Assembly: GCA_029882015.1 (NCBI GenBank) | Contig: JAOULM010000001.1 | Coordinates: 1 to 33,991, forward strand | Direction: 5' to 3' | Source: Candidatus Nomurabacteria bacterium | GTDB lineage: Bacteria; Patescibacteriota; Minisyncoccia; Phycocordibacterales; UBA1006 | Length of the DNA stretch: 33,991 nt | In this document: positions 1 to 33,991 of the stretch, one piece after another | How the letters are laid out: each line of letters starts with the position of its first letter | Position numbering within the stretch: the stretch's first letter is position 1 | Notes under the pieces: generated by a model | Told to the model about the DNA's origin: nothing | What the model saw: only the letters and a program-made list of their open reading frames with translations | The model's database searches: none | Position numbers and translations under genes: made by a program

Positions 1-984
1 TATAAAACTGGGGTTGCTGATTATATGATTGCGGAATACCGATCGGGACGAACCCCCAACCCAGACGTCATGTGTAATCGCGAAGTAAAATTTGGAGGGT
101 TTTTGGATTGGGCGCTGGAACGTGGAGCAGATTTTGTTGCGACAGGGCATTATGCGCAAGTCACCACTTCCTCCTCCCCTGATGCAGGGGAGGTGCCGAG
201 GCACGAGGCGGAGGGGTATCAAAAAACCAATACCCCCCAGCCCTTCGGGCTGCCCCCCTACATAGGGGGGCAGGCGCGGTTTCAGCTCTTGCGTGGAATT
301 GACCCAGGCAAAGACCAATCATATTTTTTGTGGACCTTGACCCAGGATCAGTTGAAACATATTTTGTTTCCAGTCGGACATCTAATAAAAGACGAAACAC
401 GGAAACTTGCCGAGAAATACGAACTACCAACGGCCACAAAAAAAGATTCCCAAGGGGTTTGTTTTATTGGTGAAATAGATATGAAGGAATTTCTGGGGCA
501 TTATATTAACCACCAACCAGGGGATGTATTGAATACTGACGGAAAGATTATTGGACATCATGATGGAGCATTGTTTTTTACATTGGGTGAACGTCATGGA
601 TTTACAATCCTATCCAAAGGAACAGACGAGAGTCGGTATTATGTGGTGGATAAAGATATCAAGAAAAATACTATTACCGTCTCTGAAAATATTGATAATC
701 AAAAAGAAAATTATGGAAAAGGGCAACAAATAACCATAACCAATATAAACATGATTTCCGAGCCACTTCGTCCTGGGCAATCATACGATGCACAGATTCG
801 TTACCATGGTGAAATCAAGAAAATGACACTCAGCGGAATCAAGGGTGATACCGCAAGTGTGGTTCTGGCTGGTCACGACGCAACGATTGCCCCTGGGCAA
901 TCGTTGGTTATCTACCTGCCTGGCGAACAGTCGGGTAATGGTGATATTTGTTTGGGTGGTGGAGTGATCGATTCTGTCGCCTAG
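1..984 (+). CDS. mnmA: tRNA-specific 2-thiouridylase MnmA, 5'-truncated by window edge; carries an in-frame repeat insertion (see repeat 169-275)
   Basis: Frame 1 is open from nt 1. Motifs GRTPNPDVMCN, FVATGHYA, LLRGIDPGKDQSYFLW and DSQGVCFIGE are typical of MnmA. Stop TAG at 982-984. Confidence 0.9.
   Translation, partial: YKTGVADYMIAEYRSGRTPNPDVMCNREVKFGGFLDWALERGADFVATGHYAQVTTSSSPDAGEVPRHEAEGYQKTNTPQPFGLPPYIGGQARFQLLRGIDPGKDQSYFLWTLTQDQLKHILFPVGHLIKDETRKLAEKYELPTATKKDSQGVCFIGEIDMKEFLGHYINHQPGDVLNTDGKIIGHHDGALFFTLGERHGFTILSKGTDESRYYVVDKDIKKNTITVSENIDNQKENYGKGQQITITNINMISEPLRPGQSYDAQIRYHGEIKKMTLSGIKGDTASVVLAGHDATIAPGQSLVIYLPGEQSGNGDICLGGGVIDSVA
169..275 (+). repeat. GC-rich palindromic repeat pair (forward unit 169-219, inverted unit 231-275) inside the mnmA reading frame
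   Basis: tcctcctcccctgatgcaggggaggtgccgaggcacgaggcggaggggtat closely matches 10451-10500, 14890-14935 and 30603-30647. The second half is an inverted, diverged copy. Confidence 0.85.
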
Positions 985-1041
985 GGTGTTGTGCCTGGCG
1001 GGTTTTTGTCGTACGATAGAGATAAACAAAAAAGAAAAGTC

Positions 1042-1332
1042 ATGGCTCATTCAAATATAATTTCTATTTTAGAATATCATTTTGCTTTACGACCTGAAAA
1101 GAAAAAAATTTCATCGATGTATTGTATTCTAACTGACAAGTTTGGGGCAGTGTCACATTGGCACAAGATTGCGGGCAAGTGGACGTTTGCTGGAATACAA
1201 AACATTCAAAAATATGTATCAGTAGTTTGGGAGACTGATAGAGGGGGTAGCTTAAAGCTTGTTGGTTCACAGGATTTAGTTTTACCTGAAACAGTAAAAC
1301 GTTTTATAAAGCGGTTGAATATCTTCAAATAA
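1042..1332 (+). CDS. hypothetical small protein (97 aa from ATG 1042; ORF track starts at GTG 991)
   Basis: Open frame ends 8 nt before a strong rho-independent terminator (1341-1370). No recognisable motif. Confidence 0.35.
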   Translation: MAHSNIISILEYHFALRPEKKKISSMYCILTDKFGAVSHWHKIAGKWTFAGIQNIQKYVSVVWETDRGGSLKLVGSQDLVLPETVKRFIKRLNIFK

Positions 1333-1340
1333 AAAACAAG

Positions 1341-1370
1341 CCAGCACTATAACGTGCTGGTTTTTTCTTT
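1341..1370 (+). terminator. rho-independent terminator after orf 1042-1332
   Basis: CCAGCAC-tataac-GTGCTGG followed by TTTTTTCTTT. Confidence 0.75.
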
Positions 1371-1398
1371 TGCCAAAAATCGGCTGGGCAGGTATACT
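1370..1398 (+). promoter_or_regulatory. sigma-70-like promoter of alaS (TTGCCA-17-TATACT); ATG 7 nt after the -10
   Basis: Hexamers at 1370-1375 and 1393-1398. Confidence 0.55.
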
Positions 1399-1405
1399 GG
1401 TGGGC

Positions 1406-3058
1406 ATGAAATCAAACGACATCCGCGAGAAATTTTTGACCTTTATGGAATCCAAGGGGCACACTCGTGCGCCCAGCTCATCATTGATTCCGACTGATCC
1501 ATCGGTTTTGTTTACCACTGCAGGAATGCAGCAGTTTAAGCCATATTATATGGGGGAAAAATCTCCATACGGGGATATGGCAACCAGCGTACAAAAATGT
1601 ATGCGTACTAGCGATATCGACGAGATAGGTGACGCCACCCATTTGACATTTTTCGAGATGTTGGGAAATTTTGCTTTTAATAATGCGGTGTCAAAACGGC
1701 AGGCTATAGAATGGGGGCATGAATTTATCACCAGCGAAATGAAATTGAAAATAGATTACATTACTATTTTTGGAGGAGATGATATAACTGCTCGTGATAG
1801 CGAATCCGAAGACATCTGGAAATCAATCGATGCAAGTCTAGATATCCGCCCCGAAGGGCGCGATGATGTATTCTGGGGGCCAACTGGTGACGAGGGTCCA
1901 TGTGGTCCAACAACCGAAATTTACATTGACGGAGTAGAGATTTGGAATATTGTTTTCAATGAATATTATTGTGACAAAGAAAAAAATTACAAAAAATTAG
2001 AAAATTTTGGTATTGATACTGGGATGGGATTGGAGCGGTTAGCTGTTGCTGTCCAAGGGGTAAATAATGTTTTTGAAACAGATTTGTTTAACAATGAATT
2101 AGACAAAGAAGATAGAATTGTTGCCGACCATGTTCGTTCCGCTGTATTTTTGGCGATTGACGGCGTGCACCCATCTAATACTGGGCAGGGATACATATTG
2201 CGACGCCTCATTCGCAGGGCTGTATTTTATTCTCAAAAAAATGACACACTAATAAAAGATAACATTGATTTTGTCTGGAATAAATTTTCTGATGTTTATG
2301 AAAAAGACTTTGCCGGAGATTATGAAACGGTCGTCGAGGTAATAGAAAAAGAAAAGAAAAACTTTGAATCTACTTTGGATCGCGCCGTCAGAGAGTTCGA
2401 AAAAAGAAGTGCTTCTGATCTTAGTGGAAAAGATGTATTTGAATTGTTCACCACATATGGAATGCCTTTTGAAATGACGCGGGAACTGGCCCACGGAAAA
2501 GGACTCGAGGCAGATGTCGACGGGGCTTATTCAGAATTCGAACAACACAAAGAATTATCAAAAACAGCTAGCGCGGGGAAATTCAAGGGGGGTATGTCTG
2601 ATGCTGGTGACCCACAGGTTACCAAATTACACACCGCACACCATCTATTGCTGGCTGCACTGCAGCAGGTTCTGGGACAGGACGTTAAACAACGAGGGAG
2701 CAACATCACATCTGAACGGTTACGTATTGATTTTAATTTTGACCGCAAAATGACCGACGATGAAAAACAGCAGGTCAATGATTTGGTGAATGGATGGATT
2801 GCTGAGGGACTACCCGTCATTAAAAAAACTATGCCAAAAGACGAAGCCGAGGCGTTGGGAGCCGAAATGGAATTTGGGGTGAAATATCCCGACACTGTGG
2901 ATGTCTATTTTATAGAAAATAAAAATGGAGAAATAATTTCCAAGGAATTCTGTGGTGGTCCGCATATTACGAACACCAGCGAGCTGGGAACATTCAGAAT
3001 CAAAAAAGAAGAATCCAGTTCGGCTGGAGTACGACGAATCAAGGCTGTTCTTGAATAA
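1406..3058 (+). CDS. alaS: alanyl-tRNA synthetase, minimised form (550 aa, no C-Ala domain)
   Basis: N-terminus MKSNDIREKFLxFxESKGH, FTTAGMQQFKPYY, GNFAF. Editing-site motifs HTAHHLL and CGGPHI. ATG 1406 preferred over 1370 because a TTGCCA-17-TATACT promoter lies at 1370-1398. Confidence 0.95.
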   Translation: MKSNDIREKFLTFMESKGHTRAPSSSLIPTDPSVLFTTAGMQQFKPYYMGEKSPYGDMATSVQKCMRTSDIDEIGDATHLTFFEMLGNFAFNNAVSKRQAIEWGHEFITSEMKLKIDYITIFGGDDITARDSESEDIWKSIDASLDIRPEGRDDVFWGPTGDEGPCGPTTEIYIDGVEIWNIVFNEYYCDKEKNYKKLENFGIDTGMGLERLAVAVQGVNNVFETDLFNNELDKEDRIVADHVRSAVFLAIDGVHPSNTGQGYILRRLIRRAVFYSQKNDTLIKDNIDFVWNKFSDVYEKDFAGDYETVVEVIEKEKKNFESTLDRAVREFEKRSASDLSGKDVFELFTTYGMPFEMTRELAHGKGLEADVDGAYSEFEQHKELSKTASAGKFKGGMSDAGDPQVTKLHTAHHLLLAALQQVLGQDVKQRGSNITSERLRIDFNFDRKMTDDEKQQVNDLVNGWIAEGLPVIKKTMPKDEAEALGAEMEFGVKYPDTVDVYFIENKNGEIISKEFCGGPHITNTSELGTFRIKKEESSSAGVRRIKAVLE

Positions 3059-3099
3059 ATCTTGTCATAGGCGTACAATTAAAAGAAAAGGAGGCAACC

Positions 3100-3615
3100 A
3101 TGGAAACTACATTGTCATTAGAAAATTTTTGTAAAAAATATTATTCATTTGTTTATAACAGATCTTTGCGTTTAACAAAAAATAAAGATAAAGCATTGGA
3201 TTTAACGCAGGATGTTTTTGTCAGAGTTTGTATATCATTTGATACTTTGGATCAAAGTCTGGCTATATTCGGCTGGCTTGCCAAAATAACAAAAAATAGG
3301 TTTTTAGATATTGCAAGATCTGATGAAGCAAAAAAAAGAAAAAGAGAACACATAGATGATATTGGCGAGTGCGCCAGCAAACTCTACTCGCCAGAACGAC
3401 CTATTTATCTAGATCTAGACATAGAAGATTTTATTATGATGCTGAATGAAAACGGTAACCATGTGGAATCTTGTCTTTATCTTGATCTTCAGAATTACGA
3501 CAAGGTTGCAGAACATTTGGATATCCCTGTTGGCACTGTAAAGAGCAGAGTACACAGACAGAGAAAATTAGCACAAAATAAATTTCCTTTGTACAGAAAA
3601 AATTTTAATATTTAA
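3100..3615 (+). CDS. RNA polymerase sigma factor, sigma-70 ECF-like (regions 2 and 4 only)
   Basis: Region 2-like LDLTQDVFVRV...WLAKITKNRFLDIAR. Region 4 HTH LDIPVGTVKSRVHRQRKLA. One of the few genes with a strong SD (AAAGGAGG, 3081-3088). Confidence 0.8.
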   Translation: METTLSLENFCKKYYSFVYNRSLRLTKNKDKALDLTQDVFVRVCISFDTLDQSLAIFGWLAKITKNRFLDIARSDEAKKRKREHIDDIGECASKLYSPERPIYLDLDIEDFIMMLNENGNHVESCLYLDLQNYDKVAEHLDIPVGTVKSRVHRQRKLAQNKFPLYRKNFNI

Positions 3616-3642
3616 TCCCCGCATAACTTTGTGGGGATTTTT
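3615..3642 (+). terminator. rho-independent terminator after the sigma factor gene
   Basis: ATCCCCGC-ataacttt-GTGGGGAT followed by TTTT. Confidence 0.65.
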
Positions 3643-3650
3643 GATATAAT
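3642..3650 (+). promoter_or_regulatory. extended -10 promoter (TGaTATAAT) of the actin-like ATPase gene; ATG 10 nt downstream
   Basis: TG at 3642-3643, TATAAT at 3645-3650. Confidence 0.45.
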
Positions 3651-3660
3651 TTAACTATAC

Positions 3661-4779
3661 ATGTGGCCTTTCCGAACAAAGAAAAAAGAATCATCATTTC
3701 AGATAATCTGTGATATTGGAACCAGCAGTGTTGGTGTTGCTTTTGTGAATATTAAAAACCCAAACAAACGACCAATTGTTATTGAACACAAGCGTGTTTC
3801 TTTTCCAATACGAGACAATACAGAATTATTGTTGGATGACATGGTTCGTGCTTTTGACCAAGCTCTGGCATCGATTTTTGATCAGACCAGTATTCCAATA
3901 TCCAGAGCAACATGTGTTTTGACTGGGGCATGGTGTGACACAGACATCATCCATATCAACGAGACCAACAAAGAGCCAACACGTGTTACTAAAAAAACTT
4001 TGGACAAAATGTTGCGACAATCTTTCCAGTCAAAATCTGGCAGCTTGGTTGATGACACTCTGATAGAACATAAAATAATACAAGCGACTGTTGATGGGTA
4101 TTTGTCTGATAACCCACAGGGTAAAAAATCAAAAAAACTAGATTTGGTTGTCATGGCGACAACTGCCCCAGAGATGATTACCGAACGACTGCGTAATAGC
4201 ATTGCACGATTTTATAATTGTCCCGTAGATATGATGTCGTTTGGTTATGTGTCTTTTCGTGCACACCAAGAAGCCTTGTTTGAGTATGATGATATGTTGA
4301 TTTTTGATGTTGGTGGCGAGGTCACCGACGTCATGGTGATTCATGATCGCGCTCCTGTTATTATTGGTGCCATTCCATTTGGGACACACCACATGATTCG
4401 AAATATTGCAGACAAAACACATAAATCGATTCGTGATGTACGGTCACAGTTACACATTCGCAGTCATGGTGATGGCGGGCAGGATGATTTTGATAATGTA
4501 TTCGAGCAAGAAATAGCGCTGTGGTACCGTCATGTATCTCCTGTAATAGAAGCAAACCACGGGTATGGCTGCGATGTTGCTGTGGTTGTTACTGATCCCG
4601 AGTTCGGTGATGGGGTTCGGGATATTCTAGGAGAACGATTAATAAAAGAAAACAGACAGTGTCGCATGGTTATGCGTGGGCCAATGCGCATTATAGAAAC
4701 AAATATTTTATACGATGATCCAGAGAAACGTGACCAGTTTCTATCACTCGAAGTTTTTGTTGTTAACATGATACAATAG
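3661..4779 (+). CDS. actin-fold ATPase, FtsA/PilM-like
   Basis: Phosphate-1-like ICDIGTSSVGVAFV and phosphate-2-like IFDVGGEVTDVMVI...IPFGTHHMIRNIA. Family assignment comes from motifs only. Confidence 0.6.
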   Translation: MWPFRTKKKESSFQIICDIGTSSVGVAFVNIKNPNKRPIVIEHKRVSFPIRDNTELLLDDMVRAFDQALASIFDQTSIPISRATCVLTGAWCDTDIIHINETNKEPTRVTKKTLDKMLRQSFQSKSGSLVDDTLIEHKIIQATVDGYLSDNPQGKKSKKLDLVVMATTAPEMITERLRNSIARFYNCPVDMMSFGYVSFRAHQEALFEYDDMLIFDVGGEVTDVMVIHDRAPVIIGAIPFGTHHMIRNIADKTHKSIRDVRSQLHIRSHGDGGQDDFDNVFEQEIALWYRHVSPVIEANHGYGCDVAVVVTDPEFGDGVRDILGERLIKENRQCRMVMRGPMRIIETNILYDDPEKRDQFLSLEVFVVNMIQ

Positions 4780-4791
4780 ATAATATAATTT

Positions 4792-6156
4792 ATGACTCAA
4801 CGCAGACGCATACAAGATATCTCGATACAATCTACTCGCAAGAAAAAAAATGCGACAAAGCCTTTGACTATATCCGAAAGAAAAAAGAAATCATCACCCT
4901 CTGCTAAAAAAACTGCAGTCAAAGAATCCAACATAGACGAATCATACGAAGACCACCTTGATGATGAAATCATAGAGAGCTCGAATAGTTCATGGTCACG
5001 TTCTAGATTGTGGGTACTGACAATTATTGCATTGGCTATTGTTGTGTTCTTTGGTGGTGGAAAATTATTACACAGAGCTTCTGTTGTTATCACGCCTGCA
5101 ACCGAAGACATAACGACTTCTTCAACAATTTCTATTGGTGTTGGTGATGCTGTCGGTGATATACCTGGGTATTTGATGCGTATCGACGAACAGGTTACCG
5201 AATCAATTGTCGCGGATAGCTTCAAAGAGGTGTCCGAACAAGCGTCAGGTACTATTCGTATTTTCAACAAAGAATCCAAGGAACAAAAACTTCGCGAGGA
5301 AACTCGTTTTGAATCTGACAGTGGATTAATTTTTAAACTTGCAAAAGGCGACGGAGTAACGGTCCCCCCGGCATCTGGTGGGGAACCTGGGTTTGTTGAT
5401 GTTATTGTTTATGCAGATCAAGCCGGCGAAGGTTCTAATATTTTGTCTCCTGATATGAATTGGGTTATTCCTGGGTGGCGTGAAATAAAAAGTCCTAAAT
5501 TTGAAACACAATATGCACAATCTGTAACGGTTATGTCGGGTGGGTTCACAGGGTCTCGTCCTGTTATATCCAAAGAACAATCCAACAAATTATATGACGA
5601 TATGTCCAAAGAACTGACGGACCGCCTTGGGGCACGAGAAAAATCAGAAGTTCCACAAGATAGATTTATTCTTTTTGATGGCGCCCGTGTTGTTTCAGTT
5701 GATACAACTATTAATTACTCCGAGGGAACAGATTCAGAAAAATCCCAAGCTACATTAAACGGTTCGGTATACGCAGTGTTGTTTGACCGGCAAGAGCTAA
5801 CAGATTTTATATATGACCAATCCCCATTAGACAGGGAACAGCATCCAGGGAGCACCCTGATTGCAAACGGATTTGATGATATTAAAATAGAGATACAATC
5901 ATTATTATCCCTACAAACATCATCAGATATTGTTTTGCAGGCATCGCTATCGGGACCATTTGGTGTTTCGTGGATTGCTGATGAATCAGAGATAAAACAA
6001 ATTGTTGCTGGTGCTAGCAAAAAATCTCTTGTGGGCGGAATAAACCATGTTGACGTTGTTGATGTTGGTTTTCATGTGCGACCACCTTGGCGTTTTGTGT
6101 TCCCTGGTAATCCAGACTTAATATCAATTACAAACAAGCAAAAAAAGGTTGACTAA
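4792..6156 (+). CDS. hypothetical membrane-anchored protein (basic N-terminus, one TM, ~360 aa extracytoplasmic domain)
   Basis: K/R-rich N-terminus, TM LWVLTIIALAIVVFFGG, long uninterrupted frame 12 nt after the ATPase gene. No motif recognised. Confidence 0.6.
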   Translation: MTQRRRIQDISIQSTRKKKNATKPLTISERKKKSSPSAKKTAVKESNIDESYEDHLDDEIIESSNSSWSRSRLWVLTIIALAIVVFFGGGKLLHRASVVITPATEDITTSSTISIGVGDAVGDIPGYLMRIDEQVTESIVADSFKEVSEQASGTIRIFNKESKEQKLREETRFESDSGLIFKLAKGDGVTVPPASGGEPGFVDVIVYADQAGEGSNILSPDMNWVIPGWREIKSPKFETQYAQSVTVMSGGFTGSRPVISKEQSNKLYDDMSKELTDRLGAREKSEVPQDRFILFDGARVVSVDTTINYSEGTDSEKSQATLNGSVYAVLFDRQELTDFIYDQSPLDREQHPGSTLIANGFDDIKIEIQSLLSLQTSSDIVLQASLSGPFGVSWIADESEIKQIVAGASKKSLVGGINHVDVVDVGFHVRPPWRFVFPGNPDLISITNKQKKVD

Positions 6157-6177
6157 TCGTAATTTTTTTTGTAGTAT
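6149..6177 (+). promoter_or_regulatory. promoter of infA (TTGACT-17-TAGTAT); ATG 12 nt after the -10
   Basis: Hexamers at 6149-6154 and 6172-6177. The -35 overlaps the upstream stop codon. Confidence 0.5.
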
Positions 6178-6189
6178 AGCAACATACAC

Positions 6190-6429
6190 ATGAGCGATAA
6201 ATCAGAAGAAATTAGAAAACAGGGGATTGTCAGCGAAGCGCTTCCAAACACTATGTTTCGTGTGCTTTTAAACCTAGAAGAGGGTGCTGATGGCGACCAG
6301 CGAGAAGAGATTATATCTTATCTGGCTGGTAAAATGCGTATGCACAGAATACGTGTTATGGTCGGTGACAAGGTAGAAGTTGTCATTGATCCGTACGGGG
6401 GCAAGGCAAGACTTGTCAAACGATTGTAA
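6190..6429 (+). CDS. infA: translation initiation factor IF-1 (with short acidic insertion)
   Basis: GIVSEALPNTMFRV...YLAGKMRMHRIRVMVGDKVEVVIDPY matches the IF-1 S1-fold. EEGADGDQREE is extra relative to the E. coli and Bacillus IF-1 as I recall them. Confidence 0.9.
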   Translation: MSDKSEEIRKQGIVSEALPNTMFRVLLNLEEGADGDQREEIISYLAGKMRMHRIRVMVGDKVEVVIDPYGGKARLVKRL

Positions 6430-6454
6430 ATAAGCTATACTCGCACACAGCTTT

Positions 6455-6481
6455 AGGAAGTCTGCTTCCTTTGCTTTTTTT
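6455..6481 (+). terminator. probable terminator after infA
   Basis: AGGAAG-tctg-CTTCCT followed by TTGCTTTTTTT. Confidence 0.5.
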
Positions 6482-6519
6482 ATCCCTATATATATGGGGT
6501 AAACACACATTTTTTTATT

Positions 6520-6642
6520 ATGAAAGTAAAAACATCGATCAAGAAAATAGACCTAGCTCAAGGGGACAAGATTGTCCGCCGTCGCGGTCGACTGTTTCGA
6601 ATTAATAAAGCTAACCCTCGTCGCAAACTGCGACAAGGATAA
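6520..6642 (+). CDS. rpmJ: 50S ribosomal protein L36, cysteine-less (C-minus) form, 40 aa; below the ORF-track length cutoff
   Basis: My translation is [40 protein letters not shown]. It has the L36 hallmarks MKV.xSxKK...RRxGR...NP..K.RQG and the canonical infA-rpmJ-rpsM position. Confidence 0.85.
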
Positions 6643-6656
6643 TCAATTTATTTTTT

Positions 6657-7037
6657 ATGCGTATTTCAGGTATTACACTTCCAGATAACAAACAACTACA
6701 ATATGGCCTAACGGCGGTGTATGGTGTTGGGTTATCTCGTTCACAAAAGATTGCTGATCAAGCAAAAATCGACCGCACTAAAAAAGTTGCCGATTTGACC
6801 GAGGTAGAAGAAAAAACTCTTCGTGATCTTGTCGAGGGGTTCACTATCGAGGGAGACCTAAAACGTGAAAAAACACAAAATATCAAACGTCTAAAAGATA
6901 TCGTATCATACCGTGGAGGTCGCCACAGTCGAAACTTGCCAGTTAACGGTCAGCGAACAAAAACAAACTCACGAACTGTTCGTGGGAACAAACGTTCAAC
7001 CGCCGGGTCAGGTAAGCTAAAGGTTGATAAGAAATAA
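6657..7037 (+). CDS. rpsM: 30S ribosomal protein S13
   Basis: MRISGITLPDNKQLQYGLTAVYGVGLSRSQKI and basic C-terminus; operon context. Confidence 0.95.
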   Translation: MRISGITLPDNKQLQYGLTAVYGVGLSRSQKIADQAKIDRTKKVADLTEVEEKTLRDLVEGFTIEGDLKREKTQNIKRLKDIVSYRGGRHSRNLPVNGQRTKTNSRTVRGNKRSTAGSGKLKVDKK

Positions 7038-7046
7038 TAATTGTAT

Positions 7047-7481
7047 ATGGGAAAAAAACGCGTAGTAAAACAAAAGGGGAATAAATCAAACAAGAGCTTG
7101 AAAGCTCGTTCTTTGGCACGCACAAAGAAAAAGAAAGTAGCAGAAGCTATTTTGCATGTACAAGCAACGTTAAACAACACAAAAGTATTACTTTCTGATA
7201 CAGACGGAAACACATTGGCATTTTCATCATCAGGTGGTCTTGGGTTCCGTGGAGCCAAAAAAGGAACTCCGTTTGCTGCTGCCGAGGTTGGCGCATTGAT
7301 TGGAGAAAAGGCTGCAATCATGGGGGTCAAAGAGGCCAGCATCATCGTAAAAGGAATTGGATCAGGACGTGAATCAGCAATTCGTGCATTCACCGGCAAG
7401 GGAATTGATCTGAAAAGCATCAAAGACCGAACTCCTGTTCCTCATGGGGGATGTCGCCCACGTAAAGCTCGTCGCGTCTAA
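7047..7481 (+). CDS. rpsK: 30S ribosomal protein S11
   Basis: AILHVQATLNNTKVLLSDTDGNTLAFSSSGGLGFRGAKKGTPFAA. ATG 7047 preferred over TTG 7041. Confidence 0.95.
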   Translation: MGKKRVVKQKGNKSNKSLKARSLARTKKKKVAEAILHVQATLNNTKVLLSDTDGNTLAFSSSGGLGFRGAKKGTPFAAAEVGALIGEKAAIMGVKEASIIVKGIGSGRESAIRAFTGKGIDLKSIKDRTPVPHGGCRPRKARRV

Positions 7482-7503
7482 TTATCTGTCTTTTTTATAA
7501 TAT

Positions 7504-8112
7504 ATGTCTATCAAGTTGAAAAAATTTAAAATTGCACGTCGCCTGGGAGCAGGGGTTTTTGATAAAACTCAGTCTCAGAAATTTGCTTTGGCAAACGCCA
7601 AAAAGAGAACCACAGGACGACGTCCGCGTGTAACCGATTACGGATTGCAGTTGATTGAAAAGCAACGTGTACGTGTTATGTACGGTGTTCGCGAAAAACA
7701 ATTCCGAAACTACATCAACAAAGCCATAGGGGCAACCAAACAGGGCGCCAGCCCAGCTCTAGCATTATTCAAGTCACTTGAATCCCGTCTAGACAACATC
7801 GTCTATCGTTTGGGATTGGCAGAATCACGCCGTATGGCACGCCAGATGGTCTCTCATGGACACTTTACCGTTAATGGGAAAAAGACAACAATTCCATCAT
7901 ACTCATTACGTGTAAACGACGAGCTAGCTATCCGCGAAGGAAGCAAAGACATAAAAATATTCGAATTGATTGATAATAAACTGAAAAATCACACTGCTCC
8001 GAATTGGTTGAAATGGAACGCAAAACAACGGTCAGCTGTTGTTGCCGGCGAACCAACAGACCCAGATTCATTCCTGAACTTCAACTCTGTTATCGAGTTC
8101 TATAGCCGATAG
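7504..8112 (+). CDS. rpsD: 30S ribosomal protein S4
   Basis: KIARRLG, YGLQLIEKQRVRVMYGVREKQFRNY, S4 domain RLDNIVYRLGLAESRRMARQMVSHGHFTVNGK. Confidence 0.95.
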   Translation: MSIKLKKFKIARRLGAGVFDKTQSQKFALANAKKRTTGRRPRVTDYGLQLIEKQRVRVMYGVREKQFRNYINKAIGATKQGASPALALFKSLESRLDNIVYRLGLAESRRMARQMVSHGHFTVNGKKTTIPSYSLRVNDELAIREGSKDIKIFELIDNKLKNHTAPNWLKWNAKQRSAVVAGEPTDPDSFLNFNSVIEFYSR

Positions 8113-8208
8113 ATCTCACAAAATCTTGTTTACTAGTTTTATTCGTTTAGCGAACGTTCCACCACAAAAAATATTTATTATGTGTGCGATGGAATGTAAA
8201 AATATATT

Positions 8209-9189
8209 ATGACGGACCAAATACTATTGCCTTCTCGGCTTAATATCGTAGAGGAAAATGACACAAAGGGAACATATGAAATCGAGGGACTTGCTCCTGG
8301 GTATGGGTACACTTTGGGTAACTCCTTGCGACGTATCATTCTTTCATCTTTGCAAGGTGTGGCTATCACTGGACTAAGAATAAAAGGTGCAGACCACGAG
8401 TTTGCAACAATCGAAGGTGTGTCAGAAGACGTTATTGCTATTATTTTAAATCTTAAAAAAGTACGTCTAGCAATGTCAACTGATGAACCTCAGACGGTAA
8501 AACTATCGGTAAAAGGAAAAAAACAAGTAACAGCAGGAGATATCGAAGCCAAAGGATCTGTCGAGGTTATGAACCCAGATCAGTACATTGCCGAATTAAC
8601 TGACAGCAAGGCTGAATTGGAAATTGAATTAACAATAGAAAAAGGATTCGGATTTGTACCTCGCGAGGAACGTGGTGAAAGCAAAGCCGGTGTTGGAACT
8701 ATATTGATTGACGCGGTATTTACACCAATCAAGCGTGTATCATACGAGGTTGAAAACATGCGTGTTGGAGACCGTACTGATCACAACAAACTACGTTTGT
8801 TTATCCAAACAGATGGGTCATTAACACCTAAACAAGCCTTGGAAGATTCGTTGATGGTTATGGTTCGTCAAATCAAAGCCATTTTAGATATTGAACAATT
8901 ACCCGAGGAAATAGAAATGGCAGAATCACCCAGCGCATTGTTGGACAAAGAGGGGGCAAAGGGGCTATCAGAATCAGAATTATCTGACATCTTGAAAACC
9001 CGCATTGAATCTCTGGATCTATCAACTCGAACACTGAACGCTTTGGCCGATGCCAACATCCGAACTATCGGTGGGTTGGTCCGAAAAACCGAAGATGACA
9101 TTTTAGAAATCGAGGGATTAGGGCAAAAAGGACTAGACGAAATCAGTAAATCATTGGATTCTCAGAATGTAAGCCTTAAACAAGCATAA
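8209..9189 (+). CDS. rpoA: DNA-directed RNA polymerase alpha subunit
   Basis: GYGYTLGNSLRRIILSSLQGVAIT, FTPIKRVSYEVENMRVGDRTDHNKL, C-terminal domain LDLSTRTLNALADANIRTIGGL. Confidence 0.95.
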   Translation: MTDQILLPSRLNIVEENDTKGTYEIEGLAPGYGYTLGNSLRRIILSSLQGVAITGLRIKGADHEFATIEGVSEDVIAIILNLKKVRLAMSTDEPQTVKLSVKGKKQVTAGDIEAKGSVEVMNPDQYIAELTDSKAELEIELTIEKGFGFVPREERGESKAGVGTILIDAVFTPIKRVSYEVENMRVGDRTDHNKLRLFIQTDGSLTPKQALEDSLMVMVRQIKAILDIEQLPEEIEMAESPSALLDKEGAKGLSESELSDILKTRIESLDLSTRTLNALADANIRTIGGLVRKTEDDILEIEGLGQKGLDEISKSLDSQNVSLKQA

Positions 9190-9194
9190 TTTAC

Positions 9195-9222
9195 TTGACT
9201 TTTCAGTCAAAATGACGATAAT
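9195..9222 (+). promoter_or_regulatory. possible internal promoter ahead of rplQ (TTGACT-16-GATAAT)
   Basis: Hexamers at 9195-9200 and 9217-9222. The -35 is part of the small hairpin TTGACT-tttc-AGTCAA. Confidence 0.4.
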
Positions 9223-9251
9223 AGGGCCTACTTGGGGAGAAATGTAACACC

Positions 9252-9608
9252 ATGAATAATCAAAAAACCAATCGAAAATTTGGACGTGTCCGCAAGCAGC
9301 GGGTGGCTTTGATGCGTGGTTTGGCATTGTCTTTGGTAATACACGAACGTATTACAACTACAGCAGCCAAGGCCAAGGAATTGCGACCATATATTGAGAA
9401 ATTGGTAACAAAAGCCGGTAGCGACACTGTTTTCTCACGTCGTTTCTTGAACGCTCGTTTGGGTGGAAACCAGGAAACATTGGCTAAAAAACTTGTCGAG
9501 GAAATCGCACCAAAATATAGAGAACGCCAGGGTGGATACACTCGGGTTGTTAAACTGCCTCCACGTCAGGGAGATGCTGCAGAAATGGCTATTATCGAAT
9601 TTGTATAA
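9252..9608 (+). CDS. rplQ: 50S ribosomal protein L17
   Basis: RKFGRVRKQRVALMRGLALSLVIHERITTTAAKAKELRPYIEKLVT...GGYTRVVKL. Confidence 0.95.
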   Translation: MNNQKTNRKFGRVRKQRVALMRGLALSLVIHERITTTAAKAKELRPYIEKLVTKAGSDTVFSRRFLNARLGGNQETLAKKLVEEIAPKYRERQGGYTRVVKLPPRQGDAAEMAIIEFV

Positions 9609-9613
9609 TTTTT

Positions 9614-9976
9614 ATGACAACAGTAACTAATACAAAAGAATACACTATTGATGCCTCGGGTAAAAAACTGGGTCGTGTTGCCAGCGAGGCAGCTATGATT
9701 TTGCGTGGAAAAAATTCACCAGATTTTACACCTAACAAAGTATCAGGAAACAAGGTGCACGTTATCAATGCGTCAAAAATCGATTTGGCAGATGTGAAAT
9801 TGTTAGACGAGTACATGAGCTATTCTGGATACGCAGGTGGTCAAAAACGCGAAACACGTGGGCATTTGATCGACCGCAAGGGCTACGCTCCTGTATTCGA
9901 AAAAGCAGTCTACGGAATGTTGGCGTCAAACAAATTGCGAGCGCCATTGATGAAAAATCTAACTATTACCGAATAA
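9614..9976 (+). CDS. rplM: 50S ribosomal protein L13 (short, 120 aa)
   Basis: IDASGKKLGRVASEAAMILRGKNSPDFTPN...VHVINASKI...GMLASNKL. Confidence 0.9.
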   Translation: MTTVTNTKEYTIDASGKKLGRVASEAAMILRGKNSPDFTPNKVSGNKVHVINASKIDLADVKLLDEYMSYSGYAGGQKRETRGHLIDRKGYAPVFEKAVYGMLASNKLRAPLMKNLTITE

Positions 9977-9981
9977 TTTAT

Positions 9982-10392
9982 ATGTCAGCAGTAACTAAAA
10001 AAACAAAATACATTCCAGCAATCGGACGACGTAAAACTGCCAGCGCACAGGTACGTTTGTTCGAGGCTGCTAAAACTGAAGTCATCATCAACGATAAAAA
10101 ATTGTCAGAATATTTTAAAACTGATGATCAGATCAAAATCGTAAACGATGCTTTTAATACATTGAAATTGGATCAAGAATTCAAAGTAACCGTATTGGTA
10201 AAAGGTGGGGGATTACATGCCCAAGCCGAAGCCGTACGTCACGGAATCTCACGTGCATTGGTAGAACGCGACGAAGCATCACGTGTTCCATTAAAAAAAG
10301 AAGGGTTCCTAAAACGTGACCCACGTTCAAAAGAACGAAACAAACCAGGACTCCGCGGAGCACGTCGTGCCCCACAGTGGTCAAAACGTTAA
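9982..10392 (+). CDS. rpsI: 30S ribosomal protein S9
   Basis: GRRKTASAQVRL...GGGLHAQAEAVRHGISRAL...RDPRSKERNKPGLRGARRAPQWSKR. Confidence 0.95.
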   Translation: MSAVTKKTKYIPAIGRRKTASAQVRLFEAAKTEVIINDKKLSEYFKTDDQIKIVNDAFNTLKLDQEFKVTVLVKGGGLHAQAEAVRHGISRALVERDEASRVPLKKEGFLKRDPRSKERNKPGLRGARRAPQWSKR

Positions 10393-10410
10393 AACTCAGA
10401 AATCAAAAAA

Positions 10411-10434
10411 ACCACCCTCAGGTGGTTTTTTCTT
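10411..10434 (+). terminator. rho-independent terminator after rpsI
   Basis: ACCACC-ctca-GGTGGT followed by TTTTTTCTTT, preceded by an A-run. Confidence 0.7.
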
Positions 10435-10450
10435 TGCTCTGGTAAATATA

Positions 10451-10780
10451 TCCTCCTCCCCTATGTAGGGGAGGTGCCGAGGAACGAGGCGGAGGGGTAT
10501 CAGACATAACCACCCAAACCCCCGTCTTCCCGGGCTCCGACCCGGGATCCAGAAACATCCCTACCAACCCTCAAGTGTCATCCCCGCGCAGACGGGGATC
10601 TTGTTTTAATTCTTTTCTTTTTTCTTGGCAAAAAAGAAACAAAAACCCAAGGCCTGTACCGAACTCTCTCAGAATTATCTAAAACTACATTCGTTATTTT
10701 TCAGGGGGCACTACGTTAGCCTGCTGAAAAATACCTGCGGACACTCATTCCATTTTGAAATTCTGGTTCGTTCGATAGGG
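10451..10780 (+). repeat. mosaic structured intergenic repeat, copy A (modules H1, H2, H3, E)
   Basis: H1 is 10451-10500. H2 (10522-10553) is identical to 14959-14990. H3 (10611-10641) is identical to 14992-15022. E (10647-10780) aligns with 15108-15242. An extra hairpin ATCCCCG/CGGGGAT lies at 10580-10599. Confidence 0.85.
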
Positions 10781-10811
10781 GTCGAATCCTCGCGCTAAAT
10801 TTTGGAATATT

Positions 10812-10839
10812 AAAAAACCCTCGCAATAGCGGGGTTTTT
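10812..10839. terminator. bidirectional hairpin terminator at the end of the minus-strand PaaX-like/DKNYY operon
   Basis: A6-CCC(T)CGC-aata-GCGGGG-T5. Confidence 0.6.
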
Positions 10840-11212
10840 ATTTACCTGGAACAACAAATGTTTCTGGGTCACCATCAATTTTTTTGCCATAATAATAAAC
10901 GTGGTTTTTATCTTTGGCGTAGTATCCATCGTCTAAAATTTCAAAAGTTTTTGCATGGGCTGACCAAATACGGAAAGTTCTCCACCCGGTAGAAGAATTG
11001 TAGTGATAGTAGGTATAGAGTACTTTGTTTCTTTGAATCGTGTAGAGGGTGTCAGTCTTTATAGTATTAGCCATATCAACGAGACGTTCATTCCTTTTTG
11101 ATAGCAAGAAAAGAGTAAAGGCAATAATTAAAATAAAAAGTACAAAGCTCAAAAATACTTTTGAAAGTGTCCGCACTCCATTTCTAATTATATTTGGTCC
11201 TTTCATATTCAT
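10838..11212 (-). CDS. small membrane-anchored DKNYY-domain protein (paralog 1)
   Basis: N-terminal TM VFLSFVLFILIIAFTLFLL. C-terminus YAKDKNHVYYYGKKIDGDPETFVVP matches the DKNYY repeat signature. Confidence 0.7.
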   Translation of the reverse strand: MNMKGPNIIRNGVRTLSKVFLSFVLFILIIAFTLFLLSKRNERLVDMANTIKTDTLYTIQRNKVLYTYYHYNSSTGWRTFRIWSAHAKTFEILDDGYYAKDKNHVYYYGKKIDGDPETFVVPGK

Positions 11213-11251
11213 TGATTATACCATTTACCCCCAATACATCTTCAGAATTAC

Positions 11252-11623
11252 TTATTCAGGAACAACAAAAGTGTCTGGGTCAGCCCCTTGGATTCTTTTA
11301 TTGAATTGATAAACAAAATTTTTGTCTTTCGCGTAGGAATTATTGATGATTTCTAGAGATTTGATATCAACACGGCGCAATTTTTGTAAGTATAGATTTA
11401 GCGGGGAACCTCCTTCTCGACGGACGTAAAAAGCTTTTCTTTTTGAGACAACATACTGGCTTTCTTGTGCATCTGGGAAGACTTTTGATAAATAATAGCC
11501 ATCTCGTACAGCAGTCGATATATATGTCAAAAAAAGTGCAACAATAGCAAGGCCAAATAGTCCAACAGGGACAAGTAAAATTATCCCAATTATCTTTCCT
11601 ATTTTCTTGTAATTCTTTTTCAT
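11252..11623 (-). CDS. small membrane-anchored DKNYY-domain protein (paralog 2)
   Basis: N-terminal TM IIGIILLVPVGLFGLAIVALFL. C-terminus YAKDKNFVYQFNKRIQGADPDTFVVP. Clear paralog of 10838-11212. Confidence 0.7.
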   Translation of the reverse strand: MKKNYKKIGKIIGIILLVPVGLFGLAIVALFLTYISTAVRDGYYLSKVFPDAQESQYVVSKRKAFYVRREGGSPLNLYLQKLRRVDIKSLEIINNSYAKDKNFVYQFNKRIQGADPDTFVVPE

Positions 11624-11640
11624 ATTTCAAATATACCACA

Positions 11641-12180
11641 CTACCCCCAATATACCTTTCTAAATTGTTTTTCAGTATCAAAATCGGCGTGGTTGGTGAC
11701 GATGATGTTGAATTCATCGGTTAGCTCGAGATCCTTTTTCATATTTTCCAGCATATGCTCGAATGGGTAGGGGCTAATCCAGACGCTGTTTTTCAGCTTG
11801 GCGAATTTGGCCTTTTTCAGGATATAGCGGATAGCATTGCGGAGCTGTTTATTATCCTCGGGAACGTCAATAATCACCATACGCCAATGCCCATCCCACG
11901 ATAGGGGAATCAGGCTTTCATCCGATGACAGGCGTGCAGAGCGCAAGCTGTGACGTCCTGTGGGGGTCAGGCGCATCATCTCGTCTTCTAATTCAATATC
12001 TCCTGATTTGGTCAGGTTTTTCAGGCTCCGGGTCACTGCATATTTCAAATCCGAGCTCCGATCGTCTATTTCACTGAATAACCCCTCGATGTGGCTGTTC
12101 AATTCATCAGAGTTGCTGGATTCATTGGAACCCAGGAATTTCAAGATTTTTTCCTTGAGATTAAGTCGTTTTGGTGTCAT
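11641..12180 (-). CDS. PaaX-like transcriptional regulator (wHTH plus PaaX C-terminal-like domain)
   Basis: WDGHWRMVIIDVPEDNKQLRNAIRYILKKAKFAKLKNSVWISPYP resembles the PaaX-family core WDGxWxxVxFDIPE...R..LR..L...GF..L..SVWxSP. Confidence 0.7.
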   Translation of the reverse strand: MTPKRLNLKEKILKFLGSNESSNSDELNSHIEGLFSEIDDRSSDLKYAVTRSLKNLTKSGDIELEDEMMRLTPTGRHSLRSARLSSDESLIPLSWDGHWRMVIIDVPEDNKQLRNAIRYILKKAKFAKLKNSVWISPYPFEHMLENMKKDLELTDEFNIIVTNHADFDTEKQFRKVYWG

Positions 12181-12186
12181 GTATGT

Positions 12187-12215
12187 ATTATACCAGAGTT
12201 TTCCCCAATTTACAA
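12187..12215 (-). promoter_or_regulatory. promoter of the PaaX-like/DKNYY operon (TTGTAA-17-TGgTATAAT on minus strand); ATG 6 nt after the -10
   Basis: Plus-strand attata at 12187-12192 and ttacaa at 12210-12215. Confidence 0.55.
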
Positions 12216-12237
12216 TAATTTTACGTGTGAAAAAAAC

Positions 12238-12266
12238 TTGTCAAAAATATGAGAATGGTTTATACT
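12238..12266 (+). promoter_or_regulatory. promoter of grpE (TTGTCA-17-TATACT); ATG 12279 is 12 nt after the -10
   Basis: Hexamers at 12238-12243 and 12261-12266. Confidence 0.55.
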
Positions 12267-12278
12267 TGTCTGGTAATT

Positions 12279-12854
12279 ATGAGTAATGATAAAAACAATA
12301 TGTCAGATGATCAATTCGATGATGTGCAGTTCGAGACAACCGAGTCCGAACTGGTCACCCAGAAAAAGGGAGACAAGTTGAAACAGATTCGCGAAAAACT
12401 GAAAGAGTCCCAAGCCGAAGCCAAAGAGAATCTCGACGGATGGCAACGAGCTAGGGCCGACTATGTGAATTTACAAAAATCACTAGACGCCGAACGGGGG
12501 CAGATTCGTAAACGCGCCACATTGGGATTGATTCTGGATTTATTGCCATCATTAGATAATTTTGAATCAGCAATGAAGAATCGCGAGGTCTGGGAATCAG
12601 TTGATGCAAACTGGCGAACCGGAATCGAATATATTTATCAGAATCTGCAACGAACCCTACAGGAAAATGGAGTCACAGAAATACAAACGACCGGACAGAT
12701 GGATCATGAATTACATGAACCGCTGGAGGTAATCGAAACAGATAATAAAAAACAGGACAATGAAATTGCCGAGACTGTCCAAAAGGGATACAAGATGGAT
12801 GGACAAATCGTCAGAACGGCTCGAGTCAAAGTCTATCAATTTAAGAAAGAGTAA
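12279..12854 (+). CDS. grpE: nucleotide exchange factor GrpE
   Basis: RARADYVNLQKSLDAERG...LDLLPSLDNFESA...VQKGYKMDGQIVRTARVKV. ATG 12279 chosen because a TTGTCA-17-TATACT promoter (12238-12266) lies inside the longer ORF. ATG 12297 is an alternative. Confidence 0.9.
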   Translation: MSNDKNNMSDDQFDDVQFETTESELVTQKKGDKLKQIREKLKESQAEAKENLDGWQRARADYVNLQKSLDAERGQIRKRATLGLILDLLPSLDNFESAMKNREVWESVDANWRTGIEYIYQNLQRTLQENGVTEIQTTGQMDHELHEPLEVIETDNKKQDNEIAETVQKGYKMDGQIVRTARVKVYQFKKE

Positions 12855-12864
12855 AATCCACCAC

Positions 12865-12940
12865 TGTCATCCTGAATTTATTTCAGGATCTCATAGACCA
12901 AAAATACAAACTTAGATTCTGAAATAAATTCAGAATGACA
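12865..12940. promoter_or_regulatory. inverted pair of 29-nt palindromic elements in the grpE-dnaK spacer
   Basis: TGTCATCCTGAATTTATTTCAGGATCTCA (12865-12893) versus the reverse complement of 12912-12940, TGTCATTCTGAATTTATTTCAGAATCTAA. 26/29 identical. The two stem differences are compensatory (C:G to T:A). Confidence 0.6.
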
Positions 12941-12970
12941 AAATACTTACTAAATAATCTAAAAAATACT

Positions 12971-14881
12971 ATGTCAAAAATAATTGGAATCGATCTAGGG
13001 ACAACAAACAGCGCCGTCGCAATCATCGAGGGGGGGCAACCAAAAATAATTGAAAACGCCGAGGGAAACCGTACCACTCCGTCGATTGTTGCTATTGCAA
13101 AAAATGGTGACCGTTTGGCTGGTGAATTGGCAAAACGCCAAGCCATCACCAACCCACAAAATACTATTTACGGAATCAAACGATACATGGGGCACAAATA
13201 CGAAGACGACGTTATCAAAAAAGACGTCGACGTGGTGCCGTACACTATCAAAAAAGGTAAAGACGGCGGAGCTATGATAACTATGGGCGACAAAGATTAT
13301 CGCCCCGAGGAAGTTTCAGCAATGATCTTGCAGAAAATCAAAGCCGACGTCGAAGCCAAAACAGGTGAAAAAATAACCGAGGCCGTAATCACCGTTCCGG
13401 CGTATTTCAACGATGACCAACGTAAAGCCACAATCGATGCGGGTAAAATCGCGGGACTCGATGTTAAACGAATCATCAACGAACCAACTGCTGCCGCATT
13501 GGCATACGGGTTCGACAAAAAGACTGACGAAAAAATCGCCGTATACGATTTCGGTGGGGGTACTTTTGATATCTCAATTTTGGAGGTAGGCGCAGACGTC
13601 GTCGAGGTAAAATCTACAGGTGGTGATAGCCATATGGGGGGACGTGATATTGACCAGGCTATTATCAAATGGATCGGAACTGAATTCAAAAAAGAATCAG
13701 GTATCGATATCACTGCAGACAAATTGGCACTGCAACGTTTGGACGAGGCAGCCGAAAAAGCCAAAAAGGAATTGTCATCAGCGCCAGAAACTGAAATCAA
13801 TATTCCATTTATTACATCAGATGCGAACGGTCCAAAACACTTGTTGTTGAAATTGACTCGTGCTCAACTGGAAGACTTGGCAATGCCATACATCGAAAAA
13901 TCAATCAAAATCACAGGGGACGTACTAAAAGATTCTGGATTCAAAGCTGGCGAAATTAACCAGGTTATCTTGGTGGGAGGACAAACACGTATGCCAAAAA
14001 TCCAAGAAGAGGTTCAGAAACTATTCGGTCAAGAACCAAACCGAACGATTAACCCCGACGAGGTAGTCGCCGCAGGAGCCGCCGTACAGGCCGGAGTCTT
14101 GCAGGGTGACGTCAAAGACGTGTTGTTGCTCGACGTTATTCCATTGTCGCTGGGAATCGAAACCATGGGGGGTGTCGCAACAAAATTGATCGAAAAAAAT
14201 GCAACGATCCCAACATCACACAGCCAGGTATTCTCGACCGCAACAGACAACCAGTCATCAGTCGAGATTGTCATCGCACAGGGAGAACGACCCATGGCGG
14301 CCGACAACAAACCATTGGGACGATTCGTATTAGATGGTATCGCGCCAGCGCCGCGTGGTATCCCACAGGTAGAGGTAACGTTCGACGTTGATGCCAACGG
14401 AGTGCTGAGCGTGTCTGCCAAAGACAAAGCAACCGGCAAAGAAAACAGTATCCGTATCGAGGGATCATCAGGACTATCAGACGAAGAAATCGAAAAAATG
14501 AAAGCCGACGCGGAAACACACGCCGACGAAGATGCCAAGAAAAAAGAAAACGTAGAATCTAAAAATATGTTAGACACTGCTATTTTCACCGCAGAAAAGG
14601 GGCTAAAAGACAACGCAGACAAAATTAGCGACGAGGTCAAAACCGCAGTCCAAGAAAAAATCGATGCAGCGAAAACTGCCAAAGATTCGGATGATATGGA
14701 CGTAGTAAAAAAAGCCACCGAAGAACTGGCAACCGAAATGCAAAAAATCGGCGAGGAAATGGCAAAAGCTGGTGAAAAAACAGAATCTGATTCAGACGAT
14801 GTCAGCCCAGCAGGGGACAAAGTCGAAGACAAAGAGGGAAATGCAGATAATGTAACTGACGCGGAAACAGAAGAGAAATAA
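12971..14881 (+). CDS. dnaK: molecular chaperone DnaK (Hsp70)
   Basis: [72 protein letters not shown]. Start taken at the conserved [14 protein letters not shown]. Confidence 0.98.
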
Positions 14882-14889
14882 CACAACCA

Positions 14890-15242
14890 TCCTCCTACCC
14901 TATGCAGGGGAGGTGCCCGTAGGGCGGAGGGGTATTAAACATAAAATACCAAACCTATCCGTCTTCCCGGGCTCCGACCCGGGATCCAGAATCTTTTCTT
15001 TTTTCTTGGCAAAAAAGAAACACCCGATGAAATATATTCGCTACCGCTCATTATTTCCCTGGATAAAAACAATATAGTCACTATGTTCCTTATTGTTAGT
15101 TAAAAATCCAAGGCCTGTATCTCGCTCTCTCAGAATTTCTAAAACTCTCGTTCACTATTTTTCAAGGGGCACTCCGTATAGCCTTTTGAAAAATTAAAAA
15201 CGTTCACTTTCGTTTTGAAATTCTGGTTCGCTCGATAAGGGC
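14890..15242 (+). repeat. mosaic structured intergenic repeat, copy B (modules H1, H2, H3, insert, E)
   Basis: Same module order as copy A. It has an ~85-nt unique AT-rich insert (15023-15107) between H3 and E. Confidence 0.85.
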
Positions 15243-15287
15243 CAAAGGACGTGTTAGACTATGGAATCTAAATAGCACCACCCCCGA

Positions 15288-15308
15288 CCCCTCCTCAAAG
15301 AGGAGGGG
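15288..15308 (+). repeat. perfect 9-bp hairpin CCCCTCCTC-aaa-GAGGAGGGG upstream of dnaJ (related to the H1 stem motif)
   Basis: Read directly from the sequence. The 3' arm is SD-like but ends 17 nt before the ATG at 15326. Confidence 0.7.
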
Positions 15309-15325
15309 AGGGACACTTGAAACTT

Positions 15326-16207
15326 ATGTCAAAAGATTACTACAAAACCCTGGGGGTAGATAAAGGCGCATCGGATGCTGAAATCAAAAAAGCATTCCAT
15401 AAACAAGCGCACAAATATCACCCAGATAAAAACGGCGGAGACGACAAAAAATTCAAGGAAGCCAACGAGGCTTACCAGACTTTGTCGAACAAACAAAAAC
15501 GCCAGCAATACGACCAATTCGGTTCAGACGGTCCCAATATGGGTGGCGGGGGGTTTGGTGGTGGTTTTGGTCAGGGTGCACAGTTTGATTTTGGTGGAGT
15601 CGACATGGATGATATCTTGCGTCAGTTTGGTTTTGGTGGCGGTGGATTCGGATTCGGTGGACAGCGCGTACCTCGCGGTCGTGATTTCCAGGTAACCGTA
15701 CAAATCGAATTCCGCGACATGGTATATGGAACAGAAAAAACAGTAGATGTGCCTGATATTATCGATGGAAATGACACAAATAAAAATCGTCAAATCAAAA
15801 TCAATATTCCAGCCGGAATTCAAAACGGACAAACCATGCGCATGGATGGTGCTGGCGAGAAATTGACGGGTGGCGAACCAGGAAACCTCTTTTTAAATAT
15901 TGTGGTTAACAAGCACAAAACATTCCACCGCGAGAGTATGCATTTGATTATGAATCATGATGTCAAAATAACCGAGGCTGTCCTAGGTGGGGAATTCGAT
16001 GTGGAAATGGTAGATGGCAAAAAATTGTCAGTCAAAATCCCAGCAGGTTTGGAATCAGGTCAGGTTCTGCGTGTCCGTGGCAAGGGAATCCAAGCCGGCA
16101 CATTCCACAATGGAGATCTATTAATCAAAACAAATATTTTAATACCAAAAAAACTATCCAAAAAAGCCAAAAAAGCTATCGAGGAGTTGAAAGAAGAAGG
16201 AATGTAA
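15326..16207 (+). CDS. dnaJ: J-domain co-chaperone, class B/CbpA-like (no Cys-rich zinc-finger domain)
   Basis: J domain DYYKTLGVDKGASDAEIKKAFHKQAHKYHPDKN, G/F-rich linker, C-terminal substrate-binding domains. The protein has no cysteine at all, so CxxCxGxG repeats are absent. Confidence 0.9.
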   Translation: MSKDYYKTLGVDKGASDAEIKKAFHKQAHKYHPDKNGGDDKKFKEANEAYQTLSNKQKRQQYDQFGSDGPNMGGGGFGGGFGQGAQFDFGGVDMDDILRQFGFGGGGFGFGGQRVPRGRDFQVTVQIEFRDMVYGTEKTVDVPDIIDGNDTNKNRQIKINIPAGIQNGQTMRMDGAGEKLTGGEPGNLFLNIVVNKHKTFHRESMHLIMNHDVKITEAVLGGEFDVEMVDGKKLSVKIPAGLESGQVLRVRGKGIQAGTFHNGDLLIKTNILIPKKLSKKAKKAIEELKEEGM

Positions 16208-16263
16208 AAATTTGACAAAAAGTACAATAATAAGTAATATAAAATAGAATAAAAAATTACATA

Positions 16264-16662
16264 ATGGATAATATAATTGATTTATTGCTCGTAGACGATG
16301 ACCAGGGAATACACGAAGTTGTAGAATTTATAGCCAGCGAAGCAGGTCTTAATGTAAAATATTTCTATAGTGGTTTAGAGGCTTTAGATTATTTAAAAAA
16401 TCTTGAGCCTGAAAAATTTCCAACGGCATATCTTATTGATATGAGGATTCCTGGAAGCACAGAAGAGCTTGCTTCTTCTATGTCGATATTTAAATTCTTG
16501 GAAGAAGTAAAAGCAGATATTTCTTTGTTTAGATTTTTTACTGGGAGTATTTCTGATCATGATAAAATGGTAATAAGCGAGACTGGTGCACAGGCTATGC
16601 TAAAAGAAAGAGAAGACTTTGATCCATTTATTGAAGAGATAAAGAAGGCTGTGGGTAAATGA
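16264..16662 (+). CDS. stand-alone response-regulator receiver (CheY-like) domain protein
   Basis: LLVDDDQG..., YLIDMRIPG (putative phospho-acceptor Asp), FFTGS. 132 aa with no output domain. Confidence 0.75.
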   Translation: MDNIIDLLLVDDDQGIHEVVEFIASEAGLNVKYFYSGLEALDYLKNLEPEKFPTAYLIDMRIPGSTEELASSMSIFKFLEEVKADISLFRFFTGSISDHDKMVISETGAQAMLKEREDFDPFIEEIKKAVGK

Positions 16663-16714
16663 AATTTTAAACATGAATATTCTATGATACTAACTCACGC
16701 CAATGTATATAATT

Positions 16715-16739
16715 GACCTCGCACTCGAGGTCTTTTTTT
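16715..16739 (+). terminator. rho-independent terminator after the receiver-domain gene (end of the grpE-dnaK-dnaJ-REC unit)
   Basis: GACCTCG-cact-CGAGGTC followed by T7. Confidence 0.75.
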
Positions 16740-16798
16740 ATTTCTAAAACAGCTAAATACGCAATAGAAGAATTGAAACAAGAAGGGACGTAAAAATG

Positions 16799-16827
16799 TG
16801 GAAAAGTTGTTAGGTTTCTGTTATACT
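16799..16827 (+). promoter_or_regulatory. promoter of the orf16841/DUF2335 pair (TGGAAA-17-TGtTATACT)
   Basis: Extended -10 with TG at 16819-16820 and TATACT at 16822-16827. ATG 13 nt downstream. Confidence 0.45.
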
Positions 16828-16840
16828 AAAATCACTACTT

Positions 16841-17071
16841 ATGGGAGATATCTATGTAAAAAACTATCTTTTTGCCGAACCTTCTATTTTTGAAGGGGTT
16901 GCTAGAATACTTGATTTTGGTAACAATATGAGTGTTTACAACAAATCATCATCGGATGATGTTGCCGATGAAAAAGCGATTTTTAATGACTGGGCAGCTA
17001 TTGGGGATGATTTTCGTTTTAGTATAGAAATGTATGAGCAAGAAAAAACAACAAACAATATCAAGGGGTAA
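16841..17071 (+). CDS. hypothetical small protein (76 aa)
   Basis: Extended -10 promoter 13 nt upstream. Overlaps the next gene by 38 nt. From memory, the motif PSIFEGVARILDFG...YN.S...AD..A...DW is seen in small proteins next to DUF2335 genes (unverified). Confidence 0.5.
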   Translation: MGDIYVKNYLFAEPSIFEGVARILDFGNNMSVYNKSSSDDVADEKAIFNDWAAIGDDFRFSIEMYEQEKTTNNIKG

Positions 17072-17480
17072 AAATAGTAATGGTCATGAAGTTGTTTCTA
17101 TTGAAAGAAGAGTTTTTTCCGGACCCCTACCTCATCCTGATATTTTAAAGGGTTTCGACGATATCGTACCTGGTGCTGCGGAGAGAATAATAAAGATGGC
17201 TGAAACTCAAATGACTCACAGAATTTCTATAGAGAGCAGGGTTATAAATGCAGATATTAAATCTTCAAAAAGAGGAGTTATTTTTGGTTTTATAATAGCA
17301 ATTTTGATGATCTCTGCGGGAGTTATTATTACTGTTGAGGGGGAACCAGTTGTTGGGGGAATTATTATGAGTACAACACTAGTTTCATTGGTTGGAGTCT
17401 TTGTTATCGGTTCAAGAGGACAATCAAAAGAGCGAGTTGAAAAAGAAAACAAAATTCAAGATAGAATTAATCTAGATTAA
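17034..17480 (+). CDS. DUF2335-family membrane protein
   Basis: SGPLPHPDILKGFDDIVPGAAERIIKMAETQMTHR followed by two TM segments, which is the pattern I associate with DUF2335. Confidence 0.65.
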   Translation: MSKKKQQTISRGKNSNGHEVVSIERRVFSGPLPHPDILKGFDDIVPGAAERIIKMAETQMTHRISIESRVINADIKSSKRGVIFGFIIAILMISAGVIITVEGEPVVGGIIMSTTLVSLVGVFVIGSRGQSKERVEKENKIQDRINLD

Positions 17481-17490
17481 AATACCCTAA

Positions 17491-17525
17491 TAAATGAATG
17501 GCTCACGCAGTGAGCCATTCATTTA
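17491..17525. terminator. 16-bp hairpin between convergent DUF2335 and cysS genes
   Basis: TAAATGAATGGCTCAC-gca-GTGAGCCATTCATTTA. Shares the GAATGGCTCA/TGAGCCATTC core with 20280-20307. Confidence 0.7.
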
Positions 17526-18923
17526 TTAATTCTTGCTGATTTCTTGTCCATCTGCTGTGTCTTTGACATTGTAACCCAGGTCTGTGATTTTGTCTCGTAA
17601 TTCATCAGACAGTTGCCAGTTTTTGTCGGCGCGAGCGGACTCTCGTTGTTTCAATAAATATTCTACATCAAACGGAATGTCACTTGAATTTGATTTTTTA
17701 GTGGTTGCTTGTTCTAGTTTTAATCCCAAGACACGGTCAAAATCTATCAAGGTTTTGTATCTGATGGCGGGGGGCAGTGTGCTGTCTTTGGCGACAGTCC
17801 ATGCCGTGGCCAGTGCCTCGGAGGTATTCATATCATCGTTAATCGCGGTCAAGAATCGCAAGAATGATGGTTGGTCAATATCAGCACGTAGCCGGCTCCA
17901 CCATGATGATGCACTGCGTAGGTCTGCGATTTTGGCGCGTAGTTTTTTCAGGGCTGTCTCTGATGCGTTCAGCGATTCCCATGTGAAATTAATTTGTGTT
18001 CGATAATGACCTTGTAACAAAAAATATCGGTACGCCATTGGGTCATGACCGCGGTCAATAATATCTCGCAAGGTATAAAAATTATCCATGGATTTTGACA
18101 TTTTTTTCCCGTCAACCATCAGGTGTTCGTTGTGTAGCCAATAATCTGCGAATGGTTCACCGCCAGAACATACAACGCATTGTGCGATTTCGTTTTCGTG
18201 ATGAGGGAATTTCAAATCAATTCCACCTGTGTGAATGTCAAAATGTTTACCCAGATATGACGTAGCCATAGCTGAACATTCGATATGCCACCCTGGACGT
18301 CCGCGTCCCCACGGTGAATCCCAGCTAGCGTCGCCGTCTGACGAATCGTATGCTTTCCATAATGCAAAGTCCTGCGCGTTGTCTTTGTCATATTCATCCG
18401 CACTGTTTACTCCGCGTGTGTCATTTTGTAATACAGCTTTGTCTATTCCTGACAGCTCTCCGTATTTTTCATATTTTGAAATATCATAATATACGCTTTT
18501 GTCATCCGAAATATAAGCGTATCCACCATCAATTAAATCTTGGATCATGGTTATCATCTGGTCAACATGTTCGGTGGCACGTGGGTATCGATCGGCATGG
18601 ATAATATTTATTGAATCCAAGTCTTTGAAAAACTCGTGGGTATATTTTTTTGTAAAATCATTCAGGCTCATTCCTGATGCATTAGAATCACGGATAGTTT
18701 TGTCATCCACATCAGTGATGTTCATTACGTGATATACATTAAATCCATTGTACTGCAAGACTCGTTTTGTAATATCGGCAAACATAAATGCACGTAAATT
18801 TCCAATATGCATATAGTTGTACACCGTCGGCCCACATGAATAGACCCCGACCTGCTTTCGTTTGATGGGAGCAAAGGGTTGAATGGTATTGCTGAGCGAA
18901 TTGTAGAGTTTCAAATTTTCCAT
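17526..18923 (-). CDS. cysS: cysteinyl-tRNA synthetase
   Basis: CGPTVYNYMHIGNLRAF (HIGH), GWHIECSAM, KMSKSMDNF (KMSKS). Confidence 0.95.
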   Translation of the reverse strand: MENLKLYNSLSNTIQPFAPIKRKQVGVYSCGPTVYNYMHIGNLRAFMFADITKRVLQYNGFNVYHVMNITDVDDKTIRDSNASGMSLNDFTKKYTHEFFKDLDSINIIHADRYPRATEHVDQMITMIQDLIDGGYAYISDDKSVYYDISKYEKYGELSGIDKAVLQNDTRGVNSADEYDKDNAQDFALWKAYDSSDGDASWDSPWGRGRPGWHIECSAMATSYLGKHFDIHTGGIDLKFPHHENEIAQCVVCSGGEPFADYWLHNEHLMVDGKKMSKSMDNFYTLRDIIDRGHDPMAYRYFLLQGHYRTQINFTWESLNASETALKKLRAKIADLRSASSWWSRLRADIDQPSFLRFLTAINDDMNTSEALATAWTVAKDSTLPPAIRYKTLIDFDRVLGLKLEQATTKKSNSSDIPFDVEYLLKQRESARADKNWQLSDELRDKITDLGYNVKDTADGQEISKN

Positions 18924-18929
18924 ACAAAA

Positions 18930-19838
18930 TTACAGCCATTTTTTGAACCAGAAAACAGCCAACATAATACTGGATGTCAAAACCATGGCTCCAACAATAA
19001 AGTAAAAACTATTGGTTGATGATACAAACGGCATGACCGTGTTCATTCCAAAAATACCTGCAATCAATGACAGCGGAAATGTAACAAACGACATGATGGT
19101 CAATCGACGAATAGTGTCGTTGTTTTTTGTGGTCAACATCGAATCGTTGGTTTTGCGTAATTCTTCCAGGGTTTCTCGGTGGCTTTCCAGGATGCTGTAT
19201 ACCCGCGAGAAGTCTCCAGTGATTGACCGCAGGTAAAATCCAAATCGGTCCCCGAAAAATTCACGCCCTGCAGATTCCAATGATTGGGTGACCTTGTCGT
19301 GGAAACGTAGCGCTCGTTTGAATTCCAATAAGACACGGTTTGTTTTTGAAATCTCGTTGACCATTTCGCTTTCGTTTCCACCAAATGTTCCAATCTCGAT
19401 AGCGTTCAAGTTTCCGGTCATGTCGTCCATTTCATCTGCCAGTTTATCGTACAGGGTGCGCAGCATGTGGTACAGTACAAATCCAGAGTGGTCACCCATA
19501 TGGTGTTTGTCTAAAATGCTGTTGACTTCGAAGACACGTGAAAAATCATGCAACGCATCAATGGTGTCATAGTGCACGGTGATGATGGCGTCTTTGGTGA
19601 TGACAAAATCAATTTCGTGTACGGCATGACGGTCCCCAGATTTATGGGTAGGGAAATGCAGGATTAAATATAAAGAGTTTGGATAGACATCAACACGCGG
19701 ACGAACCGTCGGAGAGATCAATTCTTCGGCAACGAGCGGGTGTAGATGGTGTTGCTCCATCAAGTTTACGATTTCTTCGCGAGTTGGATTTTCCAGATCA
19801 ATCCAAGTGACTTTGTCGTGGGTATAGGTGTTTTGCAT
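18930..19838 (-). CDS. corA: CorA-family magnesium/cobalt transporter
   Basis: Two C-terminal TM segments with FGMNTVMPF (GMN motif). N-terminal cytoplasmic domain of typical length. Confidence 0.85.
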   Translation of the reverse strand: MQNTYTHDKVTWIDLENPTREEIVNLMEQHHLHPLVAEELISPTVRPRVDVYPNSLYLILHFPTHKSGDRHAVHEIDFVITKDAIITVHYDTIDALHDFSRVFEVNSILDKHHMGDHSGFVLYHMLRTLYDKLADEMDDMTGNLNAIEIGTFGGNESEMVNEISKTNRVLLEFKRALRFHDKVTQSLESAGREFFGDRFGFYLRSITGDFSRVYSILESHRETLEELRKTNDSMLTTKNNDTIRRLTIMSFVTFPLSLIAGIFGMNTVMPFVSSTNSFYFIVGAMVLTSSIMLAVFWFKKWL

Positions 19839-19887
19839 AGGCTTATTATAGCTTATTTTATAAAAAGGATAGATGTGGGCAAAACCC

Positions 19888-19916
19888 TTGCATTTTTTAT
19901 CAAAATAGGGTAATAT
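19888..19916 (+). promoter_or_regulatory. promoter of rplU (TTGCAT-17-TAATAT); ATG 11 nt after the -10
   Basis: Hexamers at 19888-19893 and 19911-19916. Confidence 0.55.
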
Positions 19917-19927
19917 GCTCGCTATCT

Positions 19928-20263
19928 ATGGAAACAAAAACCCCTACAGAATTTGCAATTATCGAGACCGGCGGAAAACAATACCGTGTGGCTGTTGGTG
20001 ATGTCATCAATATCGAGAAATTGGACGGTGAAATGACAGCCGGCGACAAGGTAACATTCGACAAGGTTCTATTGGTGGAAAACGCAGGCAAGACCAAAAT
20101 TGGTTCACCATACGTTGATGGAGCCAAAGTCCAAGCAATCTTCGAAGAACAGGGAAAAGCAAAGAAAATCAACATCATTAAATTCAAATCAAAATCACGA
20201 TATTTTATAAAAAACGGACATCGACAACCTTATACTCAGGTCAAGATCAGCTCGATTCAATAA
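19928..20263 (+). CDS. rplU: 50S ribosomal protein L21
   Basis: FAIIETGGKQYRVAVGDVINIEKL...KINIIKFKSKSRYFIKNGHRQPYTQVKI. Not followed by rpmA; a terminator follows instead. Confidence 0.9.
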   Translation: METKTPTEFAIIETGGKQYRVAVGDVINIEKLDGEMTAGDKVTFDKVLLVENAGKTKIGSPYVDGAKVQAIFEEQGKAKKINIIKFKSKSRYFIKNGHRQPYTQVKISSIQ

Positions 20264-20279
20264 ACGCAAACTATAAAAA

Positions 20280-20313
20280 ACGAATGGCTCACACATGAGC
20301 CATTCGTTTTTTA
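20280..20313. terminator. bidirectional terminator after rplU
   Basis: A6-ACGAATGGCTCA-caca-TGAGCCATTCGT-T6. Confidence 0.75.
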
Positions 20314-20314
20314 T

Positions 20315-20343
20315 TTGACAGGCCAAAAGAATAGGCATAATAT
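20315..20343 (+). promoter_or_regulatory. promoter of membrane orf 20368 (TTGACA-17-TAATAT)
   Basis: Hexamers at 20315-20320 and 20338-20343. Confidence 0.5.
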
Positions 20344-20367
20344 AATATTAAATAAAAATTAAATATT

Positions 20368-20772
20368 ATGGGAATTATATATATAACAATAGTTTTCTTG
20401 CTTGCAGGCTTTATGTCTGTGTTTGTTTTGATTTTATCGCTGGCTGGTGCAATAGAAAATATTAATATATTTTGCGCCAGTATTTTGGCATTTTTGTTTT
20501 TTTACATTTCCTTCTTTTTTTACTCTAAAAATAGAAAAAGAGTTTCAGCTCTTGATATCGAGATAGATGTATTGCTGGAGGATCGTTTAGAAAAAGTTAT
20601 ACATTGTGGTCCTTTTTTGGGAACTCTTGTATGTATAACAGGTGTTATGCATCTTTATTTATACCAGATTCAGTTCGATTTCTGGGGAGTAATTTTATTT
20701 CTTGTGCTGACGTTGTCTTGGTTGTTTATTTATAAAAAAATAACCAATAAAATTATTCACAAATACTGGTAA
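20368..20772 (+). CDS. hypothetical integral membrane protein (about 4 TM), very AT-rich
   Basis: Own TTGACA-17-TAATAT promoter (20315-20343). Hydrophobic segments. No motif recognised. Confidence 0.5.
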   Translation: MGIIYITIVFLLAGFMSVFVLILSLAGAIENINIFCASILAFLFFYISFFFYSKNRKRVSALDIEIDVLLEDRLEKVIHCGPFLGTLVCITGVMHLYLYQIQFDFWGVILFLVLTLSWLFIYKKITNKIIHKYW

Positions 20773-20780
20773 CCTGAAAA

Positions 20781-21392
20781 CTATTTCCGGGATCCAAGTG
20801 CAGATTTCAGTGTATCAGGGTCGGAATATTCCAGCTCGGTTCCGGTTGATAGACCGCGACCCAGAGTCGAAATTTTAATAGTGAACCGATCAGCTAGCTG
20901 AGCGGTTTTTTGTTGGATGGCTCTAGCGGTGTGGTCACCCTCGGGGTTGGCAGACAAACCAATAATTATTTCAGACAGTTCTCGTCCTTCGTTTTCGATA
21001 CGTTCCAATAATTCATTTATACGTACAAATGAATTAGATTTGGTTTCCAGTGTGGGAATAAGTCCTCCTAGAACAAAATAGACACCGTGATAGCTGCCGG
21101 ATTTTTCAACGGATTCAACATCGACATCTTTTTCTACGATCATAATTGTGCTGTGGTCACGCGAACTGTCTCGTTCGATGGGGGACAGAACCTCGTCGCC
21201 CGCTGATTCAAAATATTGAAAACTTTTGACACATTGACGAACGCTGGCGCGCACACCATTGATGCCGGTTACTAGACGGCGGACATAGTCGGGATGACTA
21301 CGCAATAAAAAATAAACAAATCGTTTTGCTTGACGTCGCCCGATACCGGGGAATTTTCTGAATAATTCTGCTAGGTCATCAATAGGTTGCAT
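20781..21392 (-). CDS. recR: recombination protein RecR (zinc-finger cysteines degenerate)
   Basis: HhH FPGIGRRQAKRFVYFLL, Toprim region IMIVEKDVDVESVEKSGSYHGVYFVLGG, C-terminal LGRGLSTGTELEYSD. Only one Cys remains where a C4 finger is expected. Confidence 0.85.
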   Translation of the reverse strand: MQPIDDLAELFRKFPGIGRRQAKRFVYFLLRSHPDYVRRLVTGINGVRASVRQCVKSFQYFESAGDEVLSPIERDSSRDHSTIMIVEKDVDVESVEKSGSYHGVYFVLGGLIPTLETKSNSFVRINELLERIENEGRELSEIIIGLSANPEGDHTARAIQQKTAQLADRFTIKISTLGRGLSTGTELEYSDPDTLKSALGSRK

Positions 21393-21419
21393 AAAAGGGA
21401 TTATATCATGTAGGAGGAA

Positions 21420-22865
21420 TTAGAATCCATCAACCATGTCTGCATCTGAGCTGGCGCCCATGCTAAAGTCATTAAAATCATTTTTTTCCAAGTCGCTAAA
21501 CGATGTTTTATCTCCATCGAAATACAACTCGACGTCACCCACGGCTCCGTTACGGTGTTTGGCGATAACGATGTCGGCGACACCTGGTCGGTCGGTGTCT
21601 GGGTTTACACGCTCCTCGCGGTGTACGAACATAACCACATCGGCATCTTGCTCTAGGGCCCCTGAATCACGCAGGTCAGACAGTCGTGGTTTCCCCCCAC
21701 GGGCCTCGACGGCACGCGAGAGCTGTGACAATGCCAATATGGGTACATCCAGCTCACGAGCAAGCCCCTTGATAGACCTGGAGATTTCGGATACCTGATT
21801 CACCATAGAATCATAGTTTTTTGTTGGGTGCATCAACTGCAAGTAGTCAATAATCAATAACCCTAAACCATGCTCGGCTTTCAGACGACGCGCAGTTGAT
21901 CGCATACGTAGAACATTGTTTCCTGGTTGATCATCGATAAAAATTGGTGCAGATGACATAGTGCTCATGGCGTCTTGGATTTTCAAAAAATCGTCTTCTT
22001 TTAATCCTGTACCTGTTCGCATTTTCCATGCGTCGACGCCGGCCTGGGCCGATAACATTCGGTCAACCAATGATCCGGCGCTCATCTCCAGAGAGAAAAA
22101 TCCAACAGGAATATTATGTTCGACAGATGCCTTGCGGGCAATATCCAGCGCAAACGCTGTCTTACCCATGGATGGTCGTCCCGCCAACAAGATCATGTCA
22201 GATTTTTGCAAACCAGATAACATCTTGTCGATGTCTTTGAATCCTGTGGGTACTCCGCGCAGTCCTTCTTTGGCTTCGTGTAATTTTTCTATGCGGTCCC
22301 ACGCCTCGGGTAACAATGTTTTGATACCGATAAATCTGTCTGTGTGATGGGCTGCAGCGGTAACCGCAAAGACTGCTTTTTCTGCGGTATCCAAAACCAT
22401 TTCAATATCATCTTTTTCGTTGAACCCTAGCTCGGTCAACAGGTCACCCGTGTTGATCAGCTCACGCAACAGATGTTTCCGAGAAACAACACCAGCATAA
22501 TGGTTTACGTTTGTGGATGTTGGAACAGATGCACTAATATCTGCCAAATACGAAACACCGCCAATCATATCCAAATGATTTTTCTCGCGTAGTCGGTTGG
22601 ATACCGATACGGTGTCGATGGGTTCTCCTTTGTTGCTCAGCTCGACCATGGTTTGGAAAATCATTCGATGTTTTTCTGCATAAAAAGAATCCTCGGAAAC
22701 AATATCCAGGATATCATTCAATGCTACAGGCCGTAGCATAATAGAACCCAACAGAGCCTTTTCCGAGTTCAAATCCTGTGGTGGCACACGCAAAGGCGAC
22801 ATCGTTGATTTTTGCGCCTGACTATCATGTGATTGATTTTGGTTGTTGTATGGTTGCTTGGACAT
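21420..22865 (-). CDS. dnaB: replicative DNA helicase DnaB
   Basis: PPQDLNSEKALLGSIMLRP, Walker A LAGRPSMGKTAFALD, LLIIDYLQLM, LSQLSRAVE. Start set at MSKQ (22865) because an extended -10 (TGcTACAAT, 22874-22882) lies 8 nt upstream. The ORF track start at 22883 is an alternative. Confidence 0.93.
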   Translation of the reverse strand: MSKQPYNNQNQSHDSQAQKSTMSPLRVPPQDLNSEKALLGSIMLRPVALNDILDIVSEDSFYAEKHRMIFQTMVELSNKGEPIDTVSVSNRLREKNHLDMIGGVSYLADISASVPTSTNVNHYAGVVSRKHLLRELINTGDLLTELGFNEKDDIEMVLDTAEKAVFAVTAAAHHTDRFIGIKTLLPEAWDRIEKLHEAKEGLRGVPTGFKDIDKMLSGLQKSDMILLAGRPSMGKTAFALDIARKASVEHNIPVGFFSLEMSAGSLVDRMLSAQAGVDAWKMRTGTGLKEDDFLKIQDAMSTMSSAPIFIDDQPGNNVLRMRSTARRLKAEHGLGLLIIDYLQLMHPTKNYDSMVNQVSEISRSIKGLARELDVPILALSQLSRAVEARGGKPRLSDLRDSGALEQDADVVMFVHREERVNPDTDRPGVADIVIAKHRNGAVGDVELYFDGDKTSFSDLEKNDFNDFSMGASSDADMVDGF

Positions 22866-22873
22866 GTAAATTG

Positions 22874-22882
22874 ATTGTAGCA
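22874..22882 (-). promoter_or_regulatory. extended -10 promoter of dnaB (TGcTACAAT on minus strand); ATG 22865 is 8 nt downstream
   Basis: Plus-strand attgtagca at 22874-22882. Confidence 0.45.
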
Positions 22883-22883
22883 C

Positions 22884-22923
22884 GCTAGGTTTTATTGGTT
22901 TTTAAAAAACCAATAAAACCTAG
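22884..22923. promoter_or_regulatory. perfect 40-bp palindrome (20+20, no spacer) immediately upstream of the dnaB -10 element
   Basis: gctaggttttattggttttt / aaaaaccaataaaacctagc, read directly from the sequence. Confidence 0.7.
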
Positions 22924-22958
22924 CTGGGGATTGTGTGGATAGAGACTTTTTAAAAGAC

Positions 22959-22987
22959 TTGACAAATCTATCTAAACATGCTATACT
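22959..22987 (+). promoter_or_regulatory. near-consensus promoter of RNA1 (TTGACA-17-TATACT)
   Basis: Hexamers at 22959-22964 and 22982-22987. Confidence 0.6.
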
Positions 22988-22993
22988 CATTTT

Positions 22994-23294
22994 CAATGGG
23001 TGGATTATTTGCTTGTCACAGTGACAGGGGATAATACCGTAAAACCCAGTATGTACCGGTTAATTCCTCCCCGACGTAGCGGGAGGTCATCAGTTGGTTA
23101 TGACAGAAACAAGCGTGCGAGGGTTTGAGCCTTATGACCATGTATGAGAAAGTTATTGCCGAGCATAACGACTGATAAGCGATCAAGGTTCCGCCAAGCT
23201 TACGGCACATATGATTGCTGTAAGTAGAGCAACAAGGGAACCTTTTCGGGAAATGCCCCCATCAATTTTTTTGATGGGGGTTTTGTTTTTTTTT
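22994..23294 (+). ncRNA. unassigned ~300-nt sRNA-like transcription unit (RNA1)
   Basis: Consensus promoter TTGACA-17-TATACT (22959-22987) and strong terminator CCCCCATCAA-ttttt-TTGATGGGGG plus T-run (23256-23294). Internal helices include AAGGTTCC/GGAACCTT and CCTCCC/GGGAGG. No credible CDS. Confidence 0.55.
23256..23294 (+). terminator. terminator of RNA1
   Basis: CCCCCATCAA-ttttt-TTGATGGGGG followed by TTTTGTTTTTTTTT. Confidence 0.8.
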
Positions 23295-23320
23295 GATAAA
23301 TAAAAATATTCTGATACTAT
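23293..23320 (+). promoter_or_regulatory. promoter of RNA2 (TTGATA-16-TACTAT)
   Basis: Hexamers at 23293-23298 and 23315-23320. Confidence 0.45.
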
Positions 23321-23326
23321 TGTGAT

Positions 23327-23536
23327 GTGGGTGAGTAACAAATCGTGCACCCCACGAGATGTCCCACACGCCCTGGAGGTAATGAGCCCAGGGCATCTTG
23401 GAAACCATAGATAGATATAATATCTATCTCAAATATAAGAGGGCGAGCTGTTCTGGATAACAGGGCGGCTCCAATAACGGCATAGGGCAAATGAACCTGT
23501 GTCTAGGACCCCAGAATTTTTGGGGTCTGTTTTTTT
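23327..23536 (+). ncRNA. unassigned ~210-nt sRNA or cis-leader upstream of trpS (RNA2)
   Basis: Promoter TTGATA-16-TACTAT (23293-23320). Hairpins GCCCTGG/CCAGGGC, AGATAGATA/TATCTATCT and CTGTT/AACAG. Terminator GACCCCA/TGGGGTC plus T7 (23507-23536). Confidence 0.5.
23507..23536 (+). terminator. terminator (or attenuator) of RNA2, 36 nt before trpS
   Basis: GACCCCA-gaatttt-TGGGGTC followed by TGTTTTTTT. Confidence 0.7.
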
Positions 23537-23563
23537 ACACAAAATTTTCAAATTTGGTACAAT
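23535..23563 (+). promoter_or_regulatory. possible proximal trpS promoter (TTACAC-17-TGgTACAAT); ATG 9 nt after the -10
   Basis: Hexamers at 23535-23540 and 23558-23563. Confidence 0.45.
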
Positions 23564-23572
23564 AGCAACTAT

Positions 23573-24538
23573 ATGGAAAAGAAAATTTTAGTATCAGGGG
23601 TCAAGCCAACAGGGCGTCCACATTTGGGGAATTATTTTGGTGCAATGAAACAATTTGTTGAATTACAGAACGAATATGATTCATACATTTTTTTGGCAAA
23701 CTTGCATGCATTAACAACAATCCAGGATGGCGAAACATTGCGCGAATTATCCCGCGAACTTCTTCTTGACTATTTGGCAATCGGTATCGACCCAGAAAAT
23801 GTTGTGATCTTTAATCAGTCAGATGTAAAACAACACGCTGAATTGGGATGGATATTTAACTGTATTACAACTATGCCGTATTTGATGCGCGCGCATTCAT
23901 TTAAAGACGCCGAAGCTAAAAACAAAGACATCAACGTTGGGGTGTTTGATTATCCAATGCTGATGGCAGCAGATATATTATTGTACGGTGCGGACGTAGT
24001 CCCAGTAGGTAAAGACCAGAAACAACATATCGAATTCACGCGCGATACTGCGCAGAAATTTAACAGTATTTTTGGTGAAACTTTTCAATTACCCAAAGCA
24101 CTCATTTTAGAATCTACCGAAACAATCCCCGGAACCGACGGACAAAAAATGTCCAAATCATACGGGAATACCATTCCATTGTTTGGAACTGACGACGAAA
24201 TCAAAACAGCAGTGATGAGCATCGTCACAGGATCTAATCCAAAAAACACACCGAACGATCCAACCGACACATTGTTTACTATTTTGGAACTATTTTTGAA
24301 TGACGATGACACGCCATATGTCCGCGGAAAATATGAATCAGGTGAAATGGGATACAAAGAAACCAAAGAACGTCTAATAACAGAAATTATTGAATTCGTG
24401 GAACCATTGCGAAAACGTCGCGCCGAATTTGCTCGCAGCCAAACACTACTCGACGAGATTCTGCGACAGGGAGCCGCCCGAGCCCGCGCCCGAGCTGAAG
24501 GGGTGATGGAAATCGTCCGCCACAAAGTAGGGATTTAA
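23573..24538 (+). CDS. trpS: tryptophanyl-tRNA synthetase
   Basis: GVKPTGRPHLGNYFGA (HIGH-like), ADILLYGADVVPVGKDQKQH, KMSKS. Confidence 0.95.
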   Translation: MEKKILVSGVKPTGRPHLGNYFGAMKQFVELQNEYDSYIFLANLHALTTIQDGETLRELSRELLLDYLAIGIDPENVVIFNQSDVKQHAELGWIFNCITTMPYLMRAHSFKDAEAKNKDINVGVFDYPMLMAADILLYGADVVPVGKDQKQHIEFTRDTAQKFNSIFGETFQLPKALILESTETIPGTDGQKMSKSYGNTIPLFGTDDEIKTAVMSIVTGSNPKNTPNDPTDTLFTILELFLNDDDTPYVRGKYESGEMGYKETKERLITEIIEFVEPLRKRRAEFARSQTLLDEILRQGAARARARAEGVMEIVRHKVGI

Positions 24539-24553
24539 AAACAATAAAAGGCA

Positions 24554-24590
24554 GAAAAACAGGCTGGTTATCCTGTTTTTCTTTGTTTTA
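24554..24590 (+). terminator. terminator after trpS
   Basis: GAAAAACAGG-ctggttat-CCTGTTTTTC followed by a T-rich tract. Confidence 0.7.
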
Positions 24591-24596
24591 GGCACA

Positions 24597-24625
24597 TTGA
24601 CAAAACAGTGAAAATGTGCTAATAT
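24597..24625 (+). promoter_or_regulatory. promoter of the ABC exporter gene (TTGACA-17-TAATAT)
   Basis: Hexamers at 24597-24602 and 24620-24625. Confidence 0.55.
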
Positions 24626-24664
24626 AGAGTTAAATTTGTTAACTAAATATCTAAAATCATAAAA

Positions 24665-26407
24665 ATGAAGGAATTTTTTGAGAATATAAAAAATACTTAT
24701 CGTAATTACCAAAAGGCGATAACGATAATGATGGTATGTATTTTTCTACAGCAAATGCTGATGGTTACAATACCCTATATTACTGGTGAAATAGTTGACT
24801 TGTTAAGCAGCAAATCATTAGACTCGTTTTTACCGATTGTTGGACTTGCTTGTCTTGCTCTGCTTGGGCACATATTTGCAAAGCTAATTTCATGGCAAAA
24901 AGAGAAAGTAAATATTAATTCATATAACTTTGATTTAAACAAAGACAATTATATGAATGGGATGAATCATTACCTTGGTTTATCTGGAGGGCAACACATG
25001 GGAGAAAATTCAGAAAAAAGAAGAAGTGCCATAGACAAGGGGGCAAATGCCTCTACAAATCTAAGTCACATGTTTTTTCATGAAATTCTTCCTGATATAT
25101 TTCGAACCGTTGTTGTTTTTTCCGCATTACTTATTTTTGATCCAATCATTGGAAGTATTTTATTGGCTTTATTTGTGTTAAATATTGTATTACAGATACT
25201 GACTACAAAAAACATGATGAAAAGCTTTGATGAGTGGCAAATGTTGGGTAAAGAGAGGGACAAGATAGTCGGAGAACATACTCGTAACGTTTTGCTTACC
25301 AAAAGTGTTGGTCAAGAAAGTGAAGCCGAGGATGAAATAGAGCAAGCATTTGATAGGTCAAATGATCATGCAAAAAAACTGTGGACCAAATTCATTAAGA
25401 GCTTGTTGATTATTTCCAGTTCAGTTCCATTTGCGGCAACGGGTGTTTCGCTAATTCTTGCATGGGGTGTTTTTATTGGAAATTTTTCAATAGGACATTT
25501 TGTTTTTGTGAGTATGTGGGCAGGAATGGCTGTAAGCCAAGCATGGACAATTCAACGTTACCAAAGAAGGATAATGCAGTTGTTGCCAGCTTTTCGTGAC
25601 TTGAAAAAAGAGCTAAGGGTGAAATCTGATATTGAGATAGCAAAAAATCCAATTTCAGGAATCATCCAAGATGGAAAAATTGAATTCAAAGACGTTTCTT
25701 TTTCTTATCAGGATAAAGACTTTGAATTGAATAATCTGTCTGTGGTTATTGAACCAGGAGAAAAGATTGGTATTGCAGGTATATCTGGTTCAGGTAAAAG
25801 CACATTTGTTAATTTACTTTTGCGTAACTATGATCCAATTTCTGGACAAGTTTTGGTTGATGATAATGATCTTAGATTAATTGATCTACAGGAATATAAA
25901 AATACTTCTGTGGGGCATGTCGATCAGTCAATATTATTATTTGATCGTACGGTTCGATATAATTTAGGTTATCCGGGAGGGAAAATATCAGAAGATGATA
26001 TGAAGCGTGCCCTTAAAATTGCCAATCTATATGATAGGGTTATGAAACACAAGGATGGTTTAGATGCCAAAATTGGAGAACGCGGAGTTAAATTATCCGG
26101 CGGAGAAAGACAGCGTTTGGCAATTGCCAGAGCCATCATTAAAAATCCAAAGATTTTGATTTTTGACGAAGCTACAGCATCATTAGATGCAAAGAACGAA
26201 AGCGAAATACAAAACGCTATCGACAAAGCTTCAAAGGGAAGGACAATGATTGCTATTGCGCACAGGCTAGCCACCATTCAAAATGCAGACAAAATTTTGT
26301 TTTTTGAAAAAGGCAGGCTGTCTGCAGTTGGAACTCATCTTGAGCTATTAAATAAATCAAAAGCTTATGGTGAATTGTGTAGTCATCAAAATTTACGGAT
26401 TGCATAA
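24665..26407 (+). CDS. ABC exporter, fused permease/ATPase (MsbA/MdlB-like)
   Basis: Six-TM N-terminal domain. Walker A GISGSGKST, signature LSGGERQRLAIARA, Walker B ILIFDEATASLD. Confidence 0.9.
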   Translation: MKEFFENIKNTYRNYQKAITIMMVCIFLQQMLMVTIPYITGEIVDLLSSKSLDSFLPIVGLACLALLGHIFAKLISWQKEKVNINSYNFDLNKDNYMNGMNHYLGLSGGQHMGENSEKRRSAIDKGANASTNLSHMFFHEILPDIFRTVVVFSALLIFDPIIGSILLALFVLNIVLQILTTKNMMKSFDEWQMLGKERDKIVGEHTRNVLLTKSVGQESEAEDEIEQAFDRSNDHAKKLWTKFIKSLLIISSSVPFAATGVSLILAWGVFIGNFSIGHFVFVSMWAGMAVSQAWTIQRYQRRIMQLLPAFRDLKKELRVKSDIEIAKNPISGIIQDGKIEFKDVSFSYQDKDFELNNLSVVIEPGEKIGIAGISGSGKSTFVNLLLRNYDPISGQVLVDDNDLRLIDLQEYKNTSVGHVDQSILLFDRTVRYNLGYPGGKISEDDMKRALKIANLYDRVMKHKDGLDAKIGERGVKLSGGERQRLAIARAIIKNPKILIFDEATASLDAKNESEIQNAIDKASKGRTMIAIAHRLATIQNADKILFFEKGRLSAVGTHLELLNKSKAYGELCSHQNLRIA

Positions 26408-26422
26408 AATATTAAAATTAAA

Positions 26423-26449
26423 ACGGACACAATTTGTGTCCGTTTTTTT
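26423..26449 (+). terminator. terminator after the ABC exporter gene
   Basis: ACGGACACA-att-TGTGTCCGT followed by T7. Confidence 0.8.
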
Positions 26450-26450
26450 A

Positions 26451-26479
26451 TTGCACAAATTTGGTTATTCTGGCATAAT
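26451..26479 (+). promoter_or_regulatory. promoter of the T-box leader (TTGCAC-17-TGgCATAAT)
   Basis: Hexamers at 26451-26456 and 26474-26479. Confidence 0.55.
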
Positions 26480-26485
26480 TGGGGT

Positions 26486-26640
26486 ATTCACTGATGAGCC
26501 TGGATGATAACAGGCGAGGTGTCAATTTTATATAAAGCGCCTTTTGCTACGTGTCGAGCGGCAAGGGGAATCGAGGTGGCACCGCGGATTTATATTCGTC
26601 CTCATAAATTATTCAGTTAGTTTGTGGGGAATTTTTTTAC
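26486..26640 (+). promoter_or_regulatory. T-box riboswitch leader (compact), apparent Asp specifier, controlling hydrolase-aspS
   Basis: Antiterminator: GAGG (26573-26576), 7-nt bulge UGGCACC (26577-26583, canonical UGGNACC), helix GCGGAU/AUUCGU, then CCUC (26600-26603). Competing terminator CCUCAUAAA/UUUGUGGGG plus U7 (26600-26638). 5' hairpin has a K-turn-like UGAUGA/CGAG base and the loop GAUGAUAA. Confidence 0.8.
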
Positions 26641-26649
26641 TCAAAATAT

Positions 26650-27213
26650 ATGAAAACAGCAATTATACTTCATGGCATGCCCGATAAAGAAGAATACTTT
26701 GATCCAGATAACCCATCTCAATCAAATCGCCACTGGTTTCCGTGGCTACAAAAACAATTTGCTTTAAATAACATCTTGGCTCAAACTCTCGAAATGCCAA
26801 AACCATATGAGCCGATTTATGAAGATTGGAAGGAGATGTTTGAACGAATGCCAATTGATAGCGAGACAACATTGGTGGGGCATAGTCTTGGTGCAGGCTT
26901 TTTAGTTCGATGGCTTTCTGAATCTGACAAGAAAGTTGGTAAAGTCGTACTTGTAGCTCCGTGGTTGGACCCGACTGATATTATAAAACCTTTCTTTGAC
27001 TTTGAAATTGACGAGAGTATCTCAACAAAAACAGAAAGTTTGTCTATATTTTACTCTACAAATGATTTTGAAGATATTCAGGATAGTGTTACCAAGCTTA
27101 AGGGATCACTTAAGAATATAAACTGGAAAGAGTTTGAAAACAAAGGCCATTTCTGTACTGAGGACCTTGGTGGACCAGAATTTCCAGAATTAAGAGATTT
27201 ACTTATTAATTAA
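26650..27213 (+). CDS. alpha/beta serine hydrolase, YdeN/RBBP9-like
   Basis: AIILHGMPD...HWFPWLQKQF...LVGHSLGAGFLVRWL (GxSxG nucleophile elbow), about 187 aa. First gene behind the T-box leader. Confidence 0.7.
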   Translation: MKTAIILHGMPDKEEYFDPDNPSQSNRHWFPWLQKQFALNNILAQTLEMPKPYEPIYEDWKEMFERMPIDSETTLVGHSLGAGFLVRWLSESDKKVGKVVLVAPWLDPTDIIKPFFDFEIDESISTKTESLSIFYSTNDFEDIQDSVTKLKGSLKNINWKEFENKGHFCTEDLGGPEFPELRDLLIN

Positions 27214-27223
27214 TTTTTAATAT

Positions 27224-28642
27224 ATGCGAACACTAATAAAAAACTTAAATACACAAAAGGGAGAGACCGTAACAATAAACGGTTGGGTTCACGTTGCGCG
27301 GGATCAGGGGAAAATGGCTTTCTTTGATTTTCGTGACATGACCGGAACCGTACAGGGTGTCGTATTCGGAAAACCAGAGGTTTTGGAAATTGCCAAAACC
27401 TTGCGTCCAGAATGGGTTGTTGCCGTAACTGGTATTGTGAACGAACGACCCGAAAAAATGGTCAAAGCTGGCGTATTAAACGGCGACATCGAATTGGAAA
27501 TTACAGAAATTACAGTATTGAACACAGCGACGACGCCAGCATTTGAATTGACCGAAAGCACTATAGGAATCAACGAACGTGTGCGATTGGAAAATCGCTA
27601 TGTTGATTTGCGAACTGATCGCTTGCAGAAAAACCTGCGCATGCGTCACGCCGTGGCGAAACTGACTCGGGATATTTTGGATGACGAGGGATTCACAGAA
27701 ATCGAGACTCCGTTGTTTACGAAATCAACTCCCGAGGGGGCTCGCGATTATGTCGTGCCTGCGCGTCTGTACCCAGGACAGTTTTACGCACTGCCACAGT
27801 CACCTCAGCAGTATAAACAGCTATTGATGGCTGGGGGCATCGAGCGGTATTTTCAGTTTGCAAAATGTATGCGCGACGAGGATACCCGTGGTGACCGTCA
27901 ACCAGAATTTACACAGATGGACATGGAGATGTCATTCGCGACCGAAGACGAAATCATGGCAATCAACGAAAAGGTCTTGATAGCTATTGTTGAAAAACTA
28001 TATCCAGAAAAACGAATCCAAACAGTTCCATTCCCACGCATTACGTATGCCGAGGCTATGGAAAAACATGGTAGCGATCGACCTGATCTACGTGAAGACA
28101 AAACCGACGACAATCTATTGGCGTTTGCGTGGGTGGTGGACTGGCCATTTTTCGAAAAAACTGCGGACAGCGATGATCCACAGGCAACAGGAGAATGGAC
28201 GTTTACGCATAACCCATTTTCATTGTCGAAACCAGAACATATCGAGAACTTGAAAAACAAAACAAACATCGGTGACATCATGGCGTCACAGTACGACATT
28301 ACATTGAACGGACTGGAAATCGGTGGGGGATCAATCCGAGCCCATGATCCAGAAATCTTGAAATCTATTTTGCAGATTTTGGGACACAGCGATGAAAAAA
28401 TTGAAAAGAATTTCGGTCACATGTTGCGCGCATTGGGATCAGGAACACCACCACACGGGGGAATCGCGTGGGGGTTTGACCGATTGATGATGATCCTGCA
28501 AAACGAACCAAACATCCGCGAGGTAATCGCATTTCCAAAAACCGGCGAAGGTCGCGATCTGATGATGGATTCACCGTCACCAATTTCAGACCAGCAGTTG
28601 GGGGAATTGAATATTAAATTAGATTTACCAGTAGAAGAGTAG
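27224..28642 (+). CDS. aspS: aspartyl-tRNA synthetase, bacterial-type sequence but lacking the GAD insertion domain (472 aa)
   Basis: OB-fold N-terminus, FYALPQSPQQYKQLLM, PEFTQMDMEMSF, FTHNPF, GGGSIR, PPHGGIAWGFDRL. Confidence 0.95.
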   Translation: MRTLIKNLNTQKGETVTINGWVHVARDQGKMAFFDFRDMTGTVQGVVFGKPEVLEIAKTLRPEWVVAVTGIVNERPEKMVKAGVLNGDIELEITEITVLNTATTPAFELTESTIGINERVRLENRYVDLRTDRLQKNLRMRHAVAKLTRDILDDEGFTEIETPLFTKSTPEGARDYVVPARLYPGQFYALPQSPQQYKQLLMAGGIERYFQFAKCMRDEDTRGDRQPEFTQMDMEMSFATEDEIMAINEKVLIAIVEKLYPEKRIQTVPFPRITYAEAMEKHGSDRPDLREDKTDDNLLAFAWVVDWPFFEKTADSDDPQATGEWTFTHNPFSLSKPEHIENLKNKTNIGDIMASQYDITLNGLEIGGGSIRAHDPEILKSILQILGHSDEKIEKNFGHMLRALGSGTPPHGGIAWGFDRLMMILQNEPNIREVIAFPKTGEGRDLMMDSPSPISDQQLGELNIKLDLPVEE

Positions 28643-28648
28643 AAAAAA

Positions 28649-28707
28649 ATACCCCTCAGTCTCGCTCGTACCTCGTTCGACAGCTCCCCTACATAGGGGA
28701 GGAGGGA
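28649..28707 (-). repeat. GC-rich palindromic repeat unit, long variant, inverted orientation, 7 nt after the aspS stop
   Basis: atacccctcagtctcgctcgtacctcgttcgacagctcccctacataggggaggaggga is near-identical to 30672-30728. Confidence 0.85.
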
Positions 28708-28730
28708 CGCGTTGAAATCAGGTAAATAAA

Positions 28731-28757
28731 AAAGGAGTCCCGAAATGGGGCTCCTTT
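28731..28757. terminator. bidirectional hairpin between convergent aspS and orf 28760
   Basis: AAAGGAGTCCC-gaaat-GGGGCTCCTTT, with the same TAAATAAAAAAGGAG lead-in as 29250-29283. Confidence 0.65.
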
Positions 28758-28759
28758 TG

Positions 28760-29182
28760 CTAGTCTTGTGATACTTTCTTTAGCGGGTTCATCAGTTCAG
28801 TGATAGATCCTTCTTTGAAGGGAACTATTAAACAAGTGTCGAATAAATCATCAAACACATTAATTTTTGTTTCCCCTATATAAATTAGTTTAGGCCGACA
28901 TTTCGATAACTTTAATAGGTCGTATATTTCCCGTATTTCTCTTTCAACTCGGATATTCATTATCTCGGCTGGGGGAAATGGTGTGGTTTTTTTGAAGCTA
29001 TTGGCTGTTGCTACTGACTGATCAACAATAATAATACCGTAATCAGTTATATCATTAATCTTTTTGGTATCGAGGCTTTCTTCCCAGATTACATTGTGAC
29101 CCTTGGATCTGAGATAATCGATAGTCTTTTTTGGGTTCTCGGGTATTGCACAGTTTCCAATCCCTAGAAATAACATTTTCAT
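28760..29182 (-). CDS. hypothetical protein, predicted flavodoxin/receiver-like alpha-beta fold (140 aa)
   Basis: MKMLFLGIGN...DYGIIIVDQ...IYDLL. Own TTGACA-16-TATTAT promoter and hairpin terminator. Distantly similar to 29292-29780. Confidence 0.55.
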   Translation of the reverse strand: MKMLFLGIGNCAIPENPKKTIDYLRSKGHNVIWEESLDTKKINDITDYGIIIVDQSVATANSFKKTTPFPPAEIMNIRVEREIREIYDLLKLSKCRPKLIYIGETKINVFDDLFDTCLIVPFKEGSITELMNPLKKVSQD

Positions 29183-29214
29183 AGTCGCTGATTTTTTTTG
29201 TGAAATTTATCTTT

Positions 29215-29242
29215 ATAATATCAATTTAATAGCGTTTGTCAA
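29215..29242 (-). promoter_or_regulatory. promoter of orf 28760-29182 (TTGACA-16-TATTAT, minus strand)
   Basis: Plus-strand ataata at 29215-29220 and tgtcaa at 29237-29242. Confidence 0.5.
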
Positions 29243-29256
29243 TATTTAAGTAAATA

Positions 29257-29283
29257 AAAAAGGAGCCATAATAGGCTCCTTTT
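29257..29283 (-). terminator. terminator after orf 29292-29780
   Basis: AAAAGGAGCC-ataata-GGCTCCTTTT. On the minus strand a T-run follows. Confidence 0.65.
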
Positions 29284-29291
29284 AGGTGTTT

Positions 29292-29780
29292 TTAATACCC
29301 AGGTTCATTCCAATCAAGATCAGGTGATCGAGGATTGGAGTTTTTTAGACTAAGATCAGGAAGAGGAATGTCGTCAGGATATTCGCTCTTATTTTTTACA
29401 GGCTTGATGTTCAGGATTTTTTCTAAATCTGGAATGCTCCAGTTTTTCTTTAAGTATCTATGGAATCCTTTTTTTATTGTATTCTTGGTTGGCCCCGCTT
29501 CGACAAAGACAAATCCTGGTATATATTTTACAGGACTGAGAATATCATATATCTTCTGCATCGTTTTTTCAACATGGGCTGTGGTAGATTTTACTGAGTC
29601 TTTCCATGGATCATTTGAAAATCTGACATAAGAGTCAACAAAGATAAAATCATACCCGAGGAGGTCTTTTAGATTTTCTTCTTCAATTCCAGCTTTTAGC
29701 GTGACATTTCGTTCGCTGTATTTTTCTATTTGTTTACAGAGACCTCCGCGGTCCTCTCCTAATACTAATATTTTGCTCAT
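29292..29780 (-). CDS. hypothetical protein, distantly related to 28760-29182 (162 aa)
   Basis: SKILVLGED...YDFIFVDS...IYDIL. Same promoter and terminator architecture as its neighbour. Confidence 0.55.
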   Translation of the reverse strand: MSKILVLGEDRGGLCKQIEKYSERNVTLKAGIEEENLKDLLGYDFIFVDSYVRFSNDPWKDSVKSTTAHVEKTMQKIYDILSPVKYIPGFVFVEAGPTKNTIKKGFHRYLKKNWSIPDLEKILNIKPVKNKSEYPDDIPLPDLSLKNSNPRSPDLDWNEPGY

Positions 29781-29813
29781 AAATTAAGTTTTCGTTTGTA
29801 AATGTTTATACAT

Positions 29814-29841
29814 ATAATATCATTTAAAAATATTTTGTCAA
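29814..29841 (-). promoter_or_regulatory. promoter of orf 29292-29780 (TTGACA-16-TATTAT, minus strand)
   Basis: Plus-strand ataata at 29814-29819 and tgtcaa at 29836-29841. Confidence 0.5.
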
Positions 29842-29845
29842 TCGG

Positions 29846-29854
29846 TGGTATAAT
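29846..29854 (+). promoter_or_regulatory. extended -10 promoter of scpA (TGgTATAAT); ATG 11 nt downstream
   Basis: TG at 29846-29847, TATAAT at 29849-29854. Confidence 0.45.
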
Positions 29855-29865
29855 ACCTACACAAT

Positions 29866-30582
29866 ATGGCTTTTAAACTTGAAACTGAACAATTTTCTGG
29901 ACCGTTGGAGGTTTTGCTGGACATGATCCAAAAACGCAAACTTCCGATCAATGATATTTCATTATCACAGATTACGGATGAATACCTGAGCTATGTGCAG
30001 GGGATTGATAAATCACATTTCGGAGATGTGACATATTTTCTCGTGGTGGCATCTACGTTGATGTTGATTAAATCAAAATCATTGTTGCCGACTATTGACT
30101 TGACCGAAGACGAGGAAGACTCGATCATGGATCTGGAGCGACGCTTGAAAACATTACAGGTTTATCAACGACACATGGATTCCTTGAATGACCGTATTAC
30201 AAATAACAAACGATTGTATTTTGGAACAGGCGAGCGAGCCAAACGAGTCTTTGCGCCTGATAAAAAAGTAACTTCGCAGGTTCTATTAAATAGTATCCGC
30301 GAGGTGTTATCCATGGTGCCAAAACCGGTTATTAATCCCGAGGTGCGCGTTCGGACTGTTATCCATATCGAGGACATGATGCAGTCGCTAGAAGACCGCC
30401 TGAGAACCGCGCTGAAAACCAGTTTCCGTGATCTGACAAAACCGAGTGACGGAATGACATCTGCCGAAGCCAAGACCCACGCCGTGGTTGGGTTTATTGC
30501 CATGCTGGAGATGGTGAAAAACGGGCTGTGTGATGTTATGCAGGATGAACATTATTCAGATATCGCAATCGAGCGGGTGTGA
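29866..30582 (+). CDS. scpA: segregation and condensation protein A
   Basis: FSGPLEVLLDMIQKRKLPINDISLSQITDEYLSYV is typical of the ScpA N-terminus. Confidence 0.85.
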   Translation: MAFKLETEQFSGPLEVLLDMIQKRKLPINDISLSQITDEYLSYVQGIDKSHFGDVTYFLVVASTLMLIKSKSLLPTIDLTEDEEDSIMDLERRLKTLQVYQRHMDSLNDRITNNKRLYFGTGERAKRVFAPDKKVTSQVLLNSIREVLSMVPKPVINPEVRVRTVIHIEDMMQSLEDRLRTALKTSFRDLTKPSDGMTSAEAKTHAVVGFIAMLEMVKNGLCDVMQDEHYSDIAIERV

Positions 30583-30602
30583 TAGAATAAAGCCATCATA
30601 GC

Positions 30603-30728
30603 CCTCCTCCCCTATGTAGGGGAGGTGCCCGTAGGGCGGAGGGGTATCAATATATAAACACCTTAAAAACAATACCCCTCAGTCTCACTCGTACCTCGTT
30701 CGACAGCTCCCCTACATAGGGGAGCAGG
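30603..30728. repeat. GC-rich palindromic repeat pair (forward unit 30603-30647, inverted long unit 30672-30728) filling the scpA-scpB spacer
   Basis: The forward unit is near-identical to 14890-14935. The inverted unit is near-identical to 28649-28707. The architecture matches the pair inside mnmA. Confidence 0.85.
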
Positions 30729-30743
30729 ACATTTTTAATTTTT

Positions 30744-31316
30744 ATGAACCTATCTGACACACAATTAATCGAGGCATTATTGTTCGCAACAGGCGAGCCA
30801 GTTTTGATTTCTGACCTAGCAAAAAAACTGGGATGGAAGCCAAACCAGGCGAGCGAGGCCCTGGAGAATTTGCAGAATAATTTGGGTGACCGTGGAATTC
30901 AACTTTTAGTTAATGGTGACATCACTGACGAAAAAACATCGGTGTCATTGGTCACACATCCAGACGCCGGGGAACTGTTGGCGAAACTTCGCAAGGATGA
31001 ACTGTCAGCGCCATTGACCCGCGCTGTTTTGGAAACTTTTGCAACTATTGCGTATAGCACCGATGGTATAACCAAACCCGAGATTGATTATATCCGCGGG
31101 GTTAACTGTGGGCACGCACTGCGTACATTGTTGGTCCGTGGCTTGATTGAAAAAATGGCAAATCCAGATGACAAGCGTTCATCAAAATATCGTATGTCAT
31201 CGGACGCATTGGCCGAGCTGGGCGTAACGACTCTGGATCAGATGCCAGAATTTGCAGATGTACAAACAGAATTGACCGGTGTTACCAGCGAGATGAAAAC
31301 CGACGATGCGGAATAA
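30744..31316 (+). CDS. scpB: segregation and condensation protein B
   Basis: LIEALLFATGEPVLISDLAKKLG...AVLETFATIAY...ITKPEIDYIRGVNCGHALRTLLVRGLI. Confidence 0.85.
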   Translation: MNLSDTQLIEALLFATGEPVLISDLAKKLGWKPNQASEALENLQNNLGDRGIQLLVNGDITDEKTSVSLVTHPDAGELLAKLRKDELSAPLTRAVLETFATIAYSTDGITKPEIDYIRGVNCGHALRTLLVRGLIEKMANPDDKRSSKYRMSSDALAELGVTTLDQMPEFADVQTELTGVTSEMKTDDAE

Positions 31317-31324
31317 TAAATAAT

Positions 31325-32338
31325 ATGTCACGTTTTTTTAAAAAATCATTTCGTCATCGTTCGCCGTTTGCCCGGCGTATACATCGTCAAAAATCATCAA
31401 TCCAAGGGTTGGCAATTGGTGTTGTGGCGATGTTTGGGATAGCTGTTGTTGGTGCTGGGATATTGGGCGGGGCCGTGGCAGGTCATCAGAAATTAGCCAA
31501 AGCTCAGATTACAACTGCTGTTTCAGAAATATTGGAATACAAACAGGAAACAATTTTAGATATTCGCACCAAGGCATTTGACGAGCTGGATATACAGGCT
31601 CAAAATATTTTAGTTACAGATTTGGTAACCGGGGAAGTCTGGTTTGAACGAGATTCTTATTCTCCTGTTCCGTTGGCGTCGGTTGCAAAACTTGCCACAA
31701 CTTATGTTGCGCACAAAGGTATCACGAATGAAATTATCACAATTTCAAATTCGGCAATTTCTCAGCTAGGAGATTTTGGGTTATCTGTTGGGCAAAAAGT
31801 ATCCCGAGATGATTTGATTCGGATGGCTTTGGTTGTTTCGTCAAACGATGCCGCCTATGCGTTGGGCGAAGCTTACGAGCAAAATACCAACATATCTATC
31901 GTTGATGCATTGAATTGGTTTGCTGGGGATAATGGATGGGAGACATTGCATTTTAATAATCCAACAGGGTTAGATATCACCGCGGACAATGGTGATGATA
32001 TTTCTGGCGCAACAGGTAGTGCCAAAGACATAACAGAATTGCTGACTCTTGTTGCGACAGAGAATATCGATGTTTTTGAAACGTCTACAGATGTTGCTGT
32101 TGCAGAATTGGCAACGTTGCTGGAATCGCGCGCGAACAACACAAATAAAATCAGAAGCTCTTTGTCTGGTTTACGAATATCAAAAACAGGATTTACAGAT
32201 TTGGCAGGAGGAAATCTGGTGTTTGTATTCGAGCCAGAAATCGCCAGGCCATTTGCTGTGGTAATTTTGGGTTCAGGTTATGACGAACGGTTCGATGACG
32301 CCGAGAAAATTGTTAATACGATTTATGAAAATTTATAA
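31325..32338 (+). CDS. D-alanyl-D-alanine carboxypeptidase (peptidase S11, PBP5/DacB-like) with N-terminal TM anchor
   Basis: SxxK = SVAK (LASVAKLAT), SxN = SSND, KTG = KTGFT. Confidence 0.8.
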   Translation: MSRFFKKSFRHRSPFARRIHRQKSSIQGLAIGVVAMFGIAVVGAGILGGAVAGHQKLAKAQITTAVSEILEYKQETILDIRTKAFDELDIQAQNILVTDLVTGEVWFERDSYSPVPLASVAKLATTYVAHKGITNEIITISNSAISQLGDFGLSVGQKVSRDDLIRMALVVSSNDAAYALGEAYEQNTNISIVDALNWFAGDNGWETLHFNNPTGLDITADNGDDISGATGSAKDITELLTLVATENIDVFETSTDVAVAELATLLESRANNTNKIRSSLSGLRISKTGFTDLAGGNLVFVFEPEIARPFAVVILGSGYDERFDDAEKIVNTIYENL

Positions 32339-32350
32339 TTCAGGTATAAT
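32323..32350 (+). promoter_or_regulatory. possible promoter of mraY (TTATGA-16-TATAAT); ATG 8 nt after the -10
   Basis: Hexamers at 32323-32328 and 32345-32350. Confidence 0.35.
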
Positions 32351-32358
32351 AAAATAAT

Positions 32359-33429
32359 ATGATTTCAAATGCTTTAAAAATTATTATCCCGTCATTATTG
32401 GCTTTTTGGATTGGTATCGCAATAACACCAACACTTACCAATATGATGTACAAACATCGTCTATGGAAGCGCAAGGCACGCAAAGACGATGTAACAGACA
32501 AACCCGAGGACGCCATTAATCCTGACTTTAAAAAAATTCATAATACAACGGCGGAACTTTCGACACCCCGCATTGGTGGAATTATTATTTGGATTGCTAT
32601 CACTTTGACTGTTGTATTGTTGTGGATAGTTTCAAATTTTGTACCCGAGAATGTCAGCGAAATCTTGGACTTTTTCAGTCGCGGTCAAACATTGATTCCA
32701 TTGTTTGCGTTTTTGGTTGCGTCACTCATTGGGCTGGCTGATGATTTATTGCAAATTTTTGGTGGTGGACGCAGTGGTTTCGAGGGGCTCAGTCGTTATA
32801 CTCGATTTGGCGTTGTTGTCGTTATCGGATTGATTGGAGCATTGTGGTTTTTCTTGAAATTGGATATTTCCAGCATCGCGATCCCGTTCACTGAAATCAG
32901 ATGGGAAATGGGCTGGATGTTTGTTCCATTTTTTGTTGTGGTTGTTTTAGGGACTTTTTCATCCGGAGTTATAGACGGTATTGATGGATTGTCTGGTGGT
33001 GTTTTGGCTATTATTTATTCGGCATTTGCAATGATTGCATATTTCACAGGGTTGTATGATATTGCTGCTCTTTGTGGAGTAATCGCCGGGGGGACACTGG
33101 CATTTTTGTGGTTTAATATTCCGCCTGCCAGATTTTATATGGGAGAGACCGGAATGTTGGGTCTGACTATTACATTGGCGATTGTTGCATTTCTGACGGA
33201 CAGCGTTTTGTTGCTCCCTGTGATTGCATTTCCGTTGGTTGCGACATCATTGTCATCTGCGATTCAATTGGTTTCGAAAAAGTTTTTTGGCGGTAAAAAA
33301 GTATTTAAAATCGCACCACTCCATCATCATTTCGAAGCTCTGGGTTGGTCACGAGAAAAAATTACCATGCGATATTGGGTTTTGACGGTGTTCTGCGCGT
33401 TTGTTGGATTGATGATTGCATTTTTGTAG
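32359..33429 (+). CDS. mraY: phospho-N-acetylmuramoyl-pentapeptide transferase
   Basis: GLADDLLQIFGG, IDGIDGLSGG, FYMGETGMLGL, APLHHHFE. Confidence 0.95.
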   Translation: MISNALKIIIPSLLAFWIGIAITPTLTNMMYKHRLWKRKARKDDVTDKPEDAINPDFKKIHNTTAELSTPRIGGIIIWIAITLTVVLLWIVSNFVPENVSEILDFFSRGQTLIPLFAFLVASLIGLADDLLQIFGGGRSGFEGLSRYTRFGVVVVIGLIGALWFFLKLDISSIAIPFTEIRWEMGWMFVPFFVVVVLGTFSSGVIDGIDGLSGGVLAIIYSAFAMIAYFTGLYDIAALCGVIAGGTLAFLWFNIPPARFYMGETGMLGLTITLAIVAFLTDSVLLLPVIAFPLVATSLSSAIQLVSKKFFGGKKVFKIAPLHHHFEALGWSREKITMRYWVLTVFCAFVGLMIAFL

Positions 33430-33436
33430 GACACAT

Positions 33437-33991
33437 ATGACTGGTTCACCCCACAAAGGAAAAATAGACCGAGTGTTTTTGGGGTTAGTTATTATTTTGG
33501 TAATCATTGGTGTTTTTGCTTTTGCTACGGCAGGTATGGCTGTTTTAGCCGAAGACAGGTCATTCTTTTTTCGGATGCTGGTTAACCAGATTGTTTTGGG
33601 GTTGATTGGTGGTGGGGCAGTCGCATATATTTTACAAAGAACCGATTATCATATTTTTAAAAAATACGCATGGGTTTTGCTGGGGCTAGGTATGATTGTA
33701 ACGGGTTTGGTTTTTGTTCCTGGTGTTGGTGTTGAATTTAATGGTGCGCGTCGTTGGCTGAGCCTGGGGCCGTTTTCTTTTCAGCCTGCGGAATTATTAA
33801 AAATCGTTTATATCATTTATTTGGCGTCTTGGTTTACTTGGATCAAGGATAAAATATCAGAATGGAAATGGGGAATTATGCCGTTTATGGCGGTAACAGG
33901 AGTAGCTGGAATTTTGTTATTGTTACAGCCAGATACGGGGACTTTTTTGGTTATGATTTTTGCTGGTGGGGTTATGTATTTTATTTCTGGG
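33437..33991 (+). CDS. ftsW: SEDS-family peptidoglycan polymerase FtsW/RodA, 3'-truncated by window edge (not in ORF track)
   Basis: My translation from ATG 33437 is open to the window end. NGARRWLSLGPFSFQPAELLKIVYIIYLASW and LLLLQPDTGTFLVM match SEDS signatures. Follows mraY. Confidence 0.85.
   Translation, partial: MTGSPHKGKIDRVFLGLVIILVIIGVFAFATAGMAVLAEDRSFFFRMLVNQIVLGLIGGGAVAYILQRTDYHIFKKYAWVLLGLGMIVTGLVFVPGVGVEFNGARRWLSLGPFSFQPAELLKIVYIIYLASWFTWIKDKISEWKWGIMPFMAVTGVAGILLLLQPDTGTFLVMIFAGGVMYFISG

Follow-up and report, generated by a model that had tools for sequence, protein, structure and literature searches.

Genomic context of a truncated mnmA gene

The window analyzed here, meaning the whole stretch of 33,991 nt, is a complete contig of a MAG that bears the label Candidatus Nomurabacteria bacterium and the locus tag prefix OEX08_. 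It begins within mnmA and contains in addition the housekeeping genes alaS, a sigma factor gene, infA, rpsM/K/D, rpoA, rplQ, rplM, rpsI, grpE-dnaK-dnaJ, cysS, corA, rplU, recR, dnaB, the structural genes for two further tRNA synthetases, scpA/scpB and mraY; a scan of the window for tRNA and tmRNA genes yielded none. The mnmA reading frame is open from position 1 to a stop codon at 982-984 and accounts for 327 residues at the C-terminal end of MnmA. In this partial protein the Pfam tRNA_Me_trans HUP, PRC-barrel and C-terminal beta-barrel domains were recognized, and it matches MnmA chains of the PDB with an E-value of 1e-66 (phmmer), while its product name at NCBI is 'hypothetical protein, partial'. 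The gene is essential in B. subtilis and non-essential in E. coli, and calling it essential in the present organism is an assumption.

A full-length version of the same protein is found in other assemblies. The 90% cluster of the partial MnmA includes a member of 402 amino acids (P0121), which displays the PP-loop motif SGGVDS, the motifs NPDVMCN and DSQGVCF and an insert identical to the one described below. Three further ENA assemblies have the gene for P0121 on contigs (L024-L026) whose DNA is 100% identical to positions 1-1400 of the window. Because the insert DNA is 100% identical in these three other assemblies, it is not an artefact, and the four assemblies probably agree because they sample one population. 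In a further independent assembly (L002) the intergenic units of the window, including the dyad between scpA and scpB, are reproduced exactly.

Table 1. Positions of mnmA, of its insert and of related repeat units in the window and on two other contigs
Feature	Position	Strand	Remarks
mnmA (tRNA 2-thiouridine synthase)	1..984	+	Frame 1, 5'-truncated by contig end
Palindromic dyad insert, in frame	170..274	+	105 nt = 35 codons; core CCT...AGG; edges +/- 1-2 nt
Unit A, type 1 (CCTCCCC/GGGGAGG hairpin)	169..219	+	Loop variant TGATGCA, long hairpin 2
A-rich spacer CAAAAAACCA separating the tails	220..229	+	Loop of central tail-tail stem in predicted folds
Unit B, type 3 (GCCCCCC/GGGGGGC hairpin)	230..275	-	Short hairpin 2 GCCC-GAA-GGGC
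Intergenic single unit	10451..10500	+	58 nt after rpsI stop codon, between convergent genes
Intergenic single unit	14890..14935	+	8 nt after dnaK stop codon
Intergenic single unit	28649..28706	-	6 nt after stop codon of class-II tRNA synthetase gene (aspS-like)
Intergenic dyad, scpA-scpB	30602..30729	.	19 nt after scpA stop codon; stop codons in all six frames
scpA-scpB dyad, type 1 part	30602-30647	+	
scpA-scpB dyad, type 2 part	30672-30729	-	
Genic dyad in tsaE	L013 4528-4649		In frame; Pfam TsaE matches on both sides
Genic dyad in uvrC	L015 5806-5936		Between GIY and YIG strands, in frame, ~44 extra residues

A pair of palindromic units interrupts mnmA in frame

An earlier note on this DNA had described a GC-rich repeat pair inside the mnmA frame, without a stop codon or frameshift and followed by intact downstream motifs, and translation and frame analysis agree with this description: all MnmA motifs are intact despite the insert. 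In terms of codons the insert covers positions 169-273 and corresponds to S57-Q91 in the partial protein and to S132-Q166 in P0121; it encodes the peptide SSSPDAGEVPRHEAEGYQKTNTPQPFGLPPYIGGQ, with HEAEGYQK and TNTPQPFGLPPYIGGQAR as predicted tryptic peptides. The stretch between GHYA and LLRG comprises 43 residues in this MnmA and about 11 in solved MnmA structures, close to the value of about 11-13 that the earlier note gave for MnmA of E. coli and B. subtilis. Removal of the 35 codons joins AQVTT directly to ARFQLLRG and leaves a loop as long as that of insert-free homologs. In phmmer alignments, residues 5-56 and 94-325 are colinear with MnmA from B. subtilis or S. pneumoniae, and the intervening query residues 57-93 (37 residues) lie opposite just 5 residues of the PDB chain.

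An AlphaFold2 model built with 62 homologs (mean pLDDT 85.3, pTM 0.82) resembles MnmA crystal structures with TM scores of 0.74-0.76 (0.74 for 2hma/2der). The model depicts residues 58-92 as coil with block-mean pLDDT values of 43-52, flanked by strands at 51-57 and 93-98, and the insert is thus predicted to be disordered and located at the tip of a beta-hairpin.

Both halves of the insert belong to a repeat that occurs elsewhere in the window. Unit A (169-221) is 94% identical over 53 nt to the intergenic segment 10451-10502 (E 1e-16 in a within-window search), which bears out its description as a near-copy of intergenic units, and it reached 71 bits with the covariance model R1, to whose seed alignment unit A belonged. 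Unit B scored 58.8 bits with the same model. It is an inverted and more diverged copy, 82-85% complementary to 30603-30647; its hairpin shows compensatory changes relative to type 1, and 44 of 46 positions are identical to the unit in tsaE at L013 4528-4573. The arrangement of a unit followed by an inverted unit is the same as in the scpA-scpB spacer, as had been proposed.

The reading frame through the insert depends on the loop of unit A. In the frame of mnmA the canonical hairpin-1 loop would be read as CCT ATG TAG and end in a stop codon, whereas unit A reads CCT GAT GCA and stays open. The same loop variant occurs in an intergenic unit at L017 3504-3553, and therefore this subfamily predates the insertion and does not represent a repair that followed it. 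Three frames of the mnmA dyad are free of stop codons compared to none of the six in the canonical scpA-scpB dyad. The GC content of the insert peaks at 0.78, the strongest GC island of the window, and the folding z-score of the dyad amounts to -5.2 as single-stranded DNA and -4.6 as RNA, with an RNA fold of -64 kcal/mol.

Structure and distribution of the repeat family

The alignment of 23 distinct units indicates a composite element of 46-58 nt that consists of a 5' CCT, hairpin 1, hairpin 2 and the tail GAGGGGTAT. Hairpin 1 has a stem of 7-9 bp (CCTCCCC, loop TATGTA, GGGGAGG). The outer stem of hairpin 2 is formed by GCC/GGC, or in other units by GTC/GAC or GGC/GCC, and its interior is either short (GCCC-GNA-GGGC, which is frequent) or 15-25 nt long. 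Triloops of the GNA type are typical of stable DNA mini-hairpins. Over both hairpins 95.3% of the cells are paired, and four pairs show changes on both sides; at the base of hairpin 1, for example, C:G is replaced by G:C, and in hairpin 2 by T:A or G:C. The observed pairing and covariation were not matched in any of 500 shuffled controls, and in slid registers pairing falls to 55-70%. Most of the 23 aligned units have GTAG at the junction between the loop and the 3' arm of hairpin 1, that is, in a non-terminal position, and the remaining ones have CGCT, TGCA or ATAG in its place.

Three subtypes can be distinguished by the sequence of hairpin 1, namely type 1 (CCTCCCC), type 2 (GCTCCCC) and type 3 (GCCCCCC). 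Units occur singly or as tail-to-tail dyads, mostly of two different subtypes, with 10-25 AT-rich bases between them. In the predicted fold of a dyad the two tails pair into a central stem that is flanked by hairpins on both sides, and for the scpA-scpB dyad a folding z-score of -6.3 was obtained.

Using the R1 covariance model, seven full units were detected in the window (at 169, 230(-), 10451, 14890, 28649(-), 30602 and 30672(-)), two of them in mnmA. A search for the 20-nt hairpin core with three or fewer mismatches gave eight matches at five sites of the window, with an expectation of 0.00 from 100 shuffles. The five units outside mnmA are all intergenic and lie 6-58 nt past stop codons, and the unit at 28649-28706 is the point where L003 and L004, contigs of two other assemblies, terminate. 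By exact-pattern scans, related units were found at non-syntenic sites on 13 other public contigs (L001 and L008-L019). One of these, L001, is a contig of another MAG and was the sole match in a scan of species-representative genomes, and L008-L019 are 12 JGI metagenome contigs, most of them from one sample. Besides the two dyads of the window (169-275 and 30602-30729), dyads are present on L008, L011, L012, L013, L015 and L018.

Several searches for a relationship of the units to other elements were negative. Rfam gave no match at any unit, either at the gathering threshold or at E-values up to 1, and a scan of viral contigs for the unit gave none and thus no sign of a phage vehicle. Inspection of the 5' flanks of about 25 units revealed neither a target motif nor a pattern of target-site duplication. 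Intrinsic terminators were dismissed by eye; as no T-run follows the hairpins of the intergenic units, these are not classical terminators. A purine mirror with triplex potential was also considered, given that GGGGAGG in the 3' arm of hairpin 1 mirrors GGAGGGG of the tail and co-varies with it in type 3; this idea was abandoned, as it is backed by two related type 3 units only and the pairing of tails in dyads accounts for the tail.

Dyads of the same family lie in frame within tsaE and uvrC

When every unit found was checked for a long open frame spanning it, two further genic dyads emerged, one in tsaE and one in uvrC, and both genes are intact downstream of the dyad. In the tsaE product, a stretch of 49 query residues corresponds to 7 residues of the TsaE chain in the PDB. 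Both insertion sites are presumably also beta-hairpin turns, judging from the known folds. Genic dyads thus account for three of the eight dyads sampled; all three are in frame, and they are stop-free variants.

Unit B of the tsaE dyad and unit B of the mnmA dyad encode the same peptide (NTPQPFGQPPYIGGQ versus NTPQPFGLPPYIGGQ), and the frame in which unit B is read (..NTPQ..PYIGGQ) is common to the dyads of mnmA, tsaE and uvrC. As the canonical loop is free of stop codons in that frame, survivorship explains why it is shared.

Comparison with known palindromic repeats

According to the summary given in PMC10969869 of the work of Ogata et al. (2000/2002), Rickettsia palindromic elements (RPEs) are in-frame palindromic repeats known since 2000. 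The earlier note had likened the mnmA insert to these elements, as a selfish repeat tolerated in an ORF, and this interpretation is supported. Like RPEs, the present units are dispersed palindromes that occur both between genes and in frame within unrelated housekeeping genes, the peptides that they add lie where the protein fold can accommodate them, and the bacterial host has a small genome. The trait that characterizes RPEs, an in-frame palindrome at fold-compatible sites in several unrelated genes, recurs here in mnmA, tsaE (L013) and uvrC (L015). In anatomy, however, the two differ. RPE-1 is one element of ~100-150 bp with a conserved peptide, whereas the mnmA insert is a dyad of two independent short hairpin units of different subtypes, and the host belongs to another phylum (Patescibacteria/CPR); neither host nor sequence gives reason to expect homology to an RPE family.

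The anatomy is nearer to that of REP dimers, BIMEs and REPINs (PMC3733652, PMC3116915). Like these, the units are GC-rich imperfect palindromes with compensatory changes in their stems and several subtypes; they occur as single units and as inverted dimers 10-25 nt apart, no more than about 60 nt past a stop codon in spacers of convergent or co-directional gene pairs, they lack target-site duplications, and dimers lie occasionally in frame within genes. In structure, position and dimer formation the family therefore conforms to REP-type repeats. It departs from them in that the unit is a composite of two hairpins and a tail, longer than the usual 20-40 nt, in that a conserved unpaired terminal GTAG or CGTC tag is missing, and in that a RAYT gene was not found in the sequence at hand. 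Intragenic REP singletons and dimers that encode 20-30 residues have been described in several phyla (Di Nocera et al., 2013; PMC3733652), notably in genes for excinuclease ABC (uvr), tRNA synthetases and tRNA pseudouridine synthases, and in one case different REPs were found near the same recB site in two Xanthomonas species (PMC3733652).

MITEs with in-frame intragenic copies (ERIC, Coxiella QMITE, Correia/NEMIS; PMC10969869) share with the dyad the small non-autonomous format, the inverted ends and the in-frame fusions. Unlike the terminal repeats of a MITE, each half of the dyad is also found by itself, and a parent insertion sequence was not seen in the sequence at hand. The flanks show no target-site duplication (CACCACT and CGCGGTT at the mnmA dyad, CATAGC and ACATTT at the scpA-scpB dyad), and for this reason the dyad does not, strictly speaking, qualify as a MITE.

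A full-text literature search returned no paper tying REP, RPE, REPIN or MITE sequences to Patescibacteria or CPR, which agrees with the earlier note, whose author was aware of no such elements in a CPR-like lineage; intragenic REP dimers, on the other hand, are known well beyond Rickettsia, and this makes the insert less unusual than the note had supposed. In-frame insertion of palindromes is thus established for Rickettsia and other bacteria and appears to be undescribed for CPR. Taken together, the findings argue strongly that the mnmA segment is a tail-to-tail dyad whose units belong to a family of REP-like palindromes dispersed in this lineage of Nomurabacteria, a selfish element that is tolerated in the ORF.

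The same loop of MnmA is expanded in other Paceibacteria

The 120 nearest homologs of the partial MnmA, all of them Paceibacteria-like and with 50-58% identity in BLASTP, were compared for the spacing between GHY and KDQ. This spacing is 14-21 residues in 85 homologs and 24-63 residues in the other 35. A neighbour-joining tree calculated with the loop masked contains several close sister pairs of which one member has the expansion and the other does not (P0023/P0038, P0039/P0040, P0030/P0069 and P0001/P0002), and the inserted sequences are unrelated between clades, some being AT-rich. The closest relative, P0002 (58% identity in BLASTP, 68% in the alignment), has a loop of 27 residues that is unrelated and non-palindromic, and no unit occurs on its 4-kb contig. 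P0002 thus lacks the segment, and among the homologs none carries it as conserved residues, so that the alignment suggests a lineage-specific insert in mnmA; neither of the results that the earlier note had named as speaking against its reading was obtained. A near relative above 70% identity that could date the insertion, or an allele free of the insert, was not found.

The DNA of four expanded homologs was inspected, and three of the four inserts are GC-rich hairpin composites. That of P0093 (L020) has two hairpins in a dyad arrangement; that of P0067 (L022) is a dyad that includes a perfect palindrome of 24 nt, and R1 recognizes one unit of this dyad with 29.5 bits (E 8e-8); and that of P0074 (L027) consists of nested hairpins. 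In the insert of P0073 (L021) no palindrome is visible. The four inserts have a GC content of 0.50-0.56 compared to 0.32-0.43 in their contigs. From their amino acid sequences, several of the shorter expansions may likewise be translated palindromes, as for example TPQPPLKEGE.

It is conceivable, albeit unlikely, that the insert is old, that is, that an ancestral MnmA of the Paceibacteria already had a palindromic insert, which was repeatedly overwritten by the current repeat variants through gene conversion and precisely lost in many lineages. Expansion at one position in so many homologs and the hairpin elements in the loops of P0093, P0067 and P0074, with an R1 match in P0067, would be compatible with such a history. 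However, sister pairs that differ in the expansion occur in many parts of the tree, the inserts are unrelated and include AT-rich ones, the closest relative has no palindrome, many precise losses would be required, and the loop subfamily of unit A is also intergenic in another genome (L017). A different generalization is offered here tentatively, with somewhat less than even confidence: REP-like palindromes might be a recurrent source of lineage-specific loops in housekeeping proteins of Paceibacteria, and the turn that follows ATGHY in MnmA might be a landing pad that was hit independently many times by different repeat families.

Origin and fate of the insert

If the mnmA segment is a dyad of the REP-like family, one dyad of 105 nt would have been copied into mnmA at the beta-hairpin turn after the ATGHY strand. 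Its survival would be due to a length that is a multiple of three, to the stop-free loop variant and to a site that tolerates a disordered excursion of 35 residues. As cargo, the peptide is most likely neutral or nearly so, and from sequence and structural model we infer that the insert-bearing MnmA is expressed and functional. As a best guess, copying might have occurred by transposition of the REP/RAYT or IS200/IS605 type, directed by single-strand hairpins; copying of single-stranded DNA by an HUH/Y1-type enzyme, as has been proposed for REPINs, is favoured by the lack of target-site duplications and by the conservation of hairpin structure and not of sequence. Pfam scans and precomputed Pfam matches revealed no RAYT/Y1 transposase in the window, and with RayT from E. 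coli as phmmer query the best E-value in 236 kb of CPR sequence was 1.5, in a search of low sensitivity on fragmentary data.

Selection could also have kept the insert, if the peptide formed a new surface of MnmA for tRNA or a partner, or if the stable mRNA structure served in translational or stability control. Four assemblies have the insert in fixed and identical form, its RNA fold is stable (-64 kcal/mol, z -4.6), and one frame of unit B is used in mnmA, tsaE and uvrC. Yet the region is predicted to be disordered, the four assemblies probably sample one population, the shared frame follows from survivorship, and the inserts at this loop are completely different between lineages, so that such an exaptation seems slightly less likely even than an old insert. 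The proposal that mnmA is a decaying pseudogene, or that the junction is an assembly chimera across a repeat, is largely refuted and has very little probability left: the insert does begin 169 nt from the contig end, repeats do break other assemblies at 28649-28706 and the NCBI product name is uninformative, but mnmA is colinear in one frame on both sides of the insert, the full ORF of 402 codons keeps SGGVDS, NPDVMCN and DSQGVCF, and three independent assemblies show 100% identity across 1400 nt.

Implications

Beyond the single insert, the more interesting lead is the reuse of one MnmA loop by different palindromes across Paceibacteria, together with the parallels in tsaE and uvrC. The recurrent MnmA loop could help to separate targeting of insertion sites from tolerance; if the landing-pad reading is true, it would suggest either that the copying mechanism has a preference for certain targets or that this site is unusually permissive. 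Such inserts also have practical consequences, as they break assemblies (L003 and L004 end at a unit), inflate the apparent divergence of proteins and may degrade automatic annotation, this MnmA being labelled 'hypothetical protein'.

The genomes of CPR bacteria are among the smallest and most streamlined, and an abundant family of selfish repeats, present even within mnmA, tsaE and uvrC, implies that streamlining does not exclude such elements. They may account for some of the lineage-specific insertions in CPR proteins, and repeated landing of different repeat families in one loop, if true, would provide a concrete mechanism for many unexplained protein insertions in CPR genomes.

R1-family units inside genes, at assembly breaks and as repeat targets

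Besides the dyad in mnmA, in which two units of the dispersed R1 palindrome family lie tail-to-tail, in-frame R1-family dyads are present in two further conserved genes, tsaE and uvrC, on two JGI metagenome contigs (see table), and the unit A sequences of the tsaE and uvrC dyads agree at every position for about 47 nt and encode the same peptide, SPQMRGGGDEGRRGI. In two R1 units from JGI metagenome contigs, a nested second hairpin (CGCCCGGAYGARCC.TTCGGACGGG), unrelated to R1, is positioned between hairpin 1 and hairpin 2, and these two loci are cases of repeat insertion into repeats. Contigs L003 and L004, from two other assemblies of the same organism, both end at the R1-family unit located 3' of an aspS-like gene, and the R1 repeat family breaks up short-read assemblies of this organism.

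In the alignment of 23 distinct R1-family units, the tail, GGAGGGG, is the purine mirror image of the hairpin 1 3' arm, GGGGAGG, an example being window 187-193 against 209-215. In the type 3 units (hairpin 1 GCCCCCC), represented by only two, related units, both the 3' arm and the tail are altered, to GGGGGGC and TGGGGGG. A GC-rich hairpin, CCCCTCCTC-AAA-GAGGAGGGG, ends directly upstream of the dnaJ start codon (15317); its match to R1 is weak (12.4 bits), and the hairpin is a possible degenerate relative of the R1 unit.

Loop expansion in MnmA homologs and a short AlaRS gene

Among the 120 nearest homologs of the window MnmA, 35 carry an expanded loop, in all cases at one beta-hairpin turn, and sister pairs in which one member has the expansion and the other lacks it occur at scattered positions in the MnmA tree. 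Several of the inserts are GC-rich palindromes that belong to repeat families other than that of R1. The window MnmA has a second small lineage-specific insertion, the 7 residues LPGEQSG, located N-terminal to the conserved C-terminal CLGGG motif; it is missing in all 20 aligned homologs and in MnmA sequences from the PDB and has no resemblance to a repeat. The AlaRS gene is short, with 562 amino acids in the ORF listing and 502 called in other assemblies, a typical bacterial AlaRS having about 870, and its domains are the catalytic and tRNA_SAD domains only.

Inverted repeats and a sub-threshold T-box leader match

The gap between grpE and dnaK contains a 27-nt inverted repeat whose arms, separated by 22 nt, are 93% complementary. 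Its sequence differs from the CIRCE consensus, and it may be a heat-shock operator or attenuator. The hairpin TGTCATCC...GGATCT resembles this inverted repeat. Directly 5' of the dnaB start codon, two perfectly complementary 20-nt arms (GCTAGGTTTTATTGGTTTTT/AAAAACCAATAAAACCTAGC) form an inverted repeat with a gap of 1 nt. A match to the T-box leader, which covers the full model (E 3e-5) and is sub-threshold with 38 bits versus a gathering score of 93, sits 5' of a hydrolase gene and a class-II (Asp/Asn-type) tRNA synthetase gene.

A 33-nt hairpin and a repeat of about 140 nt form a composite with the R1 unit

The two window copies of a 33-nt hairpin repeat are 100% identical, and about 20 nt upstream of each there is an R1 unit. 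A third dispersed repeat, beside the R1 unit and the 33-nt hairpin, is about 140 nt long, and an R1 unit lies upstream of it in the window, L016 and L008. The elements make up a composite of about 350 nt in the order R1 unit, 33-nt hairpin, spacer and 140-nt repeat.

Coordinates of repeats and other features in the window and in other contigs
Feature	Location	Context
~140-nt repeat	window 10651-10790, 15112-15250 (+)
~140-nt repeat	L016 3196-3342; L010 5423-5560 (-); L008 3594-3744 (-); L013 4921-5064 (-)	JGI metagenome
33-nt hairpin (CCGTCTTCCCGGGCTCCGACCCGGGATCCAGAA)	window 10522-10554, 14959-14991
33-nt hairpin	L016 3054-3085; L013 156-191; L012 5986-6020	JGI metagenome
R1-family dyad	L013 4528-4649	in frame, tsaE
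R1-family dyad	L015 5806-5936	in frame, uvrC
R1 units with nested hairpin	L016 1377-1453; L010 2913-2965	JGI metagenome
R1-family unit at contig ends	~window 28640-28700	L003, L004
GC-rich hairpin	window 15275-15312	dnaJ
Insert DNA	L020 2206-2293; L022 731-830; L027 2096-2182; L021 10379-10519	MnmA homologs
LPGEQSG insertion	window 916-936	mnmA
AlaRS gene	window 1370-3058
27-nt inverted repeat (TGTCATCCTGAATTTATTTCAGGATCT)	window 12865-12891 / 12914-12940	grpE-dnaK gap
TGTCATCC hairpin	~window 10580-10607
20-nt inverted repeat	window 22884-22924	dnaB
T-box leader match	window 26409-26606 (+)

Copies of the ~140-nt repeat are 74-86% identical to each other, and their neighboring genes are not the same from locus to locus. 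With six copies as input, RNAalifold predicted a rod-like hairpin with 44 base pairs, of which 10 show compensatory changes, and conserved G-U pairs favor the window plus strand. The repeat contains no ORF, and a comparison with Rfam yielded zero matches at E values up to 1. The ~140-nt repeat could represent an unknown small RNA family or else a mobile element's structured terminus.

Follow-up and report, generated by a model that had tools for sequence, protein, structure and literature searches.

A structured unit of the dnaK-dnaJ spacer in a Patescibacteria clade and its diverged duplicate downstream of rpsI

The DNA that follows rpsI in the window (the whole stretch of 33,991 nucleotides analysed here) carries, between positions 10449 and 10815, a lineage-specific and diverged duplicate of nearly the whole dnaK-dnaJ spacer found at 14887–15275, and this relationship is well supported. 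Equally well supported is the mosaic character of the spacer, which combines a solo arm of a repeat family (H1), a small hairpin (H2) and an old, conserved unit made up of a second hairpin (H3) and a rod-like imperfect hairpin of ~130 nt (E). H3+E is an undescribed structured unit that is new to the databases searched. Judging from the sequence comparisons, the copy after dnaK (copy B) is the ancestral one and H3+E occupies the dnaK-dnaJ spacer clade-wide. As to function, H3+E may be a cis-acting intercistronic RNA rod that would uncouple or stabilise dnaK relative to dnaJ, a reading that we prefer tentatively and hold with somewhat less than even confidence.

The window is a contig of metagenomic origin from Patescibacteria (CPR). 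The same rpsI protein is encoded in two other public assemblies, namely ENA contig L001, which agrees with the window over 6.4 kb save for one mismatch (10711), and Logan contig L002, which ends 88 nt 3' of rpsI, inside H1 of copy A (H1_A), and matches the window exactly over those 88 nt. The nearest DnaJ homologues are only ~60% identical to the DnaJ of the window, and more distant named homologues are annotated as Paceibacterota, Parcubacteria or Patescibacteria. Gene order is kept in the relatives, with rpsM...rpsI followed by variable genes, a PaaX_M-like regulator on the minus strand, grpE, dnaK and dnaJ. The copy after rpsI (copy A) and its surroundings comprise the following features.

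9982–10392: rpsI, the upstream neighbour of copy A
10406–10431, + strand: intrinsic terminator of the rpsI operon, with an 11-bp stem and a T-run behind it, insulating copy A on the left
10449–10502, + strand: H1_A, solo H1 arm (variant 1) of the GC-rich family, 94% identical to the mnmA arm 169–221
10521–10554, + strand: H2_A, hairpin TCCCGGG-ctccga-CCCGGGA followed by TCCAGAA, identical to 14959–14991
10555–10610, + strand: A-only insertion of 56 nt separating H2 from H3, unique in the window and the clade loci
10580–10599, + strand: A-only hairpin ATCCCCG-cgcaga-CGGGGAT inside the 56-nt insertion, with CTTGTTTT directly 3'
10611–10650, + strand: H3_A, U6/A6 hairpin plus A-rich linker (stem-loop 10615–10638, hairpin module 10611–10641)
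10651–10783, + strand: E_A, rod-like imperfect hairpin of 133 nt, scoring 130 bits with the covariance model (CM) described below; derived copy with degraded GTTCAC boxes
10793–10815, + strand: tail homologous to the dnaJ-proximal motif, in which CGCTAAATT replaces TGTTAGACT and is followed by TGGAAT.T.AA, where A/B homology ends
10819–10834, both strands: bidirectional terminator serving the convergent DKNYY gene and insulating copy A on the right
10838–11212, - strand: DKNYY gene, convergent, to the right of copy A

The order of the modules, H1, H2, the A-only hairpin, H3 and E, is the one given in a first-pass annotation of this DNA, which aptly described the region as a mosaic. The A-only hairpin is terminator-like in that CTTGTTTT comes next, and copy A as a whole is enclosed by two + strand terminators and one bidirectional terminator. 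A sigma-70 promoter belonging to copy A was considered and rejected, as the promoter scan found no promoter-like site inside it. The H3 loops contain -35-like hexamers (TTGACA, TTGTCA, TTGGCA) without a -10 partner. Copy A is probably decaying or idle. The corresponding layout of the dnaK-dnaJ spacer is given below.

14887–14938, + strand: H1_B, solo H1 arm (variant 2), beginning 6 nt past the dnaK stop codon and 96% identical to the arm 30603–30647
14959–14991, + strand: H2_B, equal to H2_A
14992–15022, + strand: H3_B, equal to H3_A (stem-loop 14996–15019)
15023–15101, + strand: B-only insertion of 79 nt separating H3 from the A-run and E; no such gap exists in copy A or any relative, H3 being joined directly to the A-run and E
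15112–15243, + strand: E_B, rod-like hairpin of 132 nt at the ancestral dnaK-dnaJ position, CM score 153 bits, both GTTCAC boxes intact
15252–15260, + strand: TGTTAGACT, conserved motif resembling an extended -10 element, directly 3' of E, as in every relative
15288–15308, + strand: GC-rich H1-style hairpin CCCCTCCTC-aaa-GAGGAGGGG in the dnaJ leader

The position and form of TGTTAGACT make it the probable dnaJ promoter. Homology between the two copies runs from H1 to ~15 nt beyond the TGnTAnAnT motif, so that almost the entire spacer was copied and not E alone. H2 is identical at 33/33 positions (10521/2–10554 against 14959–14991) and H3 at 31/31 (10611–10641 against 14992–15022), which bears out the identity reported earlier. 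E also aligns with substitutions as had been reported, 10641–10786 matching 15102–15246 with 76–85% identity per block and ~75% across the whole unit. H2 and H3 together are identical at 64 of 64 positions though the duplicate is ~25% diverged elsewhere; at that divergence such a match has a probability of 0.75^64, or ~1e-8, and it is not due to chance. Possible causes are short-patch gene conversion and a sequence-specific constraint. Of the two copies, A is the derived one, since it is more distant from the outgroups (nhmmer scores to L068 of 24.5 bits for A and 44.9 bits for B; outgroup identity 61% against 70%) and has lost both GTTCAC boxes and the TG of the motif. Insertions private to one copy came later, 56 nt separating H2 from H3 in A and 79 nt separating H3 from E in B. 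A simple segmental duplicate, in which A would equal B, was rejected as a full account because H1_A and H1_B fall into different H1 subfamilies, and it is also contradicted by the uneven divergence of 0% in H2/H3 against ~25% in E.

H1 is a separate, GC-rich family whose unit is a ~50-nt hairpin, and it is present in the 34-kb window as seven arms at five sites, three of them solo and two of them inverted doublets. The sites outside the two spacer copies are as follows.

169–274, + strand: inverted H1 pair, in frame inside mnmA, leaving the ORF intact with ~35 extra residues
28643–28705, + strand: oppositely oriented solo H1 arm, 3' of a gene whose end is at 28642
30601–30730, + strand: full inverted H1 pair (~126 bp) in the scpA-scpB spacer; the independent contig L078 begins within this pair

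Independently assembled contigs break off within H1 copies, and the presence of the repeats explains the assembly breaks here. H1_A is nearest to the mnmA copy and H1_B to the copy at 30603, which places the left A/B junction in a multi-copy repeat, and this agrees with ectopic recombination, or copying, anchored on H1 copies already in place. With GC-rich hairpin units that occur in multiple copies, both solo and as short-spaced inverted doublets, H1 resembles the REP/REPIN elements, in which solo REPs and inverted REP doublets are mobilised by RAYT transposases (PMC3116915, PMC3733652); no RAYT gene was seen within the window. The in-frame doublet in mnmA is closer to the RPEs of Rickettsia and the QMITEs of Coxiella than to REPs (PMC5896051). 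E, for its part, falls outside the H1 family. The composite MITE suggested by the first-pass annotation suits H1 alone, as a true multi-copy inverted repeat; around E target-site duplications are missing, and the arms of E covary. E has no conserved terminal inverted repeats of the MITE kind, and its copy number is two in the 34-kb window and one per relative locus.

On the + strand E folds in both copies as a single long imperfect hairpin, with energies of -43.2 kcal/mol for E_A (z -3.4 against shuffles) and -46.6 kcal/mol for E_B (z -5.5). The compensatory exchange at the top of the inner hairpin that had been pointed out earlier is real, G10704:C10724 in A being replaced by A15165:T15186 in B, and a second full double change was found at alignment columns 12:123 (A-T against G-C). 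The CAGAATT and AATTCTG segments described as flanking the inner hairpin are likewise present in both copies. With the fold of B as the reference, differences between the copies fall in 12 of 88 paired and 18 of 48 unpaired columns (Fisher p=0.002) and copy A disrupts 6 of the 10 affected pairs; with the fold of A as the reference, the same test of paired against unpaired columns gives p=0.14. The two window copies alone are weak evidence of covariation, and it is the relatives that supply the strong evidence.

For the wider comparison, eight copies from seven genomes were aligned by fitting to the structure of the covariance model. In this alignment 79.9% of cells are paired and 28 of the 42 pairs are double-changed, compared with 18.5±2.4 in shuffled controls, none of which reached 28 in 500 trials, and with 4–9 when the register was slid. 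The covariation score is 0.49 as against 0.26 in shuffles. These figures overstate independence because the alignment is model-fitted and the sequences are related; despite this, the register control is clear. The proposal that structure is maintained, and not only sequence, is thus upheld with more homologues, with double changes in excess of both the shuffled and the slid controls, and the unit has a conserved fold with compensatory changes across species as expected of structured cis-regulatory RNAs in general. The outer arms of E are complementary and their sequences are lineage-specific (GGCCTGTA.., CAACCACACC.., CCAACCCGC..), differing by compensatory substitution. The closing pairs of H3 also covary across the relatives (TTC/GAA, GTTAC/GTAAC, TCAC/GTGA, ATAC/GTAT). 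Adjoining these covarying stems are stretches of conserved sequence, namely the A-run, the boxes and the inner stem TATNTTTCA/TGAAANAT. The GTTCAC boxes face each other to form G-C, U-A, a UC/UC mismatch, A-U and C-G, and the outer stem contains a similar C-UC-G/C-UC-G internal loop. Among L079, L064 and L062, E is 83% identical, while the flanking coding DNA is 72–79% identical.

H3+E lies between dnaK and dnaJ in the same orientation in six related lineages (L062/63/65, L064, L068, L071, L073 and L079). The order within the unit is a U5-7/A5-7 hairpin, an A5-7 run that is invariant between H3 and E in all eight copies, the ~130-nt imperfect hairpin and, 3–10 nt later, TGnTA(A/C/G)ACT. In L062 H3 begins directly after the dnaK stop codon, from which it follows that the minimal unit is H3+E. 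Ahead of H3, L073 has a positional analogue of H2 (ATCCTGAA..TTCAGGAT followed by TTCAAGAA), and L079 has an H1-like module ahead of H3+E in the same relative place as H1_B. A covariance model built from five copies and scanned over ~230 kb of clade DNA recovers the spacer copies of the relatives and both window copies, with one copy per relative locus and always at the same site; window copy A excepted, it found no further E copies in this DNA. No copy was present after rpsI in any relative locus examined. A family of sRNA genes, one of the identities offered initially, is disfavoured by this single fixed site per locus and by the situation of copy A, which is boxed in by terminators and has no detectable promoter. 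L061 has no E and retains TGTGTTAAACTAAG 8 nt ahead of the dnaJ ATG, which indicates that the TGnTAAACT-type motif belongs to dnaJ and that E lies upstream of it.

E is absent from L061, L069, L070, L074, L075, L076 and L080 and is patchy on the DnaJ tree. L073 has E and L074 lacks it, the two being 95–97% identical in DNA over 14 kb with an alignment that breaks exactly at the spacer, where 232 nt in one strain stand against 61 unrelated nt in the other; any host function of E is therefore dispensable. Between L062 and L071 the flanks are 87/84% identical and E only 58%, and in L071 and L073 a different, unrelated inner hairpin is found between the same boxes. Elsewhere the dnaK-dnaJ spacer holds genes, a 23S-rRNA-IVP-like ORF in L080 and a 112-aa ORF in L062. 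The patchiness, the incongruent variants and the replaced contents mark the dnaK-dnaJ junction as a cassette-like hot spot, where strains probably exchange contents by recombining across the conserved ends of dnaK and dnaJ. L061 and L074, whose spacers lack E, contain no single-copy target sequence there, and the search for target-site duplications that the first-pass annotation had recommended found none around E or H3+E in the eight copies.

Searches against Rfam at the gathering score returned zero matches on the window. A permissive search (E <=5-10) with copies A, B and L068 gave only terminator look-alikes and chance miRNA matches, and tpke11 was not among the Rfam matches to the copy B spacer up to E=5. 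A hidden small ORF was rejected because the reading frames of A and B are not conserved, and the GTTCAC boxes were rejected as a heat-shock operator because they are absent from the conserved grpE promoter region. Look-alikes of attC, DnaA boxes, parS and sso were dropped by eye, their motifs not being common to all lineages. A scan of genome contigs with the E 18-mer TTTTGAAATTCTGGTTCG gave 56 matches, including those on two Saccharibacteria contigs, all 56 of them attributable to chance. In viral contigs four E and H1 patterns gave chance matches only, and an E profile HMM (nhmmer) run over the viral-contig loci fetched found no E copy.

In the reading that we prefer, H3+E would be transcribed within the grpE-dnaK-(dnaJ) message and would act in cis as an intercistronic double-stranded RNA rod, which may be an RNase III-type processing site and/or a 3'-end protecting hairpin for the dnaK mRNA. 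dnaK would be uncoupled from dnaJ, and dnaJ would use its own downstream extended -10-like promoter. The unit would be dispensable and swapped between strains as a cassette by homologous recombination via the dnaK and dnaJ flanks, and copy A would have arisen by ectopic copying anchored on the H1 repeat. Several observations count against an RNA rod: pairing is seemingly kept in copy A despite its apparent transcriptional insulation, there is no strand signal, E is dispensable, its variants are incongruent with the flanks, and the minus strand folds better in three lineages. The close and main rival is that E, together with H3, is a selfish or neutral palindrome of the ERIC/MITE type, spread by recombination or by an unknown transposition route, with arms kept complementary by DNA-level processes such as quasipalindrome template switching; this we consider somewhat unlikely. 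An imperfect palindrome of 130 nt has a size typical of ERIC/MITE elements (PMC10969869, PMC3184786), and the clean replacement of the spacer between strains of 95–97% identity, the incongruence of E variants with host genes and the swapped inner hairpins of L071 and L073 would all be natural for such an element. The second copy at an unrelated intergenic site in one genome, the company of H1 as a true multi-copy repeat family, wobble pairs without strand bias and the complementarity that persists in the apparently untranscribed copy A point the same way. However, each relative locus has one copy, at a fixed site and in a fixed orientation, with none elsewhere in the ~230 kb, and both a target-site duplication around E and a transposase within the 34-kb window are missing. 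The arm sequences moreover vary by lineage where transposase-bound ends should stay conserved, and the conserved unpaired or mismatched boxes, with an identity of E that exceeds that of the coding flanks, argue for purifying selection.

The strand on which E acts bears on the remaining alternatives. The wobble cells of the fitted alignment number 18 G·T versus 13 A·C, and since they show no clear strand preference (G·U against A·C) a reading at the RNA level is plausible and unproven. For the window copies the + strand gives the slightly better fold, while L064, L073 and L062 fold markedly better on the minus strand (+/- energies of -25.0/-46.5, -40.9/-56.6 and -40.1/-45.1 kcal/mol). It is quite improbable, in our estimate, that the minus strand is the functional one, with E(rc), T5-7 and H3(rc) forming a terminator against antisense or convergent transcription into dnaK (rpsI in the case of copy A) or an antisense sRNA of ~150 nt with a U tail. 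This would give a role to the invariant A-run, which on the minus strand reads as a conserved T5-7 run, but that run begins 3–5 nt past the E stem instead of abutting it, and the terminator scan used covers only hairpins free of long internal loops. On the + strand E lacks a following T-run or terminator-like signal, and the minus strand of copy A lies downstream of the convergent DKNYY gene, both in keeping with a minus-strand function; the better + strand folding of the window copies is not. A -10-like TAACAT/TAGCAT stands 3–9 nt ahead of the minus-strand hairpin, but neither a -35 element nor a consensus promoter match was found, and this -10 is the reverse complement of the motif also present in the E-less L061, so that it belongs to dnaJ and not to E. 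Very unlikely is a role of E as double-stranded or cruciform DNA, that is, as a protein-binding platform upstream of the dnaJ promoter whose two GTTCAC boxes lie ~52 bp apart and whose phased A-tracts could curve the DNA. The boxes lie 52 bp apart in window B, L068 and L079 but 58 bp apart in the L073-type variant, and T6/A6/A6 tracts lie upstream. E stops 3–10 nt ahead of the TGnTAAACT motif, although the dnaJ of L061 keeps that motif without E. The absence of an RNA strand bias would fit a role at the DNA level, whereas the free covariation of the stems is unusual for an operator and the GTTCAC boxes are missing from the grpE promoter region of the same operon. It is also improbable, if bolder in scope, that H3+E is an undescribed structured cassette, of RNA or of single-stranded DNA, with the dnaK-dnaJ junction of the clade as its specific homing site. 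It would then be a horizontally exchangeable riboregulator with a selected rod fold and UC/UC loops that would tune the stoichiometry of chaperone to co-chaperone in bacteria whose regulatory repertoires are minimal, and in the genome of the window it would be starting to spread to a second operon end.

E has counterparts of several kinds among known systems. Rod-like hairpins with symmetric internal loops lie between cistrons as RNase III processing sites of the phage T7 type, and E is similar to them in shape and intercistronic place. By analogy with intercistronic stabilising stem-loops, the long hairpin of E could also set differential stability. Enterobacteria have long dnaK-dnaJ spacers, differential dnaK and dnaJ mRNA and the sRNA tpke11 within the spacer (PMC12077118), and E resembles this arrangement as a structured element between the differentially expressed members of an operon pair (PMC12077118). 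It differs in that H3+E is ~200 nt, compared with a spacer of 85 nt, is dispensable between strains and has no Rfam match. In its behaviour E is also like ERIC, or the enterobacterial RU-1 (~127 bp), being a non-coding imperfect palindrome of ~130 nt in an operon spacer that forms a long RNA hairpin, is present or absent at orthologous sites and has internal segments replaced or inserted in variants (for ERIC, see PMC3184786, PMC2229807 and PMC10969869). The likeness is one of behaviour only, since the host is a CPR bacterium and the sequence is unrelated, and homology is not expected. Unlike ERIC, E has a copy number of 1–2, is fixed at dnaK-dnaJ across lineages and never occurs without the U6/A6 hairpin and the A-run.

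Should the dnaK:dnaJ ratio be under its control, the unit would rank among the first lineage-specific cis-RNAs proposed for CPR bacteria; should it be selfish, palindromic elements would survive and stay mobile even in the streamlined genomes of episymbionts. Genomes of CPR/Patescibacteria are small and are considered to have few repeats and regulatory RNAs. The window contrasts with this picture, with at least five sites of REP-like repeats, one of them translated inside mnmA, together with the covarying unit of ~200 nt at dnaK-dnaJ that is common to several lineages. The sister strains L073 and L074, with and without E, constitute a natural experiment.

The small hairpins H2 (10521-10554 and 14959-14991) and H3 (10611-10641 and 14992-15022) are identical at 64/64 positions between copy A, the duplicate spacer that follows rpsI, and copy B in the dnaK-dnaJ spacer, whereas the sequence around them in this duplicate shows 18-25% divergence. 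Identity confined in this way points to gene conversion or to strong sequence-specific constraint. The 5' half of H3 also has an 18-nt exact match within dnaK itself (14533-14550, minus strand), in a stretch coding for many lysine and glutamate residues, which is probably a low-complexity coincidence.

The dnaK-dnaJ junction is an insertion hot spot in general, and in relatives the spacer holds the following features (L numbers denote relatives' loci):

L080:253-558, small gene, 23S_rRNA_IVP/bAvd-like four-helix-bundle ORF
L062:9655-9993, small gene, 112-aa ORF with a weak InPase match
L069:3190-3250, minus strand, H1-style palindromic module rich in GC, CCCCCTCTGTTCTGCTTCGC...CCTCCCCCTACTCTAGGGGGAG

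The L069 spacer lacks the rod-like hairpin E and carries this different module instead, so that repeats of the H1 type, a GC-rich REP/REPIN-like family, occur in further lineages of the clade. In the window itself, one H1 copy lies inside a coding sequence:

169-274, H1 inverted doublet, in frame within the mnmA ORF (1-984)

With the doublet, the mnmA product (tRNA 2-thiouridylase) is about 35 residues longer, the extra stretch (TTSSSPDAGEVPRHEAEGYQKTNTPQPFGLPPYIGGQA) lying between GHYAQV and RFQLLRG, and the ORF remains open. This arrangement resembles the RPEs of Rickettsia and the QMITEs of Coxiella, here in a CPR genome.

Genes and a promoter in the region of the two copies are as follows:

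10838-11212 and 11252-11623, both minus strand, tandem DKNYY-family paralogues adjoining copy A
11641-12180, minus strand, PaaX_M (Cas2-like) domain protein, with orthologues in L061-L079
12238-12266, canonical promoter TTGTCA-17-TATACT, overlapping the ATG at 12249 that starts the listed grpE ORF
15326-16207, DnaJ, with J domain PF00226 and C-terminal domain PF01556

The stretch from rpsI to the PaaX-like gene, in which the DKNYY paralogues lie, is variable, and relatives carry other genes there. The PaaX_M protein (179-189 aa) is encoded divergently from grpE in all relatives, a slot usually occupied by hrcA, and by this position it is a candidate for the clade's heat-shock regulator. The shared grpE promoter (CTTGTCAAAA-N-TATAAT) is strongly conserved, and the real grpE start codon probably lies downstream of the ATG at 12249. 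DnaJ of the clade consists of the J and C-terminal domains only, without a zinc-finger domain, and is thus CbpA-like; some JGI records name it 'curved DNA-binding protein'.

Follow-up and report, generated by a model that had tools for sequence, protein, structure and literature searches.

The dnaB-trpS spacer

The window analysed here is a stretch of 33,991 nucleotides, positions 1 to 33,991 of the forward strand of contig JAOULM010000001.1 in the assembly of Candidatus Nomurabacteria bacterium GCA_029882015.1. It is chromosomal DNA of an uncultured member of the Patescibacteria (CPR), of the Parcubacteria/Paceibacteria-like kind. Its DnaB and TrpRS proteins have best matches that are just 66% identical in protein searches, and those matches are labelled Parcubacteria, Wolfebacteria or Paceibacterota by their sources. 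The stretch is 100% identical in two further assemblies, ENA ERZ27296342 and Logan SRR7132771. Because the sequence is the same in three independent assemblies, that of RNA1, the feature with which we are concerned, is genuine and not an assembly artefact; since the two additional copies are identical, they hold no variation to analyse.

RNA1 lies inside a 704-nt spacer (22869-23572) flanked by the divergent genes dnaB, on the minus strand with its ATG at 22866-22868, and trpS, on the plus strand with its ATG at 23573. The genes beyond are housekeeping genes on both sides: cysS, corA, rplU and recR next to dnaB, and an ABC transporter and a class-II aminoacyl-tRNA synthetase (aaRS) next to trpS. 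Two promoter-terminator units stand in tandem within the spacer; RNA1 is the upstream one, and the other, RNA2, had been overlooked by the first-pass annotation. An apparent 500-nt spacer elsewhere in the window, at 6157-6656, contains by translation two small genes, infA (from 6191) and rpmJ (from 6521), which were overlooked under a 90-aa cut-off for open reading frames. Two long spacers, at 10393-10837 and 14882-15316, share repeated blocks (...tcctcccctatgtaggggaggtgcc..., cgtcttcccgggctccgacccgggatccaga, ttcttttcttttttcttggcaaaaaagaaaca and ttttgaaattctggttcg.tcgata), and a related piece is found near 30720; these blocks form an interspersed repeat family.

Most genes in the window have a TATAAT-like -10 element 2-10 nt 5' of the ATG and lack a Shine-Dalgarno sequence, while a minority have GGAGG leaders, for example the genes starting at 3100 and 15317. 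With the -10 element standing so close to the ATG, much of the genome is probably leaderless or nearly so, and leaderless mRNAs seem to be of major importance in this bacterium. The trpS gene is of this type. Its own promoter, TTTACA-18-TGgTACAAT, occupies 23534-23575 on the plus strand, a span that already includes the ATG, and the same arrangement of -10 element followed by ATG is seen in all seven of the related genomes described below (L010, L011, L012, L013, L014, L095 and L100). Since the trpS mRNA is essentially leaderless, neither RNA1 nor RNA2 is needed as its leader.

The dnaB control region (22869-22942, minus strand) likewise has an extended -10 element, TGCTACAAT, just before the dnaB ATG. 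Directly upstream of this element is a perfect palindrome of 41 nt (22884-22924; GCTAGGTTTTATTGGTTTTT A AAAAACCAATAAAACCTAGC), which is absent from the relatives and might serve as an operator or form a bidirectional hairpin. The interval separating the dnaB promoter from that of RNA1 contains a 9-mer resembling a DnaA box, CTATCCACA (22934-22942, minus strand, 8/9 match). DnaA-box-like sequences stand in the same relative place in two relatives, TGTGGATAG in L010 and GGTGGATAA in L100; 8/9 matches of this kind are not enriched in the window, where 13 were found and 11.7 are expected. The sole block conserved across the spacers of the window and the relatives is the dnaB -10 block itself (ATTGTAGCA, in 5/8; TGTAGCA, in 6/8).

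Two tandem promoter-terminator units

The RNA1 promoter (22959-22987, plus strand) consists of a TTGACA -35 element at 22959-22964 and an extended -10 element, TGcTATACT, at 22979-22987, in which the TG is at 22979-22980 and TATACT at 22982-22987. The 17-nt spacer between the two elements contains ATCTATCTA. The first-pass annotation had called this a near-perfect TTGACA-17-TATACT promoter, and the description is accurate, as 11 of the 12 consensus bases are present together with the TG extension. First-order Markov simulation gives 1.08 sites per window expected by chance at 11/12, and 0.06 when the TG is also required. In the 34 kb of the window just three sites, the RNA1 promoter among them, have 11/12 or more together with the TG, and the remaining two are both upstream of real genes. 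The promoter is also of the type that directly precedes most gene starts in the window. RNA1 therefore has the kind of promoter that an independently transcribed intergenic sRNA gene should have.

At the other end of the unit is an intrinsic terminator (23255-23294, plus strand), which had been described as a GC-rich 10-bp hairpin with a T-run and which we find as such. Its G+C-rich stem, GCCCCCATCAA / TTGATGGGGGT, spans 23255-23281 with 10-11 bp, six of them G-C pairs, and a loop of 5, and it is followed by a T-rich tail of 14 nt, TTTTGTTTTTTTTT, reaching 23294. The terminator works on the plus strand only, because the minus side has no T-run. The stem begins 268 nt past the -10 element, so that a same-strand intrinsic terminator is present at the distance typical of an sRNA gene. 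No terminal inverted repeats or target-site duplications, as would mark a mobile element, were seen at the locus.

RNA2 (23293-23536, plus strand) has the promoter TTGATA-16-TGaTACTAT at 23293-23320, a body at about 23327-23505 and a terminator at 23506-23528 with a T-run. The unit, of about 210 nt, contains a perfect 10+10 hairpin, AGATAGATAT/ATATCTATCT, at 23409-23429. It folds well, with a z-score of -3.5 for the body and -6.0 for the whole unit. RNA2 has no Rfam match, and blastn and nhmmer found no homologue of it in the loci of the relatives. Because each of the two terminators precedes another promoter, that of RNA2 or that of trpS, both RNAs are insulated from trpS. A short motif, ATCTATCT/AGATAGAT, occurs in the RNA1 promoter spacer (22966-22974) and in each arm of the palindrome in RNA2 (23409-23429). 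It is seen again in two relatives, where the L095 cassette and the vestigial promoter of L013 have it in the promoter spacer, and it could represent a binding site for a regulator.

Coding capacity

The first-pass annotation saw no plausible coding sequence in RNA1, and our searches agree. Gene callers called nothing in the interval on two independent, identical assemblies. The dnaB-trpS spacer has five open reading frames of 42-64 aa, three of them overlapping RNA1, and none had a Pfam match; the 64-aa antisense frame had no homologue among 5.8 billion proteins. By these searches RNA1 has no coding capacity, as is expected of an sRNA gene.

A 12-codon open reading frame (MGGLFACHSDRG*, 22996-23034, plus strand) nevertheless deserves comment, as its ATG is 8 nt past the -10 element, a spacing typical of the leaderless genes here (8 nt for dnaB and 9 for trpS). 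RNA1 might on this basis be a leaderless mRNA for the 12-residue peptide with a long structured 3' region, although about 260 nt of untranslated RNA would then follow the frame. An ATG falls within that 5-nt range by chance in about 8% of cases, and the U and G of this AUG are paired within the first helix of the predicted fold (H1 in both the MFE and centroid folds, see below). None of the six cassettes in the relatives has an ATG at the corresponding position. We conclude that the frame is probably not translated and that its leaderless-like spacing is probably a coincidence, which makes a peptide-encoding RNA1 very improbable.

Known RNA families

At gathering scores, Rfam 15 gave no match in the entire window. 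When the E-value limit was raised to 10 for the region 22800-23650, no RNase P, tmRNA, SRP, 6S or T-box model appeared, and the matches on the spacer were limited to microRNAs and noise driven by palindromes or terminators (e.g. Spot 42 and PyrG). ARAGORN found no genes in the window, and the spacers in the loci of the relatives were likewise empty of Rfam matches. The scan against all of Rfam that had been proposed for RNA1 thus assigned it to no family, and the claim that no known Rfam family explains it holds for covariance models up to E 10.

The scan is not blind to divergent RNAs of the CPR, because it picked up canonical T-boxes that score below the threshold. With the limit set at E 0.5, the sole match anywhere in the window was such a T-box leader, outside RNA1, at 26409-26606, and others were detected in L010, L012 and L100. 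The T-box in the window (plus strand) scores 38.4 bits (gathering score 93; E = 3e-5), has a canonical GAGGUGGCACCGCGG core and is upstream of a pair of genes for a hydrolase and a class-II aaRS (D/K/N). Similar short T-boxes are at 318-465 in L010 and 553-677 in L012 (both minus strand) and at 3203-3272 in L100 (plus strand). T-boxes of the CPR seem to fall under the Rfam cut-off.

RNA1 shares several properties with T-box leaders (RF00230). It precedes an aaRS gene, trpS, and points in the same direction; a length of 200-300 nt and a terminal intrinsic terminator are common to both; and this lineage uses T-boxes on other genes. In contrast to T-box leaders, in which the conserved T-box forms an antiterminator that competes with the terminator, RNA1 lacks both the T-box and an antiterminator and matches no T-box model at E up to 10 (the T-box core, AGGGUGGNACCGCG, is absent from both RNA1 and RNA2), and it has its own promoter and is followed by the RNA2 unit and then by the leaderless trpS promoter. 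Two other tryptophan-related devices were considered and rejected: TRAP-type repeats, by eye, since (G/U)AG counts are at expectation, and a Trp-rich leader peptide, since the 12-codon frame has no Trp codon.

RNA1 had also been offered as a possible highly divergent housekeeping RNA, and the absence of RNase P RNA, tmRNA, SRP RNA and 6S RNA elsewhere in the 34-kb window (at Rfam gathering scores) leaves room for one of these four at this site. RNA1 is within their size range and, like them, has a promoter and terminator of its own in a small genome. The first-pass annotation had reported the hallmarks of RNase P RNA to be lacking. This was correct with regard to the covariance models, which are unmatched, but not to the letter, as RNA1 does contain ACAGAA (23103-23108) together with GCCUUAUGACC, a stretch that bears a faint resemblance to the 3' strand of RNase P helix P4 in E. 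coli M1 RNA. Unlike the genuine RNAs, RNA1 lacks both a model match and the defining motifs. For RNase P RNA, whose P4 combines a GGAAAGUCC-type CR-I with the ACAGAA..GGCUUA of CR-V, neither type A nor type B gave a covariance match, and RNA1 has no CR-I partner. A tmRNA joins a tRNA-like acceptor and T-arm to a tag reading frame; RNA1 has no T-loop, no acceptor end and no ARAGORN or Rfam match that would mark one. SRP RNA, whether 4.5S or Bacillus type, is recognised by a domain IV helix with a GNAR loop and conserved symmetric and asymmetric loops, and it was not among the models matching the spacer at E up to 10, and neither was 6S RNA (RF00013), whose paired ends form a long irregular rod with a large central bubble. 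Such a rod is not what single-sequence prediction gives for RNA1, which would fold as consecutive local hairpins with no closing stem. In addition, the relatives have either nothing or an unrelated sequence at the syntenic site, where an essential, conserved RNA would not be expected to vanish or change. For this reason we reject the housekeeping reading, which we consider extremely unlikely.

Folding of RNA1

The RNA1 body extends over 22994-23254 on the plus strand, with a 5' end that we place at about 22994-22996. All statements on its structure come from single-sequence thermodynamic prediction. The MFE and centroid folds give a series of hairpins: H1 at 22997-23048, H2 at 23067-23087, H3 at about 23095-23140, H4 at 23153-23170 and H5 at 23186-23245. 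The four helices that the first-pass annotation listed can all be traced in the sequence, about 2 nt from where it had put them: AAGGTTCC (23186-23193) with GGAACCTT (23238-23245), CCTCCC (23067-23072) with GGGAGG (23082-23087), GTTAT (23153-23157) with ATAAC (23166-23170), and CTTAC (23200-23204) with GTAAG (23221-23225).

The description of RNA1 as structured fares less well once it is taken to mean structure beyond chance. The whole unit has a folding z-score of -3.9 to -4.15, mostly contributed by the terminator, while for the body without it (22994-23250) the z-score is -2.1 to -2.2; a value of -2.0 or below is also seen in 4 of the 22 control windows matched to it in length. The thermodynamic support for the predicted body is near the genome background, and its fold is thus weakly supported. 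Folding is better on the plus strand (z = -2.2, vs -1.3 for the complement), and the body has a G+C content of 46.5-47.1%, vs 21-31% in ordinary short spacers; these features fit an RNA product but are not proof of one.

Relatives of the locus

We compared the window with seven related genomes that retain the trpS-dnaB arrangement. Scans of GTDB genomes and JGI metagenomes by DnaB patterns returned only relatives of 35-48% identity. The spacer varies considerably in length among these genomes. L010 (98 nt) and L014 (106 nt) have no cassette, and L013 (201 nt) has only a GC-rich hairpin, which we regard as a vestige. One cassette is present in L095 (about 358 nt) and in L012 (382 nt), and two in L011 (631 nt), in L100 (about 680 nt) and in the window (704 nt). 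There are thus eight cassettes in five genomes, and all eight are on the trpS strand. The cassettes of the relatives have promoters matching 9-11 of the 12 consensus bases, hairpin-rich bodies of 130-280 nt with z-scores of -2.4 to -6.2, and intrinsic terminators. The terminators of L011, L012 and the second unit of L100 were detected by the scan, while those of L095 and the first unit of L100 are visible in the MFE fold only. In each long spacer the last terminator abuts the leaderless trpS promoter.

This likeness in construction does not extend to sequence. Searches with blastn and nhmmer, the programs that had been suggested for finding relatives of RNA1, gave no homologue of RNA1 or RNA2 in the spacers of the relatives or in 118 kb of their loci. 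RNA1 has no paralogue in the window and no match in phage and plasmid collections, and its exact 15- and 16-mers in IMG/VR are chance matches that do not extend. The 10-mers that RNA1 shares with relatives (CCGACGTAGC with L012 and GGTTAATTCC with L011) are at chance level. Cassette bodies are unrelated in sequence throughout, those of L011 and L012 included despite the 77% identity of their DnaB proteins, and when the first or only cassette of each of the five genomes was folded to a consensus, no shared structure emerged (-1.5 kcal/mol). Among the relatives compared, RNA1 therefore shows neither the conserved sequence nor the conserved structure that would help to identify an sRNA gene.

In L011 both cassettes (2572-2615 and 2868-2875, minus strand) have the promoter TTGACT-16-TATACT, and both transcripts would open with GCAAGUUAU. 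A shared beginning of this sort may point to local duplication as a source of tandem units.

Interpretation

Species-specific intergenic sRNA genes have their own sigma-70 promoter and a Rho-independent terminator with a long U-tail, and they occupy variable spacers between core genes. RNA1 is similar to them in its near-consensus promoter, its terminator with a U-tail of at least 9, its non-coding and multi-hairpin nature, and the turnover of its spacer between conserved flanking genes. It differs in being about 300 nt long, longer than most base-pairing sRNAs, and in that no seed-target match was found in the window for the predicted RNA.

An independently transcribed non-coding RNA is the best reading of the locus because of the strength and upkeep of its signals, its insulation from trpS, its non-coding nature and its raised G+C content. 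RNA1 is most likely a fast-evolving sRNA gene of this kind, specific to this lineage of the Patescibacteria. The fuller statement, that it is a strongly transcribed, non-coding sRNA gene of about 295-300 nt acting in trans, is one that we put forward tentatively, as having a little less than an even chance of being correct. The unrelated but similarly built units at the same site in the relatives suggest that this spacer is a place of rapid birth and replacement of sRNA genes.

If this is so, RNA polymerase carrying the primary sigma factor would initiate at the near-consensus extended -10 element, giving a 5' end at about 22994-22996. The transcript would fold into five or six consecutive hairpins and be released at the intrinsic terminator, with its 3' end in the U-tract at 23286-23294, where the terminator hairpin and long U-tail would stabilise it. 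The single-stranded linkers, predicted at 23049-23066, 23141-23152 and 23171-23185, or the loops would then be free to base-pair with mRNAs or to bind a protein at another place in the cell. We infer the expression of RNA1, its action in trans and the existence of targets, the trans-acting role by analogy with species-specific intergenic sRNAs. Within the window, the start regions of 39 genes pair with RNA1 no better than with its shuffled versions (best duplex -51.8 kcal/mol, vs a shuffled mean of -51.3).

The failure to find a target among the gene starts of the window could also mean that the spacer is functionless DNA in fast turnover, either the remnant of an inserted element or former leader whose signals have yet to decay or a site of transcription without a selected product. 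L010 and L014 have nothing at the site and L013 almost nothing, spacer content is unrelated between genomes whose DnaB proteins are 77-81% identical, and some control windows fold as well as the RNA1 body, all of which would be expected of such DNA. Against this, it is unlikely that a promoter of 11/12 with a TG extension, together with a clean terminator, would have lasted in the absence of selection, and comparably strong signals are found in every cassette of the relatives. The G+C content of RNA1 far exceeds that of neutral short spacers, and a mobile origin has no support in terminal repeats or target-site duplications, in a second copy in the window, or in similarity to the phage, plasmid and IMG/VR collections. 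We consider functionless turnover unlikely, though deserving of some weight.

The conservation of promoters and terminators around bodies that share neither sequence nor a consensus structure raises the further possibility that the cassette acts in cis through its position and not through the sequence of its RNA. A strong promoter firing away from dnaB, its transcription halted shortly before trpS, might tune the two neighbouring leaderless promoters through transcription-driven supercoiling, polymerase occupancy or insulation; alternatively, the cassette might be an unrecognised trpS leader with conditional read-through. The orientation of all eight units in the five genomes on the trpS strand, with the last terminator always adjoining the trpS core promoter, is consistent with an action of this type. 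However, cumulative GC skew climbs along the entire window, and the co-orientation may reflect leading-strand bias. The trpS -10 element is beside the ATG in every genome, even in the cassette-free L010 and L014, and the cassette is therefore dispensable. There is also no Shine-Dalgarno sequence 5' of trpS with which a read-through transcript could be translated, and the T-box core is missing here although canonical cores were detected elsewhere in the window and in the relatives. A role in cis, by either route, thus seems to us improbable, about as much so as functionless turnover.

It is also conceivable that the dnaB-trpS cassettes constitute a single riboregulator family, fast-evolving but conserved in position, that controls trpS and/or dnaB. 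Such a family would have kept the promoter, the terminator and some structural or short-motif feature while the remainder diverged beyond detection by sequence; sensing of tRNA-Trp or tryptophan, or an action on leaderless translation, are examples of what it might do. We regard this as a long shot. The trans-acting sRNA gene remains our preferred reading, and neither of the two classifications first suggested for RNA1 is borne out. It is not a divergent housekeeping RNA, in view of the negative Rfam (E up to 10) and ARAGORN results and the empty or unrelated syntenic site, and the data do not make it a new class of sRNA, as a class needs members and covariation, no homologue was found and the fold of its body is near background. 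On our preferred reading RNA1 is an orphan member of a well-known kind of gene.

To our knowledge, almost nothing is known of RNA-based regulation in the CPR/Patescibacteria, whose tiny genomes encode few recognisable regulators, and our literature search found nothing on sRNAs of the CPR. RNA1 is currently a single-sequence prediction, to be valued as a candidate for mapping in metatranscriptomes and not as a discovery. If it were confirmed as a strongly expressed orphan, it would be among the first sRNA candidates for the CPR/Patescibacteria, and a cassette family tied to trpS and dnaB, if real, would represent a new type of riboregulator, linked to an aaRS gene, in these organisms. The recurrence of unrelated cassettes at one locus in a CPR clade is more interesting than RNA1 alone, since it provides, beside two leaderless essential genes, a concrete case in which the birth and replacement of sRNA genes may be followed.

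Follow-up and report, generated by a model that had tools for sequence, protein, structure and literature searches.

A candidate lineage-specific structured small RNA gene between dnaB and trpS in a Candidatus Nomurabacteria genome

Three packed units between dnaB and trpS

We analyzed a stretch of 33,991 nucleotides (hereafter the window) from the genome assembly of a Candidatus Nomurabacteria bacterium (GCA_029882015.1, contig JAOULM010000001.1). The interval between dnaB and trpS is occupied by three tightly packed units on the same strand, P1-RNA1-T1, P2-RNA2-T2, and P3-trpS (Table 1), and the T-run of the RNA1 terminator abuts P2. We found no homology between RNA1 and RNA2; the string ATCTATCT, which is common to hairpin H3 of RNA2 and the RNA1 promoter, occurs 24 times in the genome compared to 38 expected occurrences and is thus attributable to chance.

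Table 1. Features of the dnaB-trpS interval and of trpS (positions in the window)
Feature	Position	Strand	Description
RNA1 unit	22959-23292	+	Promoter TTGACA-17-TGcTATACT; about 300 nt; terminator 23255-23281
P2, candidate RNA2 promoter	23293-23320	+	TTGATA, 16-nt spacer, extended -10 box TGaTACTAT
H1, 5' hairpin with internal loops	23326-23368	+	Outer stem UGUGGG/CCCACA, inner stem UCGUG/CACGA; MFE and centroid structures
RNA2, predicted transcript of about 210 nt	23327-23536	+	Start inferred from the -10 box; end given by the terminator T-run
H2, GC-rich 7-bp hairpin	23370-23394	+	GCCCUGG/CCAGGGC; GGAGGU at the stem-loop junction; MFE and centroid structures
H3, perfect AT-rich 10-bp palindrome	23409-23429	+	AGATAGATAT-A-ATATCTATCT; apex TATAAT 23416-23421
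H4, 11-bp hairpin	23445-23471	+	Four G-U pairs, GAUAA loop; includes CUGGAU 23453-23458
H5, 8-bp hairpin	23479-23503	+	G-U pairs, 9-nt loop
T2, intrinsic terminator, unidirectional	23506-23536	+	10-bp stem 23506-23528, 3-nt loop, then G and a T7 run
P3, trpS promoter	23534-23563	+	TTTACA/TACACA, extended -10 box TGgTACAAT 23555-23563
trpS, tryptophan--tRNA ligase	23573-24538	+	321 aa; TIGR00233, 301 bits

The signals delimiting the RNA2 unit had been predicted before from the sequence and are present in the DNA. P2 matches the original prediction and carries, in addition, the TG of an extended -10 box; its consensus score is 9 out of 12 plus this TG, and it is predicted to start RNA2 at about 23325-23328. 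The pattern TTGAYA-N-TGnTAnnnT, to which P2 belongs, was found 42 times in the genome as opposed to 6.8 +/- 3 times in shuffled sequences (an about sixfold enrichment); promoters of this type also serve the tRNA genes and tmRNA. The TGATACTAT box of P2 also lies 5' of a tRNA-Arg gene, and TTGATA-17-TGaTACACT is positioned upstream of a tRNA-Ile gene. Genome-wide, the TTGATA subset of this pattern occurs at chance level. Scored with a matrix derived from the leaderless promoters of this genome, the -10 box of P2 reaches only 5.4 bits compared to 12.6 bits for the trpS box, and sites as good as it occur about once per 300 nt. At the other end of the unit, the terminator T2 had been placed 36 nt before the trpS start codon (ATG at 23573), and we find it at exactly this distance; its T-run overlaps the upstream edge of P3.

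Predicted expression of trpS from its own promoter

The proximal promoter that had been suspected between the terminator and trpS is among the best -10 matches of the entire genome: only about 250 of 1.3 million positions score at least 10 bits. Its -10 box ends 9 nt 5' of the trpS ATG, and no Shine-Dalgarno sequence precedes this start codon. The trpS mRNA is therefore predicted to be leaderless or to possess a leader of just 1-3 nt. Such an arrangement is common in this genome, where a -10 box is situated 5-10 nt before the ATG in 130 of 463 long ORFs (28%) and an SD-like tetramer was detected in only 34 of the 463. The spacing between the -10 box and the ATG of the leaderless genes peaks at 6-9 nt, and the consensus of their promoters is TGgTATAAT, with no -35 element. 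The same layout was present at 59 of 107 related trpS loci, compared to 4 of 107 in the control. Judged from these promoter and start-site patterns, a leaderless start appears to be usual both for first genes in this genome and for trpS in relatives.

Since the leaderless layout is this common, a terminator located just upstream of it can be understood as ordinary compact packing of transcription units. The distance between T2 and trpS had been read as the geometry of a cis attenuator; this geometry is generic, given that 18 of 129 leaderless-type genes are preceded by a terminator-like hairpin whose 3' end lies 25-60 nt upstream of the ATG. With P3 lying between T2 and the ATG, trpS is probably not fed through RNA2, and the competing suggestion of a free small RNA next to a trpS gene served by its proximal promoter gains support from the leaderless habit of the genome and of the related trpS loci.

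Fold, identity, and distribution of RNA2

About 180 nt of RNA2 fold into five hairpins (H1 to H5), and they do so in a manner specific for the plus strand. Together with the terminator, the predicted fold has an energy of -85 kcal/mol (z = -5.7); without the terminator, the z-score is -5.4, whereas that of the reverse complement is -2.5 and 40 random windows of the genome gave a mean of -0.8 (sd 1.35). The 3' half contributes most clearly to this asymmetry, with a z-score of -6.4 for the plus strand as opposed to +0.2 for the minus strand, because its stems, in particular H4, contain G-U pairs. This strand-specific, G-U-rich fold points to selection on a plus-strand RNA and not on palindromes in the DNA. 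In the 5' part, H1 as it appears in the MFE and centroid structures competes with the pairing between GUGGGUG and CACCCCAC favored by the original prediction, and the CUGGAU motif, which had been assigned to 23445-23450, is located further downstream within H4. The TATAAT sequence in the apex of H3 scores 9.6 bits as a -10 box, and a shorter form of RNA2 may thus start at about 23428. The GC content of RNA2 is 47%, compared to about 40% for the genome. Its ORFs comprise at most 57 amino acids, and none of them has a Pfam match.

Covariance-model searches with the T-box and all other Rfam families assigned RNA2 to none of them. When the whole window was scanned with Rfam 15 at the gathering threshold, no match was obtained, and a search of positions 22850-23650 at E <= 10 returned nothing beyond sub-threshold noise (Spot 42 and PyrG-leader on the RNA1 terminator, and poplar-1 with 19.8 of 110 bits). 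Among the housekeeping RNAs, RNase P RNA is encoded on contig C49 and tmRNA on contig C31 of the assembly, while we found no 6S RNA and neither a small nor a large SRP RNA in the genome. RNA2 is similar in length to 6S RNA but forms a row of hairpins in place of the rod and central bubble of the latter, and it lacks the helix-8 motif of SRP RNA. The assembly contains neither Ffh nor FtsY, and both are likewise missing across the sampled phylum. No SRP RNA is therefore to be expected in this organism, and we dismissed this identity for RNA2; that many CPR bacteria lack these components has already been reported (PMC8080830). A pseudogene remnant was rejected as well: tblastn searches with the genes preceding trpS in relatives gave E-values above 0.2 only, and the corresponding gene resides on contig C65. 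We also rejected a MITE or insertion, as there are no flanking repeats.

RNA2 is a single-copy element, and none of its modules recurs in other hairpin elements of the genome. We detected no homologue by blastn in 60 relatives, by blastn-short and nhmmer at about 120 loci (nor a second copy in its own genome), or with a covariance model built from the single sequence (R1) in 100 relatives; scans for exact patterns across 185,579 species genomes remained empty, and no match was found in phages or plasmids. At about 110 trpS loci there is no counterpart of RNA2, and the closest TrpRS found anywhere is only 64-66% identical, which is too distant for an informative comparison of this stretch. Comparison of the trpS upstream regions of about 100 relatives revealed no conserved leader. 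The gap before trpS in these relatives is mostly shorter than 100 nt, and often about 50-170 nt between dnaB and trpS; that of the genome studied here is the longest. In two other lineages, the place before trpS is taken by unrelated units that likewise run from a promoter to a terminator. The fold of one of them is kept between two species (62 pairs, with 2 compensatory changes, 5 one-sided changes, and no broken pair). A unit preceding trpS that we refer to as g16 was considered as well and rejected, as it is restricted to one genus and unrelated to RNA2.

RNA2 as a probable independent small RNA gene and its alternatives

RNA2 lies immediately 5' of trpS in the same orientation, and T2 closely precedes the start codon and reaches into P3. 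This position would suit a cis regulator of trpS, either a non-T-box attenuator or a transcriptional-interference module in which conditional read-through of T2 sets the level of TrpRS. Leaders of aminoacyl-tRNA synthetase genes do exist in this organism, since aspS, located in the same window, uses a T-box, which scores 38.4 bits and shows a clear GGUGGCACCGCG core; the second true T-box of the genome scores 50.8 bits. Like a T-box (RF00230), RNA2 is a structured element 5' of an aminoacyl-tRNA synthetase gene, lies on the same strand, and ends in an intrinsic terminator, and it has short strings in common with the Stem I frame of the aspS T-box (TGATG ... CGAGRTGTC). However, neither the T-box nor any other cis-regulatory family matches the region 22850-23650 at E <= 10. 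The original prediction had already held that RNA2 is not a canonical T-box, and our analysis agrees: the T-box sequence GGUGGNACCGCG is absent, and no UGG specifier is present in the loop of the 5' hairpin. The nearest string to GGUGGNACCGCG is UUGGAAACC at 23398-23406 (not at 23418-23426, where it had been placed), which has one extra base and is not accompanied by terminator-tied A1/A2 helices. Given the discriminator base G73 of tRNA-Trp, a T-box would need UGGC, and RNA2 does not contain it. The energy of a duplex between RNA2 and tRNA-Trp equals the mean of shuffled sequences.

A link to the aspS leader through a common K-turn-like frame had also been proposed. The strings in question exist, namely TGATG (23323-23327) and CGAGATGTC (23353-23361) at RNA2, and TGATGA...CGAGGTGTC (26492-26524) at aspS, but they do not form a workable K-turn in RNA2, where no register of tandem G-A/A-G pairs can be built beside the helix. 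With a start of RNA2 at about 23325-23328, TGATG would lie at or upstream of the transcript start, and neither it nor the stem required 5' of it for a K-turn would be part of the RNA. The loose pattern TGATG...CGAGRTG has some 15 occurrences across the genome, most of them within genes, and is explained by chance.

Any attenuator would require that the pairing of T2 can be altered. We masked nucleotides 1-18, 30-60, 75-105, or 1-105 of RNA2, and truncated the RNA as in co-transcriptional folding; T2 retained pair probabilities of 0.68-1.0 under every one of these conditions. Since masking of no upstream segment changes the pairing of T2, RNA2 does not appear to contain an antiterminator. The notion of a degenerate or novel tRNA- or tryptophan-sensing leader is thus not supported in view of the model searches, the missing UGG and UGGC motifs, the constancy of T2, and the lack of a leader in relatives. 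A sensing switch is furthermore difficult to reconcile with a trpS gene that has its own, top-scoring promoter 3' of the terminator and a leaderless start. Taking into account that the geometry of terminator, promoter, and ATG is a generic one, we regard cis regulation of trpS by RNA2 as distinctly unlikely. A special version of it, in which RNA2 senses a protein or a small molecule and thereby sets read-through of T2, would constitute a negative switch between leaderless and leadered trpS transcripts: read-through would block P3, and the message made in place of the translatable leaderless mRNA would be extended at its 5' end and devoid of an SD sequence. To the best of our knowledge, no precedent for such a switch has been described among aminoacyl-tRNA synthetase genes, and we consider its operation here highly improbable.

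Hardly more credible is a leaderless mini-gene within RNA2, coding for a small protein or for a Trp-codon leader peptide of a ribosome-sensed attenuator. An ORF of 29 codons (MWVSNKSC...) begins with the ATG at 23325, approximately at the predicted transcript start, has TGG as its second codon, and stops with the TAG at 23412-23414; leaderless translation is the norm in this genome. The locus thereby recalls leader-peptide attenuators such as E. coli trpL (RF00513), in that a promoter, a short ORF starting with Met-Trp, and a terminator all lie immediately 5' of trpS, here in a CPR bacterium with leaderless mRNAs. Nevertheless, the -10 box of P2 is only 4 nt away from this ATG, compared to the genomic peak of 6-9 nt, and the sole Trp codon among the 29 is that at position 2. 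Unlike in trpL, there are no mutually exclusive hairpins, and 92 nt with two stable hairpins separate the stop codon from the terminator, which stays intact when the RNA is masked as it would be by a stalled or translating ribosome. The Rfam Trp_leader model gave no match at E <= 10, the element is not conserved in relatives, and the peptide has neither a family match nor a notable feature.

RNA2 might instead be a non-functional or selfish, hairpin-rich spacer, a remnant of a swapped intergenic cassette in which the terminator serves the neighborhood and P2 is a chance match. Its occurrence in this species only and a pre-trpS gap that looks as if something had been inserted fit this view, as do the low score of the P2 -10 box and the chance-level frequency of TTGATA-type matches. 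Against it stands the fold of the 3' half, which is rich in G-U pairs and confined to the plus strand. In addition, the genome contains just one copy of the element, no other hairpin element has a module in common with it, neither terminal repeats nor target duplications flank it, and its GC content is above that of typical spacers. We therefore judge this explanation to be unlikely, although part of the RNA2 structure could be non-functional, hairpin-rich spacers being common in the genome.

In our preferred interpretation, to which we assign a probability of roughly 60%, RNA2 is a small RNA gene of about 200-210 nt that is transcribed independently, has a structured product, and is specific to this lineage. 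The locus possesses what is typical of classical stand-alone bacterial small RNA genes: a sigma-70-type promoter, albeit with a weak -10 box, a Rho-independent terminator, no credible ORF, and a fold on the transcribed strand that exceeds what chance would produce. The intergenic slot that it fills lies next to housekeeping genes and is variable, and RNA2 itself is restricted to one lineage and belongs to no Rfam family. T2 would release RNA2 as a discrete RNA and, at the same time, shield P3 from upstream transcription; read-through would otherwise run over P3 and yield a 5'-extended, SD-less trpS message. We envision RNA2 as a trans-acting regulator that would work either by base pairing or by binding a protein. 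Genes for Hfq and CsrA were not found in the genome, and no conserved loop motif, such as an anti-SD loop, was identified in RNA2. A target search over 710 gene starts gave a best duplex of -53.7, which is inside the range of shuffled sequences (-50 to -61). A role as a CsrA sponge was rejected, as the four GGA motifs of RNA2 compare with an estimated three or so expected from the sequence and a CsrA gene is missing.

To our knowledge, Hfq, CsrA, and most known regulators are missing from ultra-small Patescibacteria, and very little has been reported on RNA-based regulation in them. If RNA2 is expressed, it would add one more unclassified, fast-evolving small RNA gene to these bacteria, and it may belong to a larger set of optional orphan RNA units that evolve quickly in the intergenic slots of their small genomes. 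The more useful outcome of our analysis is a negative one. In genomes that rely on extended -10 promoters to make leaderless mRNAs, terminators situated a few dozen nucleotides 5' of a start codon are normal boundaries between units and not evidence for an attenuator; heeding this rule should reduce the number of false riboswitch calls in CPR genomes.

Layout of the dnaB-trpS gap and the trpS promoter

Candidatus Nomurabacteria belongs to the candidate phyla radiation, and the source genome of the window (contig C41) comprises 651 kb on 66 contigs at 97.7% completeness. Its dnaB and trpS genes are divergently oriented, and the 690-nt gap between them holds RNA2, a predicted transcript of about 210 nt, as one of three closely packed plus-strand units (RNA1, RNA2 and the start of trpS; see the table). 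The promoter and terminator signals of the original prediction are present where it had placed them, with 36 nt between the T-run of the RNA2 terminator T2 and the trpS ATG; two of its motifs had been misplaced and are found at 23398-23406 (UUGGAAACC) and 23453-23458 (CUGGAU). When the non-coding gaps of the genome are ranked by length under a crude ORF mask, this one comes 11th, and several of the longer ones contain rRNA, RNase P and tmRNA.

Features of the dnaB-trpS gap and of the unit preceding trpS in a genus of the same family (g16)
Feature	Position	Strand	Signals or evidence
dnaB	21420-22883	minus	TIGR00665, 521 bits
RNA1 unit	22959-23292	plus	P1 TTGACA-17-TGcTATACT, 22959-22987; T1 23255-23281, then T-run
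RNA2 unit	23293-23536	plus	P2 TTGATA-16-TGaTACTAT, 23293-23320; T2 23506-23528, then G + T7 to 23536
RNA2 hairpin H3	23409-23429	plus	perfect 10-bp AT-rich palindrome
RNA2 hairpin H4	23445-23471	plus	
RNA2 hairpin H5	23479-23503	plus	
trpS promoter	23555-23563	plus	P3 TGgTACAAT; ATG at 23573
trpS	23573-24538	plus	TIGR00233, 301 bits
g16 unit	L028:1125-1445; L023:~280-600		own promoter, ~290 nt, structured, 15-bp terminator

A box matching TATAAT in at least five of six positions ends 5-10 nt before the first ATG in 130 of the 463 long ORFs of this genome (~28%), its position peaking at 6-9 nt with an enrichment of about 4-6-fold over background, while an SD-like tetramer within 20 nt was found for only 34 of the 463 (7%). 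From these two proportions, leaderless mRNAs are predicted to dominate in this organism. The aligned leaderless promoters read TGgTATAAT (T at -15 in 67%, G at -14 in 59%) and carry no information at -35. Scored with a -10 matrix built from these promoters under exclusion of trpS, P3 reached 12.6 bits, whereas a score of 10 bits is attained at no more than about 250 of 1.3 million positions; the corresponding values were 9.5 bits for P1, 9.9 bits for the dnaB promoter and only 5.4 bits for P2. In 59 of 107 related trpS loci, a box of this kind precedes an in-frame ATG at the start of the gene by 5-10 nt, with a TGn extension in 37 of them; at a control position 300 nt inside trpS the count was 4 of 107. 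The genome-wide box pattern, the P3 score and the counts among related loci together indicate that trpS is driven by a promoter of its own and that its predicted mRNA has little or no leader, in the window as well as in relatives, and the proximal promoter proposed for it is thereby borne out.

Predicted structure and promoter of RNA2

RNA2 is predicted to fold into five hairpins plus the terminator (-85 kcal/mol, z = -5.7), and its GC content is 47% versus about 40% for the genome. Without the terminator, the plus strand has a z-score of -5.4 and the minus strand one of -2.5; for the G-U-rich 75-nt 3' half formed by H4 and H5 the values are -6.4 and +0.2, respectively. Forty random genome windows gave a mean of -0.8 (sd 1.35). 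Given this strand contrast and the random-window control, the predicted structure is real and, the palindromic H3 aside, belongs to a plus-strand RNA and does not stem from palindromic DNA.

The composite pattern TTGAYA-(12-15)-TGnTAnnnT occurs at 42 genome sites versus 6.8 +/- 3.0 in shuffled sequences, and marks a second class of predicted promoters, which serves tmRNA, RNA1 and leadered genes. Two promoter dialects, an extended -10 leaderless class and a TTGACA-17-TGnTAnnnT class, thus occur together in this genome. Several promoters of the second class share a recurring downstream module, AAGAGGTACAAAT (e.g., C11:7236-7264 and C43:7238-7266). A tRNA-Ile gene is preceded by TTGATA-17-TGaTACACT and a tRNA-Arg gene by exactly TGATACTAT. 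The TTGATA instances of the pattern number four, equal to the chance prediction, and the -10 box of P2 is weak. Since P2 immediately follows T1 and is itself followed by an RNA with a strand-specific fold and T2 at its end, a chance match is nevertheless unlikely (roughly 10^-5 per position), yet this is not proof, and as judged from its sequence the evidence for P2 as a promoter is mixed. Alternatively, a shorter RNA of about 108 nt, comprising H4, H5 and T2, could start from the perfect TATAAT that sits at the tip of H3 (23416-23421, 9.6 bits).

The RNA1 promoter (29 nt) is 93% identical to C11:7236-7264, the promoter of a leadered protein gene (TTGACAAATCTATCTAAA.ATG.TATACT), a likeness that suggests copied promoter modules. 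At C23:7662-7735 and C49:18548-18610, a full consensus TTGACA-17/18-TGnTAnAAT has, within about 15-20 nt downstream, a GC hairpin with a T-run that resembles a terminator; these sites would be ORF-free promoter-to-terminator units of about 40-50 nt.

Comparison with known RNAs and with the slot before trpS in relatives

We found no Rfam 15 match in the whole window at the gathering threshold, and a search of 22850-23650 at E<=10 returned sub-threshold chance matches only, the T-box not being among them, although the same T-box model recovers the two true T-boxes of the genome (50.8 bits on C54; 38.4 bits for the aspS leader, 26409-26606). In the aspS leader the GAGGUGGCACCGCGG core is of textbook form; RNA2 lacks such a core. 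The tRNA-Trp of the genome has the anticodon CCA and a discriminator G, so that a T-box partner would need UGGC; this motif is absent from RNA2, and the RNA2-tRNA-Trp duplex energy equals the mean of shuffled RNA2. RNA2 was therefore rejected as a T-box or other known RNA; the initial view that it is not a canonical T-box holds, and the idea of a T-box-like, tRNA-sensing leader finds no support. Of the likeness claimed to Stem I of the aspS leader, the strings TGATG-helix-CGAGATGTC are literally present, but no workable K-turn can be built in RNA2. For the aspS leader a K-turn can be drawn (C-stem CACU/GGUG, bulge GAU, tandem G-A/A-G, helix GCCUG/CAGGC), whereas in RNA2 no tandem G-A register fits beside the helix, and the 5' strand of the K-turn would lie outside RNA2 since transcription from P2 begins at about 23325-23328. 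Under a relaxed pattern, the string pair recurs at about 15 genome sites, mostly within genes, and nhmmer found RNA2 itself as the sole match in its own genome.

RNase P and tmRNA are both located elsewhere in the genome, the rod shape of 6S RNA is at odds with the RNA2 fold, and flanking repeats indicative of a mobile element are missing. No protein remnant was found in the dnaB-trpS gap. Neither Hfq nor CsrA was found in the genome, and naive target prediction for RNA2 gave nothing above shuffles. SRP RNA was found neither in the source genome (small or large type) nor in 36 family members; the genome has no match to PF02978, PF00448 or TIGR00064 (Ffh M domain; SRP54-type GTPase, Ffh/FtsY) and no DTAGR motif in any frame. 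Searches for Ffh/FtsY in 60 relatives and 150 phylum members returned marginal P-loop matches only, while 14 of 14 control genomes were matched. The SRP system was thus undetected in the source genome and in 210 sampled Patescibacteria genomes, in agreement with the reported absence of SRP subunits from many CPR bacteria (PMC8080830).

RNA2 had no match by blastn in 60 relatives, elsewhere in its own genome or among about 120 retrieved loci, with a single-sequence covariance model in 100 relatives, with exact patterns in 185,579 species genomes, or in phage and plasmid collections. The closest TrpRS proteins, both in JGI metagenomes and in a collection of 5.8 billion protein clusters, are only 64-66% identical; conservation of RNA2 cannot be shown because sampling has provided no genome close enough for covariation. 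Divergent dnaB-trpS pairs are common in relatives, about 50-170 nt apart. Most of about 100 relatives have <100 nt in front of trpS, and the gap of the window is the longest. No T-box precedes trpS in any of the 15 relatives with longer gaps, the comparison that the original prediction had proposed. In a relative from a microbial-mat metagenome, trpS is directly followed by a T-box-like match (L083:1660-1797; 44 bits, below gathering), which presumably forms the leader of the next gene and has no part in regulating trpS.

In g16 (L028, L023) and in the metagenome locus L104, the slot before trpS holds unrelated promoter-to-terminator units followed by the promoter of a leaderless trpS. Two species share the g16 unit at 86% identity, some of its blocks (GACACTCTGGATTGAGACCCGAGGGGTGTC among them) being invariant, and its predicted fold is kept (2 compensatory, 5 one-sided and 0 broken changes in 62 pairs). 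It has no Rfam family match at E<=0.01, was found in that genus alone and is unrelated to RNA2. In L104 (720-960), an SD-like AAGAGG is followed by an open reading frame of about 43 codons and then by a terminator; the unit, which may code for a protein of about 43 aa with a leadered mRNA, would be a small self-contained gene cassette rather than an RNA.

Attenuation tests and the nature of RNA2

The short distance between T2 and trpS had been taken as the geometry of a cis attenuator, and a 29-codon ORF with one Trp codon begins at ATG 23325. We folded RNA2 with chosen segments forced to be single-stranded: nt 1-18 (a ribosome stalled at Trp codon 2 of this ORF), nt 30-60, nt 75-105 (a ribosome at the stop codon) and nt 1-105; a transcript cut short ahead of the T2 3' strand was folded as well. 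T2 pair probabilities remained at 0.68-1.0 throughout, and no competitor for its 5' strand emerged, so that a non-T-box attenuator is not supported, for want of a terminator-switching fold. The -10 box and the ATG of the ORF are just 4 nt apart, and the end of the ORF is separated from the terminator by 92 nt with two stable hairpins. Within the 140 nt upstream of 129 leaderless-type genes, a terminator-like hairpin is present in 34 cases, 18 of them with the hairpin ending 25-60 nt before the ATG. Since a leaderless promoter must lie within about 40 nt of the ATG, any upstream unit will end a few tens of nucleotides ahead of it; the supposed attenuator geometry is ordinary packing. That RNA2 regulates trpS in cis is accordingly improbable. 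Its translation as a leaderless mini-ORF, for which an ATG at about the predicted transcript start might speak, is more improbable still, and the small ORFs of RNA2 have no Pfam match. A non-functional hairpin spacer would fit the lack of matches in relatives and sits less well with the plus-strand-specific fold; we consider it unlikely, if the least so of these alternatives.

The observations behind the original prediction were largely right, and of its two readings the small RNA, not the attenuator, is the better one. We assign a probability of roughly 0.6 to RNA2 being an independent, lineage-specific gene for a structured small RNA. Our best guess is that it acts in trans as a regulatory RNA or binds a protein, and that it is optional and fast-evolving; its terminator T2 would also insulate the leaderless trpS promoter.

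Follow-up and report, generated by a model that had tools for sequence, protein, structure and literature searches.

A terminator-coupled T-box leader with a minimal Stem I precedes the hydrolase-aspS operon of a Candidatus Nomurabacteria genome

Introduction

Is the leader in front of an aspartyl-tRNA synthetase gene from the Candidate Phyla Radiation (CPR) a T-box riboswitch, and if so, how could it read its tRNA without the domains on which known T-boxes depend? T-boxes are a model system for RNA-RNA recognition between structured RNAs. According to published work, transcriptional T-boxes generally require the Stem I platform for fast capture of the tRNA elbow (PMC7583486), and where Stem I is truncated and has no platform, there is hardly any tRNA binding in the absence of Stem II (PMC7583486; PMC11297988). 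The actinobacterial ileS T-boxes with an 'ultrashort' Stem I are class II elements that act on translation (Sherwood et al. 2015, via PMC7583486 and PMC11297988), and structures of the Mycobacterium tuberculosis and Nocardia farcinica ileS T-boxes have been described (PMC7583486; PMC11297988).

The DNA analysed here, referred to as the window, is a stretch of 33,991 nt from Candidatus Nomurabacteria. An initial annotation, made from the sequence alone, had assigned the DNA to a CPR-like genome, which holds, and had described a T-box there. The leader with its terminator end occupies positions 26489-26638 of the forward strand and precedes a hydrolase-aspS operon (Table 1). We conclude that it is a genuine, terminator-coupled T-box in control of this operon, its function being inferred from comparison and not from experiment.

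Results

The space available to the leader is limited on the 5' side by the intrinsic terminator of an upstream ABC-exporter gene. A predicted promoter lies between this terminator and Stem I and ends 9 nt before Stem I, so that the transcript is expected to start a few bases 5' of Stem I, the start site being predicted and unmapped. In the relatives, the -10 box ends 5-9 nt 5' of the first Stem I base in nearly all members. We considered whether a long Stem I might be hidden further upstream. This was rejected because the promoter ends so close to the short Stem I and the relatives have the same layout; the ~40 nt between the preceding terminator and Stem I are occupied by the promoter.

On the 3' side, the first gene encodes a serine hydrolase, whose start codon lies 12 nt past the U-tract, with no Shine-Dalgarno sequence within the switch helices. 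The loci of its closest homologues were fetched and scanned, and no T-box was found near them. Since these homologues sit in unrelated contexts without a T-box, we regard the hydrolase as a passenger gene; in other relatives the gene at its position differs or is absent. The second gene after the leader is aspS, which is the conserved regulated gene and the constant partner of the leader, with 52-143 nt between leader end and aspS in 15 of 23 relatives. The synthetase gene downstream had been correctly named as aspS, but it is preceded by the gene for the 187-aa hydrolase. No T-box was found at the other aminoacyl-tRNA synthetase genes in the window (AlaRS, CysRS and a Trp/Tyr-type RS).

Table 1. 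Features of the aspS leader and its surroundings (window coordinates)
Feature	Position	Strand	Basis and details
Upstream ABC-exporter gene	24665-26407		
Intrinsic terminator of the ABC-exporter gene	26420-26446	+	Terminator scan: 12 pairs and T-run
Predicted promoter	26451-26479	+	Promoter scan: -35 TTGCAC 26451-26456, 17-nt spacer, extended -10 TGg-CATAAT 26471-26479
Ultrashort Stem I, 33 nt	26489-26521	+	Sequence, covariation, de novo RNAalifold fold
Specifier GAU (Asp) 26506-26508 and conserved purine A26509	26506-26509	+	Alignment with relatives
Single-stranded A/U-rich linker, 18 nt	26522-26539	+	Sequence, consensus fold; ends AAGCG 26535-26539 (RRRxG motif)
Stem III CCUUUUGC / GCAAGGGG with inner 3-bp extension (26540-26568), then conserved AA (26569-26570)	26540-26570	+	Fold
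Antiterminator	26573-26603	+	A1 GAGG 26573-26576 / A1' CCUC 26600-26603; RF00230 aligns with high posterior probability
Competing intrinsic terminator	26599-26638	+	Terminator scan: hairpin 26599-26630, U7 26632-26638
Serine hydrolase gene, 187 aa, RBBP9/YdeN type, first gene 3' of the leader	26650-27213	+	Pfam PF06821
aspS, 472-aa bacterial-type aspartyl-tRNA synthetase without insertion domain	27224-28642	+	NCBIfam NF001750: 594 bits vs cut-off 443, two-stretch match

At its gathering threshold of 93, the Rfam model RF00230 gave no T-box match in the window, and none of 11 relatives reached this threshold. In permissive mode, RF00230 matched the 3' half of the leader with 38.4 bits; E was 2.9e-7 for a search of 321 nt, or ~3e-5 when scaled to the whole window. 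Absence of a significant RF00230 hit had been proposed as grounds to refute the T-box; there is indeed none at the curated threshold, but the sub-threshold match to the 3' half is significant. We attribute the low score to the missing 5' domains and not to the core. RF00230 also placed a 'Stem I' on the hairpin of the ABC-exporter terminator, a placement that the promoter position and the covarying short hairpin rule out. The whole leader group goes undetected with the standard Rfam model, which constitutes an annotation gap.

A covariance model (R1) was built from the window and five relatives. It matched only upstream of aspS, always on the same strand: in the window, at 25 of 80 aspS loci of reference genomes and at all five further aspS loci, which places the leader at 30 of 85 related Patescibacteria aspS loci. 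A lone weak match away from aspS (L024, E = 0.62) was taken as chance. As about two thirds of the related aspS loci have no leader, it is dispensable in the clade. Where it is present, all five helices covary: 91.2% of cells are paired, against 41-52% in slid controls, both sides have changed in 18 of 24 pairs, and none of 500 shuffles attained the observed values. These figures are from the enlarged alignment; the first alignment gave similar ones. Folding a plain MAFFT alignment of eight leaders with RNAalifold gave the same five helices and no others, with compensatory changes in 15 of 23 pairs. Among genomes that keep the leader features, AspRS identity is only 64-82%.

The relatives form an architectural series, from leaders with Stem II, through leaders with Stem III only, to leaders with neither. 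L045, L053, L059, L070 and L027 keep a hairpin that resembles Stem II and bears the S-turn signature AGUAGA, and four relatives have also lost Stem III, their leaders being 84-92 nt long. When metagenomes were scanned by pattern for compact T-boxes in which the discriminator base is not C, 63 stretches were returned, nearly all of them chance matches in GC-rich DNA, and six passed the model at E ≤ 1. The short codon-bearing hairpin was absent in the best four of these six, which precede IleRS, PheRS α, ThrRS and pyrophosphatase-like genes (read by eye, without family search).

Stem I is reduced to a K-turn and a short hairpin. Its K-turn (GA motif), CACU-GAU-GA / GA-GGUG, consists of the C-stem CACU (26489-26492) / GGUG (26518-26521), the bulge GAU (26493-26495) and the sheared pairs G26496-A26517 and A26497-G26516. 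Above it stands a 5-bp helix, GCCUG (26498-26502) / CAGGC (26511-26515), closed by the 8-nt terminal loop GAUGAUAA (26503-26510), and there is no AG bulge, distal loop or elbow-binding platform (IDTM). The C-stem covaries and the GA/GA dinucleotides are kept, the three-dimensional kink being inferred; within Stem I, the K-turn is conserved best across the leader family. Compensatory changes were found in 4/4 C-stem pairs and 5/5 hairpin pairs of the first alignment, and in 3/4 and 5/5, respectively, of the enlarged one. In the unconstrained minimum-free-energy fold, GGUGUCA (26518-26524) pairs with the T-box bulge and the C-stem is not formed. Both the covariation of the hairpin and the place of the -10 box in the relatives support the truncated Stem I without distal platform that had been described for this leader.

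The loop register N-U-GAC-A-(A/C) is conserved, with the synonymous GAU in the window and in the two relatives closest to it. At the specifier position, 23 leaders have GAC, three have GAU (window, L001 and L002) and two, L053 and L070, have AAC, always with a purine next. The Asp specifier, GAU or GAC at a fixed place in the loop of 26 leaders, thus agrees with the initial annotation, as does the purine that follows, but the triplet is the second GAU of the loop and not the first. The first GAU of GAUGAUAA is missing from the 7-nt loops, which read CUGACAA. A single amino-acid identity (Asp) across the family is held only by the frame at 26506-26508; the preceding frame reads UGA, and the following one reads AUA in the window and ACA in the relatives.

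The other tRNA contact would be made at the T-box bulge. UGGC is present in 29 of 31 leaders and UGGU in the other two. The tRNA-Asp genes of three relatives (L027, L053 and L070) all combine anticodon GUC with G73 and do not encode CCA, and the C of UGGC is complementary to this G73. The pairing of the variable-bulge C with G73, proposed from the window alone, is thereby supported in 3/3 genes; G73 is established only in relatives because the window genome's own tRNA-Asp is not on the contig. The window pairing GAU:GUC includes a G-U wobble and is weaker than that of the GAC found in most relatives.

No Stem II or Stem IIA/B was found in the 18-nt linker, which has no S-turn motif and no helix in the consensus fold of eight leaders. 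Stem III has a folding energy of -11.5 kcal/mol, with compensatory changes in 6/6 modelled pairs. The hallmarks of the discriminator domain are present: AAGCG, Stem III, the AA flank and G26584-U26599, the wobble pair that closes A2. RRRxG-Stem III-AA and an A2-closing G-U pair are discriminator-domain motifs, the latter a steric sensor of the aminoacyl group (PMC7583486). The closing pair is G-U in 17 of 27 leaders.

In the antiterminator, the 7-nt T-box bulge UGGCACC (26577-26583) lies between A1 and A2, the latter being GCGGAU-uuau-AUUCGU (26584-26599). The window sequence GAGGUGGCACCGCG (26573-26586) has two differences from the T-box consensus AGGGUGGNACCGCG (PMC11297988), both in A1 and both compensated in A1' CCUC. 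A1 covaries in the family, as GAGG/CCUC versus AGGG/CCCU. The terminator consumes U26599 and the entire A1' strand, and antiterminator and terminator are mutually exclusive. As isolated hairpins, the terminator has -15.0 and the antiterminator -8.3 kcal/mol; for the whole leader, the terminator state has -38.9 and the antiterminator state -32.2 kcal/mol, so that the terminator is favoured by ~7 kcal/mol. Nearly every relative has an equivalent terminator with a U-run. Translational control was ruled out by the rho-independent terminator with its U7 tract in the window and by the same layout in relatives.

The coordinates and motifs first given for A1, bulge, A2, A1', terminator and Stem I proved exact throughout. 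Identification as a T-box was borne out by the RF00230 match to the 3' half, the family model and covariation, and the proposed competition with the terminator by the shared A1' strand, the two-state folding energies and the terminators of the relatives.

Discussion

We observed in this leader the anatomy of a T-box, its conservation and covariation, the match of codon, synthetase gene and discriminator base, and the energetics of two states. With a probability of roughly 0.8, we consider the leader a functional tRNA-Asp T-box of minimal architecture that controls the hydrolase-aspS operon by transcription attenuation, where tRNA binding, charge sensing and read-through are inferred. Transcription would begin just 5' of the 33-nt Stem I, whose loop would expose the GAU codon with an A after it. 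The terminator (26599-26638) is predicted to form by default, and transcription would end before the hydrolase gene and aspS. When uncharged tRNA-Asp builds up, its anticodon GUC could pair with the GAU of the Stem I loop, and its free 3' end, G73-C-C-A, with UGGC of the T-box bulge. This would stabilise the weaker antiterminator (Stem III and A1/A2, 26540-26603) and let RNA polymerase read through into the hydrolase gene and aspS. Charged tRNA-Asp would presumably be excluded by a steric clash at G26584-U26599, as in other T-boxes. In this scheme tRNA recognition would rest on two contacts only, connected by the flexible 18-nt linker.

By the published rules, which demand either the platform or Stem II, such a design should bind tRNA poorly. 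It is conceivable that Patescibacteria have a natural T-box that works during transcription with two contacts alone, a loop-loop contact of an anticodon-arm-like Stem I and the NCCA/UGGN pairing, without elbow docking, without a Stem II clamp and, in four related genomes (84-92 nt), without Stem III. We hold this tentatively, at a little under even odds. In the Stem I hairpin, a stem of 5 bp carries a loop whose triplet is preceded by U and followed by a purine, from which we infer that the hairpin may mimic an anticodon arm and bind by loop-loop 'kissing'; its 7-8-nt loop N-U-GAY-A-N is complementary to positions 33-37 (UGUCA) of tRNA-Asp.

Alternatively, the leader could be the same T-box with two RNA contacts that do not suffice, an extra factor replacing platform and Stem II. 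Candidates would be an L7Ae-type K-turn-binding protein or some other protein of CPR, a so far unrecognised tertiary contact made by the linker or by the loop of Stem III, or a slow or paused RNA polymerase that eases the kinetics of tRNA capture. Known T-boxes lose much of their affinity when the platform or Stem II is removed (PMC7583486; PMC11297988), and K-turn-binding proteins may aid T-boxes with suboptimal K-turns (PMC7583486). In the present family, no part of Stem I is conserved better than the K-turn; the U/A-rich linker could, by inference, serve as a pause site. Yet no candidate factor has been identified, the consensus fold has no additional conserved helix, and even leaders that share one architecture have Stem III loops of very different size and sequence, which speaks against a loop contact that is conserved. 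We regard an extra factor as less likely than not. That the leader is merely the decaying relic of a full T-box with Stem II, which has lost tRNA sensing and is now a leaky constitutive terminator or without role, seems improbable to us. It would agree with the progressive losses seen among the relatives, with the lack of any leader at most aspS loci of the clade, and with a design that violates the published tRNA-binding requirements (PMC7583486). However, a relic would not keep compensatory changes in all of its helices, a T-box bulge that does not vary and a specifier whose only change, from GAC to GAU, is synonymous, nor would it retain the purine after the specifier, the RRRxG and AA flanks, the G-U pair that acts as sensor and a terminator to match while AspRS diverges to 64-82% identity. 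A T-box of another specificity is hardly credible: although the 8-nt loop GAUGAUAA holds several overlapping triplets and might be read from its first GAU, or as Met (AUG) or Ile (AUA), in register only the triplet at 26506-26508 keeps one amino acid (GAU/GAC), and although AAC in L053 and L070 might suggest a response to tRNA-Asn, GAU cannot pair with the Asn anticodon GUU and the regulated gene is aspS.

As a tRNA-Asp T-box whose function is inferred, the leader belongs to a known riboswitch class but has an architecture new to that class, and it extends T-box regulation to the Candidate Phyla Radiation; our literature search found no published link between T-boxes and CPR. Because it is conserved and covarying, yet without platform and Stem II, it provides a natural test of the minimal RNA for tRNA reading. 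Together with its relatives down to 84 nt, it forms a natural deletion series in which the minimal needs for tRNA decoding and charge sensing are testable. Should recognition by two contacts prove true, the current view of what a T-box minimally needs to recognise tRNA would be overturned, and the smallest riboswitch that senses tRNA in nature would be defined. For RNA engineering, a specific sensor of tRNA with a length of ~115 nt would make an attractive component.

Compared with the actinobacterial ileS T-boxes, the leader likewise has a Stem I reduced to a K-turn and a short helix, with the codon near the 5' end and no platform, and the discriminator domains are alike (Stem III with purine flanks, UGGN bulge, G-U pair at A2). 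In contrast, the ileS elements sequester the ribosome-binding site to act on translation, whereas the window has an intrinsic terminator with U7; moreover, they serve Ile in Actinobacteria and not Asp in Patescibacteria. They also need Stem II and the IIA/B pseudoknot for tRNA binding (PMC7583486; PMC11297988), and the window has neither. The initial annotation, which had referred to these actinobacterial T-boxes and called a transcription-terminating version in a CPR-like genome unusual, understated how odd the leader is, since the actinobacterial examples have Stem II and IIA/B and, according to published work, need them.

With the glycine T-boxes of the Firmicutes glyQS type, the leader shares transcription attenuation and a plan in which a flexible single-stranded linker leads from Stem I to Stem III and the antiterminator, without Stem II or IIA/B. 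Unlike the window, glyQS has retained a long Stem I, whose interdigitated T-loop platform stacks on the tRNA elbow, and the published reason why it dispenses with Stem II is its strong GGC/GCC codon-anticodon pairing (PMC7583486). The GAU:GUC pairing of the window is weaker, with one G-C, one A-U and one G-U pair. The canonical Firmicutes T-boxes on aspS or on operons with aspS (RF00230; PMC2494555) follow the same logic, with an Asp-codon specifier, aspS downstream and competition between antiterminator and terminator. They do so in ~200-300 nt with a long Stem I, Stem II, IIA/B and Stem III, whereas the window element, counted from the K-turn through the antiterminator, is 115 nt long.

A family of aspS leaders forms a new variant of the T-box class

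The initial annotation had interpreted the leader upstream of aspS as a compact Asp T-box and had proposed an Rfam scan as a check. At the curated threshold, the RF00230 T-box model had no match in the window, which is the whole 33,991-bp contig of a 'Candidatus Nomurabacteria bacterium' MAG. When run permissively on 321 nt, the scan gave a significant sub-threshold match (38.4 bits versus a threshold of 93, E = 2.9e-7), the score being contributed by Stem III and the antiterminator. The threshold was reached by none of the 11 family members tested. The model's placement of Stem I was forced onto the terminator of the ABC-exporter gene and was rejected on the basis of promoter position and the covariation of the short hairpin.

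We assembled 80 aspS loci from reference genomes with an AspRS 64-82% identical to that of the window, whose relatives were all Patescibacteria. A covariance model (R1), trained on the window plus five relatives using a structure checked by hand, matched the window and 25 of the 80 loci, always upstream of aspS and on its strand, as well as 5/5 further aspS loci obtained via protein identity. The leader was thus absent from about two thirds of the 80 loci, and R1 found none in 10 hydrolase-only loci. One R1 match downstream of aspS (locus L024, 16.5 bits, E = 0.62) was treated as chance.

Of the cells in the 27-leader alignment produced by the model, 91.2% were paired, compared with 41-52% when partners were slid, and 18 of 24 pairs had changed on both sides; none of 500 shuffles reached the observed values. 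Because this alignment was fitted to our own model, RNAalifold was also applied to the eight leaders sharing the window's architecture after plain MAFFT alignment. It recovered the same five helices, with compensatory changes at 15/23 pairs, and predicted no helix between Stem I and Stem III. The comparative search with R1 is decisive that the leader exceeds chance. The hallmarks of the discriminator domain, namely RRRxG-Stem III-AA flanks and a G-U pair closing A2 (PMC7583486), were both found in the leader; across the 27 leaders, the closing pair was G-U in 17 and G-C in 9. Within the T-box class, the element represents a new architectural variant; the T-box interpretation is supported by the R1 family, the covariation and the specifier and discriminator match. 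That it acts as a tRNA-Asp-responsive attenuator, for which there is no experiment, we consider probable (roughly 0.8).

Features of the aspS leader locus and of the shortest related leaders
Feature	Position	Strand	Description	Pairs with both-side changes
ABC-exporter gene	end at 26407	+	upstream neighbour	
Terminator of ABC-exporter gene	26420-26446	+	from terminator scan	
Promoter-like site	TTGCAC 26451-26456, 17 nt, TGg-CATAAT 26471-26479	+	directly after ABC-exporter terminator	
Stem I hairpin module, 33 nt	26489-26521	+	C-stem CACU/GGUG, 3-nt bulge GAU, tandem G-A/A-G, 5-bp GCCUG/CAGGC, loop GAUGAUAA	C-stem 3-4/4; hairpin 5/5
Linker, 18 nt, A/U-rich	between Stem I and 26540 hairpin	+	3' end AAGCG	
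Stem III hairpin	26540-26568	+	followed by AA	6/6
Antiterminator	26573-26603	+	GAGG-UGGCACC-GCGGAU-uuau-AUUCGU-CCUC	A1 2/4; A2 2/5
Terminator hairpin	26599-26630	+	followed by U7 (26632-26638)	
Serine hydrolase, 187 aa	26650-27213	+	PF06821; first gene after leader; slot example	
aspS, 472-aa bacterial-type AspRS	27224-28642	+	10 nt past hydrolase; NF001750, 594 bits vs cut-off 443	
Slot examples in related loci	L154:837-1496; L155:595-1485; L156:835-1499			
84-92-nt leaders of related loci	L032:5838-5921; L078:5849-5933; L035:5845-5932; L042:614-705			

Every coordinate of the initial annotation was exact on re-check, and its truncated Stem I without a distal platform was borne out by covariation and by the predicted promoter position. 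Stem I lies 9 nt past the end of the -10 box and only ~40 nt from the preceding gene's terminator. Almost all relatives likewise have a -10 box, in many cases an extended TGn one, whose end is 5-9 nt upstream of Stem I. With the predicted promoter right before Stem I, neither an AG bulge nor a distal loop nor a platform would fit, and Stem I is truly short (the start site is predicted, not mapped).

The segment GGUGUCA (26518-26524), which comprises the 3' strand of the K-turn C-stem and the first linker bases, can pair with all 7 nt of the T-box bulge UGGCACC (26577-26583), and this pairing dominated the unconstrained minimum-free-energy fold. Three relatives (L001, L002 and L004), read by eye, likewise form 7 bp with the bulge, via GGUGCUA; other members form only 3-5 bp, as implied by GGUG/CACC. 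The pairing could be an off-state or a coincidence.

Specifier and T-box bulge match tRNA-Asp

Aligned in register, the terminal loop read CUGACAA in 7 leaders, GAUGACAA in 6, xUGACAC and similar in several further leaders, GAUGAUAA in the window and L001, and AAUGAUAC in L002. At the fixed position, 23 leaders carried the triplet GAC; the window and these two, its closest relatives, carried GAU, a synonymous change. A purine came next in every leader, and neighbouring reading frames of the loop kept no single amino-acid identity. Since the loops align in register, the window specifier, as read from sequence, is the second GAU (26506-26508), followed by A26509. Asp GAU with a following purine was thus confirmed as annotated, with the second GAU of the loop, not the first, as the triplet.

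No tRNA gene was found in the window. In three leader-carrying loci (L027, L053 and L070), all three tRNA-Asp genes had the anticodon loop CUGUCAC and G73, with CCA not encoded. The C of UGGC is the partner of G73, so the pairing proposed initially agrees with 3/3 relatives; the tRNA-Asp of the window's own genome was not seen. Of 31 leaders, 29 had UGGC in the bulge; the other two (L002:5334 and L012:5049) had UGGU, which would still allow a G-U pair with G73 instead of G-C (the tRNA-Asp of those genomes was not seen).

Two leaders (L053:5748-5863 and L070:5719-5858), both with a Stem II S-turn, carried AAC (Asn) in place of GAC, with a normal tRNA-Asp(GUC) gene close by in both loci. This suggests that their aspS responds to tRNA-Asn, as expected of a non-discriminating AspRS with Asn-tRNA made by transamidation (asnS and gatCAB were not checked).

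Switch energetics and operon context

When Stem I and Stem III were kept fixed, the terminator state was lower in energy than the antiterminator state (-38.9 versus -32.2 kcal/mol), and the default is therefore termination. By these modelled energies, read-through depends on an external stabiliser, as it does throughout the T-box class. Nearly every relative had a terminator overlapping the 3' strand of the antiterminator and followed by a U-run, in agreement with the competition initially described.

The downstream aaRS gene of the initial annotation, aspS, is the second gene past the leader rather than the first, the hydrolase preceding it. aspS is the constant partner of the leader: the distance from leader end to aspS was 52-143 nt in 15/23 relatives, and various passenger genes intervened in the rest. 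The slot held a serine hydrolase, a Peptidase_S51, an Mrr-like nuclease, small ORFs or nothing, and the closest homologues of the hydrolase lay in unrelated neighbourhoods. The slot looks like an insertion hotspot whose genes ride on tRNA-Asp-controlled transcription.

The AspRS covers the 590-position bacterial model in two stretches and lacks the insertion domain, and the AlaRS (1370-3058) has only 562 aa; the two enzymes are consistent with the protein reduction typical of CPR genomes. We sought T-boxes at the AlaRS, CysRS and Trp/Tyr-type RS genes of the window and found none. The ~690-nt gap between dnaB and the Trp/Tyr-type gene (22884-23572) contains two promoter-plus-terminator units on the + strand (~22995-23292 and ~23326-23540) that are much more stably folded than their shuffled counterparts (z = -4.2 and -5.6), without an Rfam family match or a T-box. 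They may be unannotated structured RNAs.

A possible mechanism for tRNA recognition

The anatomy, conservation, codon/aaRS/discriminator match and two-state energetics are observed; the steps from tRNA-Asp binding and antiterminator stabilisation to read-through and rejection of charged tRNA are inferred, without experiment. Uncharged tRNA-Asp would make two contacts, pairing its anticodon to the loop GAU of Stem I and its GCCA end to UGGC; the antiterminator would thereby be stabilised and the hydrolase gene and aspS transcribed. Rejection of charged tRNA would take place at the G26584-U26599 pair.

With its 5-bp stem and a loop of 7-8 nt in which a U precedes the triplet and a purine follows, the Stem I hairpin resembles an anticodon arm. 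Its UGAYA is complementary to tRNA-Asp positions 33-37 (UGUCA). Pairs of tRNAs with complementary anticodons are reportedly far more stable than simple trinucleotide pairing, a finding ascribed to Grosjean, Söll and Crothers in 1976. By analogy, we hypothesise that such loop pairing could account for the hold of this very small Stem I on the tRNA. It is equally possible that an unidentified protein, or transcription that is slow or paused, compensates for the missing parts.

Comparison with known T-boxes

A literature search combining T-boxes with Patescibacteria, CPR, Parcubacteria or Saccharibacteria found no paper. The short-Stem-I model of TBDB was searched in Actinobacteria only, and T-box control of aspS is already known in Firmicutes. 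One metagenome scan for other specificities was uninformative. A T-box with 46% GC, UGGU and a terminator in the metagenomic stretch L124 (1269-1382, - strand) precedes a 176-aa ORF whose N-terminus resembles inorganic pyrophosphatase by eye (no family search); if confirmed, this would be an unusual T-box target.

The relatives form a graded series. At least five (L045, L053, L059, L070 and L027) have a Stem II-like hairpin with the AGUAGA S-turn signature, and about nine share the window's design, a transcriptional leader with an ultrashort Stem I and without Stem II or IIA/B that spans 115 nt from K-turn to antiterminator end. Four leaders (L032, L078, L035 and L042) measure 84-92 nt in all. 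Their Stem I and A1 are separated by only 22-29 nt, and they therefore lack Stem III. In these, unpaired nucleotides join Stem I to the antiterminator, with neither Stem II nor Stem III, and purine strings (AAAGAG..AAAAGU), the specifier GAC, UGGC and the terminator are retained.

In published T-boxes, Stem III is described as indispensable, intermediate and 'ultrashort' Stem I forms are known from translational T-boxes of Actinobacteria, and natural absence of Stem II occurs in glycine T-boxes only, with the platform kept and strong GGC/GCC pairing (PMC7583486). According to the same review, transcriptional T-boxes generally depend on the platform, and where a truncated Stem I lacks it, tRNA is hardly bound without Stem II. 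In the M. tuberculosis ileS T-box, measurable tRNA binding was abolished when Stem II was shortened (PMC11297988). The departure of the leader from these rules is larger than the initial annotation noted. Like the actinobacterial T-boxes, it has an ultrashort Stem I, but it is transcriptional rather than translational, and it has no Stem II. It shares the absence of Stem II with the glycine T-boxes; the platform and the GGC/GCC pairing are theirs, whereas the window leader has no platform.

Follow-up and report, generated by a model that had tools for sequence, protein, structure and literature searches.

The genes scpA and scpB form a normally tight pair, and the locus studied here raises the question of what separates them by 161 nt in a bacterium of the Candidatus Nomurabacteria (CPR/Patescibacteria), and how it came to be there. 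The spacer (positions 30,583 to 30,743) lies in a 33,991-nt stretch of DNA, referred to below as the window, which is contig C41 of a 651-kb metagenome-assembled genome (MAG; 66 contigs, 39.8% GC, 97.7% complete) whose gene calls are crude and ORF-based. The initial annotation, made from the window alone, read the spacer as a head-to-head pair of GC-rich, REP/BIME-like hairpin units from a family parked after stop codons, and suggested that the family might be mobile and might act as a terminator or mRNA 3′-end stabiliser. That reading missed the in-frame copies in essential genes, the 27-mer that recurs across phyla and the link to DUF559, all of which are described below.

When the window is searched with a covariance model, seven units are placed in it (Table 1), and every copy that had been listed is present. 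The identities of mnmA, rpsI, dnaK, aspS, scpA and scpB were confirmed with Pfam and NCBIfam, and at four loci the units do begin shortly after a stop codon, at the gaps given in the table; the pair at 169-275 lies within the mnmA frame and not after a stop codon. The units are 63% GC against 39.8% for the genome, in agreement with the earlier judgement by eye, and the two long inverted copies are near-identical, as had been noted (95% identity). In the scpA-scpB spacer the doublet takes up ~128 of the 161 nt, with its GGGGTAT tails facing each other, an arrangement from which the term "head-to-head" differs in naming only. The same junction measures -4 to 35 nt in 12 relatives. This tight junction, together with inserts in TsaD and MnmA that have no counterpart in solved structures, upholds the idea of an insertion origin, and the family thus sits at sites that are empty in relatives, the scpA-scpB junction included. 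No near relative of this genome was found in genome or metagenome collections, the nearest TsaD being ~55% identical.

Table 1. Hairpin units, host genes and terminator-like hairpins in the window.
Feature	Position	Strand	Remarks
A unit, scpA-scpB doublet	30602-30647	+	19 nt past scpA stop; covariance model 68.4 bits; holds the cross-phylum invariant 27-mer; sequence CCCTCCTCCCCT-ATGT-AGGGGAGG-TGCCCGTAGGGCGG-AGGGGTAT
A-rich linker between the doublet's two tails	30648-30671		no significant similarity to DUF559 cassette gene ends
Inverted B unit with long internal hairpin, scpA-scpB doublet	30672-30729	-	covariance model 66.6 bits
scpA, upstream of doublet	29866-30582	+	Pfam SMC_ScpA, E=3e-20
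scpB, downstream of doublet	30744-31316	+	Pfam SMC_ScpB, E=7e-30
Solo B unit after aspS	28649-28706	-	6 nt past stop codon
Solo A unit after dnaK	14890-14935	+	8 nt past stop; followed by linker and other hairpin modules
Solo A unit after rpsI	10451-10500	+	58 nt past stop; best covariance-model score, 78.3 bits
A unit in frame within mnmA	169-219	+	encodes ..SSPDAGEVPRHEAEGY
Inverted B′ unit in frame within mnmA	230-275	-	encodes NTPQPFGLPPYIGGQ
rpsI	9982-10392		Pfam and NCBIfam
dnaK	12935-14881		Pfam and NCBIfam
aspS	27224-28642		Pfam and NCBIfam
Terminator-like hairpin, rpsI	~10407-10436		A unit of rpsI lies downstream of it
Bidirectional terminator-like hairpin, aspS	~28728-28760		B unit of aspS lies upstream of it

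A census of the whole genome shows that the family is dispersed and not confined to the window. About 45 units (45 by nhmmer, 44 by the covariance model) occupy 35 loci on ~25 contigs, and their flanks are unrelated, so that local duplication does not account for them. The rpsI and dnaK copies are partly segmental, since they have ~330 nt of further downstream modules in common. Of the 45 palindromic units, 31 are extragenic and 14 (~31%) lie inside coding frames. Each unit is ~46-58 nt long and consists, in order, of a pyrimidine arm (CCTsCTCCCCT), a loop of 4-6 nt, the arm AGGGGAGs, a variable internal hairpin and the tail AGGGGTAT. These parts fold into a three-helix Y: the 5′ CCCT and the terminal GGGG form P1, the main hairpin is P2 and the variable one P3. 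Two subtypes, A (...AGGTGCC...GGCGG) and B (...AGCTGTCGA...GAGACTG), are set apart by a C·G/G·C exchange in P2.

The three-helix fold is maintained by compensatory substitutions. In 21 cleanly aligned copies from this genome, 96.5% of the cells are paired and three pairs have changed on both sides, against at most 68% paired in a slid-partner control. With 57 copies from several genomes, which are related and not independent samples and were fitted to the covariance model itself, a caveat on this larger count, 96.2% of the cells are paired and 10 of 15 pairs show double-sided changes, more than in any of 500 shuffles (500/500). A model-based alignment was used for this purpose; MAFFT misplaced the 5′ arm where loop lengths differed.

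Nine loci are doublets, in which an A unit and an inverted B unit turn their GGGGTAT tails inward onto a short A-rich linker, no two linkers being alike. The doublets are 110-136 nt long with terminal inverted repeats of ~23 nt, and their outer arms (pair I8) are 92% complementary over 25 nt; the scpA-scpB doublet is predicted to fold into a 138-nt rod (-64.4 kcal/mol, z=-7.2). Many solo A units run on into a common linker and other hairpin modules, as in a BIME mosaic, and the census and the unit anatomy together bear out the initial description of a REP/BIME-like family of size variants. Direct repeats indicative of a target-site duplication were sought at the boundaries of the nine doublets and ~25 solo units and none was found; TAT stands beside some unit heads at a level that is not distinguishable from the AT-rich background. 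Rfam gave no family match at gathering thresholds, the sole match by E-value, a plant miRNA hairpin, being noise (25 of 135 bits), and a search for tRNA genes found none.

A second family of hairpin modules (GTCTTCCCGGGCTCCGACCCGGGATCC, GTCATCCTGAATTTATTTCAGGATC) follows many solo A units past a shared linker, at 10522-10554, 14959-14991 and 12865-12940 in the window and on contigs C6, C7, C42, C45 and C47; a module resembling it (TGTCATTCCCGCGAAGGCGGGAATCCA) is present in another CPR genome, G449.

Outside this genome the family is patchy. None of 40 relatives, 24 of them from the same family, has its strict 16-mer core; a looser motif was found in 4 of 400 genomes of the class, and the reversed control gave no match. 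The covariance model, which was trained on this one genome, detects related units in 10 of the 150 genomes sampled from the order, among them two independent expansions, in G461 (at least 29 units) and G449 (at least 21 units). The exact 27-mer AGGGGAGGTGCCCGYAGGGCGGAGGGG is found in at least 118 stretches from many phyla, carried by Bacteroidota (including the cultured Bacteroides sp. GD17 and Maribacter), Negativicutes, Deinococcus, Meiothermus, Verrucomicrobiota, Proteobacteria and Patescibacteria, and is always preceded by the arm CCTCCCCT and a variable loop; viral contigs gave 0 matches. A non-coding motif of 27 nt that is identical in distant phyla is unusual in itself, and this identity implies recognition by a conserved partner. 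Literature searches returned nothing matching unit sequence strings, CPR palindromic elements or DUF559 with repeats.

The enrichment after stop codons holds at the scale of the genome. Among the 31 non-coding units, 15 lie within 30 nt after the upstream stop, compared with 14% of random intergenic positions (p=7e-6); unit orientation is that of the upstream gene at 22 of 25 loci (p=1.6e-4), and all nine doublets are A-first relative to local transcription. Because the sign of the GC skew and the gene strand predict unit orientation equally (25/31 each), RNA-level selection and strand-specific insertion are inseparable here. Such biases are what would be expected of host-beneficial cis elements kept by selection, as mRNA 3′-end stabilisers, terminators or host-protein sites, and the compensated fold, the cross-phylum invariant core and the known stabilisation of upstream mRNA by REP elements (PMC3337134) lean the same way. 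We nevertheless consider this explanation improbable. The units have no T-tail, the sequence that follows each of them being A-rich, and a terminator scan called none of them; their position relative to real terminators varies, the rpsI copy lying beyond a canonical one and the aspS copy before one; and replication-strand bias accounts for the orientation equally well. Nor would host benefit readily explain why 31% of the units lie within essential coding frames, why they occur in just 10 of 150 genomes of the order and, by the strict core, in 0 of 24 of the same family, or why an insertion should split scpA from scpB. The terminator or 3′-stabiliser role first suggested for the family is not upheld, given the missing T-tail, the empty terminator scan, the varying position beside terminators and the 14 units in coding frames. 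An RNA-stabilising function for the host may exist as a secondary effect, one that cannot account for the coding copies and the patchy distribution. A promoter scan found no promoter-like site directly upstream of scpB. On the explanation favoured below, the scpA-scpB doublet is one insertion of this family; most likely it is transcribed together with the operon, forming a highly stable hairpin, and it does not act as a terminator.

The 14 units in long open frames bear on the same question from the protein side. In each case the product was confirmed on both sides of the insert, and the hosts are MnmA, TsaD, TsaE, UvrC, RecG, LeuRS, ParB and IleRS, the last with three insertions; in other genomes, in-frame units also occur in MurB-, RecJ- and LigA-like frames. 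Residues 246-280 of TsaD and 57-93 of MnmA have no counterpart in solved homologues (PDB), and in an AlphaFold model of TsaD (pLDDT 83, pTM 0.82) the sole internal stretch of low confidence is 249-279. Essential proteins thus tolerate the units, in frame, within disordered loops. No coding copy breaks the frame or introduces a stop codon. Forward A units within genes are mostly read in one frame (..GEVPR.EAEGY), with the GEVPR..AEGY module in the same frame in 5 of 7, and the loops of coding A units differ from the common TATGTA loop, which gives TAG in one frame. Since the frame is kept, stops are absent and the loop variants avoid TAG, the coding copies appear to be translated and not spliced out or bypassed. 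GC-rich palindromes inside the genes of an AT-richer genome do resemble mitochondrial GC clusters, and it could be supposed that in-frame copies go untranslated, being excised from the transcript or bypassed during translation like yeast mitochondrial byp elements or GC clusters. We find this scarcely credible, given that ~10 coding insertions are all frame-keeping and stop-free (chance ~(1/3)^10), that recurrent peptide modules share one reading frame, and that avoidance of TAG in the loops of coding A units is expected only if they are translated.

Several further insertions were observed in coding frames. In many CPR lineages (orthologues P0019-P0117; L027:3700-3800; L029) the TsaD loop that holds the insert here, between ..PGGPEISKLAE.. 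and ..LPRPM.., has independent inserts of 20-45 residues built from different GC-rich hairpins; one "SPLLVEEGVGGGDS" hairpin stands at two different positions in two TsaD orthologues, and the loop seems to be either a hot spot or very permissive. A MurB-like frame in G461 (L053:200-1612) runs to 470 codons, where ~300 are usual, and with several family units in frame it is an extreme example of how they colonise coding regions. Insertions of whole domains, which are separate from the hairpin repeats, are seen in the LeuRS frame (C40:2066-5425, L018), with a NUDIX domain at residues 408-504, and in the IleRS frame (C53:1485-3941, L019), with a histidine-phosphatase (His_Phos_1) domain at residues 161-326. 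A Buchananbacteria LeuRS frame (L106) has comparable extra segments.

If the units are mobile, the obvious candidate for moving them is a RAYT, the Y1 HUH transposase of classical REP and REPIN sequences. The search that the initial annotation proposed for a RAYT/IS200-like transposase came back empty, with no Y1 gene (PF01797) in this 97.7%-complete genome, and one would have to suppose that the gene has been lost or was not assembled. Doublet hairpins of inverted units, variable spacers and the lack of a target-site duplication would all suit REPINs, and 89 of the order's 150 sampled genomes carry a Y1 gene, 9 of the 10 unit-positive ones among them (p=0.037, for related genomes that are not independent samples). 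Against this, we examined 10 Y1 loci in four unit-bearing genomes (G461, G449, G552 and G187) and none is flanked by these units; at 8 of the 10 the Y1 gene has inverted palindromes of its own on either side, several with GTAG at the head (e.g. TGTAGGACTTTAAGTCCTACA), and in the expansion genomes G461 and G449 all 8 Y1 genes are flanked by palindromes other than these units. The GTAG of our units, moreover, is in the hairpin loop and not at the 5′ end. Mobilisation by a RAYT is largely refuted by these observations, and we hold it to be very improbable.

The Y1 (RAYT-like) genes of the order encode proteins of ~220-260 aa and are often present in several copies; because they are frequent and are bracketed by their own palindromes, bona fide REP-RAYT-type systems seem to be common in CPR. 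Other candidate enzymes gave no connection to the units. TnpB, rve and IS110 are absent from this genome. A DDE-like frame with sub-threshold transposase similarity, the one open frame (568 codons) of a 1.7-kb contig (C52:1-1708), has no homologue in the 150 genomes of the order or in other carriers, and this contig may be a mis-binned fragment or a lineage-specific IS. Neither a unit nor a tRNA lies near the only small GIY-YIG gene (C47:8159), and nothing ties the single Xer-like tyrosine recombinase to the units.

A different gene emerged from an unbiased clustering of 2,236 ORFs from 80 cross-phylum 27-mer loci. The top recurrent family beside the 27-mer is DUF559 (PF04480), present at 8 loci and at 6 of them within 0-400 nt of a unit. 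The Nomurabacteria genome has exactly one DUF559 gene, a 124-codon ORF (C1:3059-3433). Read in gene orientation, this cassette consists of an A unit, 8 nt (TTATAAAT) and the ATG, and the last codons and TAG stop of the gene fall inside an inverted B unit, so that the whole has the geometry of a doublet in which the gene replaces the linker. In a survey of PD-(D/E)XK nucleases, DUF559 was grouped with Vsr and the homing endonuclease I-Bth0305I (PMC3424549); the solved structure closest to DUF559 is 3HRL, a protein of unknown function. In the indexed literature that mentions it, DUF559 never appears in a title or abstract, and no title concerns repeats.

The association extends well beyond this cassette. 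Full-length DUF559 is found in 8 of 10 unit-positive but 3 of 140 unit-negative genomes of the order (Fisher p=1.4e-9, related genomes again not being independent samples), which leaves two unit-positive genomes of the sample where it was not found. Around 18 CPR DUF559 genes, model matches within ~100 nt stand on both sides of 10, on one side of four and on neither side of four; both-side flanking also occurs at five loci of other phyla (a member of the Flavobacteriales, two Maribacter, a Bacteroidaceae MAG and a Gammaproteobacteria MAG), and the orientation of the units around the gene varies between lineages. When 80 loci from many phyla were picked by the DUF559 protein alone, most had no model match, and 17 of the 23 matches that were found adjoin the gene. 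A model-free fold profile of these protein-picked loci peaks 40 nt upstream of the gene, where 57% reach -15 kcal/mol or lower against a background of ~11%, with a smaller peak at the stop codon, and the flanking hairpins are of the C-arm, loop, G-arm, G-block type, as in the units. Both here and in other CPR genomes, as well as in other phyla, DUF559 genes are thus physically flanked by the units.

Taken together, the repeats and DUF559 point to an undescribed selfish-DNA system. We favour the explanation that the units are probably gene-less satellites, solo or as inverted A+B doublets, of a small selfish DUF559 cassette bracketed by the same hairpins. The nuclease, a Vsr-like PD-(D/E)xK protein, would recognise or nick the hairpin, probably as extruded or single-stranded DNA, and would thereby copy or move units in trans and without target-site duplication, as RAYT does for REP/REPIN; selection would then leave survivors at permissive sites only. 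That the DUF559 nuclease mobilises the units is what we infer from these arrangements, and PD-(D/E)xK nucleases alone are not known as transposases. The linkers of the doublets have no significant similarity to the gene ends of the cassette, and the idea that doublets are deletion derivatives of it is therefore unsupported.

The main rival to the satellite explanation holds that the units are a landing pad and not cargo: DUF559 would be a homing-type selfish gene that targets the doublet or the space between units, and the units would have spread otherwise, by replication slippage, gene conversion or another enzyme. The exact doublet geometry of the cassette, with the gene in the linker's place, would fit such homing, as would linkers that are unrelated to the gene ends, the fold group that DUF559 shares with I-Bth0305I, and the occupation of just 1 of ~10 doublets in this genome. 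What homing leaves unexplained is how the units arrived at dozens of unrelated sites and, unless the nuclease reads the 27-mer, why that sequence is invariant across phyla; the varying orientation of units around the gene and the many one-sided genes also speak against it, and on balance we think it unlikely.

The satellites and their putative cassette can be set beside four kinds of known element. Like the REP/BIME/REPIN-RAYT sequences of Enterobacteria and Pseudomonas (PMC3337134, PMC3116915), they are short, GC-rich, imperfect palindromes (extragenic here in 31 of 45 cases) that occur as solo units and as inverted doublets folding into one long hairpin, with variable spacers, in mosaic with other modules and without target-site duplication, and a single small nuclease-type gene is flanked by the repeats. 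Where REP-RAYT has an HUH Y1 transposase, this gene encodes a DUF559 Vsr-like PD-(D/E)xK nuclease, and in place of a 20-nt hairpin with a 5′ GTAG the unit forms a three-helix fold of ~50 nt; ~31% of the units are in frame inside genes, and the 27-nt core, in contrast to the species-specific REPs, is shared unchanged between phyla. Rickettsia palindromic elements (RPE; PMC10969869) likewise insert in frame into unrelated housekeeping genes as well as between genes, and give recurrent peptide modules in a preferred frame that are tolerated as extra loops; the likeness is functional only, as the host phylum is unrelated, our units are smaller and GC-rich, and they flank a candidate cognate nuclease gene where none is known for RPE.

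Prokaryotic MITEs (Correia, ERIC, Chunjie; PMC10969869) compare with the doublets in their terminal inverted repeats of ~23 nt and total length of 110-136 nt, in being non-coding and multi-copy with stable stem-loop transcripts, and in having some copies that are intragenic and in frame. They differ in that no target-site duplication is visible here, the doublets are GC-rich and not AT-rich, the parent cassette encodes no known transposase and the linkers are not recognisably derived from the parent. The Vsr-like (EDxHD) enzyme I-Bth0305I and free-standing homing endonuclease genes (PMC3239194, PMC2677866) provide the nearest parallel to the gene itself, as small, selfish-looking nuclease genes of the same PD-(D/E)xK/Vsr fold group that are present at only some of many equivalent sites; DUF559, by contrast, is not in an intron or intein, and is bracketed by multi-copy hairpins that stand gene-less at dozens of unrelated loci.

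More broadly, and with confidence somewhat short of even, DUF559 may be the nuclease of a pan-bacterial selfish element. Its ends would be the GC-rich three-helix hairpin, ultra-conserved in that the 27-nt core is the same from CPR through to Bacteroidota, Deinococcota and Proteobacteria, and its gene-less satellites would have colonised 3′ UTRs and the surface loops of essential proteins. Such an element would be a second, mechanistically different counterpart of REP-RAYT and a source of in-frame hairpin insertions across CPR genomes. If this is true, a nuclease family that is very widespread and has a solved structure but no known role would gain a function open to testing. The hairpin insertions that pervade essential genes in ultra-small CPR genomes, a phenomenon of which we found no description in the literature searched, would likewise gain a concrete candidate for their machinery. 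Direct testing is feasible in cultured carriers such as Bacteroides sp. GD17, Maribacter chungangensis, Croceitalea vernalis, Deinococcus caeni and Nitrosomonas nitrosa. The units also affect annotation, through spurious ORFs, broken assemblies and lengthened conserved proteins.

In two other carriers of the unit, a Clostridia MAG (L134) and a Bacteroidetes MAG (L079), head-to-tail tandem arrays with periods of ~43 and ~105 nt replace the solo units or inverted doublets.
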